DNA of 64,000 nucleotides, from NCBI GenBank assembly GCA_963767925.1, contig CAVYGB010000001.1, positions 32,001 to 96,000 of the forward strand, given 5' to 3'. Positions 1 to 64,000 of this stretch are shown here, one piece after another. This stretch comes from an uncultured delta proteobacterium. GTDB lineage: Bacteria; Myxococcota_A; Polyangia; Fen-1088. The notes under the pieces were generated by a model. The model did no database searches. It was not told the DNA's origin and worked only from the letters and a program-made list of their open reading frames with translations. The translations under genes were made by a program, and so were the position numbers. The stretch's first letter is position 1; each line of letters starts with the position of its first letter.

Positions 1-125
1 CCACGACGGCCTGGCGGCGGATCTACGAGGCCAACAAGGACCGGATCAAAGATCCCGACGTGATCCAGCCCGGCTGGAAGCTGTCGATCCCCGAAGACGA
101 CGCCGGCAAGGGAGGTGTCTCGTGA
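1..125 (+). CDS. LysM domain protein, C-terminal part (5' partial)
   Basis: Frame 3 reads TTAWRRIYEANKDRIKDPDVIQPGWKLSIP, a typical LysM C-terminus. Its TGA overlaps the GTG of the next gene (GTGA). Not in the ORF track. Confidence 0.8.
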   Translation, partial: TTAWRRIYEANKDRIKDPDVIQPGWKLSIPEDDAGKGGVS

Positions 126-589
126 GGCTGGCCCAGGTGCGGGGCGCGATCTGGCTGGCGGCGCTCGGCGCGCTGACCGGCCTGGCGGCGTGCAAGAAGG
201 AGCAGCCGACAACCACGCAGCCACCGATCCAGGCGCCGCCGGCACCCGGCGTGCCGGGGGCGGCGGTGCGGGTGACGGAGGTGCAGGTGGGCCGGGCCCT
301 CGGCCCCGACAAGCGGGTCGAGACGCCGGTCGAGTCGTTCTCCGCCAAGGACGTCATCTTCGCCTCGGTCGTCACCGAGGGAACGGCCCCGGCCGCCGAG
401 CTGACCGCCCGCTGGACCTTCCAGGACGGCCAGGTGGTCAACGAGACCAAGCGCGCGATCGCCCCCGCCGCCAAGGAGATCACCGAGTTCAGCATCCAGA
501 AAGCCGACGGCTGGCCCGCCGGCCAGTACACCGTCGCCATCTCCCTCGACGGCAAGCCCGTCGAAAGCAAGAGCTTCCGCGTCCAGTAG
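122..589 (+). CDS. Putative lipoprotein with beta-sandwich-like domain
   Basis: GGAGG RBS, signal peptide with lipobox LAAC, Pro-rich linker, strong GC3 codon bias. Confidence 0.8.
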   Translation: MRLAQVRGAIWLAALGALTGLAACKKEQPTTTQPPIQAPPAPGVPGAAVRVTEVQVGRALGPDKRVETPVESFSAKDVIFASVVTEGTAPAAELTARWTFQDGQVVNETKRAIAPAAKEITEFSIQKADGWPAGQYTVAISLDGKPVESKSFRVQ

Positions 590-594
590 CCGCG

Positions 595-671
595 CCCCGC
601 GCTCGAGCAGGGCCGGGGAACCCGCAGCCAATTTACCCGTCCCCGCGCTCGAGCAGGGCCGGGGAACCCGC
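595..671. repeat. 31-bp direct repeat, two copies
   Basis: CCCCGCGCTCGAGCAGGGCCGGGGAACCCGC at 595-625 and 641-671. Confidence 0.9.
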
Positions 672-676
672 TACCT

Positions 677-760
677 GTTTGCCCTCTCCCCGCGGCCGTC
701 TGCGGCCGTGGGGAGAGGGAAGGGTGAGGGGAGGTTGCCCCGCCGGAGGCCCCTCACCCG
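677..760. repeat. REP-like palindromic element, family A (CCCTCTCCC...GGGAGAGGG / GGGTGAGGGG)
   Basis: Two hairpins. Near-identical copy at 18665-18748 and related copies at 3688-3748 and 58056-58220. Confidence 0.85.
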
Positions 761-774
761 GCGTGAAGACACAG

Positions 775-907
775 TTGGTCACGAGGGCTTCGCAGCACTC
801 TGCCTGCTCGCCCTGGGCTGTCGCGCCTCGCATCCGATTCCTGTTCGTCGACTCGCGGTTTCGCCAGCCGTGTTCCAGAGGACTTTCACCTCCTAGTCAC
901 GACCCAC
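775..907 (-). mobile_element. Group II intron (class C/IIC-like) 5' domain I remnant, no RT ORF
   Basis: Minus strand reads GTGGGTCGTGACTAGGAGGTGAAAGTCCTCTG...GACGAACAGGAATCGGATGCGAGGC...CAGGGCGAGCAGGCA...CTGCGAAGCCCTCGTGACCAA, matching recalled IIC intron 5' motifs. Confidence 0.65.
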
Positions 908-1010
908 GGCCGCCGCCTCACCGGCGATCGCCTGCAGATCCACGTCGACGATCCCGGCGCGCTGCTGGCGAACCTGCGCCGGCGGCTGGGGCGGCGCTGA
1001 ATCCGGGCGG

Positions 1011-2084
1011 TCAGGGCTTGGCGGCGAGGGAGAGGGGGATTTCCTTCTTTGGCTCGAGGGGGTCGTTGCTCTCGAGGACCAGCTTGCCGGTGGTGAGGGC
1101 GGCGGGGGGGCTGGTCAGCTTGCTGGTGAGCTTGATGGAGCGGGCGGGCCCCTTCGACTCGATCACGGTGGCCACGAAGGGGCCGTCGAGGACGCGGGCG
1201 GCGGTGAGGCGGAAGTCGGGGCGGCGGCTGGTGACCTGGATGACCTTCTCCCGGCTGGCTGGCTGGGTCAGGTCGAGGTGGACCTGCCGGGGGACCTCGA
1301 GGTTGCCCCGCAGCGACCAGAGGACGACGTGCTCGACCTCGGGGAGCTGGGGCACGCCGGTCGCCACGTAGATCTTGGTGCCGCCCTGGCCGATGCTGCC
1401 GCCGGCGACCGAGACGCGCAGGCCCTTTTGCTTGCCGGCGTCGGTGGTCCGCTCGATCACCTCCACCCGGGTGGGGCTGTCCTTGGGGTCCATGCGGGCG
1501 ACGCGCAGGCGGGCCCTGGGGGCGAGCTTGCCGGACAGCCAGATCTCGGCGGTGGCGGGCTCGGGGCCGCCGGTGCCGACCTGGCTGTAGGCCGGCTGCA
1601 GGCCCAGCATCTGCTCCACCTCGGCCCGGATCAGCAGGCTCAAGGTGGGGGTCTTCGGGTCGTTGGAGACGACGGTGACGGTCTTGTCGTTTTTCCCCGG
1701 GCGGTTGCGAGTGTCGAACTTGACCTCGATCTCGCCGGTGCGGCCGGGGGCGATCACCTTCTCCTTGAGGGCGGCGGCCGTGCAGCCGCAGGCGGCCGAG
1801 ACGCTCTTGATCTCGAGGGGGGAGCCGCCGCTGTTCTTCACCTTGAAGACGTGGCGGATGACGCCCCCCTCGGGCACCTTGCCGAAGTCGAAGGTCGGTT
1901 CGGCCACCGTGATGGCGGGAGGCGCGTCGGCGGCTTGCGCCCCCGGCAGGCCGACGCCGTCGCGGCCGGGAAAGCCCGGGGCCACCGCGACGAGCGGGAC
2001 GAGGGCAACGAGCGCAAGAGCGACGGGCAGGACGCGCGGACCGGCGACAGGGCGCGCAGAGCGGGAGCGAGGCGGCAGGCGCAT
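1011..2084 (-). CDS. DUF1573-like (Ig-fold) exported protein
   Basis: FDFGKV...HVFKVKNSG..PLEIKSVSAACGCT...IAPG motif, hydrophobic N-terminus, GGAG upstream of the ATG at 2084. Confidence 0.8.
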   Translation of the reverse strand: MRLPPRSRSARPVAGPRVLPVALALVALVPLVAVAPGFPGRDGVGLPGAQAADAPPAITVAEPTFDFGKVPEGGVIRHVFKVKNSGGSPLEIKSVSAACGCTAAALKEKVIAPGRTGEIEVKFDTRNRPGKNDKTVTVVSNDPKTPTLSLLIRAEVEQMLGLQPAYSQVGTGGPEPATAEIWLSGKLAPRARLRVARMDPKDSPTRVEVIERTTDAGKQKGLRVSVAGGSIGQGGTKIYVATGVPQLPEVEHVVLWSLRGNLEVPRQVHLDLTQPASREKVIQVTSRRPDFRLTAARVLDGPFVATVIESKGPARSIKLTSKLTSPPAALTTGKLVLESNDPLEPKKEIPLSLAAKP

Positions 2085-2160
2085 GGGCGAAGTCTCCTCC
2101 AAGGCCCCGTCCGGGGCAACGGTGGCCCGGCCCGGCCGGCGCCACCGCGGCGCCAGGAGC

Positions 2161-2364
2161 AGCCGGGTTCCGTCGCTTCGCTCGGGCCCGGCTGGTCCAG
2201 GAGACTGACGCAGAGATAGCCGGGTTCCCTCGCTTCGCTCGGGCCCGGCTGGTCCAGGAGACTGATGCAGAGATAGCCGGGTTCCGTCGCTTCGCTCGGG
2301 CCCGGCTGGTCCAGGAGACTGACGCAGAGATAGCCGGGTTCCCTCGCTTCGCTCGGGCCCGGCT
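2161..2364. repeat. Tandem array of 57-bp units (about 3.6 copies) carrying REP-like family B palindrome
   Basis: Units start at 2161, 2218, 2275 and 2332: AGCCGGGTTCC(G/C)TCGCTTCGCTCGGGCCCGGCT plus a near-identical 24-nt linker. Confidence 0.95.
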
Positions 2365-2968
2365 AACGGCGGGTGGGCTTGAAGAAGTGGTGGTAGTCCT
2401 TCATGTGGGGCCAGTCGCCGCCCCAGTCCCAGCCCCGGGCCTGGAACAGGTCGACCACCGGGCCCGGGCGCACGATCATGCCGGGGCGGGCCTGGCTCCG
2501 GTCGGCGTAGGCCGCCCCGCCGGGGGGGAACACGCCGCCGCCGACGATCATCGGGTTGAGCAGCGGGTTGATGTCGATCGCCACCCCGAACGCGTGGTGC
2601 GACAGCACGTCGGTGCCGGCCACGTTGCGGAAGTTGAAGGAGGAGGTGTTGTTGGCCGCCATCGATGCGTTGTCGTCGCCGCCGAAGGCCTCGATCGGCT
2701 CCATGCGGGCGATGGGGAAGCCGGCGTCGAACAGCCCCTGGAACAGTGTCAGGATCTCGTCGGCCAGCTCGGCCGCCACCACCATCTGCCCGGTGCGAGG
2801 CGTCCCCGCGAAGTCCCAGTGGCTCAGGGTGAGCAGGCCCAGCGCCTCGAAGGGCGGGCAGCGGGGGTCGTCCTGCCAGGAGACCCCCTCCATCCGCTCC
2901 CGCAGCTCGGCCGGGATCTCGTCGGCCGTCCCGGTGAACGTCACGGCGTTCGCGCTGGCAGTGGCCAT
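2363..2968 (-). CDS. M15 family metallopeptidase (D-Ala-D-Ala carboxypeptidase-like)
   Basis: NTSSFNFR, SHHAFGVAIDINP (SxHxxGxAxD), WGGDW, DYHHF. Confidence 0.88.
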   Translation of the reverse strand: MATASANAVTFTGTADEIPAELRERMEGVSWQDDPRCPPFEALGLLTLSHWDFAGTPRTGQMVVAAELADEILTLFQGLFDAGFPIARMEPIEAFGGDDNASMAANNTSSFNFRNVAGTDVLSHHAFGVAIDINPLLNPMIVGGGVFPPGGAAYADRSQARPGMIVRPGPVVDLFQARGWDWGGDWPHMKDYHHFFKPTRR

Positions 2969-3234
2969 CGTCTCATCTTACCGGACGCCGGCGTCCCGGC
3001 GGGTGTCGGTGATCCGGCACCATCGTGACACGGCGGTCGCGGGTCGGGCCCCCTGCGCCGGACCGTCCGGGGGCCCGAACGACCGTCCGGTCACGTAACC
3101 GGACAGCGAGTCCCGGGCTCGCCGGGACAGATCGTTACCCCGAGGTGACGTTTCCTCAGGGTCACGTCACCTCCGTGCACACCACGCCTGAGGCACGGCC
3201 CCGCTACGCTCGAAAATTCGGTCTTCAAACTGGC

Positions 3235-3250
3235 TGGCGCGGGGTTTGCT
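3235..3250 (+). promoter_or_regulatory. Sigma54 (-24/-12) promoter
   Basis: TGGCGC-GGGGT-TTGCT matches TGGCAC-N5-TTGC and lies just upstream of the CBS gene. Confidence 0.6.
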
Positions 3251-3262
3251 TGACGCAAGGGT

Positions 3263-3640
3263 ATGAGCCACGAGCCAACCATCTCGACCCTGGTCTCGAC
3301 CAAGGTGGTGAAGCTTCCTTCCTGGTTCACCGCCGGGGCCGCCCTCCGGGTCGCCAAGCTAAAAGGTGTATCCAATTTGCTGGTGGAAGATCGCCGGCAG
3401 ATCGTCGGCTCGGTCTCCCGCCGCGCCCTCGAGGAGGCCAGCTCCGATGCGCCGCTGGGGGCGTGCATGGACGCGACGAACGCGTCCATCTCGCTGGGCG
3501 CGCCGGTGCACGAGGCCTGGGCGCGCATGCTGGTCCAGGGCGTCGAGTGCTTGCCGGTCCTGCAGGGCGCGCTGCTGGTCGGCGTCGTCACCATGGACGC
3601 GGTCCGCGAAGCGAACCTCGGCCTGCAAGACGTAGCCTAG
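3263..3640 (+). CDS. CBS domain-containing protein
   Basis: Tandem CBS pattern: LLVEDRRQIVGSVS and CLPVLQGALLVGVVTMD. Confidence 0.8.
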   Translation: MSHEPTISTLVSTKVVKLPSWFTAGAALRVAKLKGVSNLLVEDRRQIVGSVSRRALEEASSDAPLGACMDATNASISLGAPVHEAWARMLVQGVECLPVLQGALLVGVVTMDAVREANLGLQDVA

Positions 3641-3687
3641 CCAAGCTAGTCTAGACTGCTCTCCCAGGGGCTGTTCAGTCAGGCAGA

Positions 3688-3748
3688 CCCGCTGCCTGTT
3701 TGCCCTCGCCCCGCGGTCTGCCGCGGGGAGAGGGAAAGGGTGAGGGGC
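3688..3748. repeat. REP-like palindromic element, family A
   Basis: CCCGCTGCCTGTTTGCCCTCGCCCCGCGG...CCGCGGGGAGAGGGAAAGGGTGAGGGG. Confidence 0.8.
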
Positions 3749-3802
3749 GGGCGTTTCGCCCGCGCCGGATCGCATCTCGCGGTCTTCCGCTATTGTCGGC
3801 GG

Positions 3803-4717
3803 ATGGCGCGCTTCCCGGTGATCGGCGGCGCTGACCGGCGCCCCGCGGTCGAATACGTCGAGGGGGCGGTGTTCCGGGGCTACCGGCCGGTGGCGGCGCT
3901 GGGCGAGTCGGTCGAGCTGATCTGGACGGTGGCGGGGTTGCCGGCGGTGCCGGCCGACCGGGTGCTGCCCAACGGGGTCGTCGAGATCATCTTCAACCTC
4001 GGCGAGCCGCAGCGGGTGATCCACGGGCCCGGCCGCTACACCCGCTTCCGGGGGGCGTTCGTCGCGGGCCTGCAGCGCGGCCCGCTCGACATCGCCACCG
4101 AACATGGCAGCTACCTGGTGGGGATCCGCTTCCGCCCGGGCGGCGCCGCGGCCGTGCTGGGGCTGCCGCTGTCGGAGCTGACCGATCAGGTGGTCGAGCT
4201 TTCGGGGGGCCTCGCGCCCGGGCTGAGCGAGCTGCGCGAGCAGCTCGGCCTGGCCGGCGGTGACGGGGAGCGGGTGGCGCTGGTGGAGGCTGCCCTGGCC
4301 GCCCGGCTGGCCCGGGGCCCCGGCGGGCTCGGGCGGGCGGCCGCGGTCAACCGCTGGGTTGCGCGGGCGACCCGGCGCCTGGCGGGCGGGGCGCTCTCGG
4401 TGCGCGAGCTGGCCGCCGACCTGGGCGTCTCGCACAAGCACCTGATCGATCTCTTTCAGCGCGAGGTGGGGGTGGGGCCCAAGATGCTCGGCCGCATCTT
4501 TCGCCTGCAGCGGGTGCTGGCGGCGCTGGAGCGGGGGCGGGGCGATCGCCTCACCGACCTGGCCTACCGCTGCGGGTACGCCGACCAGGCCCACCTGTCG
4601 AGCGAGTTCCGGGCGCTGACCGGCATCGCCCCCAGCGCCTACGGCCGCGCGCGCACGGTGGATCCCAACCACCTGGCCTCGGATGCGGTGCGCGCCAGCG
4701 CCAGCGCCGCCGGTTAA
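3803..4717 (+). CDS. AraC family transcriptional regulator
   Basis: N-terminal DRVLPNG...GIRFRPGG; C-terminal double HTH ending LAYRCGYADQAHLSSEFRALTGIAP. Confidence 0.9.
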   Translation: MARFPVIGGADRRPAVEYVEGAVFRGYRPVAALGESVELIWTVAGLPAVPADRVLPNGVVEIIFNLGEPQRVIHGPGRYTRFRGAFVAGLQRGPLDIATEHGSYLVGIRFRPGGAAAVLGLPLSELTDQVVELSGGLAPGLSELREQLGLAGGDGERVALVEAALAARLARGPGGLGRAAAVNRWVARATRRLAGGALSVRELAADLGVSHKHLIDLFQREVGVGPKMLGRIFRLQRVLAALERGRGDRLTDLAYRCGYADQAHLSSEFRALTGIAPSAYGRARTVDPNHLASDAVRASASAAG

Positions 4718-4818
4718 TTTTCTGCAAGCGGCGGCGGCCGCCCCGGATGCGGTGCGCGCCAGCGCCAGCCAGCGCCCGCGCCGCCGGTTAATTTTCTGCA
4801 AGCGGCGGCGGCCGCCCC
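4681..4818. repeat. About 64-bp tandem duplication spanning the AraC stop codon and the GGTTAATTTTCTGCAAG motif
   Basis: Copy 1 at 4681-4744; copy 2 at about 4745-4818 with a short insertion. Confidence 0.9.
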
Positions 4819-4853
4819 CCGGCTACAGGTCAGTCCAGGGAGGCACGTACCCG

Positions 4854-5255
4854 ATGGACCCATCGCAGATCAACTGGCTGGCCGTGCTGGCCGCCGCGCT
4901 GTCGTCGTTCCTGCTCGGCGGCCTGTGGTATTCGCCGCTGCTGTTTCACCGGCCCTGGCTGGCGGCGAGCGGCCTGGACGAGGCGCAGCTCCGCCGCGGC
5001 ACCGGCCGCGTCTTCGCAGGCGCCTTCGTCTGCTCGCTCATCGCCGCGGTCAACCTGGCCTTCTTCCTGGGTGCGAAGGCCACCGCCGGGTTCGGCACCT
5101 TCGCCGGCTTCGCCGCCGGCCTGGGCTGGGTGGCCACCGGCCTGACCACCACCTACCTGTTCGAGCGCCGCCCCGCCAAGCTGACCGTGATCGACGCCGG
5201 CTACCACGTCGTCAGCCTCACCATCATGGGCGCCATCCTCGGCGCCTGGCATTAG
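4854..5255 (+). CDS. DUF1761 family membrane protein
   Basis: INWLAVLAAALSSFLLGGLWYSP...LFERR...IDAGYHVV; GGGAGG RBS. Confidence 0.85.
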   Translation: MDPSQINWLAVLAAALSSFLLGGLWYSPLLFHRPWLAASGLDEAQLRRGTGRVFAGAFVCSLIAAVNLAFFLGAKATAGFGTFAGFAAGLGWVATGLTTTYLFERRPAKLTVIDAGYHVVSLTIMGAILGAWH

Positions 5256-5287
5256 CCGGGCCCGAGCGCAGGAGGGAACCCCGGCTA
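5253..5287. repeat. REP-like family B hairpin between convergent genes (possible terminator)
   Basis: TAGCCGGG...CCCGGCTA stem followed by TTTT. Confidence 0.65.
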
Positions 5288-5308
5288 TTTTCCTGGGGCC
5301 GGCTCCGG

Positions 5309-7121
5309 CTAGAGGATGTCGAACGAGCCGAGGCCCATGTAGCGGGTGTCGTCCTTCCAGAGCTCGTCGAAGGCGAGCTGCCAGTTGTCGGCGTTCTTGC
5401 TGTCGCGGGCGATGACCCGCCAGTAGTAGGTCCCGGTGCCGGCGTTGGTGATGGCGTCGAAGCGCACGGTCATGAGGTTGTCGGCGTAGTCCCGGCGCTG
5501 GTAGACCAGGCTGGTGAAGGCGGGGGTCTCGGAGATCTCCAGATCGTACTTGATCGTGTCGCCCTGCAGGTCCTCCGACAGATCCCAGTTGAACATCACC
5601 GAGGAGCTCCCGACCAGGGGCGTTCCCAGGAAGAACGGCATCGGCCGCTCCATCCGCTCGTAAAGGTTGGTGAGCCGGCCGGGGGCGATGGTCAGCAGGC
5701 GATCCACCTCGGTCTCCCAGGCGATCTCCTTGGCGGTCGAGCCGCTGGCCGAGGTGGGCAGGCGCGACAGGTCCGGCTCCTTGTCGAGCGCCGGCCAGAC
5801 CACCGGCTTGTAGCTCTCGAGCAGGGCGCCGAGCCGCTGCGGGGTGAAGAAATCGTTGGCGAGGTGCTCGACGCGGGTCTTGAACTGCTCGAGGTTGGCC
5901 GGCTCGGCCAGGAAGCGCCGGTGCAAGGTGGCGGCCCACCAGTTGGCCAGGCCGTCGCGCCAGCGGGGCAAGATGCGCCCGGCCTCGTTGGGCTGCTGGT
6001 AAAAGCCCCAGCCGCCGTCGTAGTCCCAGGGGATGAAGGTCCAGGCGATCGGAGCTGGGGCTGGCCGCGAGGTAGAAGTTCTGGCTGGTGGTGTCGAGGT
6101 TGTTGGTGAGCAGGTTGATCGCCAGCCAGGTGATGTAGTTCTTGCGGTCGAAGTAGCGGTCGATGATCGTGTCGATGGGCGTGTCCCAGTCGTTGACCGC
6201 GTCGATCATGGCGAGCAGGCGGGTGTGGTCGTTGCCGCCCTTGACCTCGAGGTGGGTCTCGAAGGCGTCCTTGTCGTACTCCGGGTCGGTGACCAGCTTG
6301 AGGGCGGGCAGGGGCACGAACTCGAACAGCTTGGCCTTGTACAGCAGGCCGTCGCCGAAGCCCTGCTCGCGCAGGTAGCGGGGGCCGGCGTGCTCGACCT
6401 GGGTGAAGAGGCCGTAGTCGACGCCGTCGATGGTCAGGTGCACGAAGGACGTCTTGAGGGTCTTGATCTCGGGGATGGCGGCGAACAGGTCGAAGCTCAG
6501 CTTGTTGCGCACGCGGGTCAGGTCGTAGGGGTGCTTGTTGAGGAAGATGGTGCGGGTCCCCGACCAGGAGGGGGCGTCCCCGGAGATCTCGATCGTGTAG
6601 GACTTCTGCTCGGCCAGGCGGGTGGAGGCGCCGCGCAGCTTGAGCTCGCCGTTGGGCATGGTGACGCCGGCGCCGTAGTCCCCCGAGCGGAAGATCACCG
6701 GCACCCGGGGCGTCGGCTTGCGGTAGGGGTCGAGGTTGTCGTCGTTCAGATCGGCGACGGTGGTGCCACCGGTCAGCGGCATCGAGGTCAGGTTCATCTC
6801 GATCAGCGTCTGGGTCGGGGCCGAGATCGGGGCGAAGGCTCCCCACACCAGCGGACCGGTGTCGGGCGGCGCGGTGTCGGGGTTGCCGGAGGTGTCGGGG
6901 CTGCCGGGGGCGTCGCTCGGCGTTCCGTCGGTGCCGCTGTTCGTATCGCGCTTGGTGTCGGGGCTGAGGGCCCGGTCGACCGACGTGTCCACGCCGCCGG
7001 CCCCATCGCCGGTCGCGGCGTCACCGGCCGCCCCATCGGCCGTCACCATCTCGCCCGAGCCGCCGCAGGCCGCCAGCGAGAGCGCCGACAGCAGGGCAAT
7101 CTTCCTTACGAACCGTCGCAT
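5309..7121 (-). CDS. CotH kinase family lipoprotein, one frameshift near 6045
   Basis: Lipobox LAAC, LRGASTR..QKSY, RNKLSF, DYGLF..VE, DT..QNFYL. Continues after removing one base as WTFIPWDYDG. Confidence 0.85.
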
Positions 7122-7250
7122 GAAATCTGTCATCGACCGGCCCGGCCCGCGTCGTGAGCCCAGGTGGGGCCAGAGATCGCGGATCTACGAATCGTCGACG
7201 GCGGCGGATGGGGCGGGCGCCAGTTCCACGCCGGGCGCGGGGCGCCCGCC

Positions 7251-7266
7251 TGGCACGACCGATGCT
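7251..7266 (+). promoter_or_regulatory. Sigma54-like promoter
   Basis: TGGCAC-GACCG-ATGCT upstream of the ATG at 7292. Confidence 0.55.
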
Positions 7267-7291
7267 GTTATGGTACGTGAGGCGCGTCAGC

Positions 7292-7615
7292 ATGCTCACG
7301 GTATCCGCAGCGGTCGAAGCGAGGGTTGGCGAGGCCCCCGCCGTCGCGGCGGCGCCCCTGGAGGTGGTCGTCTACCGGCCAGGCGCCCGGGACTGCACGG
7401 CTTTCGAGGCGCGCCTGCGCCGGGCGCTCGCCGAGGTCGGTCGGGCGACCCGCCTGGTCCTCGCGGCGGACCCCCTGCGCGCGCCCCTGCCACCCGGCGT
7501 CTACCTCAGCCCCACCTTCCCGACGGTGGTCCTGGTACACCACGGTCGGGTGGTAGCCCAGGCAGTGGGAGACCTCCCCCTGTGGGAGCTACGCACCCTG
7601 CTGAGGTGCGGGTAA
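7292..7615 (+). CDS. Small hypothetical protein, possible degenerate thioredoxin-like fold
   Basis: FPTVVLVHHGRVVAQAVG...ELRTLL resembles a thioredoxin C-terminus; no CxxC. Confidence 0.55.
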   Translation: MLTVSAAVEARVGEAPAVAAAPLEVVVYRPGARDCTAFEARLRRALAEVGRATRLVLAADPLRAPLPPGVYLSPTFPTVVLVHHGRVVAQAVGDLPLWELRTLLRCG

Positions 7616-7707
7616 CTCGAACGCTCGAGAAGGCGGCCAGGCCGGTTCGGCCCGCCCCCCCGCTGCCGGAAGGGTGAGGGGCGGTCGCCGCCCTTCACGG
7701 CCGGCGG

Positions 7708-8577
7708 TCAGTTCCCCGCGCCGGCGTCGCCGCTGTCGGGGCCGGGCAGGCCGGCCGGCAGCTTGGCCCGCATCTGCTGGAACTGGGCGCGGTTGGTAGC
7801 CCCGACGGCGAGCATCTCCTTGCTGATGAGCTCGCGCACGTGCTCCTCGCGGTCGCCGGGCAGCGGGTGGCCCATCACGTACTTCAAGATGGCGGGCGTC
7901 CCCCCCTGCAACATGTCCAGCTTCTGGAAGAAGGTCACCAGGCCGTTGGGGTCGAACCCCGCCTCGCTGGTCAGCCGGGCGCCGTAGTCGTCGGCCTCGG
8001 TCTCGGCGTCGCGCGAGTGCGACAGCAGATACCCCTGGGCCGCCAGCCCCGCCGCCAGCTCGGCCAGCTTGTTGGCGTCCTGACCGAGGGCGATGGCGAT
8101 GAGCCCCTGCAGGGTGTAGGTCTGCACCAGCCGGCGGGCGAAGTGCCGGGCCAGCACGTGCCCCACCTCGTGCCCCATGACCCCGATGACCTCCGCCTCG
8201 TTGTCCGCCGCGCGCAGCAGGCCGGTGAACACGTAGAGGTAGCCGCCGGGGGTGGCGAAGGCGTTGACCTGGGTGGGGTCGTCGATGACCTCGACCTTCC
8301 AGTCGAACTCGGGCCGCTTGGCCTTGCCCAGGCTGACGACCTCGTCGGCGAGGCCCAGGATGTAGCTGCGGAGCTGGGCGTCCTGCAGGTAGCGGATGGG
8401 GGGCATCTCGGCGCTCCCCTTCTCCAGCTCGAGCTTGAGCTGGGCCCCGAGCATGTTCTCCTGCTCGGGCGAGATCAGCAGCTCGGCCGCGGCCTGCGAC
8501 GAGCAGCCGGCGGAGGCGCCTGCGGCAAGCACCACCAGGGTCGACAGGCACAGGAGGGGCGAGGTCGGCGTTCGCAT
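7708..8577 (-). CDS. M48 family metallopeptidase (lipoprotein)
   Basis: VNAFATPGG, HEVGH, ETEAD, HP motifs; lipobox SAGC. Confidence 0.92.
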   Translation of the reverse strand: MRTPTSPLLCLSTLVVLAAGASAGCSSQAAAELLISPEQENMLGAQLKLELEKGSAEMPPIRYLQDAQLRSYILGLADEVVSLGKAKRPEFDWKVEVIDDPTQVNAFATPGGYLYVFTGLLRAADNEAEVIGVMGHEVGHVLARHFARRLVQTYTLQGLIAIALGQDANKLAELAAGLAAQGYLLSHSRDAETEADDYGARLTSEAGFDPNGLVTFFQKLDMLQGGTPAILKYVMGHPLPGDREEHVRELISKEMLAVGATNRAQFQQMRAKLPAGLPGPDSGDAGAGN

Positions 8578-8660
8578 GGTGGCTCCATCATAGGGGGATC
8601 GCCCGCCGCGGGTCACGCGCGCGGCGGGCGGAGTGGGAGCGGCGGGCCCCCGCCATCAGG

Positions 8661-9566
8661 TCAGGGCTCCGGGTGCTCGGCGGGCTGCTCGTCGAACTGG
8701 GCGATGACGACAGTTATGTTGTCGTCGCCGCCGCGGGCGTTGGCCTCGTCGACCAGGAGCTGGCTCTTTCCGGCCGGGGACCCCGGCCCGCCGACCACCT
8801 GGGCGATCTCCCCGTCGGTCAGCATCTTGGTGAGGCCGTCGGTGCACAGGAGCAGGATGTCCCCCGCCTCCACCGAATGTTTGTGCACCTCCGGCTCGAC
8901 CCCCCGGGTGCCGCCGCCGACCGCGTTCATGATGACGTTGCGCATGTCGTGGTGGGCCGCCTGCTCGGGGGTGATGGCCCCGTCGCTGAGCAGCCGGGCC
9001 ACGATGGTGTGGTCCTGGGTGAGCTGGGTCAGCTCCCCCTGGCGCCACCGGTAGCAGCGGCTGTCGCCGGCGTGGGCCACGTAGAGCGCACGCCCGGTGC
9101 AGTAGGCCATGGTGAGGGTGGTCCCCATGCCGTGCAACTCGGGCTTGCGCCCGCCCGCCTCCTCCAGCCAGCGGTCGGTGGTGCGCAGGGCATCGCGCAG
9201 CTCGCCCACGACCCCTTCGCCGCGCAGGCAGAACAGCCAGCCGATGGTGTTGAGCACCAGGTTCTCGATACCGGCCACCGCCATGGCGCTGGCGACGTCT
9301 CCCGCCTTGTGTCCGCCCATGCCGTCGGCGACGACCAGCAGGTGGCCGAGCTGATCGCCCATCATCACCTCGGGCTGGCTGAGGCTCGACTGTCGCACGC
9401 GCAGCAGCCGGCGCACCTCGGTGATGGCAAACTGATCCTCGTTCTTCTGGCGGACCTGGCCCCGGTCGGTGACGCCGCCGCTGAGGACGCGCAGGCCGCC
9501 CTCCGGCCCCGCTGGCTCCCGGGATGGCTCCGCATCGTCGTGGGGCAGCTCGCTCGTCATCTGCAT
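8661..9566 (-). CDS. PP2C (Stp1/PrpC) family protein phosphatase
   Basis: GQVRQKNED, VADGMGGH, MGTTLT, HAGDSR, LCTDGL, DNIT. Confidence 0.93.
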   Translation of the reverse strand: MQMTSELPHDDAEPSREPAGPEGGLRVLSGGVTDRGQVRQKNEDQFAITEVRRLLRVRQSSLSQPEVMMGDQLGHLLVVADGMGGHKAGDVASAMAVAGIENLVLNTIGWLFCLRGEGVVGELRDALRTTDRWLEEAGGRKPELHGMGTTLTMAYCTGRALYVAHAGDSRCYRWRQGELTQLTQDHTIVARLLSDGAITPEQAAHHDMRNVIMNAVGGGTRGVEPEVHKHSVEAGDILLLCTDGLTKMLTDGEIAQVVGGPGSPAGKSQLLVDEANARGGDDNITVVIAQFDEQPAEHPEP

Positions 9567-9615
9567 GGCTCTTCTCCGATTGGGCTGACTGGGTGATGGG
9601 GCAAGACGCGCGCGC

Positions 9616-10074
9616 TCATCGGGCCTCCGACAGGGCGTGCAGGTAGTAGTCGTGGCCTCCGGGGACAGCGCGCACGATCGGCTGGGGGTGGGCGTATTGC
9701 CGGACCACCTCCAGCAGCGCCTCCGGCGCGACCGGCTTGGACAGGAAGGCCACCACCTCGCCGGGCACCACCTGGAGGCGGTCGAGGCCGCTGGTGAGCA
9801 GCACGGGCACCGCGCCGAGCACGCTGTGGTTGCGCCGCTCCTTGAGGAACGTCCAGCCGTCCATGACCGGCATCTGCATGTCGAGCAGCAGCAGGCGGGG
9901 GCGCACGCCGGCGTCGACCAGGCGGAACACCTCGGCGCCGTTGGCCGCCCAGCCCACGGCCAGCTCCTCGCTGTCCAGGAGCTCGACCATCCCCGTGCGG
10001 GTCTCCTCGTCGTCCTCGACCACCAGGACGTCCACCACCACCTGCTCGCTCACCGAGGATTGTTTTGTTGGCAT
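9616..10074 (-). CDS. Single-domain response regulator
   Basis: VLVVEDD, LLDMQMPVMDG, FLSKP. Confidence 0.88.
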   Translation of the reverse strand: MPTKQSSVSEQVVVDVLVVEDDEETRTGMVELLDSEELAVGWAANGAEVFRLVDAGVRPRLLLLDMQMPVMDGWTFLKERRNHSVLGAVPVLLTSGLDRLQVVPGEVVAFLSKPVAPEALLEVVRQYAHPQPIVRAVPGGHDYYLHALSEAR

Positions 10075-10350
10075 GACGTCAACCCACAAGTCACGAATCG
10101 TGCCAGGAGGGCCATGGCGCGCCGCTCCGCGCGAGATAGCGGTATTCCAGGGACATGACTGGCCAACGCAGCGAAAGATGAGAGAAACGGACACCGGGGT
10201 CGTCACGGGCCGGTGACGGGGCCCCTCCCGAGGGTAACGCCGCCCAGGCTTACCTGCAGAACCTGCCGGAGCCGGCCTTGCGCGCCGGGGGACCGGGCCC
10301 AACTTGGCAAATCGCGATCGAAGTACCCGTAATTTTTCAGCTCGAGGAGG

Positions 10351-10818
10351 ATGGCCGTGACGAACAAGCAAGCGGTGAAACGCCTCCAGTCTTCCGCCGA
10401 GGAACACCCGTTGTGGTTTTTTGGCGGAGCGCTGGGCGCTGGTCTGTTGCTCGGAAAGCTCGCCCCGCACGTGGTGAGCAGCCTGGTGAAGCTGGGTGGG
10501 GGGCTCGCCTGGCGGCTCTATGTGCTCCCGGCGATCACGGAGAAGCTCACCGCGGTCGCCGAGGGCAAGAGCCGGCTGCCCCGGCTCGATCAGCTCGACA
10601 AGGAGAGCGCCCTCGAGCTGGTGGGGCTGACCAGGCGGCCCAGCTCGGTCGGCAAGGTGGCTGGGACGCTGGCGCTGCTCACCGCGGGCGCGGCGGCCGG
10701 GGCGGGCCTGGGGCTGGCGTTTGCGCCTCGCGCCGGAAGCGAGCTGCGCCGCGAGCTGGCCGAGAAGATCCAGAAGCTCCGCGAGGAGGGCGCGTCCGCC
10801 GAAGCCGACGCGCTCTAG
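10351..10818 (+). CDS. YtxH-like domain protein
   Basis: GAAAGAGLGLAFAPRAGSELRREL at the C-terminus; GAGGAGG RBS (start may be the GTG at 10357). Confidence 0.7.
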   Translation: MAVTNKQAVKRLQSSAEEHPLWFFGGALGAGLLLGKLAPHVVSSLVKLGGGLAWRLYVLPAITEKLTAVAEGKSRLPRLDQLDKESALELVGLTRRPSSVGKVAGTLALLTAGAAAGAGLGLAFAPRAGSELRRELAEKIQKLREEGASAEADAL

Positions 10819-11297
10819 CTAGACGGGAACCATCGCGAGGGACCCCGAGAGGGGCCCCGCCCGCGGCCTCCGGCCCCGCCTGGGTCGGCCGTTCCCGGTC
10901 GGACCCAGGCCGTGTGGGGGCAGTAACAGGGAACCGGGAGGGTGGCTGACAAAGGTGTCCGGAACTGGCCGGTCCGGCTGGGAGGCGTGTGGTCGATTCT
11001 GGCTCGAATCGCGGGGATCGCGGAGGGTGGGAGCCCTGGCGCGGAACGTGCTTGACGAGAGGGGTATGCGAGACATCTTAGACTCCTCGAAGGCCGACAA
11101 GGTCGAGACGAGGGAGCGGCAGGGCGGGCAGCGGACGGGCGAGCCGGGCTGGCAGAAAGCGGCTTCGCCCGCCTACCGTGGTGTTCCCGCCGGGTTCGGC
11201 GCGCATTTCCCCACCAACCCGCCCTGGCAGGCCCGACGGGCAAGCTGGCGGATGTTCGTCCGGGGATCGCAGGGCTCCTGAGTCGGCGGCGGCGTTT

Positions 11298-13631
11298 TCA
11301 CCTCGGTGCGTCCGGAGCGTCGAGATTGCCCGGATCGTCCGGGCTGTCCGGGTAGGCGACGCCGGGTTTGCGAACGTAGCTGGTGACGGGCTTCTTGAGC
11401 GTGCCGAGGACGCGGCCCTCGAGCACGTCGACCGGCAGAGGGGGCGCGAGCTCGTAGTAGTAGCCCCGGGTCGTGAGCTGGTAGCCGTAGCGGCGGTCTT
11501 CCAGGGTGAAGATTTTCTTGATGGCGAGCGGGTTGTCCCCCTGGCGCAGGTGGGTGCGGTGGCGCAGGACGAACCCGAACAGCCGCACCGCGCGCGGGTT
11601 CACCAGGCGGTGGCAGCCGTGCGAGAAGCGGCGGGCGATCGAGGTGTAGTCGACCGAGCCGTGGGTGCGGATCTGGTTGTCGAACAGCCCGCCCGAGGCG
11701 GTCACCTGGTGGTGGATGGCCATCACGAGGCCATAGGCCGACTGGAAGCCGGGGCCGATGACCTCGGTGTCGACGACCTCGACCGGGCCGGTGCGGACGT
11801 CGAAGATCTTGCGGGTGAGCAGCTCGCGGGCCGGGGTCGTGTCGGGCGGGACCCAGACCGGGGCGGCGACGATCTGCTTCCAGACCCGGGGGCCGACGTC
11901 GGAGCTCTTGTAGCGGTAGTAGACGGCGCCGTCGGGGTGCAGCTCGCTTCGCCAGGAGCCGATGGTGGTCCGCCAGCGCGCCAGGGGGATGCGCTGGCCG
12001 TTCCAGGTGGTGTGCAGGGTCAGGGTCGGGTAACGCTCGCGCCGCTGCTCGAGGGGCTTGCCGTCGTCGGCGAAGGGGAAGTCGTACCAGACGTCGCCGC
12101 GGTCGATCTCGACCGACAGGTCCATGTGGGGGCCGTGGTAGGGCGGGCGGGGCGGTGGGGCGAAGGCGACCTTGAGGTGGGCCAGGCCGGCGGCCCCGAA
12201 GGTCCGCAGGAACAGCGCCATGGCCTGGGGCGCGGTCGCGTCCGGGCGGCGAGTGGCCTCGCCGGCGGTGGTGAGCGCCAGGGCGGCCAGCAGCGCCTGC
12301 AGGTGCTCGCCCACCAGATCGGGGACCGGCACGAGGGCCCCGCTGGCGTCGCGGTAGCGGGCGGGGTGGCTGCGGCTGCCGGCGGTGCCGTCCTCGATGA
12401 TGCCGGCGGCGTCGGCGACCCGCTCGGTGAGGATGCGCCGGAAGGTCTCGTGGTGCAGGTCGAGCGGGGGGCGCTGCAGCCACTGCTGGGTCTGCTCGCC
12501 GAGGAAGCCCCAGCCGTAGATGTCGTTGCGGCGCTCCCACGCGGCCAGCGCCTCGTGGGTGGCCAGGTCGAACAGCCCGGCGGGGGTGTCGCGGCGGGCG
12601 GGGAGCAGGCCCTCGCAGGTCAGGCGGGCCTGGGCGGCGCGGATGGCCCGGGCGCGCGCCTGGCCGCGCACCAGCCGTTCGAGGCGGGCGGCGTCGGCGG
12701 CGTTGGCGCGCAGGCGGTCGATGAGCGCGGGGGCGGGGGGCGCCCGCTGGAGCGCGGCCCAGTCGACGGGGCCGGCGTCGGGGAGCGGCGGGCCGATCGG
12801 CGGCGGGGTGGCGGCGGCGGTGTCGGTCCCGGCGTCGGCGAGGGCGTCGAGGCGCGCCGCCAGCCAGGTAGCGTCCTCGGCGAGGGCCTCCTGCTCGCGC
12901 CGGGCCTGGCGGGCGTTCTGGTAGGTGACGGTCTCGGGCAGGGCGCGCAGGCCGGCGCCGTCGAGGGCGGCGTAGCAGGGGGCGGCGGCGGCGTCCCGTT
13001 CCAGGCGACGGAGGAGCACCGACAAGGTGGGCGGGATGCCGAACACCTCGAGGTGGTTGCGCACCGGTTCGCTGCGCGGCCGCGCCGGTGGTGGGCGGGG
13101 TGGGGGAGGGCGCTTGCCCCGCTGGCGGTCGAGGGCCTCGCGCCGCCGTTGCTCCTCGGCCTCGGGCGAGAGATCGATGGCGCGGGTGGCGCCGCCGGCC
13201 AGGAACAGCGCCTGGGGATCGACGCGGTCGTTGGCCAGCGCGACGAAGGTCTGGCGGTAGGCGTTGGGCTTTGCCGGGGCGGCGGGGTCGTCGCCGTCGG
13301 ACTCGCTGAAGATGAAGGGCGCCCAGGTGTCGCCGAGGTCGACGACCAGCAGCCCGGCCGCCCGCGCCTCGGCCAGCGGGACCAGGCGCGCGCCGCCCGG
13401 CAGCAAGGCGATCGCCTCGCCTTCGCCCGGCCGGAGCGCGGCCCAGGCCGGCGGCCCGGCCGCCCACCCCGGCCCGGCGGCCCGGGCGGGGCCCTCGCCG
13501 GGCGGTCCGATCGCCGCCCGGCCGGCTGGCTCCCGATCCTCCCGCCCGCACCCGGTCGAAAGCAGCGCCGCCGCCGCCAGCGCCACACCTGGAGCCCCGG
13601 CCCCCCACCTCCGATCAACGCCCACGCCCAC
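11298..13631 (-). CDS. Large L,D-transpeptidase-like (YkuD) lipoprotein with peptidoglycan-binding-like segment
   Basis: IRTHGS...FSHGCHRL catalytic motif, PVWVPP, GLFDLATHEALAAWE; lipobox STGC. Start codon uncertain. Confidence 0.75.
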   Translation of the reverse strand: MGVGVDRRWGAGAPGVALAAAALLSTGCGREDREPAGRAAIGPPGEGPARAAGPGWAAGPPAWAALRPGEGEAIALLPGGARLVPLAEARAAGLLVVDLGDTWAPFIFSESDGDDPAAPAKPNAYRQTFVALANDRVDPQALFLAGGATRAIDLSPEAEEQRRREALDRQRGKRPPPPRPPPARPRSEPVRNHLEVFGIPPTLSVLLRRLERDAAAAPCYAALDGAGLRALPETVTYQNARQARREQEALAEDATWLAARLDALADAGTDTAAATPPPIGPPLPDAGPVDWAALQRAPPAPALIDRLRANAADAARLERLVRGQARARAIRAAQARLTCEGLLPARRDTPAGLFDLATHEALAAWERRNDIYGWGFLGEQTQQWLQRPPLDLHHETFRRILTERVADAAGIIEDGTAGSRSHPARYRDASGALVPVPDLVGEHLQALLAALALTTAGEATRRPDATAPQAMALFLRTFGAAGLAHLKVAFAPPPRPPYHGPHMDLSVEIDRGDVWYDFPFADDGKPLEQRRERYPTLTLHTTWNGQRIPLARWRTTIGSWRSELHPDGAVYYRYKSSDVGPRVWKQIVAAPVWVPPDTTPARELLTRKIFDVRTGPVEVVDTEVIGPGFQSAYGLVMAIHHQVTASGGLFDNQIRTHGSVDYTSIARRFSHGCHRLVNPRAVRLFGFVLRHRTHLRQGDNPLAIKKIFTLEDRRYGYQLTTRGYYYELAPPLPVDVLEGRVLGTLKKPVTSYVRKPGVAYPDSPDDPGNLDAPDAPR

Positions 13632-13762
13632 AGTGTAGCGCGCCGCCCGCGCCGCCCCGGGTTGGCCGCGACGGCCCTCGGGGACGGGGGTGGCGTGGCC
13701 CGGGTCCTCTCGGGCTCGCCGGTGCTCGCGGGCGGGGAGGGAGATCTACGAGGATCCCGCGC

Positions 13763-14620
13763 TCAATCGAGCGGGCGGGCGGTTCTCCAGACGCGGATGT
13801 CGTCGAGAAGGCCGGTGTAGGGGCGGATGGGATCGTCGTCCCAGCCGATGCGGAAGCCGAAGCTGCGGTCGGTGGCCGGCTCGGCCACCAGCTCGTCCTC
13901 GGCGGCGAGCGCGCCGTCGATCCAGAGGCGGATCGTGTCCCCTTGCAACACGCAGTGCAGGCGGCTCCAGACCCCGGGCTGGACGCCTCTCGGCTTGAGC
14001 GCCTGACCGTTGGAGCCAGCGCCACAGAGGACCGCGCCGCTGCTGGTGATGACGATGCCGTACTGGCCGGGGTTCTCGATCACGGTCATCGTCGCGCCCA
14101 GCTCGGCCAGCCGCACCGACACCTCGAGGGTGATGGTGGTGGCGTCGAGGCGGGGCGACTCGGGTACCGTCATGTGCGCGCCCGGGCGCAGCTCGGCCGC
14201 CAGCCCCGAGGGGCCGGGGACGAAGCGCAGCGGCGCGCCCTCGATCGCCAGGTGCGACGGCGACTCGTCGATCGCCGCGCTCTCGAAGCGCAGGCACAGC
14301 GCCAGGTCGGGATCGTCCGGACAGGCCGCGCTCGCCGGAGCGTCGGCCACCCGCGGTCCGGCATCCGGAGGAGGTTGGGTAGCCGGTGGAGGGGGCTGGG
14401 GCGGGGGCGCCGTCCGGTCGGACGTCGAGGCATCTGCCGTCATACCCCCGGAGCCCCCGGCTCCGCCGGAGCCGCCCGCGCCGCCGACCGGGGGGTCGAT
14501 TGGCCGGGCCTCCGCGCCCGCGTCGGGCAGCGTCCCCACCGGACCGAACTGCGTGCCCCCTTCGTCGAGCTGACAGCCGGACAGCACCAGCACGAACACA
14601 CACAGGAGGTCTCTTTTCAT
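13763..14620 (-). CDS. LamG-like jellyroll domain lipoprotein
   Basis: MKRDLLCVFVLVLSGC, Gly/Pro linker, IRLWIDG...FRIG...YTGLLDDIRVW. Confidence 0.82.
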   Translation of the reverse strand: MKRDLLCVFVLVLSGCQLDEGGTQFGPVGTLPDAGAEARPIDPPVGGAGGSGGAGGSGGMTADASTSDRTAPPPQPPPPATQPPPDAGPRVADAPASAACPDDPDLALCLRFESAAIDESPSHLAIEGAPLRFVPGPSGLAAELRPGAHMTVPESPRLDATTITLEVSVRLAELGATMTVIENPGQYGIVITSSGAVLCGAGSNGQALKPRGVQPGVWSRLHCVLQGDTIRLWIDGALAAEDELVAEPATDRSFGFRIGWDDDPIRPYTGLLDDIRVWRTARPLD

Positions 14621-15002
14621 GAGCACGCCGCCATTCGGTAGACCGGAACCACATACGCCGGGGCGTGAGCCGTACCCCGGGCGCTCAGAGCACCGAAACG
14701 GCCGCAACGTAACACACGCCAACGCGCGTTGGCCGGCCATTCAGGCCCTGGGTGGGTGGATTGCCCGTCGCGCAGCCACCGTCGGGGCGCGCAGCGAATC
14801 GCAACGGTGCGCAACGGGCCCCGTCAACGCATCCGTCCGCTGTCACGTCACCCTGCAGCGGAGCCTGCAATCGCGCGCGTCTTGCACAAATGGATATGCC
14901 CGGGCACCGAGACGCGTTGACAATGACGACACGCGCCCACTGCAGGTCGTTCCCAAATACACCGGCGACCTGCGGTATATCGAGCCTGTGTCGAGGCCCC
15001 TC

Positions 15003-16529
15003 ATGGATGTAACGAAACGCCTTTGCCTCTCGTACGCGGTGCTCGTCGCCCTGCTGGGCGCCTGTGCCACAAGCAGCCAGGAGGCGACCCGCCGCCGACA
15101 CCTGCCCGACGACGTCGGCGAGCTGGTGTGGACCTCGCTCAAGAAGAACGACTACGAGCCGGTCTTCGCGCGCTTCGATCCGACAATGGTCTGGTCGTTG
15201 CCGAGCGACAAGCTGAAGGACTTCTGGAGCGGCGTGGCCGGCCCACTCGGCGAGCTGCGCTCCTGGAGCATCACCGAGCAGAGCTTCGACTCCGGCCGGA
15301 CCCGCCTCGTGTACGACCTGCTGTTCTCGGGCGGGCGCGCCCAGGGCGTGCTGGCCATCAACCAGGGCGACTTCACCATCGCGGGCCTGTTCGTCACCCC
15401 CGAGCGCAAGGTCGCGCCCGAGCGCTCGCCGCTGGCCGAGGAGCCACCCGGGGTCTTCGCCTCGTTGCCCGGCGTCGTCGCCGAGGGCGTGCGCTTCGGC
15501 AAGGCCCCCTGGGAGGTCGACGGCATCGTCACCCGTCCGCGGCGCAAGGGGACCTTCCCGGCCGCCGTCCTGGTGGCCGGCTCTGGCCCCCTCGACCGCG
15601 ACAGCACCGTGGGCGAGAACCGCCCGTTCCGCGACCTGGCCGAGGGCCTGTCGCGCGCCGGGATGGTGGTGCTCCGCTTCGACAAGCGAACCTTCACCCA
15701 CGCCCAGAAGCTGAACACCAAGGGCCTCACCGTCGACCAGGAGGTGATCGAAGACGCCCTGTCCGGCCTGGCCCTGCTGCGCGCGCGCCCCGACGTGCGC
15801 AAAGACGCCGTGTTCGTGGTGGGCCACAGCCTCGGCGCCCTGCTGGCCCCCGAGATCGCCCAGCGCGACGGTAACACCGCCGGCCTGGTCCTGCTGGCGC
15901 CCCCCGGCCGCCCCATCACCGTCGCCGCCATCGATCAGCTGCGCTTCCTGAACCAGGTCCCCCCCGAAGAGCTGGCCCGCCTCGAGAAGACCGCAGCCGC
16001 CATCGACAACGGCACCGCCCCCCCCGACGAGACCTTCCTCGGCGCCCCCGCCTCGTATTTCATCGACCTGGGCAAGCGCGACGGCATCGCCATCGCAAAG
16101 ACCCTCGCCCGTCCGATCCTGATCCTGCGCGGCTCGCGCGACTACCAGTCCACCGAAGAAGACCTCGCCCACTGGCAACGCGCCCTCGCCGGCCAGCCCG
16201 CCGCGACAACCCGCGTCCTCCCCGGCCTCAACCACCTCTTCATGACCGGCAAAGGCCCCCCCACCGCCCAGGAGTACCTGACCCCCGGCAAAGTAGCCCC
16301 CGCCCTCATGACCCGCGTCTCCGCCTTCGTGAAAAAGATCACCACCGAATCCGCCGCCCGCGAAAAAAAGCGGCTCGCCCAGGAAAAGCAAAAAGAACGC
16401 GACCGCGCCCGCGCCGAAGAAAAGCGAGCCGACCAGGAACGCAAACAAGCCCGCGCCCAGGAAGCCAACACCCCCCCACCCCGCTCCCCCCGCTCCCTCC
16501 AGGAAGTAATCCCCCCACCCCTCAAGTGA
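15003..16529 (+). CDS. Alpha/beta hydrolase with N-terminal DUF3887-like domain and charged tail
   Basis: AGSGPLDRD, GHSLG nucleophile, GSRDYQ, LNHLF; lipobox LGAC. Confidence 0.88.
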   Translation: MDVTKRLCLSYAVLVALLGACATSSQEATRRRHLPDDVGELVWTSLKKNDYEPVFARFDPTMVWSLPSDKLKDFWSGVAGPLGELRSWSITEQSFDSGRTRLVYDLLFSGGRAQGVLAINQGDFTIAGLFVTPERKVAPERSPLAEEPPGVFASLPGVVAEGVRFGKAPWEVDGIVTRPRRKGTFPAAVLVAGSGPLDRDSTVGENRPFRDLAEGLSRAGMVVLRFDKRTFTHAQKLNTKGLTVDQEVIEDALSGLALLRARPDVRKDAVFVVGHSLGALLAPEIAQRDGNTAGLVLLAPPGRPITVAAIDQLRFLNQVPPEELARLEKTAAAIDNGTAPPDETFLGAPASYFIDLGKRDGIAIAKTLARPILILRGSRDYQSTEEDLAHWQRALAGQPAATTRVLPGLNHLFMTGKGPPTAQEYLTPGKVAPALMTRVSAFVKKITTESAAREKKRLAQEKQKERDRARAEEKRADQERKQARAQEANTPPPRSPRSLQEVIPPPLK

Positions 16530-16617
16530 CCTCCCCCCGCGTCCGCCCGCTCATCTGACGAGCGCGGTGGGCTGATGACCCTCGCCGAGCCCCACCGGGG
16601 ACGCTCCCGGACGCTGG

Positions 16618-17133
16618 TCAGGGAGGGAGGAGGATGGCTTTGATGCGGCGGACGCCGGTGGCGATGGATTCTTCGCGGGTGATCTGGAAGCGGCCAGGGA
16701 GGGACCGGGTGGAGGGGACGTGGGGGCCGCCGCAGAGCTCGCGGCTGACGATGGCGCCGGTGGCTCGATCGCGGATGGTGTAGACGGAGACGAGGTCGCC
16801 GTATTTTTCGCCGAACGCGGCGAGGGCGCCGAGGGCGCACGCTTCGGGGCCGGGCAGGGTGGTCCGCTCGACCTGGAGGTCCTGGGTCAGCCGGTCGTTG
16901 ACCAGGGCTTCGGTGCGGGCGAGCTGGTCGGGCGTGAGCTTGCTGTCGTGGGAGCGCGGGCTCGTGAGGAACTCGAAGCTCCAGCAGATGGACTCGTCGC
17001 GGAAGCAGTCCCCGAGCGACCAGTTGCCGAGCATCTCGAAGAAGGTGAGGTGGGTGTCATCGCCCACCTCGTCGATGTCGCCGGTGCGGACGCAGCGCTG
17101 CACCCCGGCCAGCCGCCGGCCCGCGGGGTGGGG
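16618..17133 (-). pseudogene. alaS: Alanine--tRNA ligase remnant, 5' truncated with a large in-frame internal deletion
   Basis: [31 protein letters not shown] (catalytic domain) joined near 16954 to the editing-domain end [12 protein letters not shown]...ELCGGPHV...GVRRIKA. Confidence 0.85.
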
Positions 17134-17191
17134 AGTCTTCGAAGCAGTCGGGTTCCCTCGCCTCGCCCGGGCCCGACTGGCGGCGCCGCGC
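17131..17191. repeat. Extended REP-like family B element (reverse orientation)
   Basis: Reverse complement matches 40951-41011 and 47839-47890 (GTCGGGCCCG...GCGAGGGAACCCGAC..CTTCGAA). Confidence 0.8.
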
Positions 17192-17249
17192 CCGTCGGGA
17201 ACACGGGATTCCGTTGTCAGGTCGGTCGGGCGCGGGGATGATGCCGGCC

Positions 17250-18620
17250 ATGCGCACGGCACGGCTGGCTGTCCTCGGTTTGATCCCTGCGGCGATCCTC
17301 CTGGTGGGGGCGGGCGCGGCCCGTTCGGCGCCGGGGCCCACGCTGGTGAAAGCGGCGCGGATGTTCGACGCCCGCAACGGGCGCATCGTGACCCCCGGGG
17401 TGGTGCTGGTCGAGGGGGGGACCATCAAGGCCGTGGGCAGCCAGGCGGCGGCGAGCGGCGCGCAGGTCGTCGACCTGGGAGACGCGACCTTGCTGCCCGG
17501 GTTCATGGACGCGCACACGCACATCACGGGCGAGCCGGGACCCGACTGGCGGCAGGATCTCATCGAGGGGATGGAGCAGACCGTCGCCGAGCGGACCTTG
17601 ACCGCCGCCGACCTGGCCCGCCGCACCCTGATGAGCGGCTTTACCACCCTGCGCAACCTCGGTGCCGGCGACTACATCGACGTGGGCCTGCGCAACGCCA
17701 TCGCCAGGGGCAAGGCGGTGGGGCCCCGGATGCTGGTGGCCACCTCCAGCCTGGGGACCACCGGCGGTCACTGCGACAACAACTTCGGGCGCCGGGGCCT
17801 GTTCGCGCGGGAGACCGGCGAGGCGGTGGCCGACGGGCCGGACGGCTTGCGGGCCGTCGTCCGCCGCAACATCAAATACGGAGCCGACGTGATCAAGGTG
17901 TGCGCCACCGGAGGCGTGCTCTCGCTCAACGGCGACGTGGACTCGCCCCAGCTCACCCAAACCGAGCTCGACGCCCTCGTCGACGAGGCCCACGCGCGCA
18001 AGCGCCGGGTGGCAGCCCACGCCCACGGCGCCGAGGGAGCCAAGCGGGCCATCCGCGCCGGCGTCGACTCGATCGAACACGGGTCGTTCCTCGACGACGA
18101 GGCCCTGGCGCTGATGAAGCGCAAGGGCACCTACCTGGTGCCGACCATGCTGGCCGTCCAGGGCGTGCGCGAGCGGCTCGAGAAGAAGAACCTGCACCCG
18201 CTGCAGGTCCCCAAGGCGCGCGCCGCCATCGCCGCCCTCGAGAGCATGGTCAAGCGCGCCGTCAAGGCGGGCGTCAAGATCGCCTTCGGCACCGACGCGG
18301 GCGTGTTCGCCCACGGCCGCAACGCCGAGGAGTTCCGCCTGCTGGTCAACGCCGGCATGACCCCCACCCAGGCCCTGCGTGCCGCCACCGTCGTCGACGC
18401 CGAGCTGCTGGGCGTGGCCGACAAGCTGGGCGCCCTCGAGGCCGGCAAGCTGGCCGACCTGGTGGCCGTCCCCGGCGACCCCACCCGCGACATCCGCGCC
18501 ACCGAGCAGGTCTTCTTCGTCATGAAAGAAGGCATCGTCCACCGCAACGATCGCGCCCCACCCGCCCCGATCCGCTCCTCCGTCAGCGGCATCAGCGGCA
18601 CCGCCCCCGGCGGGGACTAG
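17250..18620 (+). CDS. Amidohydrolase family protein (secreted, prolidase-like)
   Basis: [42 protein letters not shown]. Confidence 0.92.
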
Positions 18621-18664
18621 CTGATTGTCCGCATCGGGATGACGATCGGGGCACCTGGCTGATC

Positions 18665-18748
18665 GTTTGCCCGCGCCCCGCGGCCGTCTGCGTACGTGGG
18701 GCGAGGGAAGGGTGAGGGGCGGTCGCCAACCCCGGAGGCCCTCACCCG
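18665..18748. repeat. REP-like palindromic element, family A
   Basis: Near-identical to 677-760. Confidence 0.85.
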
Positions 18749-18769
18749 GGGCTCTGCGGGGCCGGCGGA

Positions 18770-19065
18770 TCAGCGGGCGCGGAGGGCGGTCTCGAGGTAG
18801 CCGCGGGCGACCAGGGCCGGGCGGGGGCCACCGGAGGCGGTCATCTCGAGCAGCGTGGTCTCGCTGAAGTCCTGGCTCGACAGCGAGGTGTAGACGGCGC
18901 CGTCGACGGCGATCTCGGTGCCGCCCGCGGCGCTCGGGGGCAGGTCGAGGGGGGCTGCCTTGCCGTCGAAGACCACGACGAAGCCCAGCTTCTCCAGCGC
19001 GGCGCGAAGGCCGCTGCGGAGGCGGGGCGGATGACAAGGACGTCGATGGCGTGATGGGCGCGCAT
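18770..19065 (-). pseudogene. Probable gene remnant or chimera (C-terminus resembles MxcI-like lipoproteins)
   Basis: Coding-like IAVDGAVYTSLSSQDFSETTLLEM...GYLETALRAR with no credible start; upstream part is out of frame. Confidence 0.35.
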
Positions 19066-19260
19066 GGGCAAGCTCCGTTTCGCTCGGTGGCGACGTCGTG
19101 ATGAATATGAAGTCGCTTTCACGAGTAAAGCCGCATCGCCACGCCTGACGGCGGGCGTGTGCGGGCCCTGGGCGCCCCTCACCCGCCGCTCAGACGCGTC
19201 GACCTCTCACACGGCGGACCGCGGGAGAGGTCCGCGCGCAACCCGGCCGCGATTTTCCGC

Positions 19261-19548
19261 TCAGTCGCGGAGGCGGCGGCGGAGGGGGGCGCCGGGCAGG
19301 CGGGTGAGGGGGGCCAGGGCCACGATGCCGCGCCAGAGGCGGCGGAGCAGGGCCTGCGTGCGGTGCAGGCGGCGCTGCAGATCGTAGCGGGCGCGCGGCC
19401 CTCCGCTCAGCAGGATCCGGGACGCCTCCTCGAGGTCGGGGGCCCGGGCGGTGGCGTATTGCCGGCGGATGGCGCCCCGGATCTCCTGGGGGAGAGCCCC
19501 GGCGGGGACGCCGAGCACGGCGTAGAGATCACGATGCGGGTCGTACAT
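19261..19548 (-). CDS. Small J-domain-like protein lacking HPD
   Basis: DLYAVLGVPAGALPQEIRGAIRR...EEASRILL...RARYD. Confidence 0.65.
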   Translation of the reverse strand: MYDPHRDLYAVLGVPAGALPQEIRGAIRRQYATARAPDLEEASRILLSGGPRARYDLQRRLHRTQALLRRLWRGIVALAPLTRLPGAPLRRRLRD

Positions 19549-19713
19549 GTCCGCGATCGCCAGGTGTGTCCGGAAGGACGCGCTGGCAACCGTCGCTGCG
19601 CCTCGGCGCGTGCGCCGGCGCGCATCCGGCGCGCGCCGGCCAGTTTTGCGCGAACGCCCTGAGTCGGCGATCCGGGCTGCGCCGTCGGGCGGCGCCCGTC
19701 GGGCCCCCGGGCT

Positions 19714-19920
19714 TCATCGGGGCGCGGGCGGTGGCTTGCTGCCCTGCGCGCGGAGATCGCTCTCCACGTCGAGGGCGGTGACGCCGACGCGCTCGACCGC
19801 CTCCCGGAGCTGCTCCTCGGTGCAGCCGAAGCGGCGGGCCCAGTGACGCAGGTCGTGCGGGTCGTTGAGGTTCACCCGCGATCGTTCCTCGGCACCCCGC
19901 AGCGAAAGGTCGTCGGCCAT
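19714..19920 (-). CDS. DUF3606 family protein
   Basis: MADDLSLRG..ERSRVNLND.HDLRHWARRFGCTEEQLREAVERVG. Confidence 0.85.
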   Translation of the reverse strand: MADDLSLRGAEERSRVNLNDPHDLRHWARRFGCTEEQLREAVERVGVTALDVESDLRAQGSKPPPAPR

Positions 19921-20258
19921 GGCTGCAGCAACCATGGGTCCGCGCGCCCGGCGCGACGATAGCGCGGCGGCGGTTTTCCGCGGAGCGGATCGGATTCTGC
20001 AGAGAACAGGGCCATGCAAGCAACTTGCGGGTCGAACCGCGACGCCTGCGGGCGAAACCGTTCGGCGCTCCGAGATCGTGCCACAGCGGCTTCCTTCTCC
20101 GACAGGAGCGCCGCCAGCCCCGCCAGCCCCGGAAACCTCCGCCCGTCCCGGCTGGCGCCATCGCCTCCTCCGGTCGCGCCGTCAGTCCGCGGCCGATCCA
20201 GATGGCCAGAGGCCAGAAGGTCTGGCCAGGTTGTCAGGCTTGTGTCATCCATGGCGGC

Positions 20259-20897
20259 ATGACCCGCCGGGAGAGGTTGTTCGCGATCACGGAATACCTG
20301 CGCGGGCGGAGGACGGGCGTCACGGCGGAGACGCTGGCCGACCGCTTCGGGGTCACCGTGCGGACCATGTACCGCGACCTCGATAGCCTGCGGAACGCGG
20401 AGCTGCCGGTGCGGGCCGACCGCGGGCGCGGGGGCGGCTACGCGCTCGACCGGGCCTACACCTTGCCCCCGGTGAACTTCAGCCCCCGCGAAGCCGCCGT
20501 GCTGGTGGCGCTCGGGCGCTGGGCCCGCACCAGCCGCCTGCTCCCTTTCGTCGGCACGCTGGAGGGCGCGCTCGACAAGGTCCGGGGCGCGCTGACCGCC
20601 TCCGCCCAGCGGGAGCTGGTCGCCCTCATGGAGGGCATCCAGTTCGTCGGCGTGCCAGCCCTCCCGGTGGGCCCCCGCGTGCGGGCCGTCCTCGAGCAGG
20701 CCTGGTTCGAGCGGCAACCGCTGCGCATCCGCTATCAGGGCGCGGGCGACGCCGTCAGCGTCCGCCTGGTGCGGGTGGTCTCGGTGGTGATGGAGCGCAG
20801 CCAGACCCTGCTCAACTGCGACGACCTCGACAAGGGCGAACGCCGCCAGTTCCGCCTCGACCGCATCCTGGAAGCCGACCTGGCCCCCCTCTCCTGA
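20259..20897 (+). CDS. YafY/WYL family HTH transcriptional regulator (short form)
   Basis: TAETLADRFGVTVRTMYRDL, GRGGGYAL, LPPVNFS, RQFRLDRI. Confidence 0.9.
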   Translation: MTRRERLFAITEYLRGRRTGVTAETLADRFGVTVRTMYRDLDSLRNAELPVRADRGRGGGYALDRAYTLPPVNFSPREAAVLVALGRWARTSRLLPFVGTLEGALDKVRGALTASAQRELVALMEGIQFVGVPALPVGPRVRAVLEQAWFERQPLRIRYQGAGDAVSVRLVRVVSVVMERSQTLLNCDDLDKGERRQFRLDRILEADLAPLS

Positions 20898-21024
20898 CTC
20901 CGGCGCGTCGTCGAGGCGACCACCTCGGCCGGCGCGGCCCTGCGCTGTGCGCTCGGTCGTGGTGGGCAGCGCGCCAGGCCGCTTTGCTCGTTCCCGCGCG
21001 GCCCGGCCTGGCGATACCGATGCC

Positions 21025-21960
21025 ATGCCTGGCGCGTGGCTGTTGCTGGCCGTGCTGGCGGCCGATCCGGGGCCGGGGGCGGTGTCCGCTGGCGAGGTGA
21101 AGATCCCGGAGGACGGGCAGACCGTCACGGTGGGCCGCTACGAGCTGCAGCCCGAGCCCGGGGGCGGCTTCCGGTCGGAGACCGAGGTGTTCGTGGCCCG
21201 CATCGCGCCCGACGGGAGCGTGACCTTCGACAAGAAGTTCCGCATTCCTGGCCCGCTGGTGTGGCCAGTGATGATGGCCGCCCAGGTCCTGCGGGACGCC
21301 ACCAGCAACAAGGGCGGCCCCGAAGATCTGCACGGCCTCGCCCTCCCGATCTACAAGCCGCAAGTCCCGATGGTCACCCTCGGCAACGACGACGTCCAGA
21401 CCGACTCCCGCCACACCCACAAGATGGCCTTCCTGGAGGCCACCGCCACCCTGCGCGCCCGCAGGCGGGCCCGCCTGCAGCCCGCCGCGTCCACCTCGCA
21501 CGCCGCGGGCGCTCCTGCAAACCCCGCCGGTTCCACGGGCGCGGCTCCGCGCACCGCGGGAGCCCCCCCGAGCCCCACCCGTTTCACGGGCGCCGCTCCG
21601 CGAACCGCAGGCGCCTCTGCGAGCCCGCGGGCCCCGCCGCGAACCCGGCGGGCGCCACCTCGAGCCCCGCAGCCTCCGCCGCGCTCGAACGGGCGCTGGA
21701 GACCTGGCGCCGGCAGGTGGAAGTGGTGGCCTGCGACGACCGGCGCGCGCCCGCCGAGCGGCGCCGAACCCTGTTCGAGCTATGGGACGAGTGCGACGGG
21801 TCGGCCGGCGGGGACGCCGCCCGCGCCGCCGTCGAGGCCACGGCGAGGCGGCAGTTCCCCCCCCGTCAGCGCCGAGGCCTACCGCTCCGAGGAGCTGCGC
21901 GCCCTGAACCAGGGCCGCCCGGCAGGCCGACGCTTCGATCCCTATCGGGCAAGCCCGTGA
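21025..21960 (+). CDS. Secreted hypothetical protein with Ala/Pro linker and two compensating frameshifts
   Basis: The coherent segment ERRRTLFELWDECDG lies in a second frame between about 21630 and 21860, then the first frame resumes (AYRSEELRALN...FDPY). Confidence 0.65.
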   Translation: MPGAWLLLAVLAADPGPGAVSAGEVKIPEDGQTVTVGRYELQPEPGGGFRSETEVFVARIAPDGSVTFDKKFRIPGPLVWPVMMAAQVLRDATSNKGGPEDLHGLALPIYKPQVPMVTLGNDDVQTDSRHTHKMAFLEATATLRARRRARLQPAASTSHAAGAPANPAGSTGAAPRTAGAPPSPTRFTGAAPRTAGASASPRAPPRTRRAPPRAPQPPPRSNGRWRPGAGRWKWWPATTGARPPSGAEPCSSYGTSATGRPAGTPPAPPSRPRRGGSSPPVSAEAYRSEELRALNQGRPAGRRFDPYRASP

Positions 21961-22032
21961 GGGCGCGCCGGATCCAATCCTCGGGCTTTTTCCGATCGCA
22001 CCGCGCAGCCGTGGGCGGCTGAAAAAAGGCGA

Positions 22033-22671
22033 TCAGCCGGGTGGGGTGGTGGCCCTGGCGGGGACGGGGCCGCCGGCGGGGGGCTCGCCGCAGATGGTGA
22101 CGTCGAACAGCGAGTAGCCGTAGAGGTCGTCGGTGCCGGGGACCTTGCCCCGCTTGATGCCCTGGATCTTGATGTAGCGGCCCCTGGCCTTGGCGTCGAC
22201 GACGTCGACGAAGCCGTCGCCCTTGTTCTCGGTGTGGATGGTCTTCCACTTCTTCTTGTCGTCGGAGGTGGCGACGGAATATTGCGCGGCGTGGGACAGC
22301 TCCCAGACCAGGTACAGCCGCTGGAAGGCCTTCGAGCTGCCGAGGTCGAGGATCAGCCACTGGTCGTCGCTGTAGTGGCTCGACCAGCGGCTGGTCAGGT
22401 GCTCGTCGATGGCGTATTTCGGCGGGTGCAGGTAGCCGGTCTCGAAGGTCGAGGCCTCGGCGCCGACCGCCTTGATCTTGCTGTTGCCGCCGCAGGTGAG
22501 CTTGACGTCGGCCGGGGGCGGGCAGCTCCCGACGGGGAAGCCGTCGTGGGGATCGTCCGGGTAGGGGTAGGTGATCGCCTTCTTGTCACAGGCCTGGTAC
22601 TCCCATTTCTGGGCAGCTTCGGGTGGCAGCAGCAACCCGCCCAGCAGGGCGATGGTGGCGGTCGCGATCAT
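22033..22671 (-). CDS. Discoidin (F5/8 type C) domain secreted protein
   Basis: AIDEHLTSRWSS...DDQWLILDLG...LVWE...GRYIKI...YGYSLFD; GGAGG RBS. Confidence 0.85.
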   Translation of the reverse strand: MIATATIALLGGLLLPPEAAQKWEYQACDKKAITYPYPDDPHDGFPVGSCPPPADVKLTCGGNSKIKAVGAEASTFETGYLHPPKYAIDEHLTSRWSSHYSDDQWLILDLGSSKAFQRLYLVWELSHAAQYSVATSDDKKKWKTIHTENKGDGFVDVVDAKARGRYIKIQGIKRGKVPGTDDLYGYSLFDVTICGEPPAGGPVPARATTPPG

Positions 22672-23253
22672 GGTGGCCTCCATGCGGAAGTGGTGAGTCG
22701 CCGCCAGGACGGCGGCCGCGCGAATATGACATATCGTCCACCGCCGCCATAGCGCCCGTGCAACCGTTACCAGCCGTGTGGCCCGGCCCCGTTCCTCCGC
22801 CATGCGCCACAACACAGCTACACGGGCCAACCGCCGGGTCGCGATGCCGGGTGGTCGAGTCGGCGTCGTTCAGAACGCGACCCCCTCGTATTGGGTCGAG
22901 GGCGAGCGAGCGTGGCGGGGAGGAAGCGCCCTACTCAAATGGGCGGGCATGGAAGCGCCCTATTCAAGTCGGGGGTCGATAGGCGGCTCAAGTGCTGTAC
23001 GGCCCATGGCCCCCGCGGGGGGGCTATCCGAGGAGTCCATGGCGAGGGTTGCGCGACTCGGCGCCCGGCCGGGCCACTGCTCCCCAGCGACAATGGGTGG
23101 AAGCCGCCTACCCGACCGACTGGCCGCCCTCCGGCTTTTGCAACGGCGGGGCCAGCCACCGCGCCCGGCCCAGCCGGGCTGACTTCGGCTCACTTCGCCG
23201 GGGACCGGTGGTGTTCCATCCCCGGCCGGTGGGATTTCACCAGCCGGGCTACA

Positions 23254-24495
23254 TCAGTCGACCTGGGCGCACTCGCTGCTCTGCTGGACGCTCTTGAAGG
23301 TCCCTTCGATGTTCCACCAGGTGGTGCTGGCGCTGCGGGTCTTGCCGTTGGCGTCGAACTGGAGCTGGCCCGACAGCCCGAAATAGTCGATCTCCTGATT
23401 GTCGCGCAGGCGCGCAAGGCCGAGGGCGAGGTCGTTCCAGCGGATGGGGGTCCCGCCCGAGCGGGTCACGGCGATGATGTGCTCGGAGAGCCCCGCCTTG
23501 TCGGGCACCTGCCCGGTCTTGGTGACGGCCCGCTGCAGGGCCAGGATGGCGACCGCCCCCGCGTCGTAGAAGGGGAAGGCGTCGTCGAGGGCGGCGTCCT
23601 GCCAGCGCGCCAGGAAGGCCTGCCGGAAGTCGCCCGCGCCCGCCACCGTCCCGGGCGAGACGCCGCGGGCCCCGTCGAGCAGCCCGCGCGGGATCGACTC
23701 GAGGAAGGCCGGCGTGTGTAGCACCGGCGACAGGTAAAAGCGGGTCGGATCGACCAGGCCCCCCACCGCCGTGAGGGCGTAGACCAGCGTCGAGGCGGAG
23801 CTGGGGAAGGCGGCCAGCACGAAGGAGTCGGCCTGTCCCGAGACGATCATGCCGAGCACCGTCGGATCCACCGGTCCGTCACTCGCCATGACCAGCTTGC
23901 TCATGCCGTAGCGGTTGCCGAGGTCCCAGGCCAGCTCGCTGTTGTAGCCGTTGGGGTTGACCAGGACGACCGGCTTGGTCCGGCCGTCGATGCGCATCTG
24001 GGCGACGAGCTCGCAGGCCACCCGCCCCAGGCTGGGCCCCATCACGAACCAGGAGGGGGCCTTCCAGCGCACGTCGGAGGAGGTGTTCAGGCTCGGCAGG
24101 ATCATCGTCCGATCCTGCAGCAGGGGGCCGATCTGGGTGATGAGCTCGGTGGTGTCGGGCCCGATCACCAGGGCGGGGTTGGCCTGGAGCAGCTCGCGGG
24201 CCGCCTCGACCGCCTTGGTAGCATTGCTGCGCGTGTCGCGGGTCAGCAGGCGGATCGGCCGGTTGCTCACCCCGCCCGCCTCGTTGGCCGCATCGACCGC
24301 CATGAGCAGCGCGCGCTCGGAGTTGATGCTGCTGGCCGCCAGGTAGCCCGTGTAAGACAGCATCACCCCGACCGGGATCGCGTCGTCTCCCGCCGGGTCT
24401 TCACATCCCAGCGCGACGAGCGCGAGCGCCAGGACGGCGCGACCTGGAAAACCGGTCCAGGCGGTAGCCTGGACCCTACGCGAGCCAGTGGTCAT
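23254..24495 (-). CDS. Branched-chain-amino-acid-type periplasmic binding lipoprotein
   Basis: Lipobox ALGC, AVDAANEAGGV.NRPIRLLTRD, YDA, YFGLSGQLQFD; no cognate permease adjacent. Confidence 0.85.
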   Translation of the reverse strand: MTTGSRRVQATAWTGFPGRAVLALALVALGCEDPAGDDAIPVGVMLSYTGYLAASSINSERALLMAVDAANEAGGVSNRPIRLLTRDTRSNATKAVEAARELLQANPALVIGPDTTELITQIGPLLQDRTMILPSLNTSSDVRWKAPSWFVMGPSLGRVACELVAQMRIDGRTKPVVLVNPNGYNSELAWDLGNRYGMSKLVMASDGPVDPTVLGMIVSGQADSFVLAAFPSSASTLVYALTAVGGLVDPTRFYLSPVLHTPAFLESIPRGLLDGARGVSPGTVAGAGDFRQAFLARWQDAALDDAFPFYDAGAVAILALQRAVTKTGQVPDKAGLSEHIIAVTRSGGTPIRWNDLALGLARLRDNQEIDYFGLSGQLQFDANGKTRSASTTWWNIEGTFKSVQQSSECAQVD

Positions 24496-24691
24496 TTCCC
24501 CCGCTTGTCCTCCATCACCCCATCGGCATTCCTGAGGGAATCCTTGATGTCCACCGACGCGCCGGGGCGGCGGCGGCTGCGCAGGAAGCGCGGCACGAGC
24601 GCCCGCAGGTTCTGGGAGATGAGGTCACGGTGCTCGCTGCCGGGCTCGTTCCGTCGAGCGCCATCCCGCCGCCGCCCCCGGGGATTCAGCG

Positions 24692-26575
<1,884 letters not shown>

Positions 26576-26702
26576 CGCTGCATTTTCTCATATCGGCTGG
26601 AAACCCTCTTCCGGCCAGCCGTTCTGCGTCGTTTCGGCAGGCTCAGGGGGAGCTGGATCGGGGGGTGCTGAATGCGCCGGGTTGCGGGTATAACTGCGCA
26701 GG

Positions 26703-28538
26703 ATGTGTCCTGATCGTCGCCGAACCGTTGCTGCTCGGCCGCCGGGCCTGACGCCTCGCATTTTATTTGTTGTAGCGGCCGGTCTGCTGGCCGCCTGCGG
26801 CGGCGAACCAGGGGAGGCCCCTCCGGTCGGGGGTGGCCCCGCTGACCCCGGGACGCCCGCCCCGGGAGGGCCCCGACCGCCCGCGCCGGTGCCGCCCGCA
26901 GGTGATCCGGCGCCGCCCGTGCCCGCCCCCGCGCCCGCGCCGGGGACGCCCCCCGCTCCGGGGCCGGCTCCGAGCGACCCGGGTGCCCCGCCGGCGCCGC
27001 CACCTCCCGCGGCCGGCGCGAGCGACCCGCGCGCGGTCACCTTCGCTCCGCCGAGCGGCACCTTCCGGGGCACGCAGCTGGTGACGCTGTCGGCGGGCGC
27101 CGGGCTGCCGATCCGCTACACGACCGACGGGTCGCTGCCGACCCGCACCTCGCCGCTCTACGCCGGGCCGCTGTCGATCGCCGCGACAACCCTGGTGCGG
27201 GCGCTGGTCAGCGACGAGGCGGGCGAGGGCCCGGTGGCGGCCGCGGCCTACCTGCCGGTGGCCGACGACGCCGCGGCCTTCAGCTCGAACCTGCCCGTCC
27301 TGCTGCTGCACACCCACCGCGCGGGGACGCTGGCGGTCGTGCGCGACGGGCCCAAGGTGCCGGGCTTCGCCCTCGTGTTCGAGCCGGGCGCCGCCGGCCG
27401 GGCGTCGCTCCTGGGCCCCGCCACCGTCGCCTCCCGGGCGGGCCTGCGCATCCGGGGCGGCAGCTCTCTGCGCTTTCCCCAGAAGAGCTACGGCGTGGAG
27501 CTTTACCACCCGGGCAGCGACGAGGACGACGACCGGGCCCTGTTCGGCTGGCCCTCCTCCTCGGACTACGCGCTCATCGGCGCCAGCCGGGCCGACCGCA
27601 GCCTGATGCGCAACGCGCTCGCCTTCTCCCTGAGCAATCAGATCGGCCGCTACGCCCCGCGCGCCCGCTTCGTCGAGGCCTTCCTGGTGGAGAGCGGCGG
27701 TGAGGTGGCCCAGCGCCACTACCTCGGCGTCTTCACCCTGGCCGAGAAGATCAAGCAGGGGAAGATGCGGGTGCCGGTGGCCAAGCTGGAGGCCACCGAC
27801 CTCGGCGAGCCGGCGTCGACCGGCGGCTACGTCATCCGCATCGATCAGCACGAGACCCACTTCTCGGCCGGTGGGCTCTCCTTCAACTTCGTCTACCCGA
27901 CCTGGGCCAATATCAACGTGCCCGCCCGGCGCCCGCAGCGCACGTACATCCAGGGGTACCTGCAGCAGTTCATCGACGCCGTCGGCCGGCCCGACTTTAC
28001 CAACCCCACGACGGGCAAACACTACCGGGAGTACGTCGACGTCCCCGCCTTCATCGATCACAACCTGCTGAACGCGCTGTTCAAGAACGTGGACGGCCTG
28101 CGCTACTCGGCCTATTTCTACAAGGACCGGGGCGGGCTGCTGGCGGCGGGCCCGCTGTGGGACTTCGATCGCTCGTCGGGCACCCGCTTCGACGACGAAT
28201 ACGGCAACCGGGCGGCCGAGCCGCGCGAGTGGTCGCGCGGCGACGGCACCGACCCGCTGCGCACCCACTTCTGGGGCCGCCTGTTCGCCGACCCGGCCTT
28301 CAAGGCGGCCTACCTGCAGCGGTTCGAGGCGCTGACCGGCGGGGAGGGCGCGCTGTCGGTCCCCCGCATCCAGGCCCAGGTCGACACGCTGGCGGCCGAG
28401 CTGGTCGAGGCCCAGGCCCGGCACTTCGCCCGCTGGCGCGAGCTGCCCCCCGGCGGTGGCTCGCACGCCGCCGAGGTCAAGGCGCTCAAGGACTGGTTCG
28501 CCGCCCGCATCCCCTGGATGTCCGGCGCGCTCCGCTGA
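26703..28538 (+). CDS. CotH kinase family lipoprotein with FN3-associated (YTTDGS) domain
   Basis: Lipobox LAAC, IRYTTDGSLP, IRGGSS..FPQKSY, DRSLMRN, KNVDG, GPLWDFD. Confidence 0.88.
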   Translation: MCPDRRRTVAARPPGLTPRILFVVAAGLLAACGGEPGEAPPVGGGPADPGTPAPGGPRPPAPVPPAGDPAPPVPAPAPAPGTPPAPGPAPSDPGAPPAPPPPAAGASDPRAVTFAPPSGTFRGTQLVTLSAGAGLPIRYTTDGSLPTRTSPLYAGPLSIAATTLVRALVSDEAGEGPVAAAAYLPVADDAAAFSSNLPVLLLHTHRAGTLAVVRDGPKVPGFALVFEPGAAGRASLLGPATVASRAGLRIRGGSSLRFPQKSYGVELYHPGSDEDDDRALFGWPSSSDYALIGASRADRSLMRNALAFSLSNQIGRYAPRARFVEAFLVESGGEVAQRHYLGVFTLAEKIKQGKMRVPVAKLEATDLGEPASTGGYVIRIDQHETHFSAGGLSFNFVYPTWANINVPARRPQRTYIQGYLQQFIDAVGRPDFTNPTTGKHYREYVDVPAFIDHNLLNALFKNVDGLRYSAYFYKDRGGLLAAGPLWDFDRSSGTRFDDEYGNRAAEPREWSRGDGTDPLRTHFWGRLFADPAFKAAYLQRFEALTGGEGALSVPRIQAQVDTLAAELVEAQARHFARWRELPPGGGSHAAEVKALKDWFAARIPWMSGALR

Positions 28539-28561
28539 GCCGCCCGGCGCTCGGCGGATCT

Positions 28562-28987
28562 TCAGCGCGGTCCAGATGAGCGCGGGGCGCCCGGGCGCGG
28601 GCAATGGCGGTCGATGGCGCCGAGCAGGGTCGAGATCGCCACGGGTTTGCAGAGGATCTCTGCCTGCAGCTCGGCCGAGCGCTGCAGCGCCAGGGGGCCG
28701 GCGCCGGTGAAGATCACCACCGGCACCGCGGCCAGATCCGGGTCGGTCATCATGTGCTGGCGCAGCTCGAACCCGCTCATCCCCGGCATCATCAGGTCCA
28801 GCAGGACCAGGCAGGGCCGGGCGTCGGGCCCCTTGAGCCAGCGCAGCGCCTCGGCCCCGTCGGCGGCGCTCTCCACCCGGTAGCCCTGCAGGCGCAGGAC
28901 CAGCTCGAGGGCCTCCCGGAGATCTCCGTCGTCCTCGACCAGGAGCACCGTCCGCTCGCCGGACGGCGCCGCCGCTGCGCCGCTCAA
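28562..28987 (-). CDS. Single-domain response regulator
   Basis: LLVEDD, LLDLMMPGMSG, KP; overlaps the stop of the upstream kinase. Confidence 0.9.
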   Translation of the reverse strand: MSGAAAAPSGERTVLLVEDDGDLREALELVLRLQGYRVESAADGAEALRWLKGPDARPCLVLLDLMMPGMSGFELRQHMMTDPDLAAVPVVIFTGAGPLALQRSAELQAEILCKPVAISTLLGAIDRHCPRPGAPRSSGPR

Positions 28988-31900
28988 GGGCGCTCTTCAC
29001 CCTGGAGCGGAGCGGTGGCCGGCGGCAGCGGCAGGGGGGCGCCGGCGAGGGGCAGCTCGACCGTGAAGATCGCGCCGGCCCCGATCTGGCTCCTGGCGCT
29101 GACCGTCCCGCCGAGGGCGTTCACGATCTGGGTGACGATGTGAAGGCCCAGGCCCAGGCCGCCGTAGTGGCTGGCCAGGACCGCCCGGCTGAAGCGGTCG
29201 AAGATGCGGGGGAGCTGGTCGGCCGGGATGCCGATGCCCTGGTCGGCCACCACCAGCCGGGCCCGGCCGTCCACCACCTGCAGGTTGATCTCGATGGGCC
29301 GCCCGGCGCCGAACTTCATCGCGTTCGACAGGAGGTTGGTCAGGATCTGCTCGAGGCGGCTGCGGTCCCACAGGCCGGTCACGCTGCGCTCGCCCCGCAC
29401 CGTGAGGGTGCAGCGGGTCCGCCTCAGCTCGGGCCCGATCCGATCGGCCACGTTGCCCACCACCGCGGCCAGGTCCACCGGCGCCAGGTCGAGCTGCACC
29501 GGGCCGGCGCTGATGTGGGTGACGTTGAGCAGCTCGCTCACCAGCCCCACCAGCCGCCGCGTCTGCCGGTTGATGATGTGGACGGCCCGGGGCAAGAGCT
29601 CGGGCGCGGTGTCGAGGATCCCGTCCTGCAGGCCCTCCACCATGAGGCGCAAGGTGGCCAGGGGCGTGTTCAGCTCGTGCGAGGCGATCGTCAGGAACTC
29701 GTCGCGCAGGCGGATGGCCTCCTGGGCCTCGCGGTACAGGCGGGCGTTGTCGACCGCCACGGCGGCCCGGCGGGCCAGCTCCTGGGCGACGGTGAGGGTG
29801 GCGGGGCCCTCGGAGGAGAAGGGGGCCGCCGAGACCAGGGCCATGGTGCCCAGCAGCCGCCCCCGGGCCCGCATCGCCAGCAGCAGGGCGCTGCGGCTGC
29901 CGAGGGCCCCGATGTCGGCGATGCTGGCGGCGTCGTAGCCCCAGCCGGCGAGGGCCGCGGCCAGGTCGGGGAAGACCAGGTAGGCCACGCCCCGCTCCAT
30001 CAGATCGATGGCGTAGCGGGGCGGGCCGTTGCGGGCCTGCTCCTCGCGCAGCTTCAGCAGGCTGGGCTCCCGGGCGGGATCGCGGTGGGCGGCCGCCACC
30101 CGCCGGACCTCGCCCGGCGACTCGAGCACGTCGAGCACGCACCAGTCGGCCAGCTCGTCGGCGGCCAGGCGGGCCAGCCGGTTCAAGGTGGCGTCGTAGT
30201 CGAGCGTCTCGGCCAGGGTGTCGCCGGCGTCCGCGAGGAACCGCAGGGAGGCCTCGGCCCGCTTGCGCTCGTCGACCTCGCCGCTGAGCCGCTGGAACAG
30301 CCGGCTGTTCTCCAGGGAGATGGCGGTCTGGCCGGCGAGCACGCCGATGGTCGTCACCCGCTCGGGGGTGAACACCCCCGGCAGGGCCCGGTTCTCCAGG
30401 TACAGGAGGGCGGCCAGCTCGGTCTGCTTGAAGACCGGCAGGCAGAGGACCGACCGCGGGCGCCAGCCGCGCACGTAGCCGTCGTCGGCGAAGCGGCGCT
30501 CGGCACAGGCGTCGTCGAGCACCACCGCCTCGCGCGTGCGCCAGGAGAAGCGGAGGATCGACTCGGGCAGGGGCGGGCGCTTGGCGTCGGCGAGGGCGGG
30601 ATCGATCCGCACCTCGAGGCGATCGCCCTCCACCCGGGCCATCGCCTCGACCGCGAGCGATCCGGCACGCGGCAGGAGCAACACGCCCGCGGTGGCCCCG
30701 CTCTGGGCCAGCAGCACCTCCATCATGGTGTGCAGCAGGTTGCGGGGGATCACCTCCCGGGAGATGGCCTGAGAGGCCTTGATCACCGAGAGCAGGTCGA
30801 TCTGCTGCGGGTTGATCAGCACCGGCGCGGGCGCCGCCACCGAGGTCTCGGCCGCCAGGTGGGGGTAGCGGCGGTCGAGCGCGCGCACCTTGCCGGTGGC
30901 GCCCCAGCGCAGGTAGCGGGCCCGGGCCTCCATCCGGTAGAGGTCGGCCATGGCGGTCAGCCCCTGCGCCTCGCGCACCCCCGCGGCCAGCTCGTAGGCC
31001 AGCGCCTCGTCCTGCACGAAGCCGCCGGCGGCGGCCGCCTCCAGGCTGGCCTGATAGTGCTCGGTCGCCTCCTGCAGCCGCCCGGTGAGGCGGGCGATCT
31101 CCGCCCGGACCAGCGCGTGCAGGTGGTGGAAGCTGGCGGGGTTGGCCTCGGCCCAGGCGCCGAGCCGGGCCTGGTGGCCGGTCAAGGTCAACATCCAGCG
31201 CTCTCGCTCGGCGGGCGTGCCCCGCTCGAACACGCTGGCCAGGACCAGGGCGTGGGTGACGGTCAGCTCCGCCGCCGCCAGGTTGCCGGCTACCGTCCAG
31301 GCCAGCGCGGCGGCCTCCTCGATGGCCGGCAGGGCGGCCGGCCCGTCGCCGGCGAGGAGCTGCAGCCGGGCCCGCACCAGGTGGTACAGGCAGGTGGCCC
31401 GGCGCAAGCGGCCCGGTTCGATCCGGGCGGCGAAGGCCACCTCGTCGAAGCCGGCGTCGGCCAGCGCGCCGGGGCCGCTGGTATGCCCCTGCAGGGCCCG
31501 GATCATCTGGGCCAGCAGGGCGCAGATGTCCTCCAGGTACCGGAAGCCGAGGCGGCGCAGGCGATCGCGGGCGATCTGGGCCCGCTCGGCCACCCGATCG
31601 AGCGGCTCGCCCGCCACCAGCGCGGCCTGGACCTCCTGCAAGGTCGCCAGGGCCACCCCGGTCGAGAGGCCTCCGCCCCGCCAGGCCTCGAGGGCAGCCG
31701 CGGTGTGCGCGCGCGCCTCGGCCAGCGGGCGGGCCCAGAAGGCCGTCTGGGCGAGGCAGAACCGCGCTTGCCCCCGCATCGAGGTGAAGCCGTGTTTGTC
31801 GGCCAGGGCCAGGGCGGCCGTGGCGAAGCGGTGCCCCGTCTCGATCTGGTCCATCCCCGCCAGGATGAAGCCGTGACAGCCGTACCAGAACACCGAGCCC

Positions 31901-34632
31901 TCGGCGTTGCCCCGCTGCAGGCTCAGCGCCACCAGGCGGGCGGCGTGCAGGCGGAACAGGAGGGGGTTGGTGAACACCGCCGAGGAGGTCATCTGCAGCG
32001 CGGCCTGCAGATCGGGATCGTCGATGAGAGGCAAGTCGGCGATGGCCTCGATGGGGCGGTCGCCCAGCAACTCCTGCACGTGGGCCTGGGCGGCGGCCAC
32101 GTCCGCCTCGGTGGGGGTGGCGGGCAGGTCGATCCCGAACAGCGCCAGGCAGGCCACCTCGGCCGCCACCGCCTCGGCGGGCTGGCCCTGGGCGTTGTGG
32201 GCGTCCCGCTGGAGCAGGAAGGCGCGCACCTTTTCCCGCGGGGTGCGGGCGCGCTCGGCGCCCCGTCGGGCCCGGGCCAGCGCCCCCGCGACGTCGCCGT
32301 CGAGCAGCTCGCACTCGGCGGCGGCCAGCTCCAGGGGGTGGGTCAGGCGGTAAAACGTGCTCCAGGCGGCGTCCGGGTCGGCCTCGCCGGCCGCCCGCCG
32401 AAGCAGATCTACCCCGGCGACGAGGTAGCCCAGGGCCGAGCGGTAGGCGCTGGCCGCCTTGGCCTTGAGGCCGGAGGTCAGGTTCAGCTCGGCCAGCTCC
32501 TCGAGCTCGGCGGGGTGCTCGATGCGGGCCGCCCCCCGGTTCAGGTGGCTCACGATCTCGAACACCGCCTCCGCCCGCTCCGCCTCCGGCGTGTGGGCCA
32601 GCAGCAGGCGGCCGACCCGCAGGTGCACCTGCGGGCGCTCCTCCTCGGGGATCGAGGCGCCGGCCGCCTGGCGCACCCGATCGTGGGCGAAGCGGTATGC
32701 GCCGGCGCTGCTGGTGAACATGCCCTCGCCGGCGGCCTCGGCCATCAGCTTCTCGATGTCCGCGGTGCGCCGGCGGCAGAGCACGGCCAGGATGGCCCGG
32801 TGGCGCAGGTCGCCCACCACCGCCGCGTACTTCAGCAGCTCCTGCAGGGGAGGGGGCAGACGTTGCAGGCGCTCGAGCAGCAGGTCGACGACGTTGGCGG
32901 TGGTGGGGCGGGCGGCGGCGCGCGCCAGGTCCCAGCGCCAGCGGCCGCTCTCCGCCTCGCGCGCGGCCAGCCCCTCCTTCCACAGGGTGGTGAGGAACTC
33001 GATGGCGAACAGGGGGTTGCCGCCGGTACGATCGTGGACGAGGGCGCCCAGCGCCTCGACCTCGTCATCCAGGCCGCGGCCGAACATGTCCCCGACGAGA
33101 TCGCGCAGGTCTCCGGCCGCCAGCGCGGGCAGGGCCACGGTCTGCAGGCGCGCCGCCCGCTGCAGCTCGGCCAGGGCCAGGGCCAGCGGGTGCTCCTCGC
33201 CCACCTCGTTGTCCCGGTAGGCCCCCAGCAGCAGCAGCCCGCGCGGCTCGTCCTCGCCGGCGAGCTGCACCAGCAGGCGCAAGCTGGCCGGGTCGGCCCA
33301 CTGCAGGTCGTCGAGGAACAGCACCACCGGGTGCTCGCGGGCGGCGAAGGCGGCGACGAAGTCGCGCAGCACGGTCGAGAAGCGCTGGCGGGCGTCGGCG
33401 GGCGACAGCTCCTCGACGGGTGGCTGCTCGCCGAGGATGAGGGTGAGCTGGGGGACGAGATCGGTGATCAGGCGCCCGTTGCCGCGCAGGGCGCCCAGCA
33501 GCCGCTGGCGCCAGGACGCGATGTGGGCGTCGCTCTCGGCCAGCAGATCGCCCACCACCTGGCGGACGGCCTGCACCACGGTGGAGTAGGGGACCTCCCC
33601 ACCCAGGGGATCGAACTTGCCGGCGAGGAACCGCCCGCCCGCCTCGAGCACCGGCTCTTGCAGCTCGTGCGCCAGCGAGGTCTTGCCCGCCCCGGCCGGG
33701 CCCCGCAGCAGCAGCACCTCCGGCGCTCCGCCCGCGGTGATCCGCCGCCAGGTCTGGCGGAGGGTGGCTCGCTCGTGCAGCCGCCCGTGCAGGTGGGTGG
33801 GGGCGACGGGGTGGTCGGCGCCGTCGCGCTCGGCCAGCGGGAAGCCCTCGATGCGTCCGGACGCCTGCCAGTCCGCCCGGCAACGCGCGAGATCGCGGGC
33901 CAGCCCGGCGGCGCTCTGGTAGCGCTCGGCGGCGTTCTTGGCCAGCAGCTTCATCAGCAGGCGGGCCACTTGCGCGGGGACGCTCCCTTCGAGCGGGCGG
34001 GGCGCGCGGGCGACGTGGCAGTGGATCCACCCCACCGGATCTTCGGCGACGAAGGGCAGGCGGCCAGCCAGCGCCTGGTAAAAGGTGATCCCCAGCGCGT
34101 ACAGATCGGCCCGGTGGTCGACCGGCCGGTCGAGGCGTCCGGTCTGCTCGGGGGCGAGGTAGGCGTATGTGCCCGCGCCGCTGATGCCGAAGTCGATGAT
34201 CCAGGCGCGGCCCGCCTCCTCGTCGACGAGGAGGCAGCCGGGCTGCAGATCCTTGTGCAGGATGCCCTGCCGGTGCACCTGGGCCAGCGCCTCGGCGATG
34301 GGCACCGCCAGGCGCAGGAAGCGATCCACCTCGAGGGGCCCGGTCAAGGCGGCCAGGGGTCGACCGCCGAGGTCTTCGTAGACCAGGGCCGGCAGCCCCT
34401 GGAAGCGATCCAGCCCCAGCGGCCGGGGGGCGCCAGCGCCGGCCAGCTCCTCGGCGATCCGCCGCTCGCGCTCCAGCCGCTCGACGTCGCGAGGGAGGGC
34501 GTGGCGGGGCCCCAGCACCTCGAGGAGGACGCGTTGTTCATCCGCGTCGCGGGTCCCGCGATAGATGATCCGCCGCTCGGAGGCCAGCAAGGTCTCGGTG
34601 ACCGAATACACCCCACGCTGCTCCGCAGCCAT
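28984..34632 (-). CDS. Multidomain sensor: Ser/Thr kinase-like, AAA ATPase, two GAF domains, histidine kinase
   Basis: HKDLQP/DFG/APEQTGR, GPAGAGKT, FLDDLQWAD, GGNP, LYLEN, ASHELNTPL, NLLSNAMKF, DQGIG, GLGLGL. Confidence 0.93.
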   Translation of the reverse strand: MAAEQRGVYSVTETLLASERRIIYRGTRDADEQRVLLEVLGPRHALPRDVERLERERRIAEELAGAGAPRPLGLDRFQGLPALVYEDLGGRPLAALTGPLEVDRFLRLAVPIAEALAQVHRQGILHKDLQPGCLLVDEEAGRAWIIDFGISGAGTYAYLAPEQTGRLDRPVDHRADLYALGITFYQALAGRLPFVAEDPVGWIHCHVARAPRPLEGSVPAQVARLLMKLLAKNAAERYQSAAGLARDLARCRADWQASGRIEGFPLAERDGADHPVAPTHLHGRLHERATLRQTWRRITAGGAPEVLLLRGPAGAGKTSLAHELQEPVLEAGGRFLAGKFDPLGGEVPYSTVVQAVRQVVGDLLAESDAHIASWRQRLLGALRGNGRLITDLVPQLTLILGEQPPVEELSPADARQRFSTVLRDFVAAFAAREHPVVLFLDDLQWADPASLRLLVQLAGEDEPRGLLLLGAYRDNEVGEEHPLALALAELQRAARLQTVALPALAAGDLRDLVGDMFGRGLDDEVEALGALVHDRTGGNPLFAIEFLTTLWKEGLAAREAESGRWRWDLARAAARPTTANVVDLLLERLQRLPPPLQELLKYAAVVGDLRHRAILAVLCRRRTADIEKLMAEAAGEGMFTSSAGAYRFAHDRVRQAAGASIPEEERPQVHLRVGRLLLAHTPEAERAEAVFEIVSHLNRGAARIEHPAELEELAELNLTSGLKAKAASAYRSALGYLVAGVDLLRRAAGEADPDAAWSTFYRLTHPLELAAAECELLDGDVAGALARARRGAERARTPREKVRAFLLQRDAHNAQGQPAEAVAAEVACLALFGIDLPATPTEADVAAAQAHVQELLGDRPIEAIADLPLIDDPDLQAALQMTSSAVFTNPLLFRLHAARLVALSLQRGNAEGSVFWYGCHGFILAGMDQIETGHRFATAALALADKHGFTSMRGQARFCLAQTAFWARPLAEARAHTAAALEAWRGGGLSTGVALATLQEVQAALVAGEPLDRVAERAQIARDRLRRLGFRYLEDICALLAQMIRALQGHTSGPGALADAGFDEVAFAARIEPGRLRRATCLYHLVRARLQLLAGDGPAALPAIEEAAALAWTVAGNLAAAELTVTHALVLASVFERGTPAERERWMLTLTGHQARLGAWAEANPASFHHLHALVRAEIARLTGRLQEATEHYQASLEAAAAGGFVQDEALAYELAAGVREAQGLTAMADLYRMEARARYLRWGATGKVRALDRRYPHLAAETSVAAPAPVLINPQQIDLLSVIKASQAISREVIPRNLLHTMMEVLLAQSGATAGVLLLPRAGSLAVEAMARVEGDRLEVRIDPALADAKRPPLPESILRFSWRTREAVVLDDACAERRFADDGYVRGWRPRSVLCLPVFKQTELAALLYLENRALPGVFTPERVTTIGVLAGQTAISLENSRLFQRLSGEVDERKRAEASLRFLADAGDTLAETLDYDATLNRLARLAADELADWCVLDVLESPGEVRRVAAAHRDPAREPSLLKLREEQARNGPPRYAIDLMERGVAYLVFPDLAAALAGWGYDAASIADIGALGSRSALLLAMRARGRLLGTMALVSAAPFSSEGPATLTVAQELARRAAVAVDNARLYREAQEAIRLRDEFLTIASHELNTPLATLRLMVEGLQDGILDTAPELLPRAVHIINRQTRRLVGLVSELLNVTHISAGPVQLDLAPVDLAAVVGNVADRIGPELRRTRCTLTVRGERSVTGLWDRSRLEQILTNLLSNAMKFGAGRPIEINLQVVDGRARLVVADQGIGIPADQLPRIFDRFSRAVLASHYGGLGLGLHIVTQIVNALGGTVSARSQIGAGAIFTVELPLAGAPLPLPPATAPLQGEERP

Positions 34633-35045
34633 GCTCGCTAGCCCGTCGCCTCCCCGGTGCCCATGCCCCTGTCCACGTCGTCTCGCCGACTATGAGAATG
34701 CCGAGCGGCGCGACCACCCGTGTGGCAGGACCGGAAATTCTAGATGAAGGTGAACGCCATACGGCTCTCCGGGCGACGGCTCGCAGCAGCCGCGCAAGAT
34801 TTTCCACGGAGGCCGTTCCGGTGCGCAGGGCGAACCGGCGCAGGCGCCGAGCACGCCGCCGCGGTGATGCCCACGTCGCGGGGAGGTGAGCGGCGGCGCG
34901 CGCCATGGCGGCGGCGGGGTGAAGTCGTCGGGGCGGTAGTGCTCCATGAGCCCCAGGTCGTCCGAGGATGGCACGTCTCCTGTCGGCCGTCGTCAACTCT
35001 CTGGCAAACCGAGTGATCGACCTCAGTTCGTGCGAAAATGCCGGG

Positions 35046-36308
35046 ATGGCCATGGCTGATCACGGGCTGCGGGTGCGCCTCCGAGGTCGAGGGACGAGCG
35101 GGAGGCTGCTCGCGGCGCTCGCGGTCGTGCTCGGCGCCCAGGCTCTCCCGGGGCAGGTGGCCGCGGGGGATCCGGGGCCGATCCCCCAGCGGGCCCCGCT
35201 GGGTGTGAGCTACTCGGGGTGGAAGGGGGGGTTCACCGACGTGGCCCAGCGGCTCGACACCTTCCGGGCGGTCGGCTTTTCCCTCGTCACCTTCATCCCG
35301 GCCTACGCCTACGTGGGGCGCAACCGGATCGACCTCGCCTCCGGCCCCACCCCCGAGGAGCTGGGGCGGGCGGTCGAGCTGGCCCTGCGGGGCGGGCAGT
35401 CGGTCGTCATCAAGCCCCACCTCGAGCCGCTGCTGTACATGCCCGGCTACCAGCGGGCGCTGTCGGACAACCATAGCTGGCGGGCCGAGACCGGCTGGCG
35501 GGGCTTCTTCGACGTCGACCCCATGACCGACGACTACCGGGAGGGGGTGGTGCTCAGCGGCCTGCGCGTGCTCGGGCGGGTGTTCGAGCGCCTGGGGCCG
35601 GAGGGGGCGCGGGTGCCGCCGGTGCGCTTCGATCTGGGGGCCGAGCTGATGAACTCGATCGTCGAGTTCCCCGGAGGGTGGGAGCGCCTGCTGGGCGCCG
35701 CCCGGGTCGAGCAGCGCCGCCTGAAGCTGGAGGGCCGGGTGCTCCTTTCTCACAACTTCTCCCACCACTTCGCCATCCTCGAGGACCAGGTCGAGCGGAT
35801 GGACCCCCGCGCCCGCCGGGCCCTCCGCCGCTACATCGTGGGCCTCGACGCCCTGGCCATCTCCCAGTACATGGACCTCACGGTGGCCGTCCCGGTCAGC
35901 GAGCGGCTGCCCGCCCTGGCGCGGCTGCCGACCGCCGACGAGGTGGCGGAGGCGCTGCGCACCCACGAGCGCGACCTCCGGCGGGTGATCTTGCAGGACG
36001 GGCTGGGGATCCGCCCGGCCCAGGTGCCCCCCTTCCACATCGGGGAGTTCGGGGTGGGCAGCGGCGGCCTGCGCCACCCCAACCTGTGGGGTCCCCTCGG
36101 CACGCCCGAGCAGGAGAAGGCCCGGGCCCTCGAGGTGGCCCGCGGCCACGAGGGGCTGATCCGCTACCTGTCGCAGCCGCAGGGGCGCACCGCCCGCAGC
36201 GCGGTCCTCTGGGTCACCGGCACCCACTTCGACGTCTTCGGGTGGCGCAACCCGGCCTGGGCCATCCCCGCCGCCTCGGCGGCCATCTCGGAGTACGTGA
36301 AGAAATGA
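35046..36308 (+). CDS. Putative secreted TIM-barrel glycoside hydrolase (GH113-like)
   Basis: VVIKPHL, WRG, LGAEL, ISQY, HIGEFG pattern; signal peptide. Family assignment is tentative. Confidence 0.55.
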   Translation: MAMADHGLRVRLRGRGTSGRLLAALAVVLGAQALPGQVAAGDPGPIPQRAPLGVSYSGWKGGFTDVAQRLDTFRAVGFSLVTFIPAYAYVGRNRIDLASGPTPEELGRAVELALRGGQSVVIKPHLEPLLYMPGYQRALSDNHSWRAETGWRGFFDVDPMTDDYREGVVLSGLRVLGRVFERLGPEGARVPPVRFDLGAELMNSIVEFPGGWERLLGAARVEQRRLKLEGRVLLSHNFSHHFAILEDQVERMDPRARRALRRYIVGLDALAISQYMDLTVAVPVSERLPALARLPTADEVAEALRTHERDLRRVILQDGLGIRPAQVPPFHIGEFGVGSGGLRHPNLWGPLGTPEQEKARALEVARGHEGLIRYLSQPQGRTARSAVLWVTGTHFDVFGWRNPAWAIPAASAAISEYVKK

Positions 36309-37582
36309 TCGGGCGGCGGGCCGCCCTGCTGCTCGCGATCGCCCTGGCCCCGGCGGCGGCCGGCGCCGCCCCCGACCCCTTGCCCCGCGGGCGCCCGGAC
36401 GCGCTGGGGGTCTCCTCGGCCCGGCTGGCCCGCATCGGCCAGGTCCTGCAGCAGGAGATCGCCGAGGGGCGCATGCCCGGTGCCGTGGTGGCCATCGCCC
36501 GCCGGGGCAAGCTCATCTACCACGAGGCCTTCGGCTACCTCGACAAGGCGGCCGGCACGCCGATGCCGAAGGACGCGATCTTCTCGATCGCCTCGATGAC
36601 GAAGCCGCTCACCGGGGTGGCGACGCTGATCCTGCAAGAGGAGGGCAAGCTGCACCTGGCCGAGCCGGCCCTCAAGTACCTCCCCGTGCTGGGCAAGATG
36701 CGGGTGGCGGCCGATCCCGCCGCCGCCGACGGGGTGCCGATCCGGACCGTGCCGCCCCGCTCGCCCATCACCATCCAGGATCTCATGCGCCACACCGCCG
36801 GCATGGCCTACGGCTGGGAGGGCAAGACGCCGCTCTACAAGCTGTGGCCCAGCTCGGCCGCCGACTTCGCCCGCGAATTCGAGCCGGCCGAGTTCCTGGC
36901 CCGCCTCGAGGCGCTGCCGCTCATCGACCACCCCGCCTCGGTCTGGGTCTACAGCATCGCCAACGACGTGCTGGGCCTGCTTGTCGAGCAGGTGGCCAAA
37001 AAGTCGCTGGCCGGTCTTCTCGACGAGCGGCTGTTCCGCCCGCTCGGCATGGTCGACAGCGGCTTCGTCGTGCCGCCCGAGAAGGTCCGGCGTTACGCCC
37101 GGGCCCTGGCCAGAGATCCCGAGACCGGCCAGCCGCTCACCGTCACCGACTCGACAAAGCCCCACCGCTGGGCCTGCGGGGGGGCCTGCGCCGTCTCGAC
37201 CGCCGCCGACTACCTGCGCTTCGCCCAGATGTTGCTCGACCGGGGCCGCCTGGGCGGCGCCCGCGTCCTCGGCCGCAAGTCGGTCGAGCTGATGACCAGC
37301 GATCACCTCGGCGGCGAGATCCCCATGCTCGCCGCCCGCACCGACCCCACCCGCCGGGGCAGCGGCTACGGCCTCACGGTCTCGGTGCGGGTCCAGCCCG
37401 GGGTCTCCCCCTTCCTCGGCTCGGTGGGGGAGTTCGGCTGGGGGGGCGCCTACGGCACCCAGTTCTGGGTCGACCCGCGCGAGCAGCTCGTCGTGGTGCT
37501 GATGGCCCACACCCCCGGCACGCAGCGGGTGCACTTTCGCCAGCTCATCGGCTCGCTCGTCCTGCAAGCTCTCGTCGATTGA
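36305..37582 (+). CDS. Serine hydrolase (class C beta-lactamase-like family)
   Basis: FSIASMTKP (SxxK), LMRHTAG, WVYS, PLGM, WGGAYGT; ATGA overlap with the upstream gene. Confidence 0.92.
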   Translation: MIGRRAALLLAIALAPAAAGAAPDPLPRGRPDALGVSSARLARIGQVLQQEIAEGRMPGAVVAIARRGKLIYHEAFGYLDKAAGTPMPKDAIFSIASMTKPLTGVATLILQEEGKLHLAEPALKYLPVLGKMRVAADPAAADGVPIRTVPPRSPITIQDLMRHTAGMAYGWEGKTPLYKLWPSSAADFAREFEPAEFLARLEALPLIDHPASVWVYSIANDVLGLLVEQVAKKSLAGLLDERLFRPLGMVDSGFVVPPEKVRRYARALARDPETGQPLTVTDSTKPHRWACGGACAVSTAADYLRFAQMLLDRGRLGGARVLGRKSVELMTSDHLGGEIPMLAARTDPTRRGSGYGLTVSVRVQPGVSPFLGSVGEFGWGGAYGTQFWVDPREQLVVVLMAHTPGTQRVHFRQLIGSLVLQALVD

Positions 37583-38492
37583 CCCGGATCGAGGTGAGGA
37601 TCGAGCCCCCGAGCAGGGCGAGGATCACCGCCAGCGAGACCCCGATCGGGATGGGGTAAAGCCCCGCCAGCAGCATCTTGATCCCCACGAAGATCAGCAC
37701 GAGCGACAGCCCGATCTTGAGGTGCCGGAACATGCCCAGCATCCCGGCCAGGGCGAAGTAGAGCGAGCGTAGCCCCAGGATGGCGAAGATGTTCGAGGTG
37801 TAGACGATGAAGGGGTCGTTGGTCACCGCGAAGATCGCGGGGATGGAGTCGACCGCGAACACGATGTCGGTGGCCTCGATGGCGACGAGCACCAGCAGCA
37901 GGGGGGTGGCGAAGCGCCGCCCGTTCTCGACCACGGTGAAGCGCCCGCCCCGGTAGTCGGGCACCGAGGGGACCAGGCGCTGGAACAGGCGAAACAGGGG
38001 GTTGCGCTCGGGGTGCACCTCCTGGTTCCGCTGCAGGAGCAGCTTGATGCCGGTGACGAGCAGGAAGATCCCGAACAGGTAGATCACCCAGTGGAAGCTG
38101 CTGAGCAGGGCGGCGCCGAGGGCGATGAACAGCGCCCGCATGACGAGGGCCCCCAGGATCCCCCAGAACAGCACCCGGTGCTGGAGCGCGGCCGGCACCG
38201 AGAAGGCGGAGAAGATCAGCAGGAAGACGAAGATGTTGTCGACCGAGAGCGCCTTCTCGATGACGTAGCCGGTCAGGAACTGCAGGGCGGCGCCCGAGCC
38301 GAACCAGAGATAGACACCCACATTGAACAGCAGGGCCAGCCCGATCCAGACGCCGGTCCAGACCAGCGCCTCGCGCACCTTGACCGGCCGCTGCGCCCGG
38401 TGAAACACCCCCAGGTCGAGGGCCAACATGGCCAGCACGAACGCCGTGAAGCCGATCCAGAGGGCCGGGTTGCCGATGCTCGGGGCGTCCAT
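37545..38492 (-). CDS. TerC/Alx family membrane protein
   Basis: EKALSVDNIFVF, QHRVLFWGILGA, DIVFAVDSIPA, SNIFAILGLRSLYF. Confidence 0.93.
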   Translation of the reverse strand: MDAPSIGNPALWIGFTAFVLAMLALDLGVFHRAQRPVKVREALVWTGVWIGLALLFNVGVYLWFGSGAALQFLTGYVIEKALSVDNIFVFLLIFSAFSVPAALQHRVLFWGILGALVMRALFIALGAALLSSFHWVIYLFGIFLLVTGIKLLLQRNQEVHPERNPLFRLFQRLVPSVPDYRGGRFTVVENGRRFATPLLLVLVAIEATDIVFAVDSIPAIFAVTNDPFIVYTSNIFAILGLRSLYFALAGMLGMFRHLKIGLSLVLIFVGIKMLLAGLYPIPIGVSLAVILALLGGSILTSIRVNRRELAGRASR

Positions 38493-38560
38493 CGGGGGGA
38501 AAGGTGCCGCTCGTGGCACACGTCGACAACTACGAAATTTACGAACAATCTGTCGCTTGC

Positions 38561-39484
38561 ATGAACACGACGCCCCGGCCGCCCCTCGAGTGGCTCAACT
38601 ACCACCATCTGCTCTACTTCTGGATGGTGGCCCGGGAGGGGGGGCTGGTGCCGGCCGCCGCCGTGTTGCGGGTGTCCCACTCCACGGTGAGCGCCCAGAT
38701 CCACGCGCTCGAGCGGGACCTCGGCGAGCGGCTGTTCTCCCGCCAGGGGCGGCGCCTGGCCCTCACCGACATGGGGCAGCTCGTGTACCGCTACGCCGGG
38801 GAGATCTTCAACCTGGGCCAGGAGCTGCTCGACGCCACCCGGGACCGGCCGAGCGGGCGGCCCCTGCGGCTGCAGGTGGGGGTGGCCGACGCCGTCCCCA
38901 AGCTGGTGGCCCACCGGCTGCTCGCCCCCGCGCGCGCGCTGGCCGCACCCCTGCACCTGGTCTGCCGGGAGGGCAGTCAGGACCGGCTGCTGGCCGACCT
39001 GGCGGTGCACGCTCTCGACGTCGTGCTGTCCGAGGCGCCGGTCCCCCCCGGTAGCAGGGTGCGGGCCTTCAGCCACCCGCTGGGCGAGTCGGGGGTGACC
39101 TTCCTGGCCAGCGCCAAGCTGGCGGCGCGGGCCCGGGGGCGGCTGCCTGGCGCTCTCGAGGGGCTGCCCCTGTTGCTGCCCACCGACAACACCAGCTTGC
39201 GCCGGGGCATCGACGAGTGGCTGCACCACCACCAGGTGCGGCCCCTGCTGGTCGGCGAGTTCGAGGACGCCGCTCTGCTGCAGGTGTTCGGCGCCGACGG
39301 CATGGGCGTCTTCCCGGTGCCGACCGTGGTCGAGGAGGAGGTGCGCCGCCACCACCCGGTCCGCCCGGTGGGTCGCACCACCGACGTCAAGGAGCGCTTC
39401 TTTGCCCTCTCGATCGCCCGCCGCCTCGAGCACCCGGCGGTGGTGGCGATCGCCCGCTCGGCCCGCACCGACCTGTTCCGCTGA
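38561..39484 (+). CDS. nhaR: LysR family regulator, NhaR-like
   Basis: WLNYHHLLYFWMVAREG, VGVADAVPK, HPLGES, GEFEDAALL, HPAVVAI; divergent from terC. Confidence 0.85.
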   Translation: MNTTPRPPLEWLNYHHLLYFWMVAREGGLVPAAAVLRVSHSTVSAQIHALERDLGERLFSRQGRRLALTDMGQLVYRYAGEIFNLGQELLDATRDRPSGRPLRLQVGVADAVPKLVAHRLLAPARALAAPLHLVCREGSQDRLLADLAVHALDVVLSEAPVPPGSRVRAFSHPLGESGVTFLASAKLAARARGRLPGALEGLPLLLPTDNTSLRRGIDEWLHHHQVRPLLVGEFEDAALLQVFGADGMGVFPVPTVVEEEVRRHHPVRPVGRTTDVKERFFALSIARRLEHPAVVAIARSARTDLFR

Positions 39485-39614
39485 CGGCGCTGCGAATCCG
39501 GCACGCGCCGGGTCAGCGCGACAGGACAGGCGGGAGATGATATAGGGCTGCCTGTCCGGGACGACTGGGCGGCGGGGTCACCCCCCGGCCCGCCTCGGGG
39601 AGGAGACAACCGCG

Positions 39615-40949
39615 GTGCAAGATCTCACGCAGGGTTCGCTGGCCCGCAACGTCCTGAGCATGTCCGGCTTCATGCTGGTCAGCATGGTCTTCCAGACCCT
39701 GTATTTCCTGGTCGACCTCTACTTCGTGGGCCGCCTGGGGCGGGCGGCCGTCGCGGCGGTGAGCGTGTCGGGCAACCTGACCTTCGTGGTGCTGGCCGCT
39801 ACCCAGTCGCTGGGGGTGGGGACCACCGCCCTGATCTCGCACGCCGTGGGCCGGCGGGATCGCGCGCAGGCCCGCCTGCTGTTCAACCAGTCGCAGGTGC
39901 TGTCGCTGGTGGTGGGGGTGGCCTTCTTCGTGGTGGCGATGGCCCTGCGCGGGCCCTACGCCCGGGCGCTGTCCGCCGATCCCGAGACGGCGCGCCTGAC
40001 CTCCGACTACCTGGGCTGGTTCATCCCGGCGATGGCCCTGCAGTTCGCCCTGGTGGCGAGCAGCGCCGCCCTGCGGGGGACGGGCAACTTCAAGCCGGGC
40101 ATGATCATCCAGACCGGCAGCGTGGTGATCAACATCGTGCTCGCCCCGCTGCTCATCTTCGGCCTCGGCGGCCTGCCGGCGATGGGGGTGGCGGGGGCGG
40201 CCTTCGCTTCGTTCGTGGCGGTGGCCCTGGGGGTGGTGGCGCTGATCGTCTACGTGGTGCGGTCCGAGACCTACCTCGAGTTCGACCGGCCCGACCTGCG
40301 ACCGCGCCTGCACCTGTGGGGGCAGCTCCTCCGCATCGGCCTGCCCGCGGGGGCGGAGTTCGCCCTGATGGCCGTGTACATGGGGGCCATCTACACCGTG
40401 AGCCAGCCCTTCGGGGCGGCGGCCCAGGCCGGCTTCGGCATCGGCCTGCGGGTGATGCAGGCCGGGTTCATGCCGGTGGTGGCCCTCGGCTTCGCGGTCA
40501 GCCCGGTGGCGGGGCAAAACTTCGGGGCCCGCCTGTCCGGGCGGGTGCGCGAGACCTTCCGGGTGGGGGCGCTGATGGCCTGCGGGTTCATGGTGGCCCT
40601 GACCGTGATCTGCCTGCTGATCCCGGAGGCGCTGATCGGCGTCTTCTCGGACGATGTGGAGGTGCGGGCGGTGGGGGGCGAATACCTGCGCATCACCAGC
40701 TTCAACTTCGTGGGCTCGGGGATCATCTTCGTCAGCTCGAGCATGTTCCAGGCGCTCGGCAACAGCGTCCCCCCGCTGGCCAGCTCCTGTCTGCGGATCG
40801 TGCTGGTGGTCATCCCGGCCTTCTTGCTGGCGGGCGTGCCCGGGTTCCAGCTCCGCTGGATCTGGTTCCTCACGGTCCTGTCGGCGAATCTTCAGATGGT
40901 GGTCAACCTGCTGCTCCTGCGCCGCGAATACCGGCGCAAGCTCGACTAG
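39615..40949 (+). CDS. MATE family efflux transporter
   Basis: DLTQGS, VDLYFVGRLG, LRGTGN, GVAGAA, GQNFGA. Confidence 0.92.
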   Translation: MQDLTQGSLARNVLSMSGFMLVSMVFQTLYFLVDLYFVGRLGRAAVAAVSVSGNLTFVVLAATQSLGVGTTALISHAVGRRDRAQARLLFNQSQVLSLVVGVAFFVVAMALRGPYARALSADPETARLTSDYLGWFIPAMALQFALVASSAALRGTGNFKPGMIIQTGSVVINIVLAPLLIFGLGGLPAMGVAGAAFASFVAVALGVVALIVYVVRSETYLEFDRPDLRPRLHLWGQLLRIGLPAGAEFALMAVYMGAIYTVSQPFGAAAQAGFGIGLRVMQAGFMPVVALGFAVSPVAGQNFGARLSGRVRETFRVGALMACGFMVALTVICLLIPEALIGVFSDDVEVRAVGGEYLRITSFNFVGSGIIFVSSSMFQALGNSVPPLASSCLRIVLVVIPAFLLAGVPGFQLRWIWFLTVLSANLQMVVNLLLLRREYRRKLD

Positions 40950-40950
40950 T

Positions 40951-41011
40951 GCGCCGCGCCAGGTCGGCCCGAGCGAAGCGAGGGAACCCGACTACTTCGA
41001 AAACAGTCCCT
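40951..41011. repeat. Extended REP-like family B element
   Basis: GTCGGCCCGAGCGAAGCGAGGGAACCCGACTACTTCGAAAACAGTCCCT directly after the MATE stop. Confidence 0.85.
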
Positions 41012-41163
41012 GGCAGGCCGCCGCGGGCTGACCGCCGCTCGGGCGTCGACCCGACCGGGGCGCGGCAAAAGACGCCGGGGACGCAGATTCAGGAGTTGCT
41101 TGGAGGTCTCCAGCCCCGCCCGGAGCGCATCCTGTCTCCGAACCCCGACGAGGAGGCAGGACC

Positions 41164-41901
41164 ATGGCTGAGGAGACGGCGAGCAGCAGATCGAGGGCCG
41201 GTAACCGCCTGGACGAGCTCAAGCGGCTGCGGGACGAGATCCGGGATGATCTGCGTCGGGCCACGCTGGAGCTGCGCGACGAGTGGAAGGAGATCGAGCG
41301 GCGGCTGCCCGACCCCACCGCTGCCGCCGAGCAGGTCCGGGGCGCCACCTCCGAGATGGCCGAGCGGCTTGTCGACGAGCTGCGGAGGTTTCGCTCCCGC
41401 CTGCCCGGCGGCGCGGCGACCGGGACCGGGCCCGGCGCCGCGGGCGTGGCCCTCGCCGGGCTGATGTCGCGGCCGGTTGTGACCTGCCTGGAGGTCGACT
41501 CGCTGGCCCGGGCCGTGACCCTGATGTTCGAGCGCGACGTGGGCTTTTTGCCGGTGCTCGACTACGACGGCAAGATCGTCGGCACCCTGACCGACCGCGA
41601 CGCCGCCATCGCCGCGGCCACCCGGGGCCAGCGCTTCGAGGAGATCCCGGTCGAGACGGCGATGTGCCGGGCGGTTGTGACCTGCCTGCCGACCGCCACC
41701 CCCGCCCAGGTGCTCGGCCTGATGAGGCAGCGCCAGATCCGCCGGGTGCCCGTGGCCGAGGAGGGCCGCCCTCTGGGCGTCGTCACGATCAACGACCTCG
41801 CCCGCAACGCCGACAAGGCCAGCCTGACCACCCGGGACATCGCCGACACCCTCGCCGCCATCTCCCGCCCCCACCAACCCGGCGGCAACCTCGACGCCTA
41901 G
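41164..41901 (+). CDS. CBS domain protein with N-terminal helical domain
   Basis: LMSRPVVTC, MFERDVGFLPV, GTLTDRD, QIRRVPV, GVVTINDL; N-terminal LDELKRLRDEI...DEWKEIE. Confidence 0.88.
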   Translation: MAEETASSRSRAGNRLDELKRLRDEIRDDLRRATLELRDEWKEIERRLPDPTAAAEQVRGATSEMAERLVDELRRFRSRLPGGAATGTGPGAAGVALAGLMSRPVVTCLEVDSLARAVTLMFERDVGFLPVLDYDGKIVGTLTDRDAAIAAATRGQRFEEIPVETAMCRAVVTCLPTATPAQVLGLMRQRQIRRVPVAEEGRPLGVVTINDLARNADKASLTTRDIADTLAAISRPHQPGGNLDA

Positions 41902-41973
41902 GTCCGCTCGGGGATCCTCCCGCGGGGCTGCGCCGGGGGGGCGGGGGCGACGTATACTGCGGGGCGTAGGCCC

Positions 41974-42759
41974 ATGCACAAAGTCCTGATCTTCCTGGCC
42001 GTGGCCCTGGTCGGCGGCCTCACCTACTGGTTCTTCACCCAGGGCCGCCCCGTGCCGGCGCCCCCTCCGCCCCCGCCCGCGCCCCAGGTGGTGGCGCCGC
42101 CTCCGTCGCCGCCCGACGCCAGCGCCGTCCCCCAGATCCAGCACCCCATGGACCGCAACCGGCGGGCCGCCCGCTCGATGCCCGCGCTCGACGGCAGCGA
42201 CGGCGCCCTCCGCGACGGCCTGGCCCCCCTGTTCGGGCCCAAGCGGCTGGCCGAGTTCGTGCTGATGGAGTCGATCGTGCGCCGGACCGTGGCCACCGTC
42301 GACAGCCTGGCCCGCGAGCAGGTCGCCTCCGACACCTGGCCCCTGCGCCCGGTGCGCGGCGAGTTCCAGGTCAACCAGGCCGCCGGCGGCGTCACCCTGA
42401 GCCCCCGCAACGCCGCCCGCTACGAGTCCCGCCTGCGCCTGGCCGAGTCGGTCGACCCGGTCAAGCTTGTCGACCTCTACGCCCGCTACTACCCGCTCTT
42501 CCAGCGGGCCTACCGCGAGCTCGGCTACCCCACCGGCTACTTCAACGACCGCCTGATCGACGTCATCGACCACCTGCTGGCCACCCCCGAGGTCACCCAG
42601 CCCATTCGCCTCACCCTCGCCGGCGACCGCTACCACTTCGCCGACCCCGGGCTGCAAAACCGCTCCGCCGGCCAGAAGATCCTCCTCCGCATGGCCCCCC
42701 AGCAAGCCGCCCGCACCAAGTCCGCCCTCCGCAAGATCCGCGACGAGATCACCCGCTAA
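41974..42759 (+). CDS. DUF3014 family protein
   Basis: PALDGSD, NAARY, YPLFQRAYRELGYP..YFNDRL, YHFADP.L..RSAGQKILLRM. Confidence 0.88.
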   Translation: MHKVLIFLAVALVGGLTYWFFTQGRPVPAPPPPPPAPQVVAPPPSPPDASAVPQIQHPMDRNRRAARSMPALDGSDGALRDGLAPLFGPKRLAEFVLMESIVRRTVATVDSLAREQVASDTWPLRPVRGEFQVNQAAGGVTLSPRNAARYESRLRLAESVDPVKLVDLYARYYPLFQRAYRELGYPTGYFNDRLIDVIDHLLATPEVTQPIRLTLAGDRYHFADPGLQNRSAGQKILLRMAPQQAARTKSALRKIRDEITR

Positions 42760-42862
42760 GAAACCGTCGCCCCTCCCACCCCCGCCCGATCGTTCCCGTC
42801 CCCGTCCCCGAAACCTCGCCCGACGCGCGGCGATGCTCCTGGCGTGTCAGGCTTCACGCTCG

Positions 42863-43190
42863 ATGCTCCGCCCGCGACGCCTCCACCGCTACACCTACGC
42901 CCCCAGCCCGGCCGCCACCGCCCTGAACCCCATGGTCCTCCCTCGAGGTGACGAGCGATTCCTCGGAGGAGTACGACACCGGCGAGAAGCTGGAGCACTA
43001 CCTCACCGTCCCCAGCCTCCGGGACTACCTCGTCGTCTCGCACCGCGAGCGGCGGATCACCGTCCACCAGCGCCTGGAGCACGGGCCCTGGACCGTGCGG
43101 GTGGCGATCCCCGGTGGCCGCGTGGCGGTGGCCAGCCTCGCGACCGAGCTGGTCGTCGACCAGATCTACCGGGCCAGCACCATCACCTGA
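42863..43190 (+). pseudogene. Uma2 family endonuclease remnant (internal deletion plus frameshift)
   Basis: N-terminal HRYTYA joined to NPMVL/LEVTSDSSEEYDTGEKLEHYLTVPSLRDYLVVSH; extra C near 42940. Confidence 0.75.
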
Positions 43191-43199
43191 GCGAAGGCG

Positions 43200-43649
43200 C
43201 TACTTCTCCGGCGCTTCTTCGCGGATGGCGCTGCCCAGGTTCTGCAGGAGGGGGGCGTTTTCGCAGGCGAGGTAGAGGCAGCGTTTGTCGGGGCTGCGGT
43301 TGATGTGGTGGTGCCAGGCCCAGACCGGGACGTAGATGGCGTCGCCGGCCGACCAGTCGACGTTCTGGTCCTCGATGACCGTGGTGCCGGTGCCCTCCAC
43401 CACGTAGATGATGGTCTCGTAGCTGTGGCGGTGGCGGCCGGTGCGCTGCGCGGGCTCGAGGCCGCCGAGGGTCATGCTCATGGTGCGGGAGGGGAGGTCG
43501 ACAACGGCGACCAGGTGCTTGCGCTCCCGGCTGAAGTCGGCCTCCACCCCGGCGATGACGTTCTTGTGGATCAGCTTGGCCGGCATCTCGACGTTCAGGG
43601 CGGGTCGGGTCTTGCCGAAGTCGCGCGAGCTGAACTGTTTGTAGCTCAT
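43200..43649 (-). CDS. Cupin domain protein
   Basis: HRHSYE...YVVEGTG, GDAIYVPVWAWHHH. Confidence 0.9.
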   Translation of the reverse strand: MSYKQFSSRDFGKTRPALNVEMPAKLIHKNVIAGVEADFSRERKHLVAVVDLPSRTMSMTLGGLEPAQRTGRHRHSYETIIYVVEGTGTTVIEDQNVDWSAGDAIYVPVWAWHHHINRSPDKRCLYLACENAPLLQNLGSAIREEAPEK

Positions 43650-43686
43650 GGTCTTGCCCTCTCGTCTTTCTGATCCGCCGGGCGCT

Positions 43687-44358
43687 TCACTGCAACCCGC
43701 GCATGAACACGGCCCGGGCGGCGAGGGCCCGGCGGCCGCTTTCCCGGATGACCGCCCGGGCGGCGGGATCCCGGCGGGCCTCCCGCTCCAGGATCGCCAG
43801 CATGACCCCGGCGTGCCCGTCGTCGGTCTCCACGTGCAGGTCGAAGAAGTGCATGTCGTGATCGGACCAGCCGCGCGCCTCCATGCCGACCAGGACCTGC
43901 GAATAGAGGTGGGCCACCGCCGCCTCGGCGCCCAGGCACAGCGCGCCCAGCCCGGTGCGGTGGTCGGACCGGCAGCTCGCCAGCATGTGATCGATCAGGG
44001 CCCGGGTCCCGGGCCGCAGCGCCGTCTCGCTGACGTCGATGTGCAGGCGGTCGATCAGGTTCCGATACAGGCGGGCGTGGGGGATGTCGACCGGGCCGCG
44101 CAGGCCCATCTCCTCGAACAGGTTGTCGAGCATCCGCTCGCGGTCCCCCTCCTGCTCGAGGTTCGAGATCAGCGCGGTCAGGTACCGCGTGAACTGGCGC
44201 GAGTAAAAATAGTGCTGCTGCAGGAAGGTCCGGAGCTGCTCCTCGGACACGTCGCCCGCGCGGCAGCGGGCCAGAAACGGTGTCTGATCGATCTCCTCGA
44301 GCCAGGAGCGATCGATCCATTCCTTCCACTCGGAAGCCAGATCGGCGACCAGGCGCAT
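43687..44358 (-). CDS. Heme-oxygenase-like diiron enzyme (TenA/PqqC/CADD superfamily)
   Basis: NLFEEMG...PH, LGAE, FFDLHVETDDGH metal-ligand pattern. Confidence 0.85.
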   Translation of the reverse strand: MRLVADLASEWKEWIDRSWLEEIDQTPFLARCRAGDVSEEQLRTFLQQHYFYSRQFTRYLTALISNLEQEGDRERMLDNLFEEMGLRGPVDIPHARLYRNLIDRLHIDVSETALRPGTRALIDHMLASCRSDHRTGLGALCLGAEAAVAHLYSQVLVGMEARGWSDHDMHFFDLHVETDDGHAGVMLAILEREARRDPAARAVIRESGRRALAARAVFMRGLQ

Positions 44359-44503
44359 GGTGCTAACCCCCTCAGTGAAGAACCTTCCTATTCTGGAAGA
44401 CGCTTCCGAGGTTGGCCCTGTAAGAAAAGGTACGCAGTCAAGGGCGATCACGTCTCTTACTGTCAGGGCCTCGGCCGCCCCTTGTCGGGGGAGGTGCTTC
44501 TGG

Positions 44504-45886
44504 TCAGAGCCGGTTCAGGGGTCCCGTGCCGCCCGCGGTGTAGCCGTAGCTGTCGACGCTCACCCCCAGGCTGCGGGCGATGCTGACCAGCAGCTTCGCG
44601 TGGGTCTCGTTCTGGCCCCCTGCGCCCTGGCTGGTGAAGTTGAGGAAGCGCCCGCCCCGCAACCCGGCCTTGGCGCCGCCGGCCAGCACGAAGGGGATCT
44701 GCCGGTGGTCGTGCAGGTCGCCGTCGTTGATGTCCGAGTTGAGGAAGATGACGGTGTGCTCGAGGAGGTTGCTGTCGCCGTAGGGGATGCGTTTCATCCG
44801 CTGCACCAGCTCGACGAAGCGGTTCATGAAGAACAAACGGTTCTTCGTGTAGTTCATGCCCGGGAAGACCTGCACCCCGTAGTGGGAGGCGTCGTGGTTG
44901 CCCGGCCCGCCGACGCCCGGCACCTTGGTCGGGCTGACGGCGTGCGACCACATCAAGCTGGCCGAGTGGGTCAGGCCGCAGGAGAGGGCCAGCACGAGCA
45001 GGTCGGTCTGGAGCTGCCCGACGACGCCGAAGTTCTCGTTCTTGTGGAACGACTTGGGGTAGCCGTTGTCGGTGTTCTGGTAACCCATCCGGTTGAAGTC
45101 GCGGCCACAGGCCTGGGGGTTGCCGCCTCCGCCGCCCGGGGCCGGCATGCCGCCTCCGCCGCCGGCGGCGGGGGGAGGCATCAGCAGGTCGAGGCGCATC
45201 TCGACCTCGCGCAGTGACTGCAGGTGCAGGTCGAGGCGGGCCTTCTCGGCGCCGCCGAGCTTGGCCTGCAGGGCGGCGAGATCGCCCCGCATGACGTCGA
45301 GGATGCTCTTTTTCTGGCGGGGGCGCAGGTCGACAACCGGCATGCCCGTCGGGGGGGCGCCGGGGACCATCGGGGCCGGGGGGGCGTCGCCCATCAGGCG
45401 GTTGAACACGTTGAGCGGATCGTCGTCGGGCTTGACCTCCTGGCCGAGGCCGATGAACGAGACGCTGCCCGAGCCGTTCTCGAAGTTGCTGGCCACTCCG
45501 AGCTGGATCGAGTCGAAGGGGGCCGAGCCCTTGAGCCGCGAGCCGAGGAAGATGTCGAGCGACTGGGGGGCGGTGGCGGTGAGCACCTTCTTGCTGCCGC
45601 CCGGGTGGGTGGGCTCGCCGCCCGGCATGCCCACCCCGGCGAAGAAGATGCAGTCGTTCTTGATCGCCTCGAGCGGGGCGCTCATCTCCCCCAGGGTGAA
45701 GCCGGTCTCGCTCCCCTTGGGATACCACAGGGAGGGGACCACCCCGTCGGGGACGAAGATGGAGACGAAGTTGAGGGGGGCGGCGGCGCGGGCCTTGCCC
45801 GGCCGGCCGATGAGGGGGAGCTCGAGGGCGGCGCCAGTGGCGATGGCCCGGGCGAGGAAGCTGCGGCGAGAGAGATGGTTCGGCAT
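44504..45886 (-). CDS. DUF1552 family Tat-exported protein
   Basis: SRRSFL twin-arginine signal, KSILD, LDLHLQSLREVE, HDASH, NLLEHT, PFVLAG. Confidence 0.88.
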   Translation of the reverse strand: MPNHLSRRSFLARAIATGAALELPLIGRPGKARAAAPLNFVSIFVPDGVVPSLWYPKGSETGFTLGEMSAPLEAIKNDCIFFAGVGMPGGEPTHPGGSKKVLTATAPQSLDIFLGSRLKGSAPFDSIQLGVASNFENGSGSVSFIGLGQEVKPDDDPLNVFNRLMGDAPPAPMVPGAPPTGMPVVDLRPRQKKSILDVMRGDLAALQAKLGGAEKARLDLHLQSLREVEMRLDLLMPPPAAGGGGGMPAPGGGGGNPQACGRDFNRMGYQNTDNGYPKSFHKNENFGVVGQLQTDLLVLALSCGLTHSASLMWSHAVSPTKVPGVGGPGNHDASHYGVQVFPGMNYTKNRLFFMNRFVELVQRMKRIPYGDSNLLEHTVIFLNSDINDGDLHDHRQIPFVLAGGAKAGLRGGRFLNFTSQGAGGQNETHAKLLVSIARSLGVSVDSYGYTAGGTGPLNRL

Positions 45887-45896
45887 GGTCGGTTCC

Positions 45897-47726
45897 TCAG
45901 CGTCGGGTCAGGAAGGACTTCTGCCGCACGACCTCGAGCAGCAGCCGTTTGATGTCGAAGCCGCTCTCCTGAAACAGGGTCTGCAGGCGGCGGATGGCGC
46001 AGGAGTCGCGGCCCCCGTCCTCGCCGCCCCGGGCGTAGCGGAACATCTGCCGGGCGAAGCAGGCCTGGGCGTTGGGGCTGGCCGCCAGCAGCCGGGCCAG
46101 GTCGGCCGGGCCATCGAAGGGCGTGCTCGCGTCCGACTCGAGGCTCTCCATGCCGACCACGTCGCCGCTCTCGTCGATCGCCTCACCCGCCTCGATGGTG
46201 CGGTAGGCGGCCACCCCGTCGTAGCGCTCGAACCCGAAGCCGACGGGGTCGATGAACTTGTGGCAGGCCTTGCACACGTCCTCGCTGGAGTGGCGGGCGA
46301 AGCGGGCCCGGGTGGTCAGCCGGGGGTCGAGCCCGGGCGGCATGATGTTGAGGTTCTCGGGCGGGGGGGGCAAGGTCTGGCACAGCAGGCGGGCGCGCAC
46401 GAACACCCCCCGGCGCACCGGCGACGACTCGTTGGCGTGGGCGTACATGCCGAGGACGCTCCCCAGCAGCAGCAGGCCGCCGCGCGTCCCGGCCTGGGGC
46501 GTGGTGCGCCCGGGGATCTGCACGGGGGTGGCGCCGCCGCCGGCCAGCCCGTAAAAGCGGGCCAGGGGCTGGCTGGCGAAGGTGTAGTCGGCGGTGAAGA
46601 GCTCGCCGAGCTTGCCGGTGCCGTTGTAGACCACGTGGCTGACGAAGGCGTCCTGCTCGTCGACCATCGCCCGGCGGACGGCGTCGTCGAAGGTGGGGTA
46701 GACGGCGGCGTCCTTGTTGGTGAAGAGGAAGCCGTCGGTCCCCAGCCACTGCCGGAAGAAGGCCACCATGCCCGGCCGGCTGCGGCGGTCCTCGATCAGG
46801 CGGCGGGCGGCCGCCTCGAAGCCAGCCGGCTGGGCCAGCGCCCCCGAGCGGGCCGCCTCCATGAGCGGGTCGTCGGGGGTGGTGCCCCAGAGGAAAAACG
46901 ACAGCGCGGTGGCGATCTCGTAGCCGCTGAGCCGGAAGGTGCCGTCGGCGGCCCGGTCCCCCATCTCCGAGCGGTAGAGGAAGTAGGGCGAGCTGAGCAT
47001 GGTGCGGATGACCAGCTCCATGCCCTTGTCGAAGGAGCCGCCGGTGTTGGCCGGCGAGAACAGGGTCAGGTAGCGGGTGACCTCGTCGGGGGCCAGGGGG
47101 CGGCGGAAGGCCCGCTGGCCGAAGTTCTGGATGAAGGTGCGGTCGCAGCCGGCCGCCGGGGCGCAGGGGGCCAGGCGGACCTTGCTGGCGCCGAGGGCCT
47201 GGGTGGCCAGCCGCTCCGAGGTGGAGAGGAACTCGTCGAGGTGGCGGTTGGTGACCACCGCCGCACCGGCGTTGTTGTCGAAGCCGTCGACGACCGACTC
47301 GACCGGGAGGTTGTCGACCGAGGGGCGGGTGATGAACAGCAGGTCGGTCACCGCGCTGGCGTATTCGCCGCGGGTCAACAGGCGCAGGCGCCGCGGCCCC
47401 GGCTCCTCCTCGCTCTGGCAGGCGGGGACCGCGCCGGGGGTGGCGGGGGCGGCGGCCGGCGGGGGCGTGCCGACCGGTCCACCGGGGAGGCCGCCGGGGG
47501 TGCCGGGGCCCGGGCTGCCGGGTGCGCCCACGCCGGGCGCGCCGGGAGCACCCACGCCGGGGCTGCCGGGGCTCCCCACGCCGGGGCTGCCGGGGCTCCC
47601 CACGCCGGGGGCGCCGGGCGCCGCCGGGGGGACTTCTCCCTGGATCGCGCCGGTACAGGCCAGCGCGAGCAGGGCGGGCAGGGCCAGCGGTAACCAGGTG
47701 GGGCGGTTGCGGTGCGGCTGCGTCAT
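45897..47726 (-). CDS. DUF1592/DUF1588-type lipoprotein with CxxCH
   Basis: LRLLTRGEY, RAFRRP, LSSPYFLYRSE, LSFFLWGTTPD, SSPVRRG, CKACH..IDPVGFGFE; Gly-Pro repeat linker. Confidence 0.88.
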   Translation of the reverse strand: MTQPHRNRPTWLPLALPALLALACTGAIQGEVPPAAPGAPGVGSPGSPGVGSPGSPGVGAPGAPGVGAPGSPGPGTPGGLPGGPVGTPPPAAAPATPGAVPACQSEEEPGPRRLRLLTRGEYASAVTDLLFITRPSVDNLPVESVVDGFDNNAGAAVVTNRHLDEFLSTSERLATQALGASKVRLAPCAPAAGCDRTFIQNFGQRAFRRPLAPDEVTRYLTLFSPANTGGSFDKGMELVIRTMLSSPYFLYRSEMGDRAADGTFRLSGYEIATALSFFLWGTTPDDPLMEAARSGALAQPAGFEAAARRLIEDRRSRPGMVAFFRQWLGTDGFLFTNKDAAVYPTFDDAVRRAMVDEQDAFVSHVVYNGTGKLGELFTADYTFASQPLARFYGLAGGGATPVQIPGRTTPQAGTRGGLLLLGSVLGMYAHANESSPVRRGVFVRARLLCQTLPPPPENLNIMPPGLDPRLTTRARFARHSSEDVCKACHKFIDPVGFGFERYDGVAAYRTIEAGEAIDESGDVVGMESLESDASTPFDGPADLARLLAASPNAQACFARQMFRYARGGEDGGRDSCAIRRLQTLFQESGFDIKRLLLEVVRQKSFLTRR

Positions 47727-47838
47727 CACCGGGGGTGATCCTCCTTTGCATAGGAGACCATCGGGCCCCTTCCCCCAGCCCTCCGAACCGCTCAAGACAC
47801 GGTCCCATTTCGTTCAGGCGGGTAGGCGCACCTGTTCT

Positions 47839-47890
47839 GGTCGGGCCCGAGCGAAGCGAGGGAACCCGACCACTTCGAAAAACAGTCCCT
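47839..47890. repeat. Extended REP-like family B element
   Basis: GGTCGGGCCCGAGCGAAGCGAGGGAACCCGACCACTTCGAAAAACAGTCCCT, abutting the next element. Confidence 0.85.
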
Positions 47891-48053
47891 AGTCCCCTGG
47901 AAAGGTGAAGTCTTGCATATGTCGGCGAGGCATCTTCGTTCCTGGCAAGGCGCGAGGAGGGCGAATACCGGGCGTATTTAACCGACGAGCAACGCAGCCA
48001 GGGACGAAGAGGACCGCCGAGATATGCAAGAAATCACCGTTCCAGGGGACTAG
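47889..48053. mobile_element. 165-bp CTAG-bounded rod-hairpin element (MITE-like or structured RNA)
   Basis: About 57-bp imperfect inverted arms CTAGTCCCCTGGAA...TTCCAGGGGACTAG; 50-nt core related to 61454-61503. Confidence 0.8.
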
Positions 48054-49687
48054 GCGATGTCGGGGTGGGCGGCGGCGAGGCGCTGGCCGTAGCCCCGTTG
48101 CTCCTGGAGGATCTCTTCCAGGATCTCCCGCGTGGTCAGCGGGTTGGCCAGCACCACGCGGAACACCGTCACGACCTGGCCGGCGTGGGCCGCCGCCTCG
48201 AGCCGGGTGCGGGAGACGAAGGTCTTGCCGTTGGCGCGCTGCTCGCGCTGGATCGACTCGGTCAGCGCGCTGAGGCTCTCGTTGGCCGATCGGCGCTGCT
48301 CGGGCGCGCCCTGCGCCGAAGATGGCCCGCGCCGCCCGGCGGGACGTAGCGGTAGGTCAGCAGGTTGAGCTCTGGCGCGGTGACCAGCTCGAAGTCGGGC
48401 GCGGCGGTGATCATCGCCGCGAACTGGCGGGCCATGTCGATGCCCAGGTCGATCAGCAGCTCGTAGCCCCGCCTGCCGATGATGCGCAGGGCGGAGTGCA
48501 CCAGCATGGCCATGCCCGAGCGGGTGCCCTCGAGGGTGTGCTTGCCGATGTCGCGCGAGCCCTGGCGGATGACGTAGTTGGCGTGGTGCTCGACCGAGGC
48601 CAGCGCCTGCACGTCCTTGAACAGCACCATGCCCGCGCCCACCGGCACGTAGAGCTGCTTGTGGGCGTCGATGGTCACCGAGTCGGCCCGCTCGATGCCC
48701 GGCCAGCAGCTGCCGGTGCTGCCGCGAGAACAGGGTGGGGCCCGCCCCAGGCGGCGTCGACGTGGAAGTGGGCCCCGCACTCGGCGGCCACGTCGGCCAG
48801 GGCGTCGAGCGGATCGACGTTGCCGGTCTCGGTGGTGCCGGCGATGCCCACGATGGCCAGCACGCCCAGCCGCCGCGCTCGCAGGCGGGCGATCTCGCGC
48901 GCGCAGGGCGGGGAGGTCGATCTTGTGGCGGGCGTCGATCGGGATGGGCACCAGGTTGCGGTGGCCCAGGCCCAGCAGGTCGGCGGCCTTGCCGAGCGAG
49001 TAGTGCCCGCGCCGCGAGACCAGCACGGCCAGGCCGTCGAGGCCGTGCGTGGCGCAGGGCCGCGGGCAGCCCCTCCTCCGCCACCCCGGCGAAGCCGCCG
49101 CCCGGGCCCAGCCGCCGGTTGCGCGCTACCCACAGGGCGGTGATGTTGGCCACCGTGCCGCCCGAGCAGAACACCCCCAGCGAGTGCACGAAGCTCTGGG
49201 TCCACTGGGCGTAGATAGGCGTCGCTCTGCTGGTAGATCAGGCGGTGCAACATGCCGACCACCTGGCGCTCGAGCGGCGTGAAGGCCTTGCGAGGTCTCG
49301 ATCTTCACGACGTTCTGGTTGAGCGTCATCATGATCTTGGCGAGCGGGAACATGAAGTAGGGCAGGGCCGAGGTCATGTGACCGATGAAGCTGGGCGAGG
49401 AGGTGCGCACCGACTGGGCCACGAGCTTGTTCAGCAGAAACTCGACCTGCTCGGACACGAACAGCGGATCCTCGGGGATCTGGCGTGTCGAGGAAGTCCT
49501 GCTCGAGGTTGGCGGGGGCGACGTCGCCGGCCACGATGCGCGAGCCGAGGAAGCCGAGCAGGTTGTCGGAGATCTCCCGGTCCAGCCGGCTGAGCGTCGA
49601 TTGATCGCTCTCCGGCAGGGTGAAGATCTTGTGCATCGTCTCGAGGGTGGCCTCGGCCTTCTTGCCGGGCGGGGGACTATCGGGCAC
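48050..49687 (-). pseudogene. panP: PLP-dependent decarboxylase, PanP-like; at least 7 apparent frameshifts (may be sequence errors in an intact gene)
   Basis: Pieces across frames: [88 protein letters not shown]. Confidence 0.75.
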
Positions 49688-50222
49688 TCAGGATCTCCTC
49701 GAGGGCGGCGGCGTCGAGCTCGGGCGAGGCCAGGCGCAGGCGATCGCCCAGCGCCGCCAGATCGGACAGCGCGAAGTAGGGGGAGGCGCAGGGGACGTGG
49801 TGGATGAAGCCGAAGGGGGCGAAGAAGCCGTTGTCCTCGAAGTTGCTGAGCCGCAGCCGCCAGGCGCCGGCGGCGATCAGCTCCTTGCAGTGCCGGCAGC
49901 GGGCCCGGCCCGAGCTGGCCCGCTCGGCCCCCGCCAGGCGCTGCAGGCGGGTGTGGGCCACCCCCTGGTCGGCCTCGGCCAGCAGGCGGTCGGCGTCGGG
50001 CAGGGCGGCGGCCGCCTCGGGCTGGCGCAGCAGGGCGGCCAGCTTCTCGGGGCGGCGGTGGGCGGCGCAGCGTGGGTGGAACCAGTACACGCTGCCGCCG
50101 TCCCCGTCGCGGTAGGCGCTGGGCAGCTCCTCGCCGAATCGCAGGGAGCCCTTTTCGATCTTCGCGCCGCACGCGCGGCACTGGGCGCGGCCGCTGGCAG
50201 CCGCCTCGAGGCGGTCACTCAT
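49677..50222 (-). CDS. Protein with two PARP-type zinc fingers
   Basis: EAAASGRAQCRAC..KI.KG.LR...WFHPRC and ERASSGRARCRHC...HVPC. Confidence 0.82.
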   Translation of the reverse strand: MSDRLEAAASGRAQCRACGAKIEKGSLRFGEELPSAYRDGDGGSVYWFHPRCAAHRRPEKLAALLRQPEAAAALPDADRLLAEADQGVAHTRLQRLAGAERASSGRARCRHCKELIAAGAWRLRLSNFEDNGFFAPFGFIHHVPCASPYFALSDLAALGDRLRLASPELDAAALEEILSAR

Positions 50223-50308
50223 GAAAGTTTCGAGCTCCTGATCGGTATCTTTGCCCACCTGACACGCCTTTGCCACCGAGAGCGCCTGGCGGGTGATAAA
50301 ATAGCGGC

Positions 50309-51116
50309 GTGCAAGCCTCCCGCGACGGTGGCCCACCCCGGGCCAAGGACGCCTACCGGGACTACGGCGCCGCGGTCCGCCCCGGCGTGGCCGAGTTCTA
50401 TCGGGCCAACCACACCCACCAGACGCTGGACTTCGTCCGCCAGAAGATCGAGCAATACGCCCCCGGGAAACACGGGCGCATGGGGGTGTGGGAGGCGATG
50501 GAGTTGCTCGACACCCTGGTCGACGACAGCGATCCCGACACCCAGGTCTCGCAGCTCCAGCACCTGCTGCAGACCGCCGAGGCCATCCGCCGCGACGGCC
50601 ACCCCCGCTGGTTCGTGCTGACCGGGCTGGTGCACGACCTCGGCAAGATCCTCTGCCTGCACGGCGAGCCGCAGTGGGCGGCGGTGGGCGACACCTTCCC
50701 GGTGGGCTGCCGCTTCTCCGACAAGATCGTCTTTCCCGAATTCTTCGCCGACAACCCCGATGTGCCAGCGGCCCGAGCTGATGACCGACACCGGGATGTA
50801 CCAGGCCGGGCTGCGGCCTCGACGACGTGTTGCTGTCCTGGGGGCACGACGAGTTCATGTACCGGGTGGCCCGCCCCTACCTGCCCGCCGAGGGGCTGGC
50901 CATGATCCGCTACCACTCGTTTTACGCCTGCCACCGCGAGGGGGCCTACCGCGCGCTGATGACCGAGCACGATCACCAGACCATGGACTGGGTGCGGAGG
51001 TTCAACGCCTACGATCTCTACTCCAAGGGCGCGGCCGAGGTGCCGGTGGCGGCAGGTGAGGCCTTATTACGATGGACCTCATCGCGGAGTATTTCCCTGC
51101 CAAGCTCGACTGGTGA
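50309..51116 (+). CDS. Inositol oxygenase (MIOX) family protein, about 4 apparent frameshifts in the 3' half
   Basis: [65 protein letters not shown], ending YFPAKLDW. Start uncertain. Confidence 0.88.
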
Positions 51117-53050
51117 GGGCGGGGCGGGCCGGGGCGAGCAGTGGGCCCGGCGGGCCCAGACCCTGCTCGTGCTGGCCGCGCTGGTGGTGTTGCTGGGGAT
51201 CGCCTCCCCGCACTTCCTGCGCTCGGAGAACCTGCTCAACGTCGCCCAGCAGTCGGCCATCAACGCCATCCTCGGCATCGGGCTGACCTTCGTGATCATC
51301 TCGGCCGGGATCGACCTCTCGGTGGGGTCGGTGCTGGCGCTGGCCGGGCTGGTGCACCGCCGACCTGCTGGTGCGGGGGGTGCCCGCGCCGGTGGCGGCG
51401 GCGGCCGGGGTGGGGCTGGGCAGCGCCCTCGGCATGGTCAACGGCCTCGTCACCACTCTGGGGCGCATCCCGCCCTTCATCAGCACGCTCGGCATGATGC
51501 TGGTGGCCCGCAGCGCCGCCGCCGTGTACAGCGGATCGACCCCCATCAGCGGCCTGCCCGAGGGCTTCCGCCTGCTGTCGGGCAAGATCGCCGGCGTCCC
51601 GGTCTTCATCCTGGCGGTGGCGCTGCTGTACGGGCTGGCCCACTTCGTCCTCACCCGCACCAAGCTCGGCCGTTACGCCTACGCCATCGGCGGCAACGAG
51701 CAGGCCGCCTGGCTCAGCGGGGTGCGCACGGGGCACTACAAGGTCGCCCTCTACGCGCTGTCGGGGGGCTGCGCCGGCATCGCCGCCGTGTTGCTGACCG
51801 CCCGCCTCAACGCCGCTTCGCCCCTGGCCGGCGAGATGTACGAGCTGTACGCCATCGCCGCCGCCGTCATCGGCGGCACCAGCCTGATGGGCGGCGAGGG
51901 GCGGGTGCTGGGGACGCTGATCGGCGCCCTGGTCATGGCGGTGCTGCGCAACGGGCTCAACCTGCTCAACGTCCCCTCGTCGTGGGAGGGGGTGGTGGTG
52001 GGGGCGGTGCTGATCTCGGCGGTCATCGTCGACCGGGCCCGCCACCGGACGGGGCCGCCCGCCGGGGCCTCGCGCTGGCGGCGGCACCGGGCTCGCTTCG
52101 CGCTGGGGGCGCTGTTCGCGGGGTTGCTGGTGGTGGCCATCGCCCATCGGACCGGCCGCGGCGGCGACACGATCACGGTGGCCTTCGTGCCCAAGCAGAT
52201 CGGCAGCCCCTTCTGGGTCACCATGCGGGCGGGGGCGGAGGCGGAGGCCCGCCGCCTGGGGGTGCGCCTGCTGACCCTGGCCCCCGACCGCGAGACCGAC
52301 GTCGAGCGCCAGCACCAGATCATCGAGAACCTGATCGAGCAGGGGGTCGACGCGCTGGTGGTGGCGCCCGCGGGGGCCAAGGAGGTGGTGCCGGCGGTCA
52401 AGAAGGCCAACCGGGCCGGCATCCCGGTGCTCGTCGTCGACTCGGACATCCACCGGGCCACGGCCGCCGCGGCCGGCGCCGCCACGCTGACCTACATCGG
52501 CTCGGACAACGTCGCCGGCGGGCGGATGGCAGCCGAGGCGGTGGCGCGCTGGCTGGGCGAGCAGGGCGAGGTGGCGGTGCTGGAGGGGACGCCCGGGCAC
52601 GAGAGCACCGATCAGCGGCGCCAGGGCTTCACCGAGGCGCTGGCCCGGCACCCCGGGCTGCGGCTCGTGGCGGCCCAGACCGCCTCGGCCGAGCGGGCGC
52701 GCGGCTTCACGGTGGCCCAGAACATCCTGCAGGCCCACCCCGGGCTGGGCGCCATCTTCGGAGCCAACGACGAGATGGCCCTCGGCGCCCTCGAGGCGGT
52801 GGCCGCCGCCGGCCGGAGCGACCGGGTGAAGGTGGTCGGCTTCGACGCCTCCCCCGACGCCGTCAGCAACATCCGCGCCGGGCGCATGGCCGGGTCGGTG
52901 GCCCAGTTCCCGAGCGAGATGGGGCGCCTGGGCGTGCTGGCGGCCTACGACCTGGTGGTGGGCCGCAAGCAGCCCGCCCAGGTGCTGCACACGAAGGTCG
53001 AATTGATCGACGCCGCGAACGTGGAAAGCTTCGCCGCGAGCCTGAAGTGA
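51113..53050 (+). CDS. Ribose-type sugar ABC permease fused to a substrate-binding domain (frameshift near 51356; start uncertain)
   Basis: [35 protein letters not shown], then in frame [21 protein letters not shown]. Confidence 0.85.
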
Positions 53051-53057
53051 GCGCCAC

Positions 53058-54548
53058 ATGACGGGGGAGGGCAGGCGCGAGCCGCGGGTGGCGATGTGGG
53101 GCATCGAGAAGAGCTTCCCGGGCGTGCGCGCCTTGCGGGGGGTCAGCCTGTCGGTGCAGCCGGGGGAGGTGCACGTGCTGCTCGGGGAGAACGGGGCCGG
53201 CAAGTCGACGCTGATGAAGGTCCTCACCGGCCAGATCGCGCCCGACGCGGGCCACATGGAGCTGGACGGCGGCCCCTACCAGCCGGCCTCGCCGCTGGCC
53301 GCGCAGCGGGCGGGGATCGCCATGATCCACCAGGAGCTGAGCATCATCCCGGCCCTCACGGTGGGCGAGAACATCCTGCTGGGCGACGAGCCGGCGCGGG
53401 CCGGCGTGATCGATGGGCGGGCGCAGCAGCGGCGGGCCCGGGCCCTGCTGGCCGAGGTAACCTCCGACCTGCACCCTGACACCCCCGCCGCCGCGCTGTC
53501 GGTGGCGCAGCGCCAGGTGGTGGAGATCGCCAAGGCGCTCCGGCACGAGGCGCGGGTGCTGGTGATGGACGAGCCGACGGCGGCGCTGTCGGACGGGGAG
53601 ACCGCCCGGCTGTTCCAGGTCATCCGCGGGCTGACCGCCCGGGGAGTGTCCGTGTTGTACATCTCCCACCGCATGCCGGAGATCTTCAGCCTCGGCGATC
53701 GGGTCACCGTCCTGCGCGACGGCGCCACCATCGAGACGGTGGCGGTGGCGGGCACCTCGGTCGCCGCCCTCATCGCCGCCATGGTGGGCCGCCCGGTCGG
53801 CGAGCGGGTCCCCAAGCGCCGGGTCGAGCCGGGGCCGGTCGCCTTGCAGGTCGAGGACCTGACCCGCGGCCCCATCGGGCCGGTGCGCTTCGAGGTGCGG
53901 GCGGGCGAGATCTTCGGCCTGGCCGGGCTGATGGGCTCGGGCCGCACCGAGGTGGCGCGGGCCATCTTCGGGGCCGACCCGCCGAGCGGCGGCCTGGTGC
54001 GGGTGGCGGGCCGCCAGCTCGCCGGGACGGTGGGCGACGCCATCGACGCGGGGGTGGGCTTCGTGACCGAGGACCGCAAGGGTCAGGGGCTGTTGCTCGA
54101 GGGCTCGGCCGCCGCCAACCTCACCCTCGCCACCTTGCAGGGCCTGTGTCGGGCCGGGGTGATCGATCTGCCCCGCGAGGCGTCGGTGGCCGAGGACCTG
54201 CGCGCGCGCCTAACCATTCGCCTGGCCTCGGTGCACCAGCTCGCCCGCACCCTGTCGGGCGGCAATCAGCAGAAGGTGATCATCGGGCGCTGGCTGGCGG
54301 CCCGCTGCCGTGTCCTGATCCTCGACGAGCCGACCCGGGGGGTGGACGTGGGGGCCAAGGCGGAGATCTACGAGCTGATCGGGGACCTGGCGCAAAAGGG
54401 GGTGGCCCTGCTGCTGATCTCGAGCGACCTGCCGGAGGTGCTGGGGCTGGCCGATCGGATCGGCGTCATGCGGGCGGGGCGGCTGGCCGGCGTGCTCGCC
54501 GCGGGCGAGGCCTCGTCCGAGCGGGTCATGTCGCTGGCGGTGGGCTGA
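53058..54548 (+). CDS. Sugar ABC transporter ATP-binding protein (RbsA-like)
   Basis: [37 protein letters not shown]. Confidence 0.93.
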
Positions 54549-54623
54549 GCGCCGGTCGAACCGGTCGCCACCGACGGGAGACGGGTTCAGCCGGGGCGCC
54601 CTCCTTCCGATGAGCGGGGGGAC

Positions 54624-55142
54624 ATGCCCGTACTTCCGGCCCTGCGCCTGCGACGTGACGAGGTCTGGTGCCTGAGCTGGCGCAACTGCACCCTCACCCT
54701 CTGGCAACGCGTGACGGTCGAGGGGCTGCAGGCGGTGCACGAGGTGACCCAGCAGCTCCGGGGATCGTTTCCGCAAGGTCTGGTGACGGTTTCTTGCATG
54801 TTGCCGGGAGCGCCGGTGTTGCCGTCGTCCGAGGCGCGGACCGAGTCGCTGCGGCTGATGAACGAGACCCGCGGGGTGGTGAAGGCCTCGGCGGCGGTGT
54901 TCGAGGGGACCGGGCTGGTGCTCGCCACGGCGCGCGTCTTCATCTCGGCGCTGATGGTCGCGGCCACGCGCTCGCACCACACCTTCAAGGTCTTCGCGAC
55001 GCTCGAGAAGGTTCCCTACTGGATCGCCCCCTACATGGAGAAAAATCCCAGTCCCCAGCTCATGAGCGAGCTCGGCGAGGCGCTCACGCGCGGGCGGGCC
55101 ATGCGCCGGGCGGTCGCGCAGGTCGGCCAGCCTGCGCGCTGA
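54624..55142 (+). CDS. Hypothetical protein (possibly STAS/SEC14-like)
   Basis: Good codon bias; PSSEAR...SAAVFEGTG...KVF pattern. Confidence 0.6.
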   Translation: MPVLPALRLRRDEVWCLSWRNCTLTLWQRVTVEGLQAVHEVTQQLRGSFPQGLVTVSCMLPGAPVLPSSEARTESLRLMNETRGVVKASAAVFEGTGLVLATARVFISALMVAATRSHHTFKVFATLEKVPYWIAPYMEKNPSPQLMSELGEALTRGRAMRRAVAQVGQPAR

Positions 55143-55174
55143 GCCAGCCCTTCTCTCTCGAAATCGTCAAATGA

Positions 55175-55882
55175 TTGGCGCAAACTAGGGAGACTGTGGC
55201 GGCCGGAGAGTCTTTCCTGGCGACGCAGGTCGCCTTCCTGGTCATCAGCGGTGTATCCGCGGCGGTCCTCGCCGGCGGCGCGGTCTGGACGGTGATTCGC
55301 TCTGCCCGTGCGGCGCTGGCCTACGGGCGGACCGTGCTGCGGCCGCGGCTGATCGGCCGCTGGGTGTCCCGCAAGTTCAGGGCCATCCCGCGGGTCTCGG
55401 GGCGGCCCGCCCTGCCGGTGGGGACGCTGGTGCGGCTACGCGGCCGCGTCGAGGCCGAGTCGATTCACCGGGCCGAGTTCAGCGGCCTGGCCAGCGTGGT
55501 CTGCCGTCACGAGTTCGGCGAGGTCGGCGGCGGCGGCGCGGGCGATGGCTTCTCGGTGCGCGACTTCCTGCTGCGGCTGGAAGACGGCCATGGGGTGCGG
55601 GTGCGCGCGCAGGACGCGGCGGCTCGGCGGGTGCTGGCGCTGGTCGACCAGCAGCCGCAGCGGTGGAACGGGTCGGGCAGCGGCGATGGGTGGTTCTGGG
55701 AGTCGCGGCTGGGGCCCGGGGATGAGCTGGAGGTGATCGGGCGGCTGCAGCAGGAGCTGGACGCGACGATCGCGCGCATCAGCGATCGGCAGCCGGCGCT
55801 GGGGTGGACGGTGGCGGCGGGGCAGGAGGGGTTGTTTCTGTGTTTTGCTACGCGGCCTGGGTTGGCGGCGGCGTCCTCGTAA
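55175..55882 (+). CDS. Hypothetical membrane-anchored protein (GIDE-like domain)
   Basis: N-terminal TM, LVRLRGRV, DFLLRLEDG, ESRLGPGDELEVIG. Start uncertain. Confidence 0.55.
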   Translation: MAQTRETVAAGESFLATQVAFLVISGVSAAVLAGGAVWTVIRSARAALAYGRTVLRPRLIGRWVSRKFRAIPRVSGRPALPVGTLVRLRGRVEAESIHRAEFSGLASVVCRHEFGEVGGGGAGDGFSVRDFLLRLEDGHGVRVRAQDAAARRVLALVDQQPQRWNGSGSGDGWFWESRLGPGDELEVIGRLQQELDATIARISDRQPALGWTVAAGQEGLFLCFATRPGLAAASS

Positions 55883-56034
55883 GGCACGCGTTCCCGGGAA
55901 CGGGGACGGATACGAGGACAGGACGGACGCCGGGGGCTTAGAGCGAGCCGCAGAAACCTGTGAATTACGCATGAGACGCAGCGTTGAAGGCAATCAGGGC
56001 GCAGGCGAGGTGAACGAAAATCACTGCCGCGGCT

Positions 56035-56211
56035 GTCGAGGTCGAGGTCGTGGTCGTGGTCGTGGTCGAGCGCGAGTTCGAGTTCGTGTGTGGTGCGCGT
56101 GTCTCGGCTCGCCGGCCTCGGCTCGCGTAATTCCGCGCACGAGAACCGCGAACCGCTAGCCGCTCGCCTCACACGAACTCGAACTCGAACACGCGCTCGC
56201 ACACGACCACG
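56035..56211. repeat. Inverted hexamer tracts (GTCGAG/GTCGTG/GAGTTC versus GAACTC)
   Basis: 18-bp perfect inverted repeat at 56073-56090 and 56170-56187, between convergent genes. Confidence 0.8.
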
Positions 56212-56277
56212 CGTACCGATCTCCGTATCTCACGTCCTAGGCTATGACAGATTTCCACAGGTTTCTGCGGCTCGCTC

Positions 56278-56718
56278 TTAGCCGCCGGGGCCGTCGGCCA
56301 TGATGTAGCCCTGCAGGTCATCGACCTTGACCTCCAGTGAGCCAAGCAGGGCGTACAGCAGGTAGCGGAGCGCCACGAGGCCCAGCAGGTCGCCGTCCTC
56401 GTCGACGACCGCGAGGTGGCGAATGTGCTCGGCCTGCATGATGCCGGCGGCGTCGGCCACGGTGGCGTGCATGGAGATGGTCTGGACGGGGAAGGTCATC
56501 ACCTCGCCCACCGAGACGCGATCCGGATCGCGGCCGGGCCAGACGACGCGGACCATGAGGTCGCGCTCGGTGAAGATCCCGACGATCTTGCGGCCCTCCG
56601 TGATGGCCACCGCGCCGACTTCGCCCTCGACCATCATGCGGACGACGGAGCGGACCGAGGCCGCGGGTGGCGCCTCCGGCCGGGCGTGAACGAGATGAAG
56701 CAATTCGCTTTCCAGCAT
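56278..56718 (-). CDS. CBS domain-containing protein
   Basis: VGAVAI, VGIFTERDL, VGEVMT, HIRHLAVVD. Confidence 0.9.
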   Translation of the reverse strand: MLESELLHLVHARPEAPPAASVRSVVRMMVEGEVGAVAITEGRKIVGIFTERDLMVRVVWPGRDPDRVSVGEVMTFPVQTISMHATVADAAGIMQAEHIRHLAVVDEDGDLLGLVALRYLLYALLGSLEVKVDDLQGYIMADGPGG

Positions 56719-56748
56719 TGGGTGCCCCTGGGCTGCATGCAGGGAGCT

Positions 56749-56763
56749 ACAACGACCGTGCCA
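56749..56763 (-). promoter_or_regulatory. Sigma54-like promoter
   Basis: Minus strand TGGCAC-GGTCG-TTGT about 30 nt upstream of the CBS gene ATG. Confidence 0.5.
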
Positions 56764-57022
56764 CTGCCTGGTCTCGGGCCTTTCCGCGACTTTCTTCCCG
56801 GCGCGCGGCGGGGTGGTCCGGAGCTCGGTAGCGTTTCTGGTGGCGACCGTCACGAACTCTGCACGCCCCGGTTTCGGCGGGCGGACGGTTCAATCGTCTC
56901 GCTCATCGTGTCGCCGTTTGTCGCGCTGTCCGGGGGGTGTGGTGGTCTTGTACAAGTCGGCGATGGGACATAACTTCTCAACGATCCGGACCGGATTCAC
57001 GAAGACGTAGCGAGGCTGTTTC

Positions 57023-57481
57023 ATGAAAGACCACACGCCGACCCCGTTGCCTCTCAAGCGAACCAGCGAATACGCCCCGGTGGCGTATCGGCCGGACCGA
57101 CCGATGGTGCTCGTCGTCGACGACGACTGGGCGATCTGTGACGCGGTCAAGGAGACGCTCGAGGACGCTGGCTTCGACGCGACCTGCGTCGAGAACGGGG
57201 AGGTCGCGCTCCAGCACCTGTCGCGCGAGCCGGCGCCCTCGGCGATCCTCCTCGATCTGTTCATGCCGGTCATGGACGGCTGGACCTTCGCCGACCGCCT
57301 GCGGGCCAACCCCGGGCTGAACCAGATCCCCGTCATCGTGATGACCGCCTCGGGACCCCACTGGGGGTACCCGGCGGCCCGGGTGTTGCACAAGCCGATC
57401 TACGGCAACGAGCTGGTGGCGGCCGTGCAGAAGGCGATCGAGGCGGGCCAGGCCGGCGGCGGGGCGAGCGCGAGCCTCTGA
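57023..57481 (+). CDS. Single-domain response regulator
   Basis: VLVVDDD, LLDLFMPVMDG, MTA, LHKP. Confidence 0.88.
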   Translation: MKDHTPTPLPLKRTSEYAPVAYRPDRPMVLVVDDDWAICDAVKETLEDAGFDATCVENGEVALQHLSREPAPSAILLDLFMPVMDGWTFADRLRANPGLNQIPVIVMTASGPHWGYPAARVLHKPIYGNELVAAVQKAIEAGQAGGGASASL

Positions 57482-57531
57482 GCGCGGGCCAGACCCATCT
57501 TCGAGACCGAGACAAACCAGGGAGGTGCACG

Positions 57532-58047
57532 ATGGCCGAGGGCACGGGACGACGGCGAGGCACGGACAGCGACCTGCAGGGCGACATCGAAGACGAGATG
57601 CTGGCCTCCGGTCGCACCCACTACCAGCCGCGAGAAGGGCTGTCGGGCGCGCACGCTCAGCGCCGCCAGGGCCTCGGCGCCGACCCCGAGCAGGGTGAGC
57701 GCGAGCCGGGCAGCGGCGGCACCCACGTGGCACCCACCCGCAAGGCAGAGATGCGCGAAGCCACGCGGCACCGCCTGGAGCACCAGGTGGGCCACCTGGC
57801 CGCCGGCGAGGCCGAGGGGGTCGTGCGCCAGTACCGCAGCCGCTTCGCCACCCGCGAGGCGCTCGACGGGATCGCGGCCGAGGCCGACGAACTGATGGCC
57901 AGGCTCCGCCTCACCGCCGAGGGCCGGGCTCTGCCCTGGAGCCGCCGCGCCGGCGACTGGCTCTGGCAACACCGCATCGCCGTGGCCGTCGGCCTGGGCG
58001 CTGCCCTCCTCACCACCGGCTGCGTGGCCCTCGCCCGCCGCCGCTGA
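57532..58047 (+). CDS. Hypothetical protein with C-terminal membrane anchor
   Basis: GGAGGT RBS; tail WQHRIAVAVGLGAALLTTGCVALARRR. Confidence 0.7.
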   Translation: MAEGTGRRRGTDSDLQGDIEDEMLASGRTHYQPREGLSGAHAQRRQGLGADPEQGEREPGSGGTHVAPTRKAEMREATRHRLEHQVGHLAAGEAEGVVRQYRSRFATREALDGIAAEADELMARLRLTAEGRALPWSRRAGDWLWQHRIAVAVGLGAALLTTGCVALARRR

Positions 58048-58055
58048 GACCCCGG

Positions 58056-58220
58056 CCCCCTCACCCCACCCTCTCCCCGCTGCGCGGGGCGAGGCGAACG
58101 GGCAGCGGGGAGCGAAGATTCTCGAGAAGACCCACGGAGCCGGCCTGCGAGGATGAAGGGGGACCTCGCTGATTGTTCGCCCTCGCCCCGCGGCAGCGGG
58201 GAGAGGGGGGCGTCAGGGGT
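58056..58220. repeat. Inverted pair of REP-like family A elements between convergent genes
   Basis: 58056-58110 reverse copy and about 58174-58220 forward copy. Confidence 0.8.
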
Positions 58221-58247
58221 CTGAGCGGGGTCGTGCAAAGCCGCCTT

Positions 58248-58970
58248 TCAGGCGGCGTCGTGGAAGATGAGGCCGAGGGTGAGGCGGTGGCCGCTGCGCA
58301 GGACGCTGACCCCGTGGCGCATGGGTGCGGTCGACCACCCGCGGGCGGAGCGCAGGGGGCGGTCCCGGGTGGTGAAGACGATGGCGTGGCCCTGGGGCAG
58401 GGGGGCGGTGGTGCCGCGGGACTGGGCGCGGGGGCGTTGCTCCACCACCAGGAACTCGCCGCCGGTGTAGTCCACCTCCGGGCGGTCGAGCCCGATCACC
58501 ACTTGTAGAGGGAAGACCAGGTCGCCGTAGAGGTCGCGGTGCAGGGCGTTCCAGTCGCCGGGGCCGTAGCGGAGCAGGAGCGGGGTGGGGCGGCTCTGAC
58601 CGGCCTGCGCGCATTGGCGCAGCCAGGCCTCCAGCTTGTCGGGCCAGGGCTGCGGCCGGCCCAGGCGCGCGGCCCAGTCCCGGGCGATCGGCAGCAGGTG
58701 CGGCCAGAAGGCCGCCCGGAGCTGCGTGACGAGCCGGGGCAACGGCCGATCGAAGTAGCGGTATTGCCCCTGGCCGAAGCGGTGGCGGGCCATGTCCACG
58801 GTGGCGCGGAAGCGGCGCTCGTCGTCGTACAGCTCGTGCAGCGCCCGGCAGTCGCCCGGCGTGAGCACCGGTCCGGCGGTGCTGGCGCAGCCCAGCTCGT
58901 CCAGGTCGGCCTGGATGCGGGCCCAGGGGAGCGCGTCGACCCTCCGGCGGGAGGACAGTTGTGTCGGCAC
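58248..58970 (-). CDS. 2OG-Fe(II) oxygenase (DUF2086-like)
   Basis: RPTPLLLRY, LHRDLYG, YTGGEF, EQRPRAQSR, MRHGVS, LGLIFHDA. Confidence 0.88.
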   Translation of the reverse strand: MPTQLSSRRRVDALPWARIQADLDELGCASTAGPVLTPGDCRALHELYDDERRFRATVDMARHRFGQGQYRYFDRPLPRLVTQLRAAFWPHLLPIARDWAARLGRPQPWPDKLEAWLRQCAQAGQSRPTPLLLRYGPGDWNALHRDLYGDLVFPLQVVIGLDRPEVDYTGGEFLVVEQRPRAQSRGTTAPLPQGHAIVFTTRDRPLRSARGWSTAPMRHGVSVLRSGHRLTLGLIFHDAA

Positions 58971-59122
58971 CGGCCCAGCATAGCGAACCGACGAAGCGCT
59001 ACCGCGATCTGTTCATCGGCAAGGGGGCCGATCCGGGCCCCGACCTGCCCTGGGTGGCGGGGCAGGTCGGCGGCACGTCGATCTACCCGAGCCTGTTGCG
59101 CCTCCCCGCTGGCCTTCCCCAT

Positions 59123-59228
59123 TCGCTTCCGCTTCCGCTTCCGCTTCCGCTTCCGCTTCCTCTTCCTCTTCCTCTTCCTCTTCCTGCTTCCGCTTCCGCT
59201 TCCGCTTCCTCTTCCGCTTCCTCTTTCC
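59123..59228. repeat. Pyrimidine-rich hexamer tract (TTCCGC/TTCCTC)n
   Basis: About 17 hexamer units directly visible. Confidence 0.95.
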
Positions 59229-59247
59229 TGAGGGGAGGGTGGGAGCG

Positions 59248-60045
59248 TCAGCCGGCGAGGCGGGTGAGGTCGAGCGTGGCCCAGGCGGGGGCGTGGTCGC
59301 TGGCGTCGGGCAGGTCCCGGACCCAGTCGTGCACGCCGGTGGTCAGCAGCGCGGGGGTGATCGACGGGCTGAGCAGCAGGTGGTCGAGGCGCAGGCCGGC
59401 GTTGCGGGCCCGGTGTTGCCGGAGATACGACCAGAAGGTGTAGACGCTCTCGTCGGGGTGCTGGGCGCGGAGGGCGTCGAGCCAGCCCTGCTCGAGCAGG
59501 CGCTGGTAGGCGGCGCGGCTCTCGGGCTGCAGCAGGGCGTTCTTGCGCCAGGACTTCGGGTTGTAGATGTCGAAGTCGGTGGGGACGACGTTGTAGTCGC
59601 CGGCGAGCACCACCGGGTGGCCGCTGCCGAGGAGGGCGGCGGCGTGGGCCAGCAGCCGCTCGAACCAGGCGAGCTTGTAGCTGAACTTGGGGCCGGGCCA
59701 GGGGTTGCCGTTGGGCAGGTACAGGCAGGCGACGAGGACCCCGTTGACGGCAGCCTCCAGGTAGCGGCACTGGCGATCGGCGGGGTCGCCGGGCAGCTCG
59801 CGCCGGGTCTCGACCGGGGTGCTGCCGCGGGCCAGGATGGCGACGCCGTTCCAGGAGCTCTCGCCGTGGAAGCGCGCCCCGTAGCCGGCGGCCCGGAGGG
59901 CGGCGACGGGGAAGCGGGTGTCGACGACCTTCGTCTCCTGCAGACAGACCACGTCGGGCGCCTCGTCGGCCAGCCAGCGCAGGAGCTGGGGCAGGCGGCG
60001 CTCGATGTTGTTGATGTTGAAGGTGGCCAGGGTGAGGGGAGGCAT
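59248..60045 (-). CDS. xth: Exodeoxyribonuclease III
   Basis: ATFNIN, VCLQETK, NGVAIL, YLPNG, GDYN, YTFW, RLDH, SDHAP. Confidence 0.93.
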   Translation of the reverse strand: MPPLTLATFNINNIERRLPQLLRWLADEAPDVVCLQETKVVDTRFPVAALRAAGYGARFHGESSWNGVAILARGSTPVETRRELPGDPADRQCRYLEAAVNGVLVACLYLPNGNPWPGPKFSYKLAWFERLLAHAAALLGSGHPVVLAGDYNVVPTDFDIYNPKSWRKNALLQPESRAAYQRLLEQGWLDALRAQHPDESVYTFWSYLRQHRARNAGLRLDHLLLSPSITPALLTTGVHDWVRDLPDASDHAPAWATLDLTRLAG

Positions 60046-60141
60046 CGCCGCGCGGGGCTTGTGACAGTTCTGTGCATGGCGGGAACCGGCTCGGGTTCGG
60101 GCCTGCGACCCGCGTATATATCAACCGAACGGGAGGGACGC

Positions 60142-60350
60142 CTGACCCAGGCCTCGACCGACGACGAGGGGCTCGTGTGCGCCTTCGGGCTCGCGCCGGC
60201 CGTGCGCCGCGCCGAGCAGGCGTTGCCGCGCGACCCGGAGGGGCCGCCGATGTGGTGCAAGAGGAGCTCGGCGCCGGCCTCACCGAGGTCACCAACCGCA
60301 ACCTGCTCGTCCTGTCGATCGTGACGACGATCCTGCTGGTGAAACAGGGC
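60142..60350 (+). pseudogene. Collapsed CorA/ZntB-family transporter remnant
   Basis: GGGAGG RBS and CTG, then DDEGLVCAF...PPMW joined out of frame to VQEELGAGLTEVTNRNLLVLSIVTTILL. Confidence 0.55.
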
Positions 60351-60395
60351 CGGGCCTCATGGCCGGGGGCAGGGCGAAGGCCCAGGGTGGGGGGC

Positions 60396-61400
60396 ATGAA
60401 CCGACGCGAATTCGTGGGGATCCTGGCGGCCGGGGCGGCGGGGGGGGCGGGCAGCGCCTGGCCGGAGTCGGCGGGGGCGGCGCCCGGGGCGATCGCGAAG
60501 CGGCGCCTGGGGCGCACCGGTGTCGAGGTCTCGATGCTGGGCCTGGGCGGCCACCACATCGGCCGGCCCAAGGAGGAGCAGGAGGGCATCCGCCTGGTGC
60601 AGATGGCGATCGACAACGGCATCACCTTCCTCGACAACTGCTGGGACTACAACGAGGGGCGCAGCGAGGCCTGGATGGGCAAGGCCCTGCGCGGGGCCTA
60701 CCGCAAGCAGGCCTTCCTCATGACCAAGCTCGACGGGCGGACGAAGAAGTCGGCGGCCGAGCAGCTCGACCAGAGCCTGCGCCGGCTGCAGACCGAGATG
60801 ATCGATCTGGTGCAGATCCACGAGGTCATCCGGGGTGAAGACGTCACCCGGTCGTTCGAGGCGGGCGGGGCGATGGAAGCCCTGTTCGAGGCGCGCAAGG
60901 CCGGCAAGCTGAAGTACATCGGGTTCACCGGGCACAAGGATCCGAAGTTCCACCTGGCGATGATCGAGGCCGGGCTGAAGGCCGGGTTCACCTTCGATGC
61001 CGTCCAGATGCCCCTCAACGTGATGGACGCCCACTACCGCAGCTTCGAGAAGGAGGTGCTGCCGGTGTGCCAGAAACACGACATCGGCGTGCTGGGCATG
61101 AAGCCGATGGGCGACGGGGTGGTCCTGGAGAGCAAGGTTGTCGACGCCCGGGAGTGCTTGCGCTACGCCCTCAGCCTGCCCATCGCGGTGGTCATCACCG
61201 GCTGCGAGAAGGTCCCCATCCTCCAGCAGGCCATCGACGTCGGCAAGACCTTCAAGCCGCTCGGCGAGGCGGAGCGGAAGGCGCTGCTGGCGCGCACGGC
61301 GCCCCTGGCGGTGGCGGGGAAGTTCGAGCCGTTCAAGAACACCAGCCGCTTCGACGGGACCGCCCAGAACCCGCACTGGCTGGAGACGGCCCGGCTCTAG
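60396..61400 (+). CDS. Aldo/keto reductase with Tat signal
   Basis: MNRREF, RRLGRTG, FLDNCWDY, FLMTK, DLVQIH, IGFTGH, LGMKP. Confidence 0.92.
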   Translation: MNRREFVGILAAGAAGGAGSAWPESAGAAPGAIAKRRLGRTGVEVSMLGLGGHHIGRPKEEQEGIRLVQMAIDNGITFLDNCWDYNEGRSEAWMGKALRGAYRKQAFLMTKLDGRTKKSAAEQLDQSLRRLQTEMIDLVQIHEVIRGEDVTRSFEAGGAMEALFEARKAGKLKYIGFTGHKDPKFHLAMIEAGLKAGFTFDAVQMPLNVMDAHYRSFEKEVLPVCQKHDIGVLGMKPMGDGVVLESKVVDARECLRYALSLPIAVVITGCEKVPILQQAIDVGKTFKPLGEAERKALLARTAPLAVAGKFEPFKNTSRFDGTAQNPHWLETARL

Positions 61401-61560
61401 TGCACCGCTCGCGAAATATCGTCAAGGATCCGCCGACAAGCCTGCGGCCCCGCGAGGCGCGACGACGACGAATATCCGGCATATTCCGAGGAGGAGCAAC
61501 GAAGCGGGGGCGCAGGATCGTCGGCGGAGCCTTGACGATATTTCGCGAGCGGTGCACTAG
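61397..61560. mobile_element. 164-bp CTAG-bounded rod-hairpin element (MITE-like or structured RNA)
   Basis: 31-bp perfect terminal inverted repeat extending imperfectly to 57 bp; 50-nt core related to 47947-47996. Confidence 0.85.
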
Positions 61561-61582
61561 TCCCCGGGCGGCCGGCGGCGGT

Positions 61583-61906
61583 TCAGGCGCGCCGGCGCCG
61601 GCGGCGGCGTGACCGCCGCGAGGGGTGGCGGATCCAGGTGTCGGGCAGGCGGTTGCGATCGGCGGTCGGCTTCGGTGGGGTCTGCTCGGAGGAGGTCTGC
61701 AGGACCACCGGCGGGGCCGGGGCGGTGGCGGCGGCCAGGCCGGGTGCGGTGCGATCCACCTCCCGGTCGGGGGTGACGTAGATGAGGCGGAGCCAGTCGG
61801 CCAGGGTGACGGGCTCGGCGGCGTTCAGGACGGCGGTCTCGGGGAGCACGCCCAGGAAGGCGGCCAGGGCGAGGATCGCGATGCCGCGGCGGAGGAGCTT
61901 CGCCAT
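61583..61906 (-). CDS. Small hypothetical exported protein with Arg-rich tail
   Basis: MAKLLRRGIAILALAAFLGV signal-like start; good codon bias. Confidence 0.55.
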   Translation of the reverse strand: MAKLLRRGIAILALAAFLGVLPETAVLNAAEPVTLADWLRLIYVTPDREVDRTAPGLAAATAPAPPVVLQTSSEQTPPKPTADRNRLPDTWIRHPSRRSRRRRRRRA

Positions 61907-62108
61907 GCTCAAAAAAATAGCACAGCGGGGTGCGACTGGGCGGGGGGCGAAGCTTCGGGGGTTCGGCGCTGGTCGGGGCCGCTGGCCGGCTGCACTCTTC
62001 TGGCTGCGGGTCGGACGCGGCCTCGGCAGCGCGGCCCGTGCGGGCGGCGGCGAGACCGTGGCGACGGCGCGGGGCCAGCGGGGCGAAGACGCGAAGATAA
62101 GATCAGCC

Positions 62109-62315
62109 ATGAGGGTCGAGCAGCTGATGACGAAAGACGTGGTGACCTGCAGCGCCGACGAGCTCTGCAGCGCCGCCGCCCGCAAGATGTGGGACTGCGG
62201 GGCGCCGGCGGCGCCTCCGCAGGAGCCAGGCATGATCCCCGAGCGCATCCTGCGGTACCTGAAGGCGTCGCGCGCCGCCGCCGCCCTCCCGCCCCGGGCC
62301 CGGGCCCGCGCCTGA
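62109..62315 (+). pseudogene. Truncated CBS-domain gene start fused to unrelated sequence
   Basis: MRVEQLMTKDVVTCSADELCSAAARKMWDCG, after which CBS similarity ends. Confidence 0.55.
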
Positions 62316-62519
62316 CCCGCCGCCCGGAGGGGGCGTGGCGCCGTGGTGGGCGGCGGGATGGTTCGGGCGGACCGGGCTGGAGAGGGCAGAAACTTGCGAT
62401 CCTGGCGGATCGGTGAGTTGTCGGGCGAGCGCGGTTGGGTGGAAAAATTGCCACGGCGGGTAGGTTGGCGATGATGGCGCAAACGTCTCGCGGCTTTTGC
62501 GCGCGAGCAAGGAGACCAG

Positions 62520-64000
62520 ATGGCATCGTCGTCAAAGAGGGGTCCGGGGATCGGGAACATGAGCCTTTCGTCCGGCTCCCTGGGCAAGGGGACGTCCTCC
62601 TCGAAGCAGGATCGTGCCGTCGAAGGCCTCGTCGCTTCCGATCTGAACGGCAGCACCGGGGAGAGGGCCGTGATCTCCGTCTCGCGCCCGCGCCCGCTTC
62701 CGCGAAAATCCGCCTCCCGCCAGGCCCGGGCCAGGGACGTCACCCCGCCGGAAAAACCTCCGGAGACTCCGCCAGCGAAGCCGGCCAGGACGCCGGCAGT
62801 CGCAGCAGCGAAGGTCCCGGTCTCCGCGCCGGCGAAGCCACCGGCCGTCGCGCCGGCGAAGGCTCCTGGCATCAGGGCAGCGAAGCCGCGCTCCGCACCG
62901 GCGAAGCCACCGGCCCCTGCGTCGACGAAGCTTCCCGTCACCGCGGCTACGAAGGCCCCGGGATCCGCGCCGGGGAAGGGTGCCCCTGCTGAGCCCAGGA
63001 CTCCGACCTCTGCGCCTGGGAAGGTTCCCGTCGTGAAGAAGACCGGCGCGAAGATCGCTCGCCGGCCGGTGGAGGGGGCCCCGGCGCTCTCGCTCGTCCC
63101 GAGCGCTGCGCCCGCCGACCGCGCGGAAACGACCGCGGGCCGGCTCTCGGTGGTGCGGCCGGCTCCGGAGTCAGCCGCCGACACGAGCAAGAAGGCCGAC
63201 CGTCTGGCCCGCATCAAGGCCCTGGCCGCCCGGAACGACCAGCGCCTCCCCCCCACGCGCGCCCCCGCCCGGGAGCCAGCCCCCCTCCCCGCTACCCCCG
63301 AGCTCTCCCCCCCGTCCCGCCCCGCGACCCTGCTCCCCCGGCCCGCGCCACCCCCCAAGGTCCGACCAACCCAGGCCGCCCGGGTCCCGGCCCCGAAGGC
63401 CACCGCCCCCGCCGCGCTGGAGGAGCGCGCCGCGCCTGTCACGCGGATGGAGATCGCCGCGCCCGCCGCGCTGGAGGAGCGCGCCGCGCCTGTCACGCGG
63501 ATGGAGATCGCCGCGCCTGTCCTTCGGGTGGGAATGACCGCACTGGCAGTTGCGGAGACGGCCCCGCCTGTCGCGCCAGTGGGGGCCACGGCCCTGTACG
63601 CGCGCGAGACCGCGCCGATGGAGACGGCCGTGCCCGTCGTTCCGATGGGAGCGACGGCGCTCGTCACGCCGGAGGAAGCCGCAGCTCCGGTGGCCGCGAT
63701 GGAAGCCGCAGCTCCGGTGGCCCCTGGCGCGTCGGCGTGCGCGCCCGTGGCCGAGGAGACGTGGTCGGTGGTGGCGAGCGTGCCCGCGCTGGTTCCGCTC
63801 CAGGACGCGCCCGCCGTGGGTGAAGTACCCGCCGGCGCAGCGATGGAGCTGACCGCCGCGCCGACGCTCTTTGCGCCGGTGCCGGCGGCAACGCCGAGCG
63901 AGGTGGTCCTCCATTCCTCGGAAGACGACCTGCGCGCTGCCACCGCTACCGCCGAGGTCGACGCTTCACCCTTCCTCGAGGCGACGACCGTTCGGAGCGC
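62520..64000 (+). CDS. Long low-complexity Pro/Ala/Lys-rich protein (3' partial)
   Basis: AAGGAG RBS, ATG at 62520, frame open to the window end; PAK repeats; absent from the ORF track because it has no stop here. Confidence 0.65.
   Translation, partial: MASSSKRGPGIGNMSLSSGSLGKGTSSSKQDRAVEGLVASDLNGSTGERAVISVSRPRPLPRKSASRQARARDVTPPEKPPETPPAKPARTPAVAAAKVPVSAPAKPPAVAPAKAPGIRAAKPRSAPAKPPAPASTKLPVTAATKAPGSAPGKGAPAEPRTPTSAPGKVPVVKKTGAKIARRPVEGAPALSLVPSAAPADRAETTAGRLSVVRPAPESAADTSKKADRLARIKALAARNDQRLPPTRAPAREPAPLPATPELSPPSRPATLLPRPAPPPKVRPTQAARVPAPKATAPAALEERAAPVTRMEIAAPAALEERAAPVTRMEIAAPVLRVGMTALAVAETAPPVAPVGATALYARETAPMETAVPVVPMGATALVTPEEAAAPVAAMEAAAPVAPGASACAPVAEETWSVVASVPALVPLQDAPAVGEVPAGAAMELTAAPTLFAPVPAATPSEVVLHSSEDDLRAATATAEVDASPFLEATTVRS
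63408..63515. repeat. 54-bp perfect in-frame tandem duplication
   Basis: PAALEERAAPVTRMEIAA twice. Confidence 0.95.

Follow-up and report, generated by a model that had tools for sequence, protein, structure and literature searches.

A family of hairpin elements with a conserved apical core and variable arms in a deltaproteobacterial genome and other bacterial phyla

We examined two rod-shaped hairpins, E1 and E2, in a stretch of 64,000 nucleotides (the window) from the genome of an uncultured delta proteobacterium. They probably represent two subfamilies within an old family of hairpin MITEs of approximately 165 bp, which has spread horizontally and is moved in trans. The family is multi-copy and recently active in the host genome, where it is dispersed among unrelated genes, and it has a patchy distribution that extends over many phyla. 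In all copies a GC/AA loop and tandem G.A pairs, two or three in number, break an apical helix of about 50 nt, while the arms are free in sequence yet kept complementary.

Elements in the window and in the host genome

E1 (window positions 47889..48053, + strand) is a 165-bp rod hairpin of subfamily A, and E2 (61397..61560, + strand) is a 164-bp rod hairpin of subfamily B, with both flanking CTAGs counted in; the core sense direction is the + strand in both. The apical core module of E1 (47947..47996, + strand) has tandem G.A pairs set apart by covarying G-C/C-G pairs; its internal loop is of the GC/AA type, and its apical stem-loop is variable. That of E2 (61454..61503, + strand) has three tandem G.A pairs with one C-G pair between each. 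Terminal inverted repeats are present, the arms being complementary from the first base after CTAG, and the arms of E1 and E2 cannot be aligned beyond CTAGT. The original prediction had given the elements these coordinates, CTAG ends and dissimilar inverted arms, all of which we confirmed, and a position-by-position count returned the 36 identities it had claimed among the 50 ungapped core positions. Its compensatory pairs (10/40 and 13/37, G-C versus C-G; 22/28, C-G versus T-A; 17/33, G-T versus G-C) and its invariant GA/GA tandems (8-9/41-42 and 11-12/38-39) were likewise found as described. The predicted RNA folds have energies of -111.2 kcal/mol for E1 (z -13.5) and -125.1 kcal/mol for E2 (z -14.1), and none of 200 shuffles was as stable in either case.

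In both elements a terminal CTAG supplies the TAG stop codon of a neighboring gene, as had been proposed. The complement of the right CTAG of E1 (48050..48053) is the stop of a minus-strand ORF, the last 70 residues of which match PanP (TIGR03799 positions 450-520). The left CTAG of E2 (61397..61400) holds the stop of an aldo/keto reductase gene (60072-61400; Pfam PF00248, 118.9 bits). The left flank of E1 is another small CTAG-ended repeat, at approximately 47838-47892, and no gene abuts the element there.

A search for further copies in the 9.3 Mb host genome, whose assembly is 83.8% complete, gave 68 matches with nhmmer and 67 with a covariance model. The 68 copies comprise 38 of subfamily A (E1-type), 19 of subfamily B (E2-type), five of B', four of C and two others. 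Some copies are 100% identical, including one identical to E1 on another contig (C8:1607146-1607310), and tandem insertions occur, with nine abutting element pairs each having one common junction tetranucleotide. These copies, together with the patchy cross-phylum distribution described below, bear out the earlier suggestion of a non-autonomous mobile element. Orientation relative to replication was not significantly biased (40 copies concordant and 28 discordant with the local GC skew).

CTAG is found at both ends of 42 of the 68 copies, in a genome in which this tetranucleotide is 11-fold under-represented (2140 observed versus 24,547 expected from base composition). A usable CTAG site is often a C followed by the TAG of a stop codon, and insertion there regenerates the stop; a stop codon adjoins the element in 28 of the 68 copies. 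The CTAG of the host-genome flanks is palindromic, so that a TA duplication, a CTAG duplication and no duplication look identical and duplications of 2 and 4 bp are indistinguishable. In relatives, where the ends of the elements begin with GAG or GG, a 3-bp TNA duplication is present; an identical TNA triplet, its middle base varying from element to element, was found on both sides of 11 of 12 elements read by eye. No empty sites were recovered, since the same-genus genome G001 is too diverged from the host (70-86% identical at both loci); the genes at the E1 and E2 loci end differently there.

A rival reading is a structured RNA useful to the host and placed behind stop codons, serving as a 3'-end stabilizer, a terminator or a small-RNA precursor and multiplied for its usefulness. 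The original prediction had offered a structured RNA of the 3'-UTR as its second choice. The rod is very stable, its helices covary and have an excess of G.U-type pairs, 28 of the 68 copies start at a stop codon, and known MITEs such as ERIC and Correia affect mRNA stability (PMC10969869). However, the element lies in sense orientation to the gene ending at it in 10 cases and in antisense orientation in 18 in the host genome, the corresponding numbers elsewhere being 34 and 34 (97 elements), and its neighbors are unrelated, with one transposase and otherwise assorted products among 136 flanking ORFs. In the absence of an orientation bias and with unrelated neighbors, the element behaves as a MITE and not as a host 3'-UTR RNA. 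Near-identical copies, tandem arrays, a patchy distribution among related genomes and variable arms without a conserved promoter also speak against a host-serving RNA, and we regard this explanation as quite unlikely. A search of sequencing runs found no RNA run; it found three DNA runs, each containing 0.05 of the sampled words.

The core with unrelated self-complementary arms was found at no fewer than 120 loci in more than 10 phyla. The core pattern is present in 13 of 41 relatives, the host genome included (the reversed-pattern control gave 0), and in 43 of 151 genomes sampled from the host's phylum, while four genomes from three other phyla, two of them Elusimicrobia, have 37, 48, 5 and 18 copies. 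The same-genus genome has one core-pattern match versus the 67-68 copies of the host. Among plasmids we identified one copy, which is unannotated and follows immediately after a phospholipase D gene on a Caballeronia IncP plasmid; viral contigs gave 0 matches to the core pattern. A literature search that covered sources other than subscription journals did not find the element described.

Fold, covariation and strand bias of the core

Of 115 unique cores, 113 have a Watson-Crick pair at S1-S3, the two G/C positions between the tandem G.A pairs. In the core alignment 82.5% of cells are paired, versus 59% after shuffling and 26-45% when the alignment is slid, and the covariation score is 0.551 versus 0.177. 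The claim that fold and length are maintained while arm sequence is free is borne out by this covariation and by the monomer lengths, which cluster at approximately 157-171 nt despite unrelated arms.

Mismatches in the arms are not equally distributed between the two strands. In 39 cross-phylum elements G.T mismatches outnumber A.C mismatches by 131 to 67 (p 6e-6) and G.A mismatches outnumber C.T mismatches by 136 to 33 (p 5e-16), and in 22 elements of relatives the counts are 44 to 17 and 97 to 20, respectively. Together with the base-pair covariation, these strand-biased G.T and G.A mismatches show that the core-sense strand is under selection to fold, single-stranded, over the entire length of the rod.

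Several other readings of the core and of the element were rejected. Core length varies between 43 and 53 nt without being a multiple of 3, and subfamily C has a stop codon in the core, which together rule out a coding reading rich in D and E. A single long open frame turned up, antisense in a 232-bp betaproteobacterial form; its variability by codon position is 0.75, 0.84 and 0.75, with no third-position excess, and it is not coding. Known motifs were compared by eye: the spacing is wrong for a sigma-54 promoter, no bulge lies beside the G.A pairs as in a k-turn, and potential CsrA GGA motifs change sides with the G/C flips. An IHF site, boxA and attC R boxes were looked for in the same way and dropped.

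Possible modes of mobilization of the element

In the explanation that we prefer, a MITE family moved in trans, an IS5-superfamily DDE transposase supplied in trans would carry out the movement and insert the element at TNA or at the TA within CTAG. The TNA duplications, whose middle base varies, point to a DDE enzyme that makes staggered cuts. For the CTAG-flanked forms the best candidates may be IS1182-family enzymes. The host genome has CTAG-flanked elements of this family (302 bits, against a cut-off of 270), as does a Nitrospirales genome (375 bits), and some subfamilies have ends similar to theirs (GAACGCCGAACGGTTTGA versus the L082 end; GGAGCCTGTC versus the L079 end), although the likeness is only partial. 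An intact IS1182-family transposase is encoded in the host genome at C10:1123937-1125807. Co-occurrence of the core and IS1182 among 151 genomes is 14 shared versus 13.1 expected, and no IS1182 match was found in genomes with 11-22 element copies.

The original prediction had suggested a search for longer copies enclosing a transposase or HUH gene, and no such copies came to light in the genomes and loci searched. In the host assembly (83.8% complete), ends of subfamily A or C nowhere form an IS-sized pair, and there is no IS-sized element with the element's ends in the Elusimicrobia MAG G044 or in Ottowia (G192/G193), the genome of which is a single 4.2 Mb contig. No core lies inside any of the IS or Y1 loci tested, and the only core near an IS (at L189) is approximately 400 bp outside it; with no core in the ISs tested, a transposase requirement for the core is not evident. 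Matches to DDE_Tnp_1 were found in the host genome and in seven of eight other core-rich genomes, so that this domain is not discriminating, and DDE_Tnp_4 has no match in the host genome. An IS630-derived MITE of the RUP type was rejected on the basis that PF13358 (the IS630/Tc1-type DDE_3 domain) has 0 matches in the host assembly, at 83.8% completeness, whereas control genomes match.

A second rival is a REPIN-like element mobilized as single-stranded DNA, in which a Y1/HUH tyrosine transposase of the RAYT or TIRYT type would recognize the conserved imperfect hairpin and cleave where the rod begins. Strand-specific folding is in its favor. The host genome contains 11-15 copies of a divergent Y1 gene, three of which are less than about 0.6 kb from an element, with one more such pair in the relative G026, and the GC/AA loop of the core recalls the AA/GC mismatch that E. 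coli REPs also need for cleavage by RAYT (PMC3733652). However, the host Y1 genes have long inverted repeats of their own that differ from the element, and a CTAG lies 15 nt upstream of their start codon, which makes target choice the explanation for the adjacency. Y1 and the core co-occur at the level of chance (20 shared versus 19.6 expected in 151 genomes), genomes with 11-22 copies give no Y1 match, and several core-bearing relatives have no match to the host Y1 protein at E<=1e-10. The GTAG/CGTC tag is absent and no GTAG-tagged unit is found in the copies, and the TNA duplications fit the staggered cuts of a DDE enzyme and not Y1/HUH. Mobilization by Y1/HUH is thus unlikely. The earlier idea that the element is recognized as a single-stranded hairpin stands in part: the biased G.T and G.A mismatches indicate that one strand is selected to fold, but the duplications in relatives fit a DDE transposase acting on duplex DNA, no hairpin-reading enzyme was found, and the Y1/HUH genes do not track the element.

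The core occurs in three architectures: the 165-bp monomers, forms of 270-300 bp that contain a second core, inverted and diverged, and the 232-bp betaproteobacterial forms, whose ends stand apart from the arms of the hairpin. The same core in unrelated backbones would be explained if the core were itself the mobile unit, a parasite of other repeats that inserts into the loop of a hairpin or MITE already in place and whose arms are copied from adjacent sequence. Two 143-bp copies in Ottowia fit such a history, their backbone being a simple hairpin that lacks exactly the core and one inverted arm copy, but deletion between the direct repeats within a palindromic hairpin accounts for these short forms just as well. 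Moreover, the 38 and 19 copies at different loci of the host genome have common arms, fixed mismatches included, so that arms and core must move together, and no core was seen without a continuing stem. A mobile core therefore has little chance of being the correct explanation.

Returning to a MITE moved in trans, we propose that the core would be a cis-acting requirement for the element's own spread and would not act as a regulator of neighboring host genes. A protein that many phyla have in common would read it single-stranded, either in fold-back DNA exposed at replication or in a read-through transcript. This proposed role is the weakest step of the explanation. More generally, we tentatively suggest, at somewhat less than even confidence, that the core is a new cross-phylum motif, the obligatory cis "passport" of a MITE superfamily with interchangeable ends, read single-stranded by a shared protein. 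The motif would combine a GC/AA or GA/GA loop with a helix in which covarying G-C pairs frame the tandem sheared G.A pairs, two or three in number; its reader could be a host factor or the IS1182/IS5-type transposases, and the forms with two inverted cores would supply it on both strands.

Comparison with known systems

Correia/NEMIS, RUP and ERIC/YPAL, which are listed in PMC3733652 and PMC10969869, are bacterial MITEs with end-to-end folding and TA-centered targets. The present element resembles them in being short, non-coding and multi-copy, with terminal inverted repeats, a hairpin formed by the whole element, a short palindromic or TA target, a gene-adjoining position and tandem or nested insertions. 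In those families the ends are conserved and match a parent IS, and no such family is known to extend beyond a single genus or taxonomic family, whereas here the ends and arms are variable, an apical module of about 50 nt is conserved over more than 10 phyla, and searches of three genomes gave no parent IS with these ends. The 3-bp TNA duplication in relatives is shared with type II MITEs and the Tourist-like elements of IS5/PIF-Harbinger (TNA/TWA duplications), and CTAG-flanked IS1182-family elements with similar ends exist. However, type II and Tourist-like MITEs are not known to be constrained to fold in a strand-specific way, the presence of IS1182 does not track the element, and mobilization by such enzymes is here inferred.

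REP and REPIN sequences (RAYT) and TIR repeats (TIRYT) are also imperfect hairpins with conserved mismatches and one functional strand, and the 270-300-bp forms with two inverted cores resemble the two inverted REPs of a REPIN. A REP is defined as a palindrome of 20-40 bp that bears a GTAG or CGTC tag on one side (PMC3733652). The present elements are instead untagged 165-bp rods flanked by CTAG, with an apical rather than terminal conserved part, with TNA duplications in relatives and with no association with a Y1 gene. REPs co-vary with their own RAYT, whereas the core is the same across phyla. Many candidate structured RNAs likewise have covarying helices with non-canonical pairs, but the comparison with Rfam called for by the original prediction matched none of its 4227 families, either for the whole window at gathering score or at E<=1 for 12 loci from several phyla.

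The element accounts for the long hairpins that stand directly behind the terminal TAG of many genes in such genomes, and it marks hundreds of intergenic hairpins for which RNA catalogues and annotation pipelines currently have no entry. The usual definition of a MITE is based on its ends and links it to a single IS family in a single lineage. The family described here is the reverse of this, with a structured, strand-specific center kept across more than 10 phyla while ends, arms and architecture change, which implies an as yet undescribed step of the element's life cycle that needs a folded single strand and a widely conserved partner. That partner, if found, would define a new cis-element, and possibly a new mechanism, in bacterial transposition.

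The two elements of the window and their copies in the genome

We confirmed both rod hairpins on reading the two elements. E1 (47889-48053) and E2 (61397-61560) each form a single rod, with predicted folds of -111.2 kcal/mol (z -13.5) and -125.1 kcal/mol (z -14.1), respectively; for each element, none of 200 shuffled sequences folded as well. The original prediction described dissimilar arms around related cores, and indeed the arms do not align past CTAGT, the 50-nt cores are identical at 36 of 50 positions, and the differences reported as compensatory are so. The CTAG at 61397 is, as claimed, the end of an aldo/keto reductase gene, and that at 48050 the end of a minus-strand ORF with a PanP-like C-terminus.

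That ORF (48053-49189, minus strand) matches the PanP model at both ends only (148 bits, where the cut-off is 606), and its middle translates as a low-complexity Arg/Pro-rich stretch, a sign of either a frameshift or an error in the assembly. The left neighbor of E1 is not a gene but another small CTAG-ended repeat of about 55 bp (47838-47892), the left CTAG of which here reads CTGG. About 20 more copies of this repeat lie elsewhere in the genome, and it also borders several other hairpin elements. It holds a GCGAAGC run between GA/GA, a predicted mini-hairpin with tandem G.A pairs, and its words CTAGTCGGGCCCGA and CTAGGGACTGTTTT are found 20 and 9 times. At 47560-47620, the minus-strand ORF to the left of E1 carries, in its 5' part, direct repeats of about 24 nt each (ggggctgccggggctccccacgcc).

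The assembly holding the window (9.34 Mb, 71% G+C, 13 contigs) contains 68 copies of the element by core profile search and 67 by the covariance-model search that the original prediction had proposed. Sorted by left arm, 38 are of the E1 type (A), 19 of the E2 type (B), five B-like, four of a third type (C), and two are others. Many copies are 97-100% identical, and the one at C8:1607146-1607310 matches E1 exactly. Nine pairs abut, with one junction tetranucleotide common to both partners. CTAG is present at both ends of 42 of the 68 copies, at one end of 24, and at neither end of two. The genome has 2140 CTAG sites against 24,547 expected, an 11-fold under-representation. Those decayed ends that were read mostly show CTGG or CCAG; CTAG is thus lost through A:T to G:C transitions at its center. 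Twenty-eight of the 68 copies start exactly at the stop codon of the adjoining ORF; an element that seeks CTAG and regenerates its site would explain both this position and the tandem arrays.

The placement at stop codons could also be read as that of a structured RNA in the 3'-UTR, the other possibility first raised. Relative to the gene ending at it, the element is sense in 10 cases and antisense in 18 in this genome (p 0.18), and the counts are 34 and 34 among 97 non-redundant elements of other genomes. Among 136 flanking ORFs there is one transposase; the remaining ORFs with Pfam matches serve metabolism, transport, and translation and are unrelated to one another. With no orientation bias and such assorted neighbors, the 3'-UTR reading was not supported, and a host regulatory RNA is unlikely. 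Element orientation agrees with local GC skew in 40 copies and disagrees in 28.

The conserved core, its strand, and its architectures

The core search pattern left G or C free at three positions. It also imposed the GGCGCGA and GAGCAACG blocks, so that their constancy in the resulting set is not evidence. Among 115 unique cores, the first covarying pair is C-G in 69, G-C in 44, and G-G in two, and the second is G-C in 64, C-G in 43, G-T in four, and unpaired in four. Alignment of 94 distinct sequences gave 82.5% of cells as pairs, versus 59% when shuffled and 26-45% with the partners slid, and the covariation score is 0.551 versus 0.177. Diverged second cores, described below, show variable positions; in an Elusimicrobia MAG, one has GA/GA for the GC/AA loop, which is another tandem purine pair.

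Arm mismatches, counted outside the core and its adjoining 8 nt, are one-sided. On the core-sense strand of 39 cross-phylum elements there are 131 G.T versus 67 A.C and 136 G.A versus 33 C.T, and in 22 elements of relatives 44 versus 17 and 97 versus 20. Mutational strand bias cannot explain this, given that the elements are randomly oriented relative to both genes and GC skew. Judged from these sequence patterns, the core-sense strand is selected to fold as a single strand, of DNA or RNA.

In the monomer form, arms are unrelated between phyla and length is nearly constant. Of 86 elements measured, 22 are 160-169 nt, 12 are 170-179 nt, and four are 150-159 nt, the longer values being local alignments overrunning into the flanks. 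Together with the covariation, this bears out the proposal that length and fold are under selection and the arm sequence free. A 270-300-bp form in Nitrospirales, Verrucomicrobiae, and Elusimicrobia genomes has short repeats at its termini, a core hairpin whose arms are 27 nt long, and another core that is inverted and diverged. A 232-bp form, found in Betaproteobacteria and others, has ends (CTAG AAACGGCAGTTGG...) separate from its 37-nt hairpin arms; its antisense open frame was considered as a gene and found not to be coding. Two 143-bp Ottowia copies (L199 and L200; G192:C1:1684609-1684751 and 2675653-2675795) are without exactly the core and one inverted arm copy of the betaproteobacterial element, leaving a simple 35-nt hairpin. 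Either a deletion between direct repeats produced them, or they are a backbone without a core.

At three loci of a Nitrospirales genome (L069, L098, and L187 in G041) the two-core element lies inside a larger repeated unit. The ends of this unit (CCTAGAAACGGCAGTTGG) are those of the betaproteobacterial 232-bp element, pointing to a nested or composite repeat common to several phyla.

Spread and mobilization

We searched other genomes with an IUPAC pattern for the two conserved core halves. It matched 13 of 41 related genomes, including this one, with 1-8 copies in each of the others; the reversed pattern, used as a control, had no match in the 41. In a public collection with one genome per species, at least 120 stretches matched. 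The matches listed include Acidobacteriota, Verrucomicrobiota, Planctomycetota, Myxococcota, Gamma- and Betaproteobacteria, Nitrospirota, Elusimicrobia, Gemmatimonadota, Actinomycetota, Eremiobacterota, and a Saccharibacteria MAG, and four of the matched genomes have 37, 48, 5, and 18 copies. Across a sample of 151 genomes of this phylum, the covariance model has a match in 43 (38 of 119 genera). A single copy was found on an IncP plasmid, and the core had no match in 2.9 million viral contigs. The proposed comparison with Rfam returned nothing similar. The near-identical copies, abutting pairs, and wide spread uphold the prediction of a non-autonomous mobile element.

Outside this genome, 11 of 12 elements read that do not end in CTAG are bracketed by identical TNA triplets, the middle base of which varies from element to element; we take this to be the mark of IS5-superfamily DDE transposition (cf. 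IS5, IS1031, and PIF-Harbinger). This genome has 22 DDE_Tnp_1 matches, and no IS630-type or PIF-type transposase domains were found in it. This genome (302 bits) and the Nitrospirales genome (375 bits) each have a CTAG-flanked IS1182-family element with ends resembling those of some hairpin-element subfamilies. Against mobilization by IS1182, no IS-sized element with hairpin-element ends was found in this genome, the Elusimicrobia MAG, or the single-contig Ottowia genome, and the core is absent from the ISs examined. Co-occurrence is also independent (14 genomes shared versus 13.1 expected among 151, assuming that both counts drew on the same sample, as shared handles suggest).

A Y1/HUH transposase fares worse as the mobilizer. 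The Y1 gene is present at 11-15 copies in this genome, three of them adjoining elements; however, these genes have long inverted repeats of their own, and the CTAG upstream of them attracts insertions. Moreover, Y1 genes occur independently of the element (20 genomes shared versus 19.6 expected), and a Y1 match is absent from genomes with 11-22 element copies.

The Y1/HUH genes (C10:1014577-1015251, C2:814923-815594, and 9-13 more) form a divergent family of 226-237 aa that falls short of the NCBIfam cut-offs for RAYT and IS200, and their flanking repeats contain an internal palindrome. A CTAG-flanked 1.42-kb IS (L001, C8:638759-640177, ends CTAGCCGGGATTAT) has three or four more copies and also encodes a four-helix-bundle protein, its type being that known as "23S rRNA intervening sequence protein". 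At L120, in a Planctomycetota MAG, a hairpin element has next to it an end nearly identical to that of this IS. With their own inverted repeats, the Y1/HUH genes resemble the "TIRYT/TIRtron" type, as described in PMC3733652.

The elements of the window belong to a large family of MITE-like elements that is as yet uncatalogued. We read the core as acting in cis to propagate the element itself; it would do so as a single strand, through a partner that is widely conserved. What is unusual is that conservation is inverted: a strand-specific, structured center is kept across phyla, and the ends are free.
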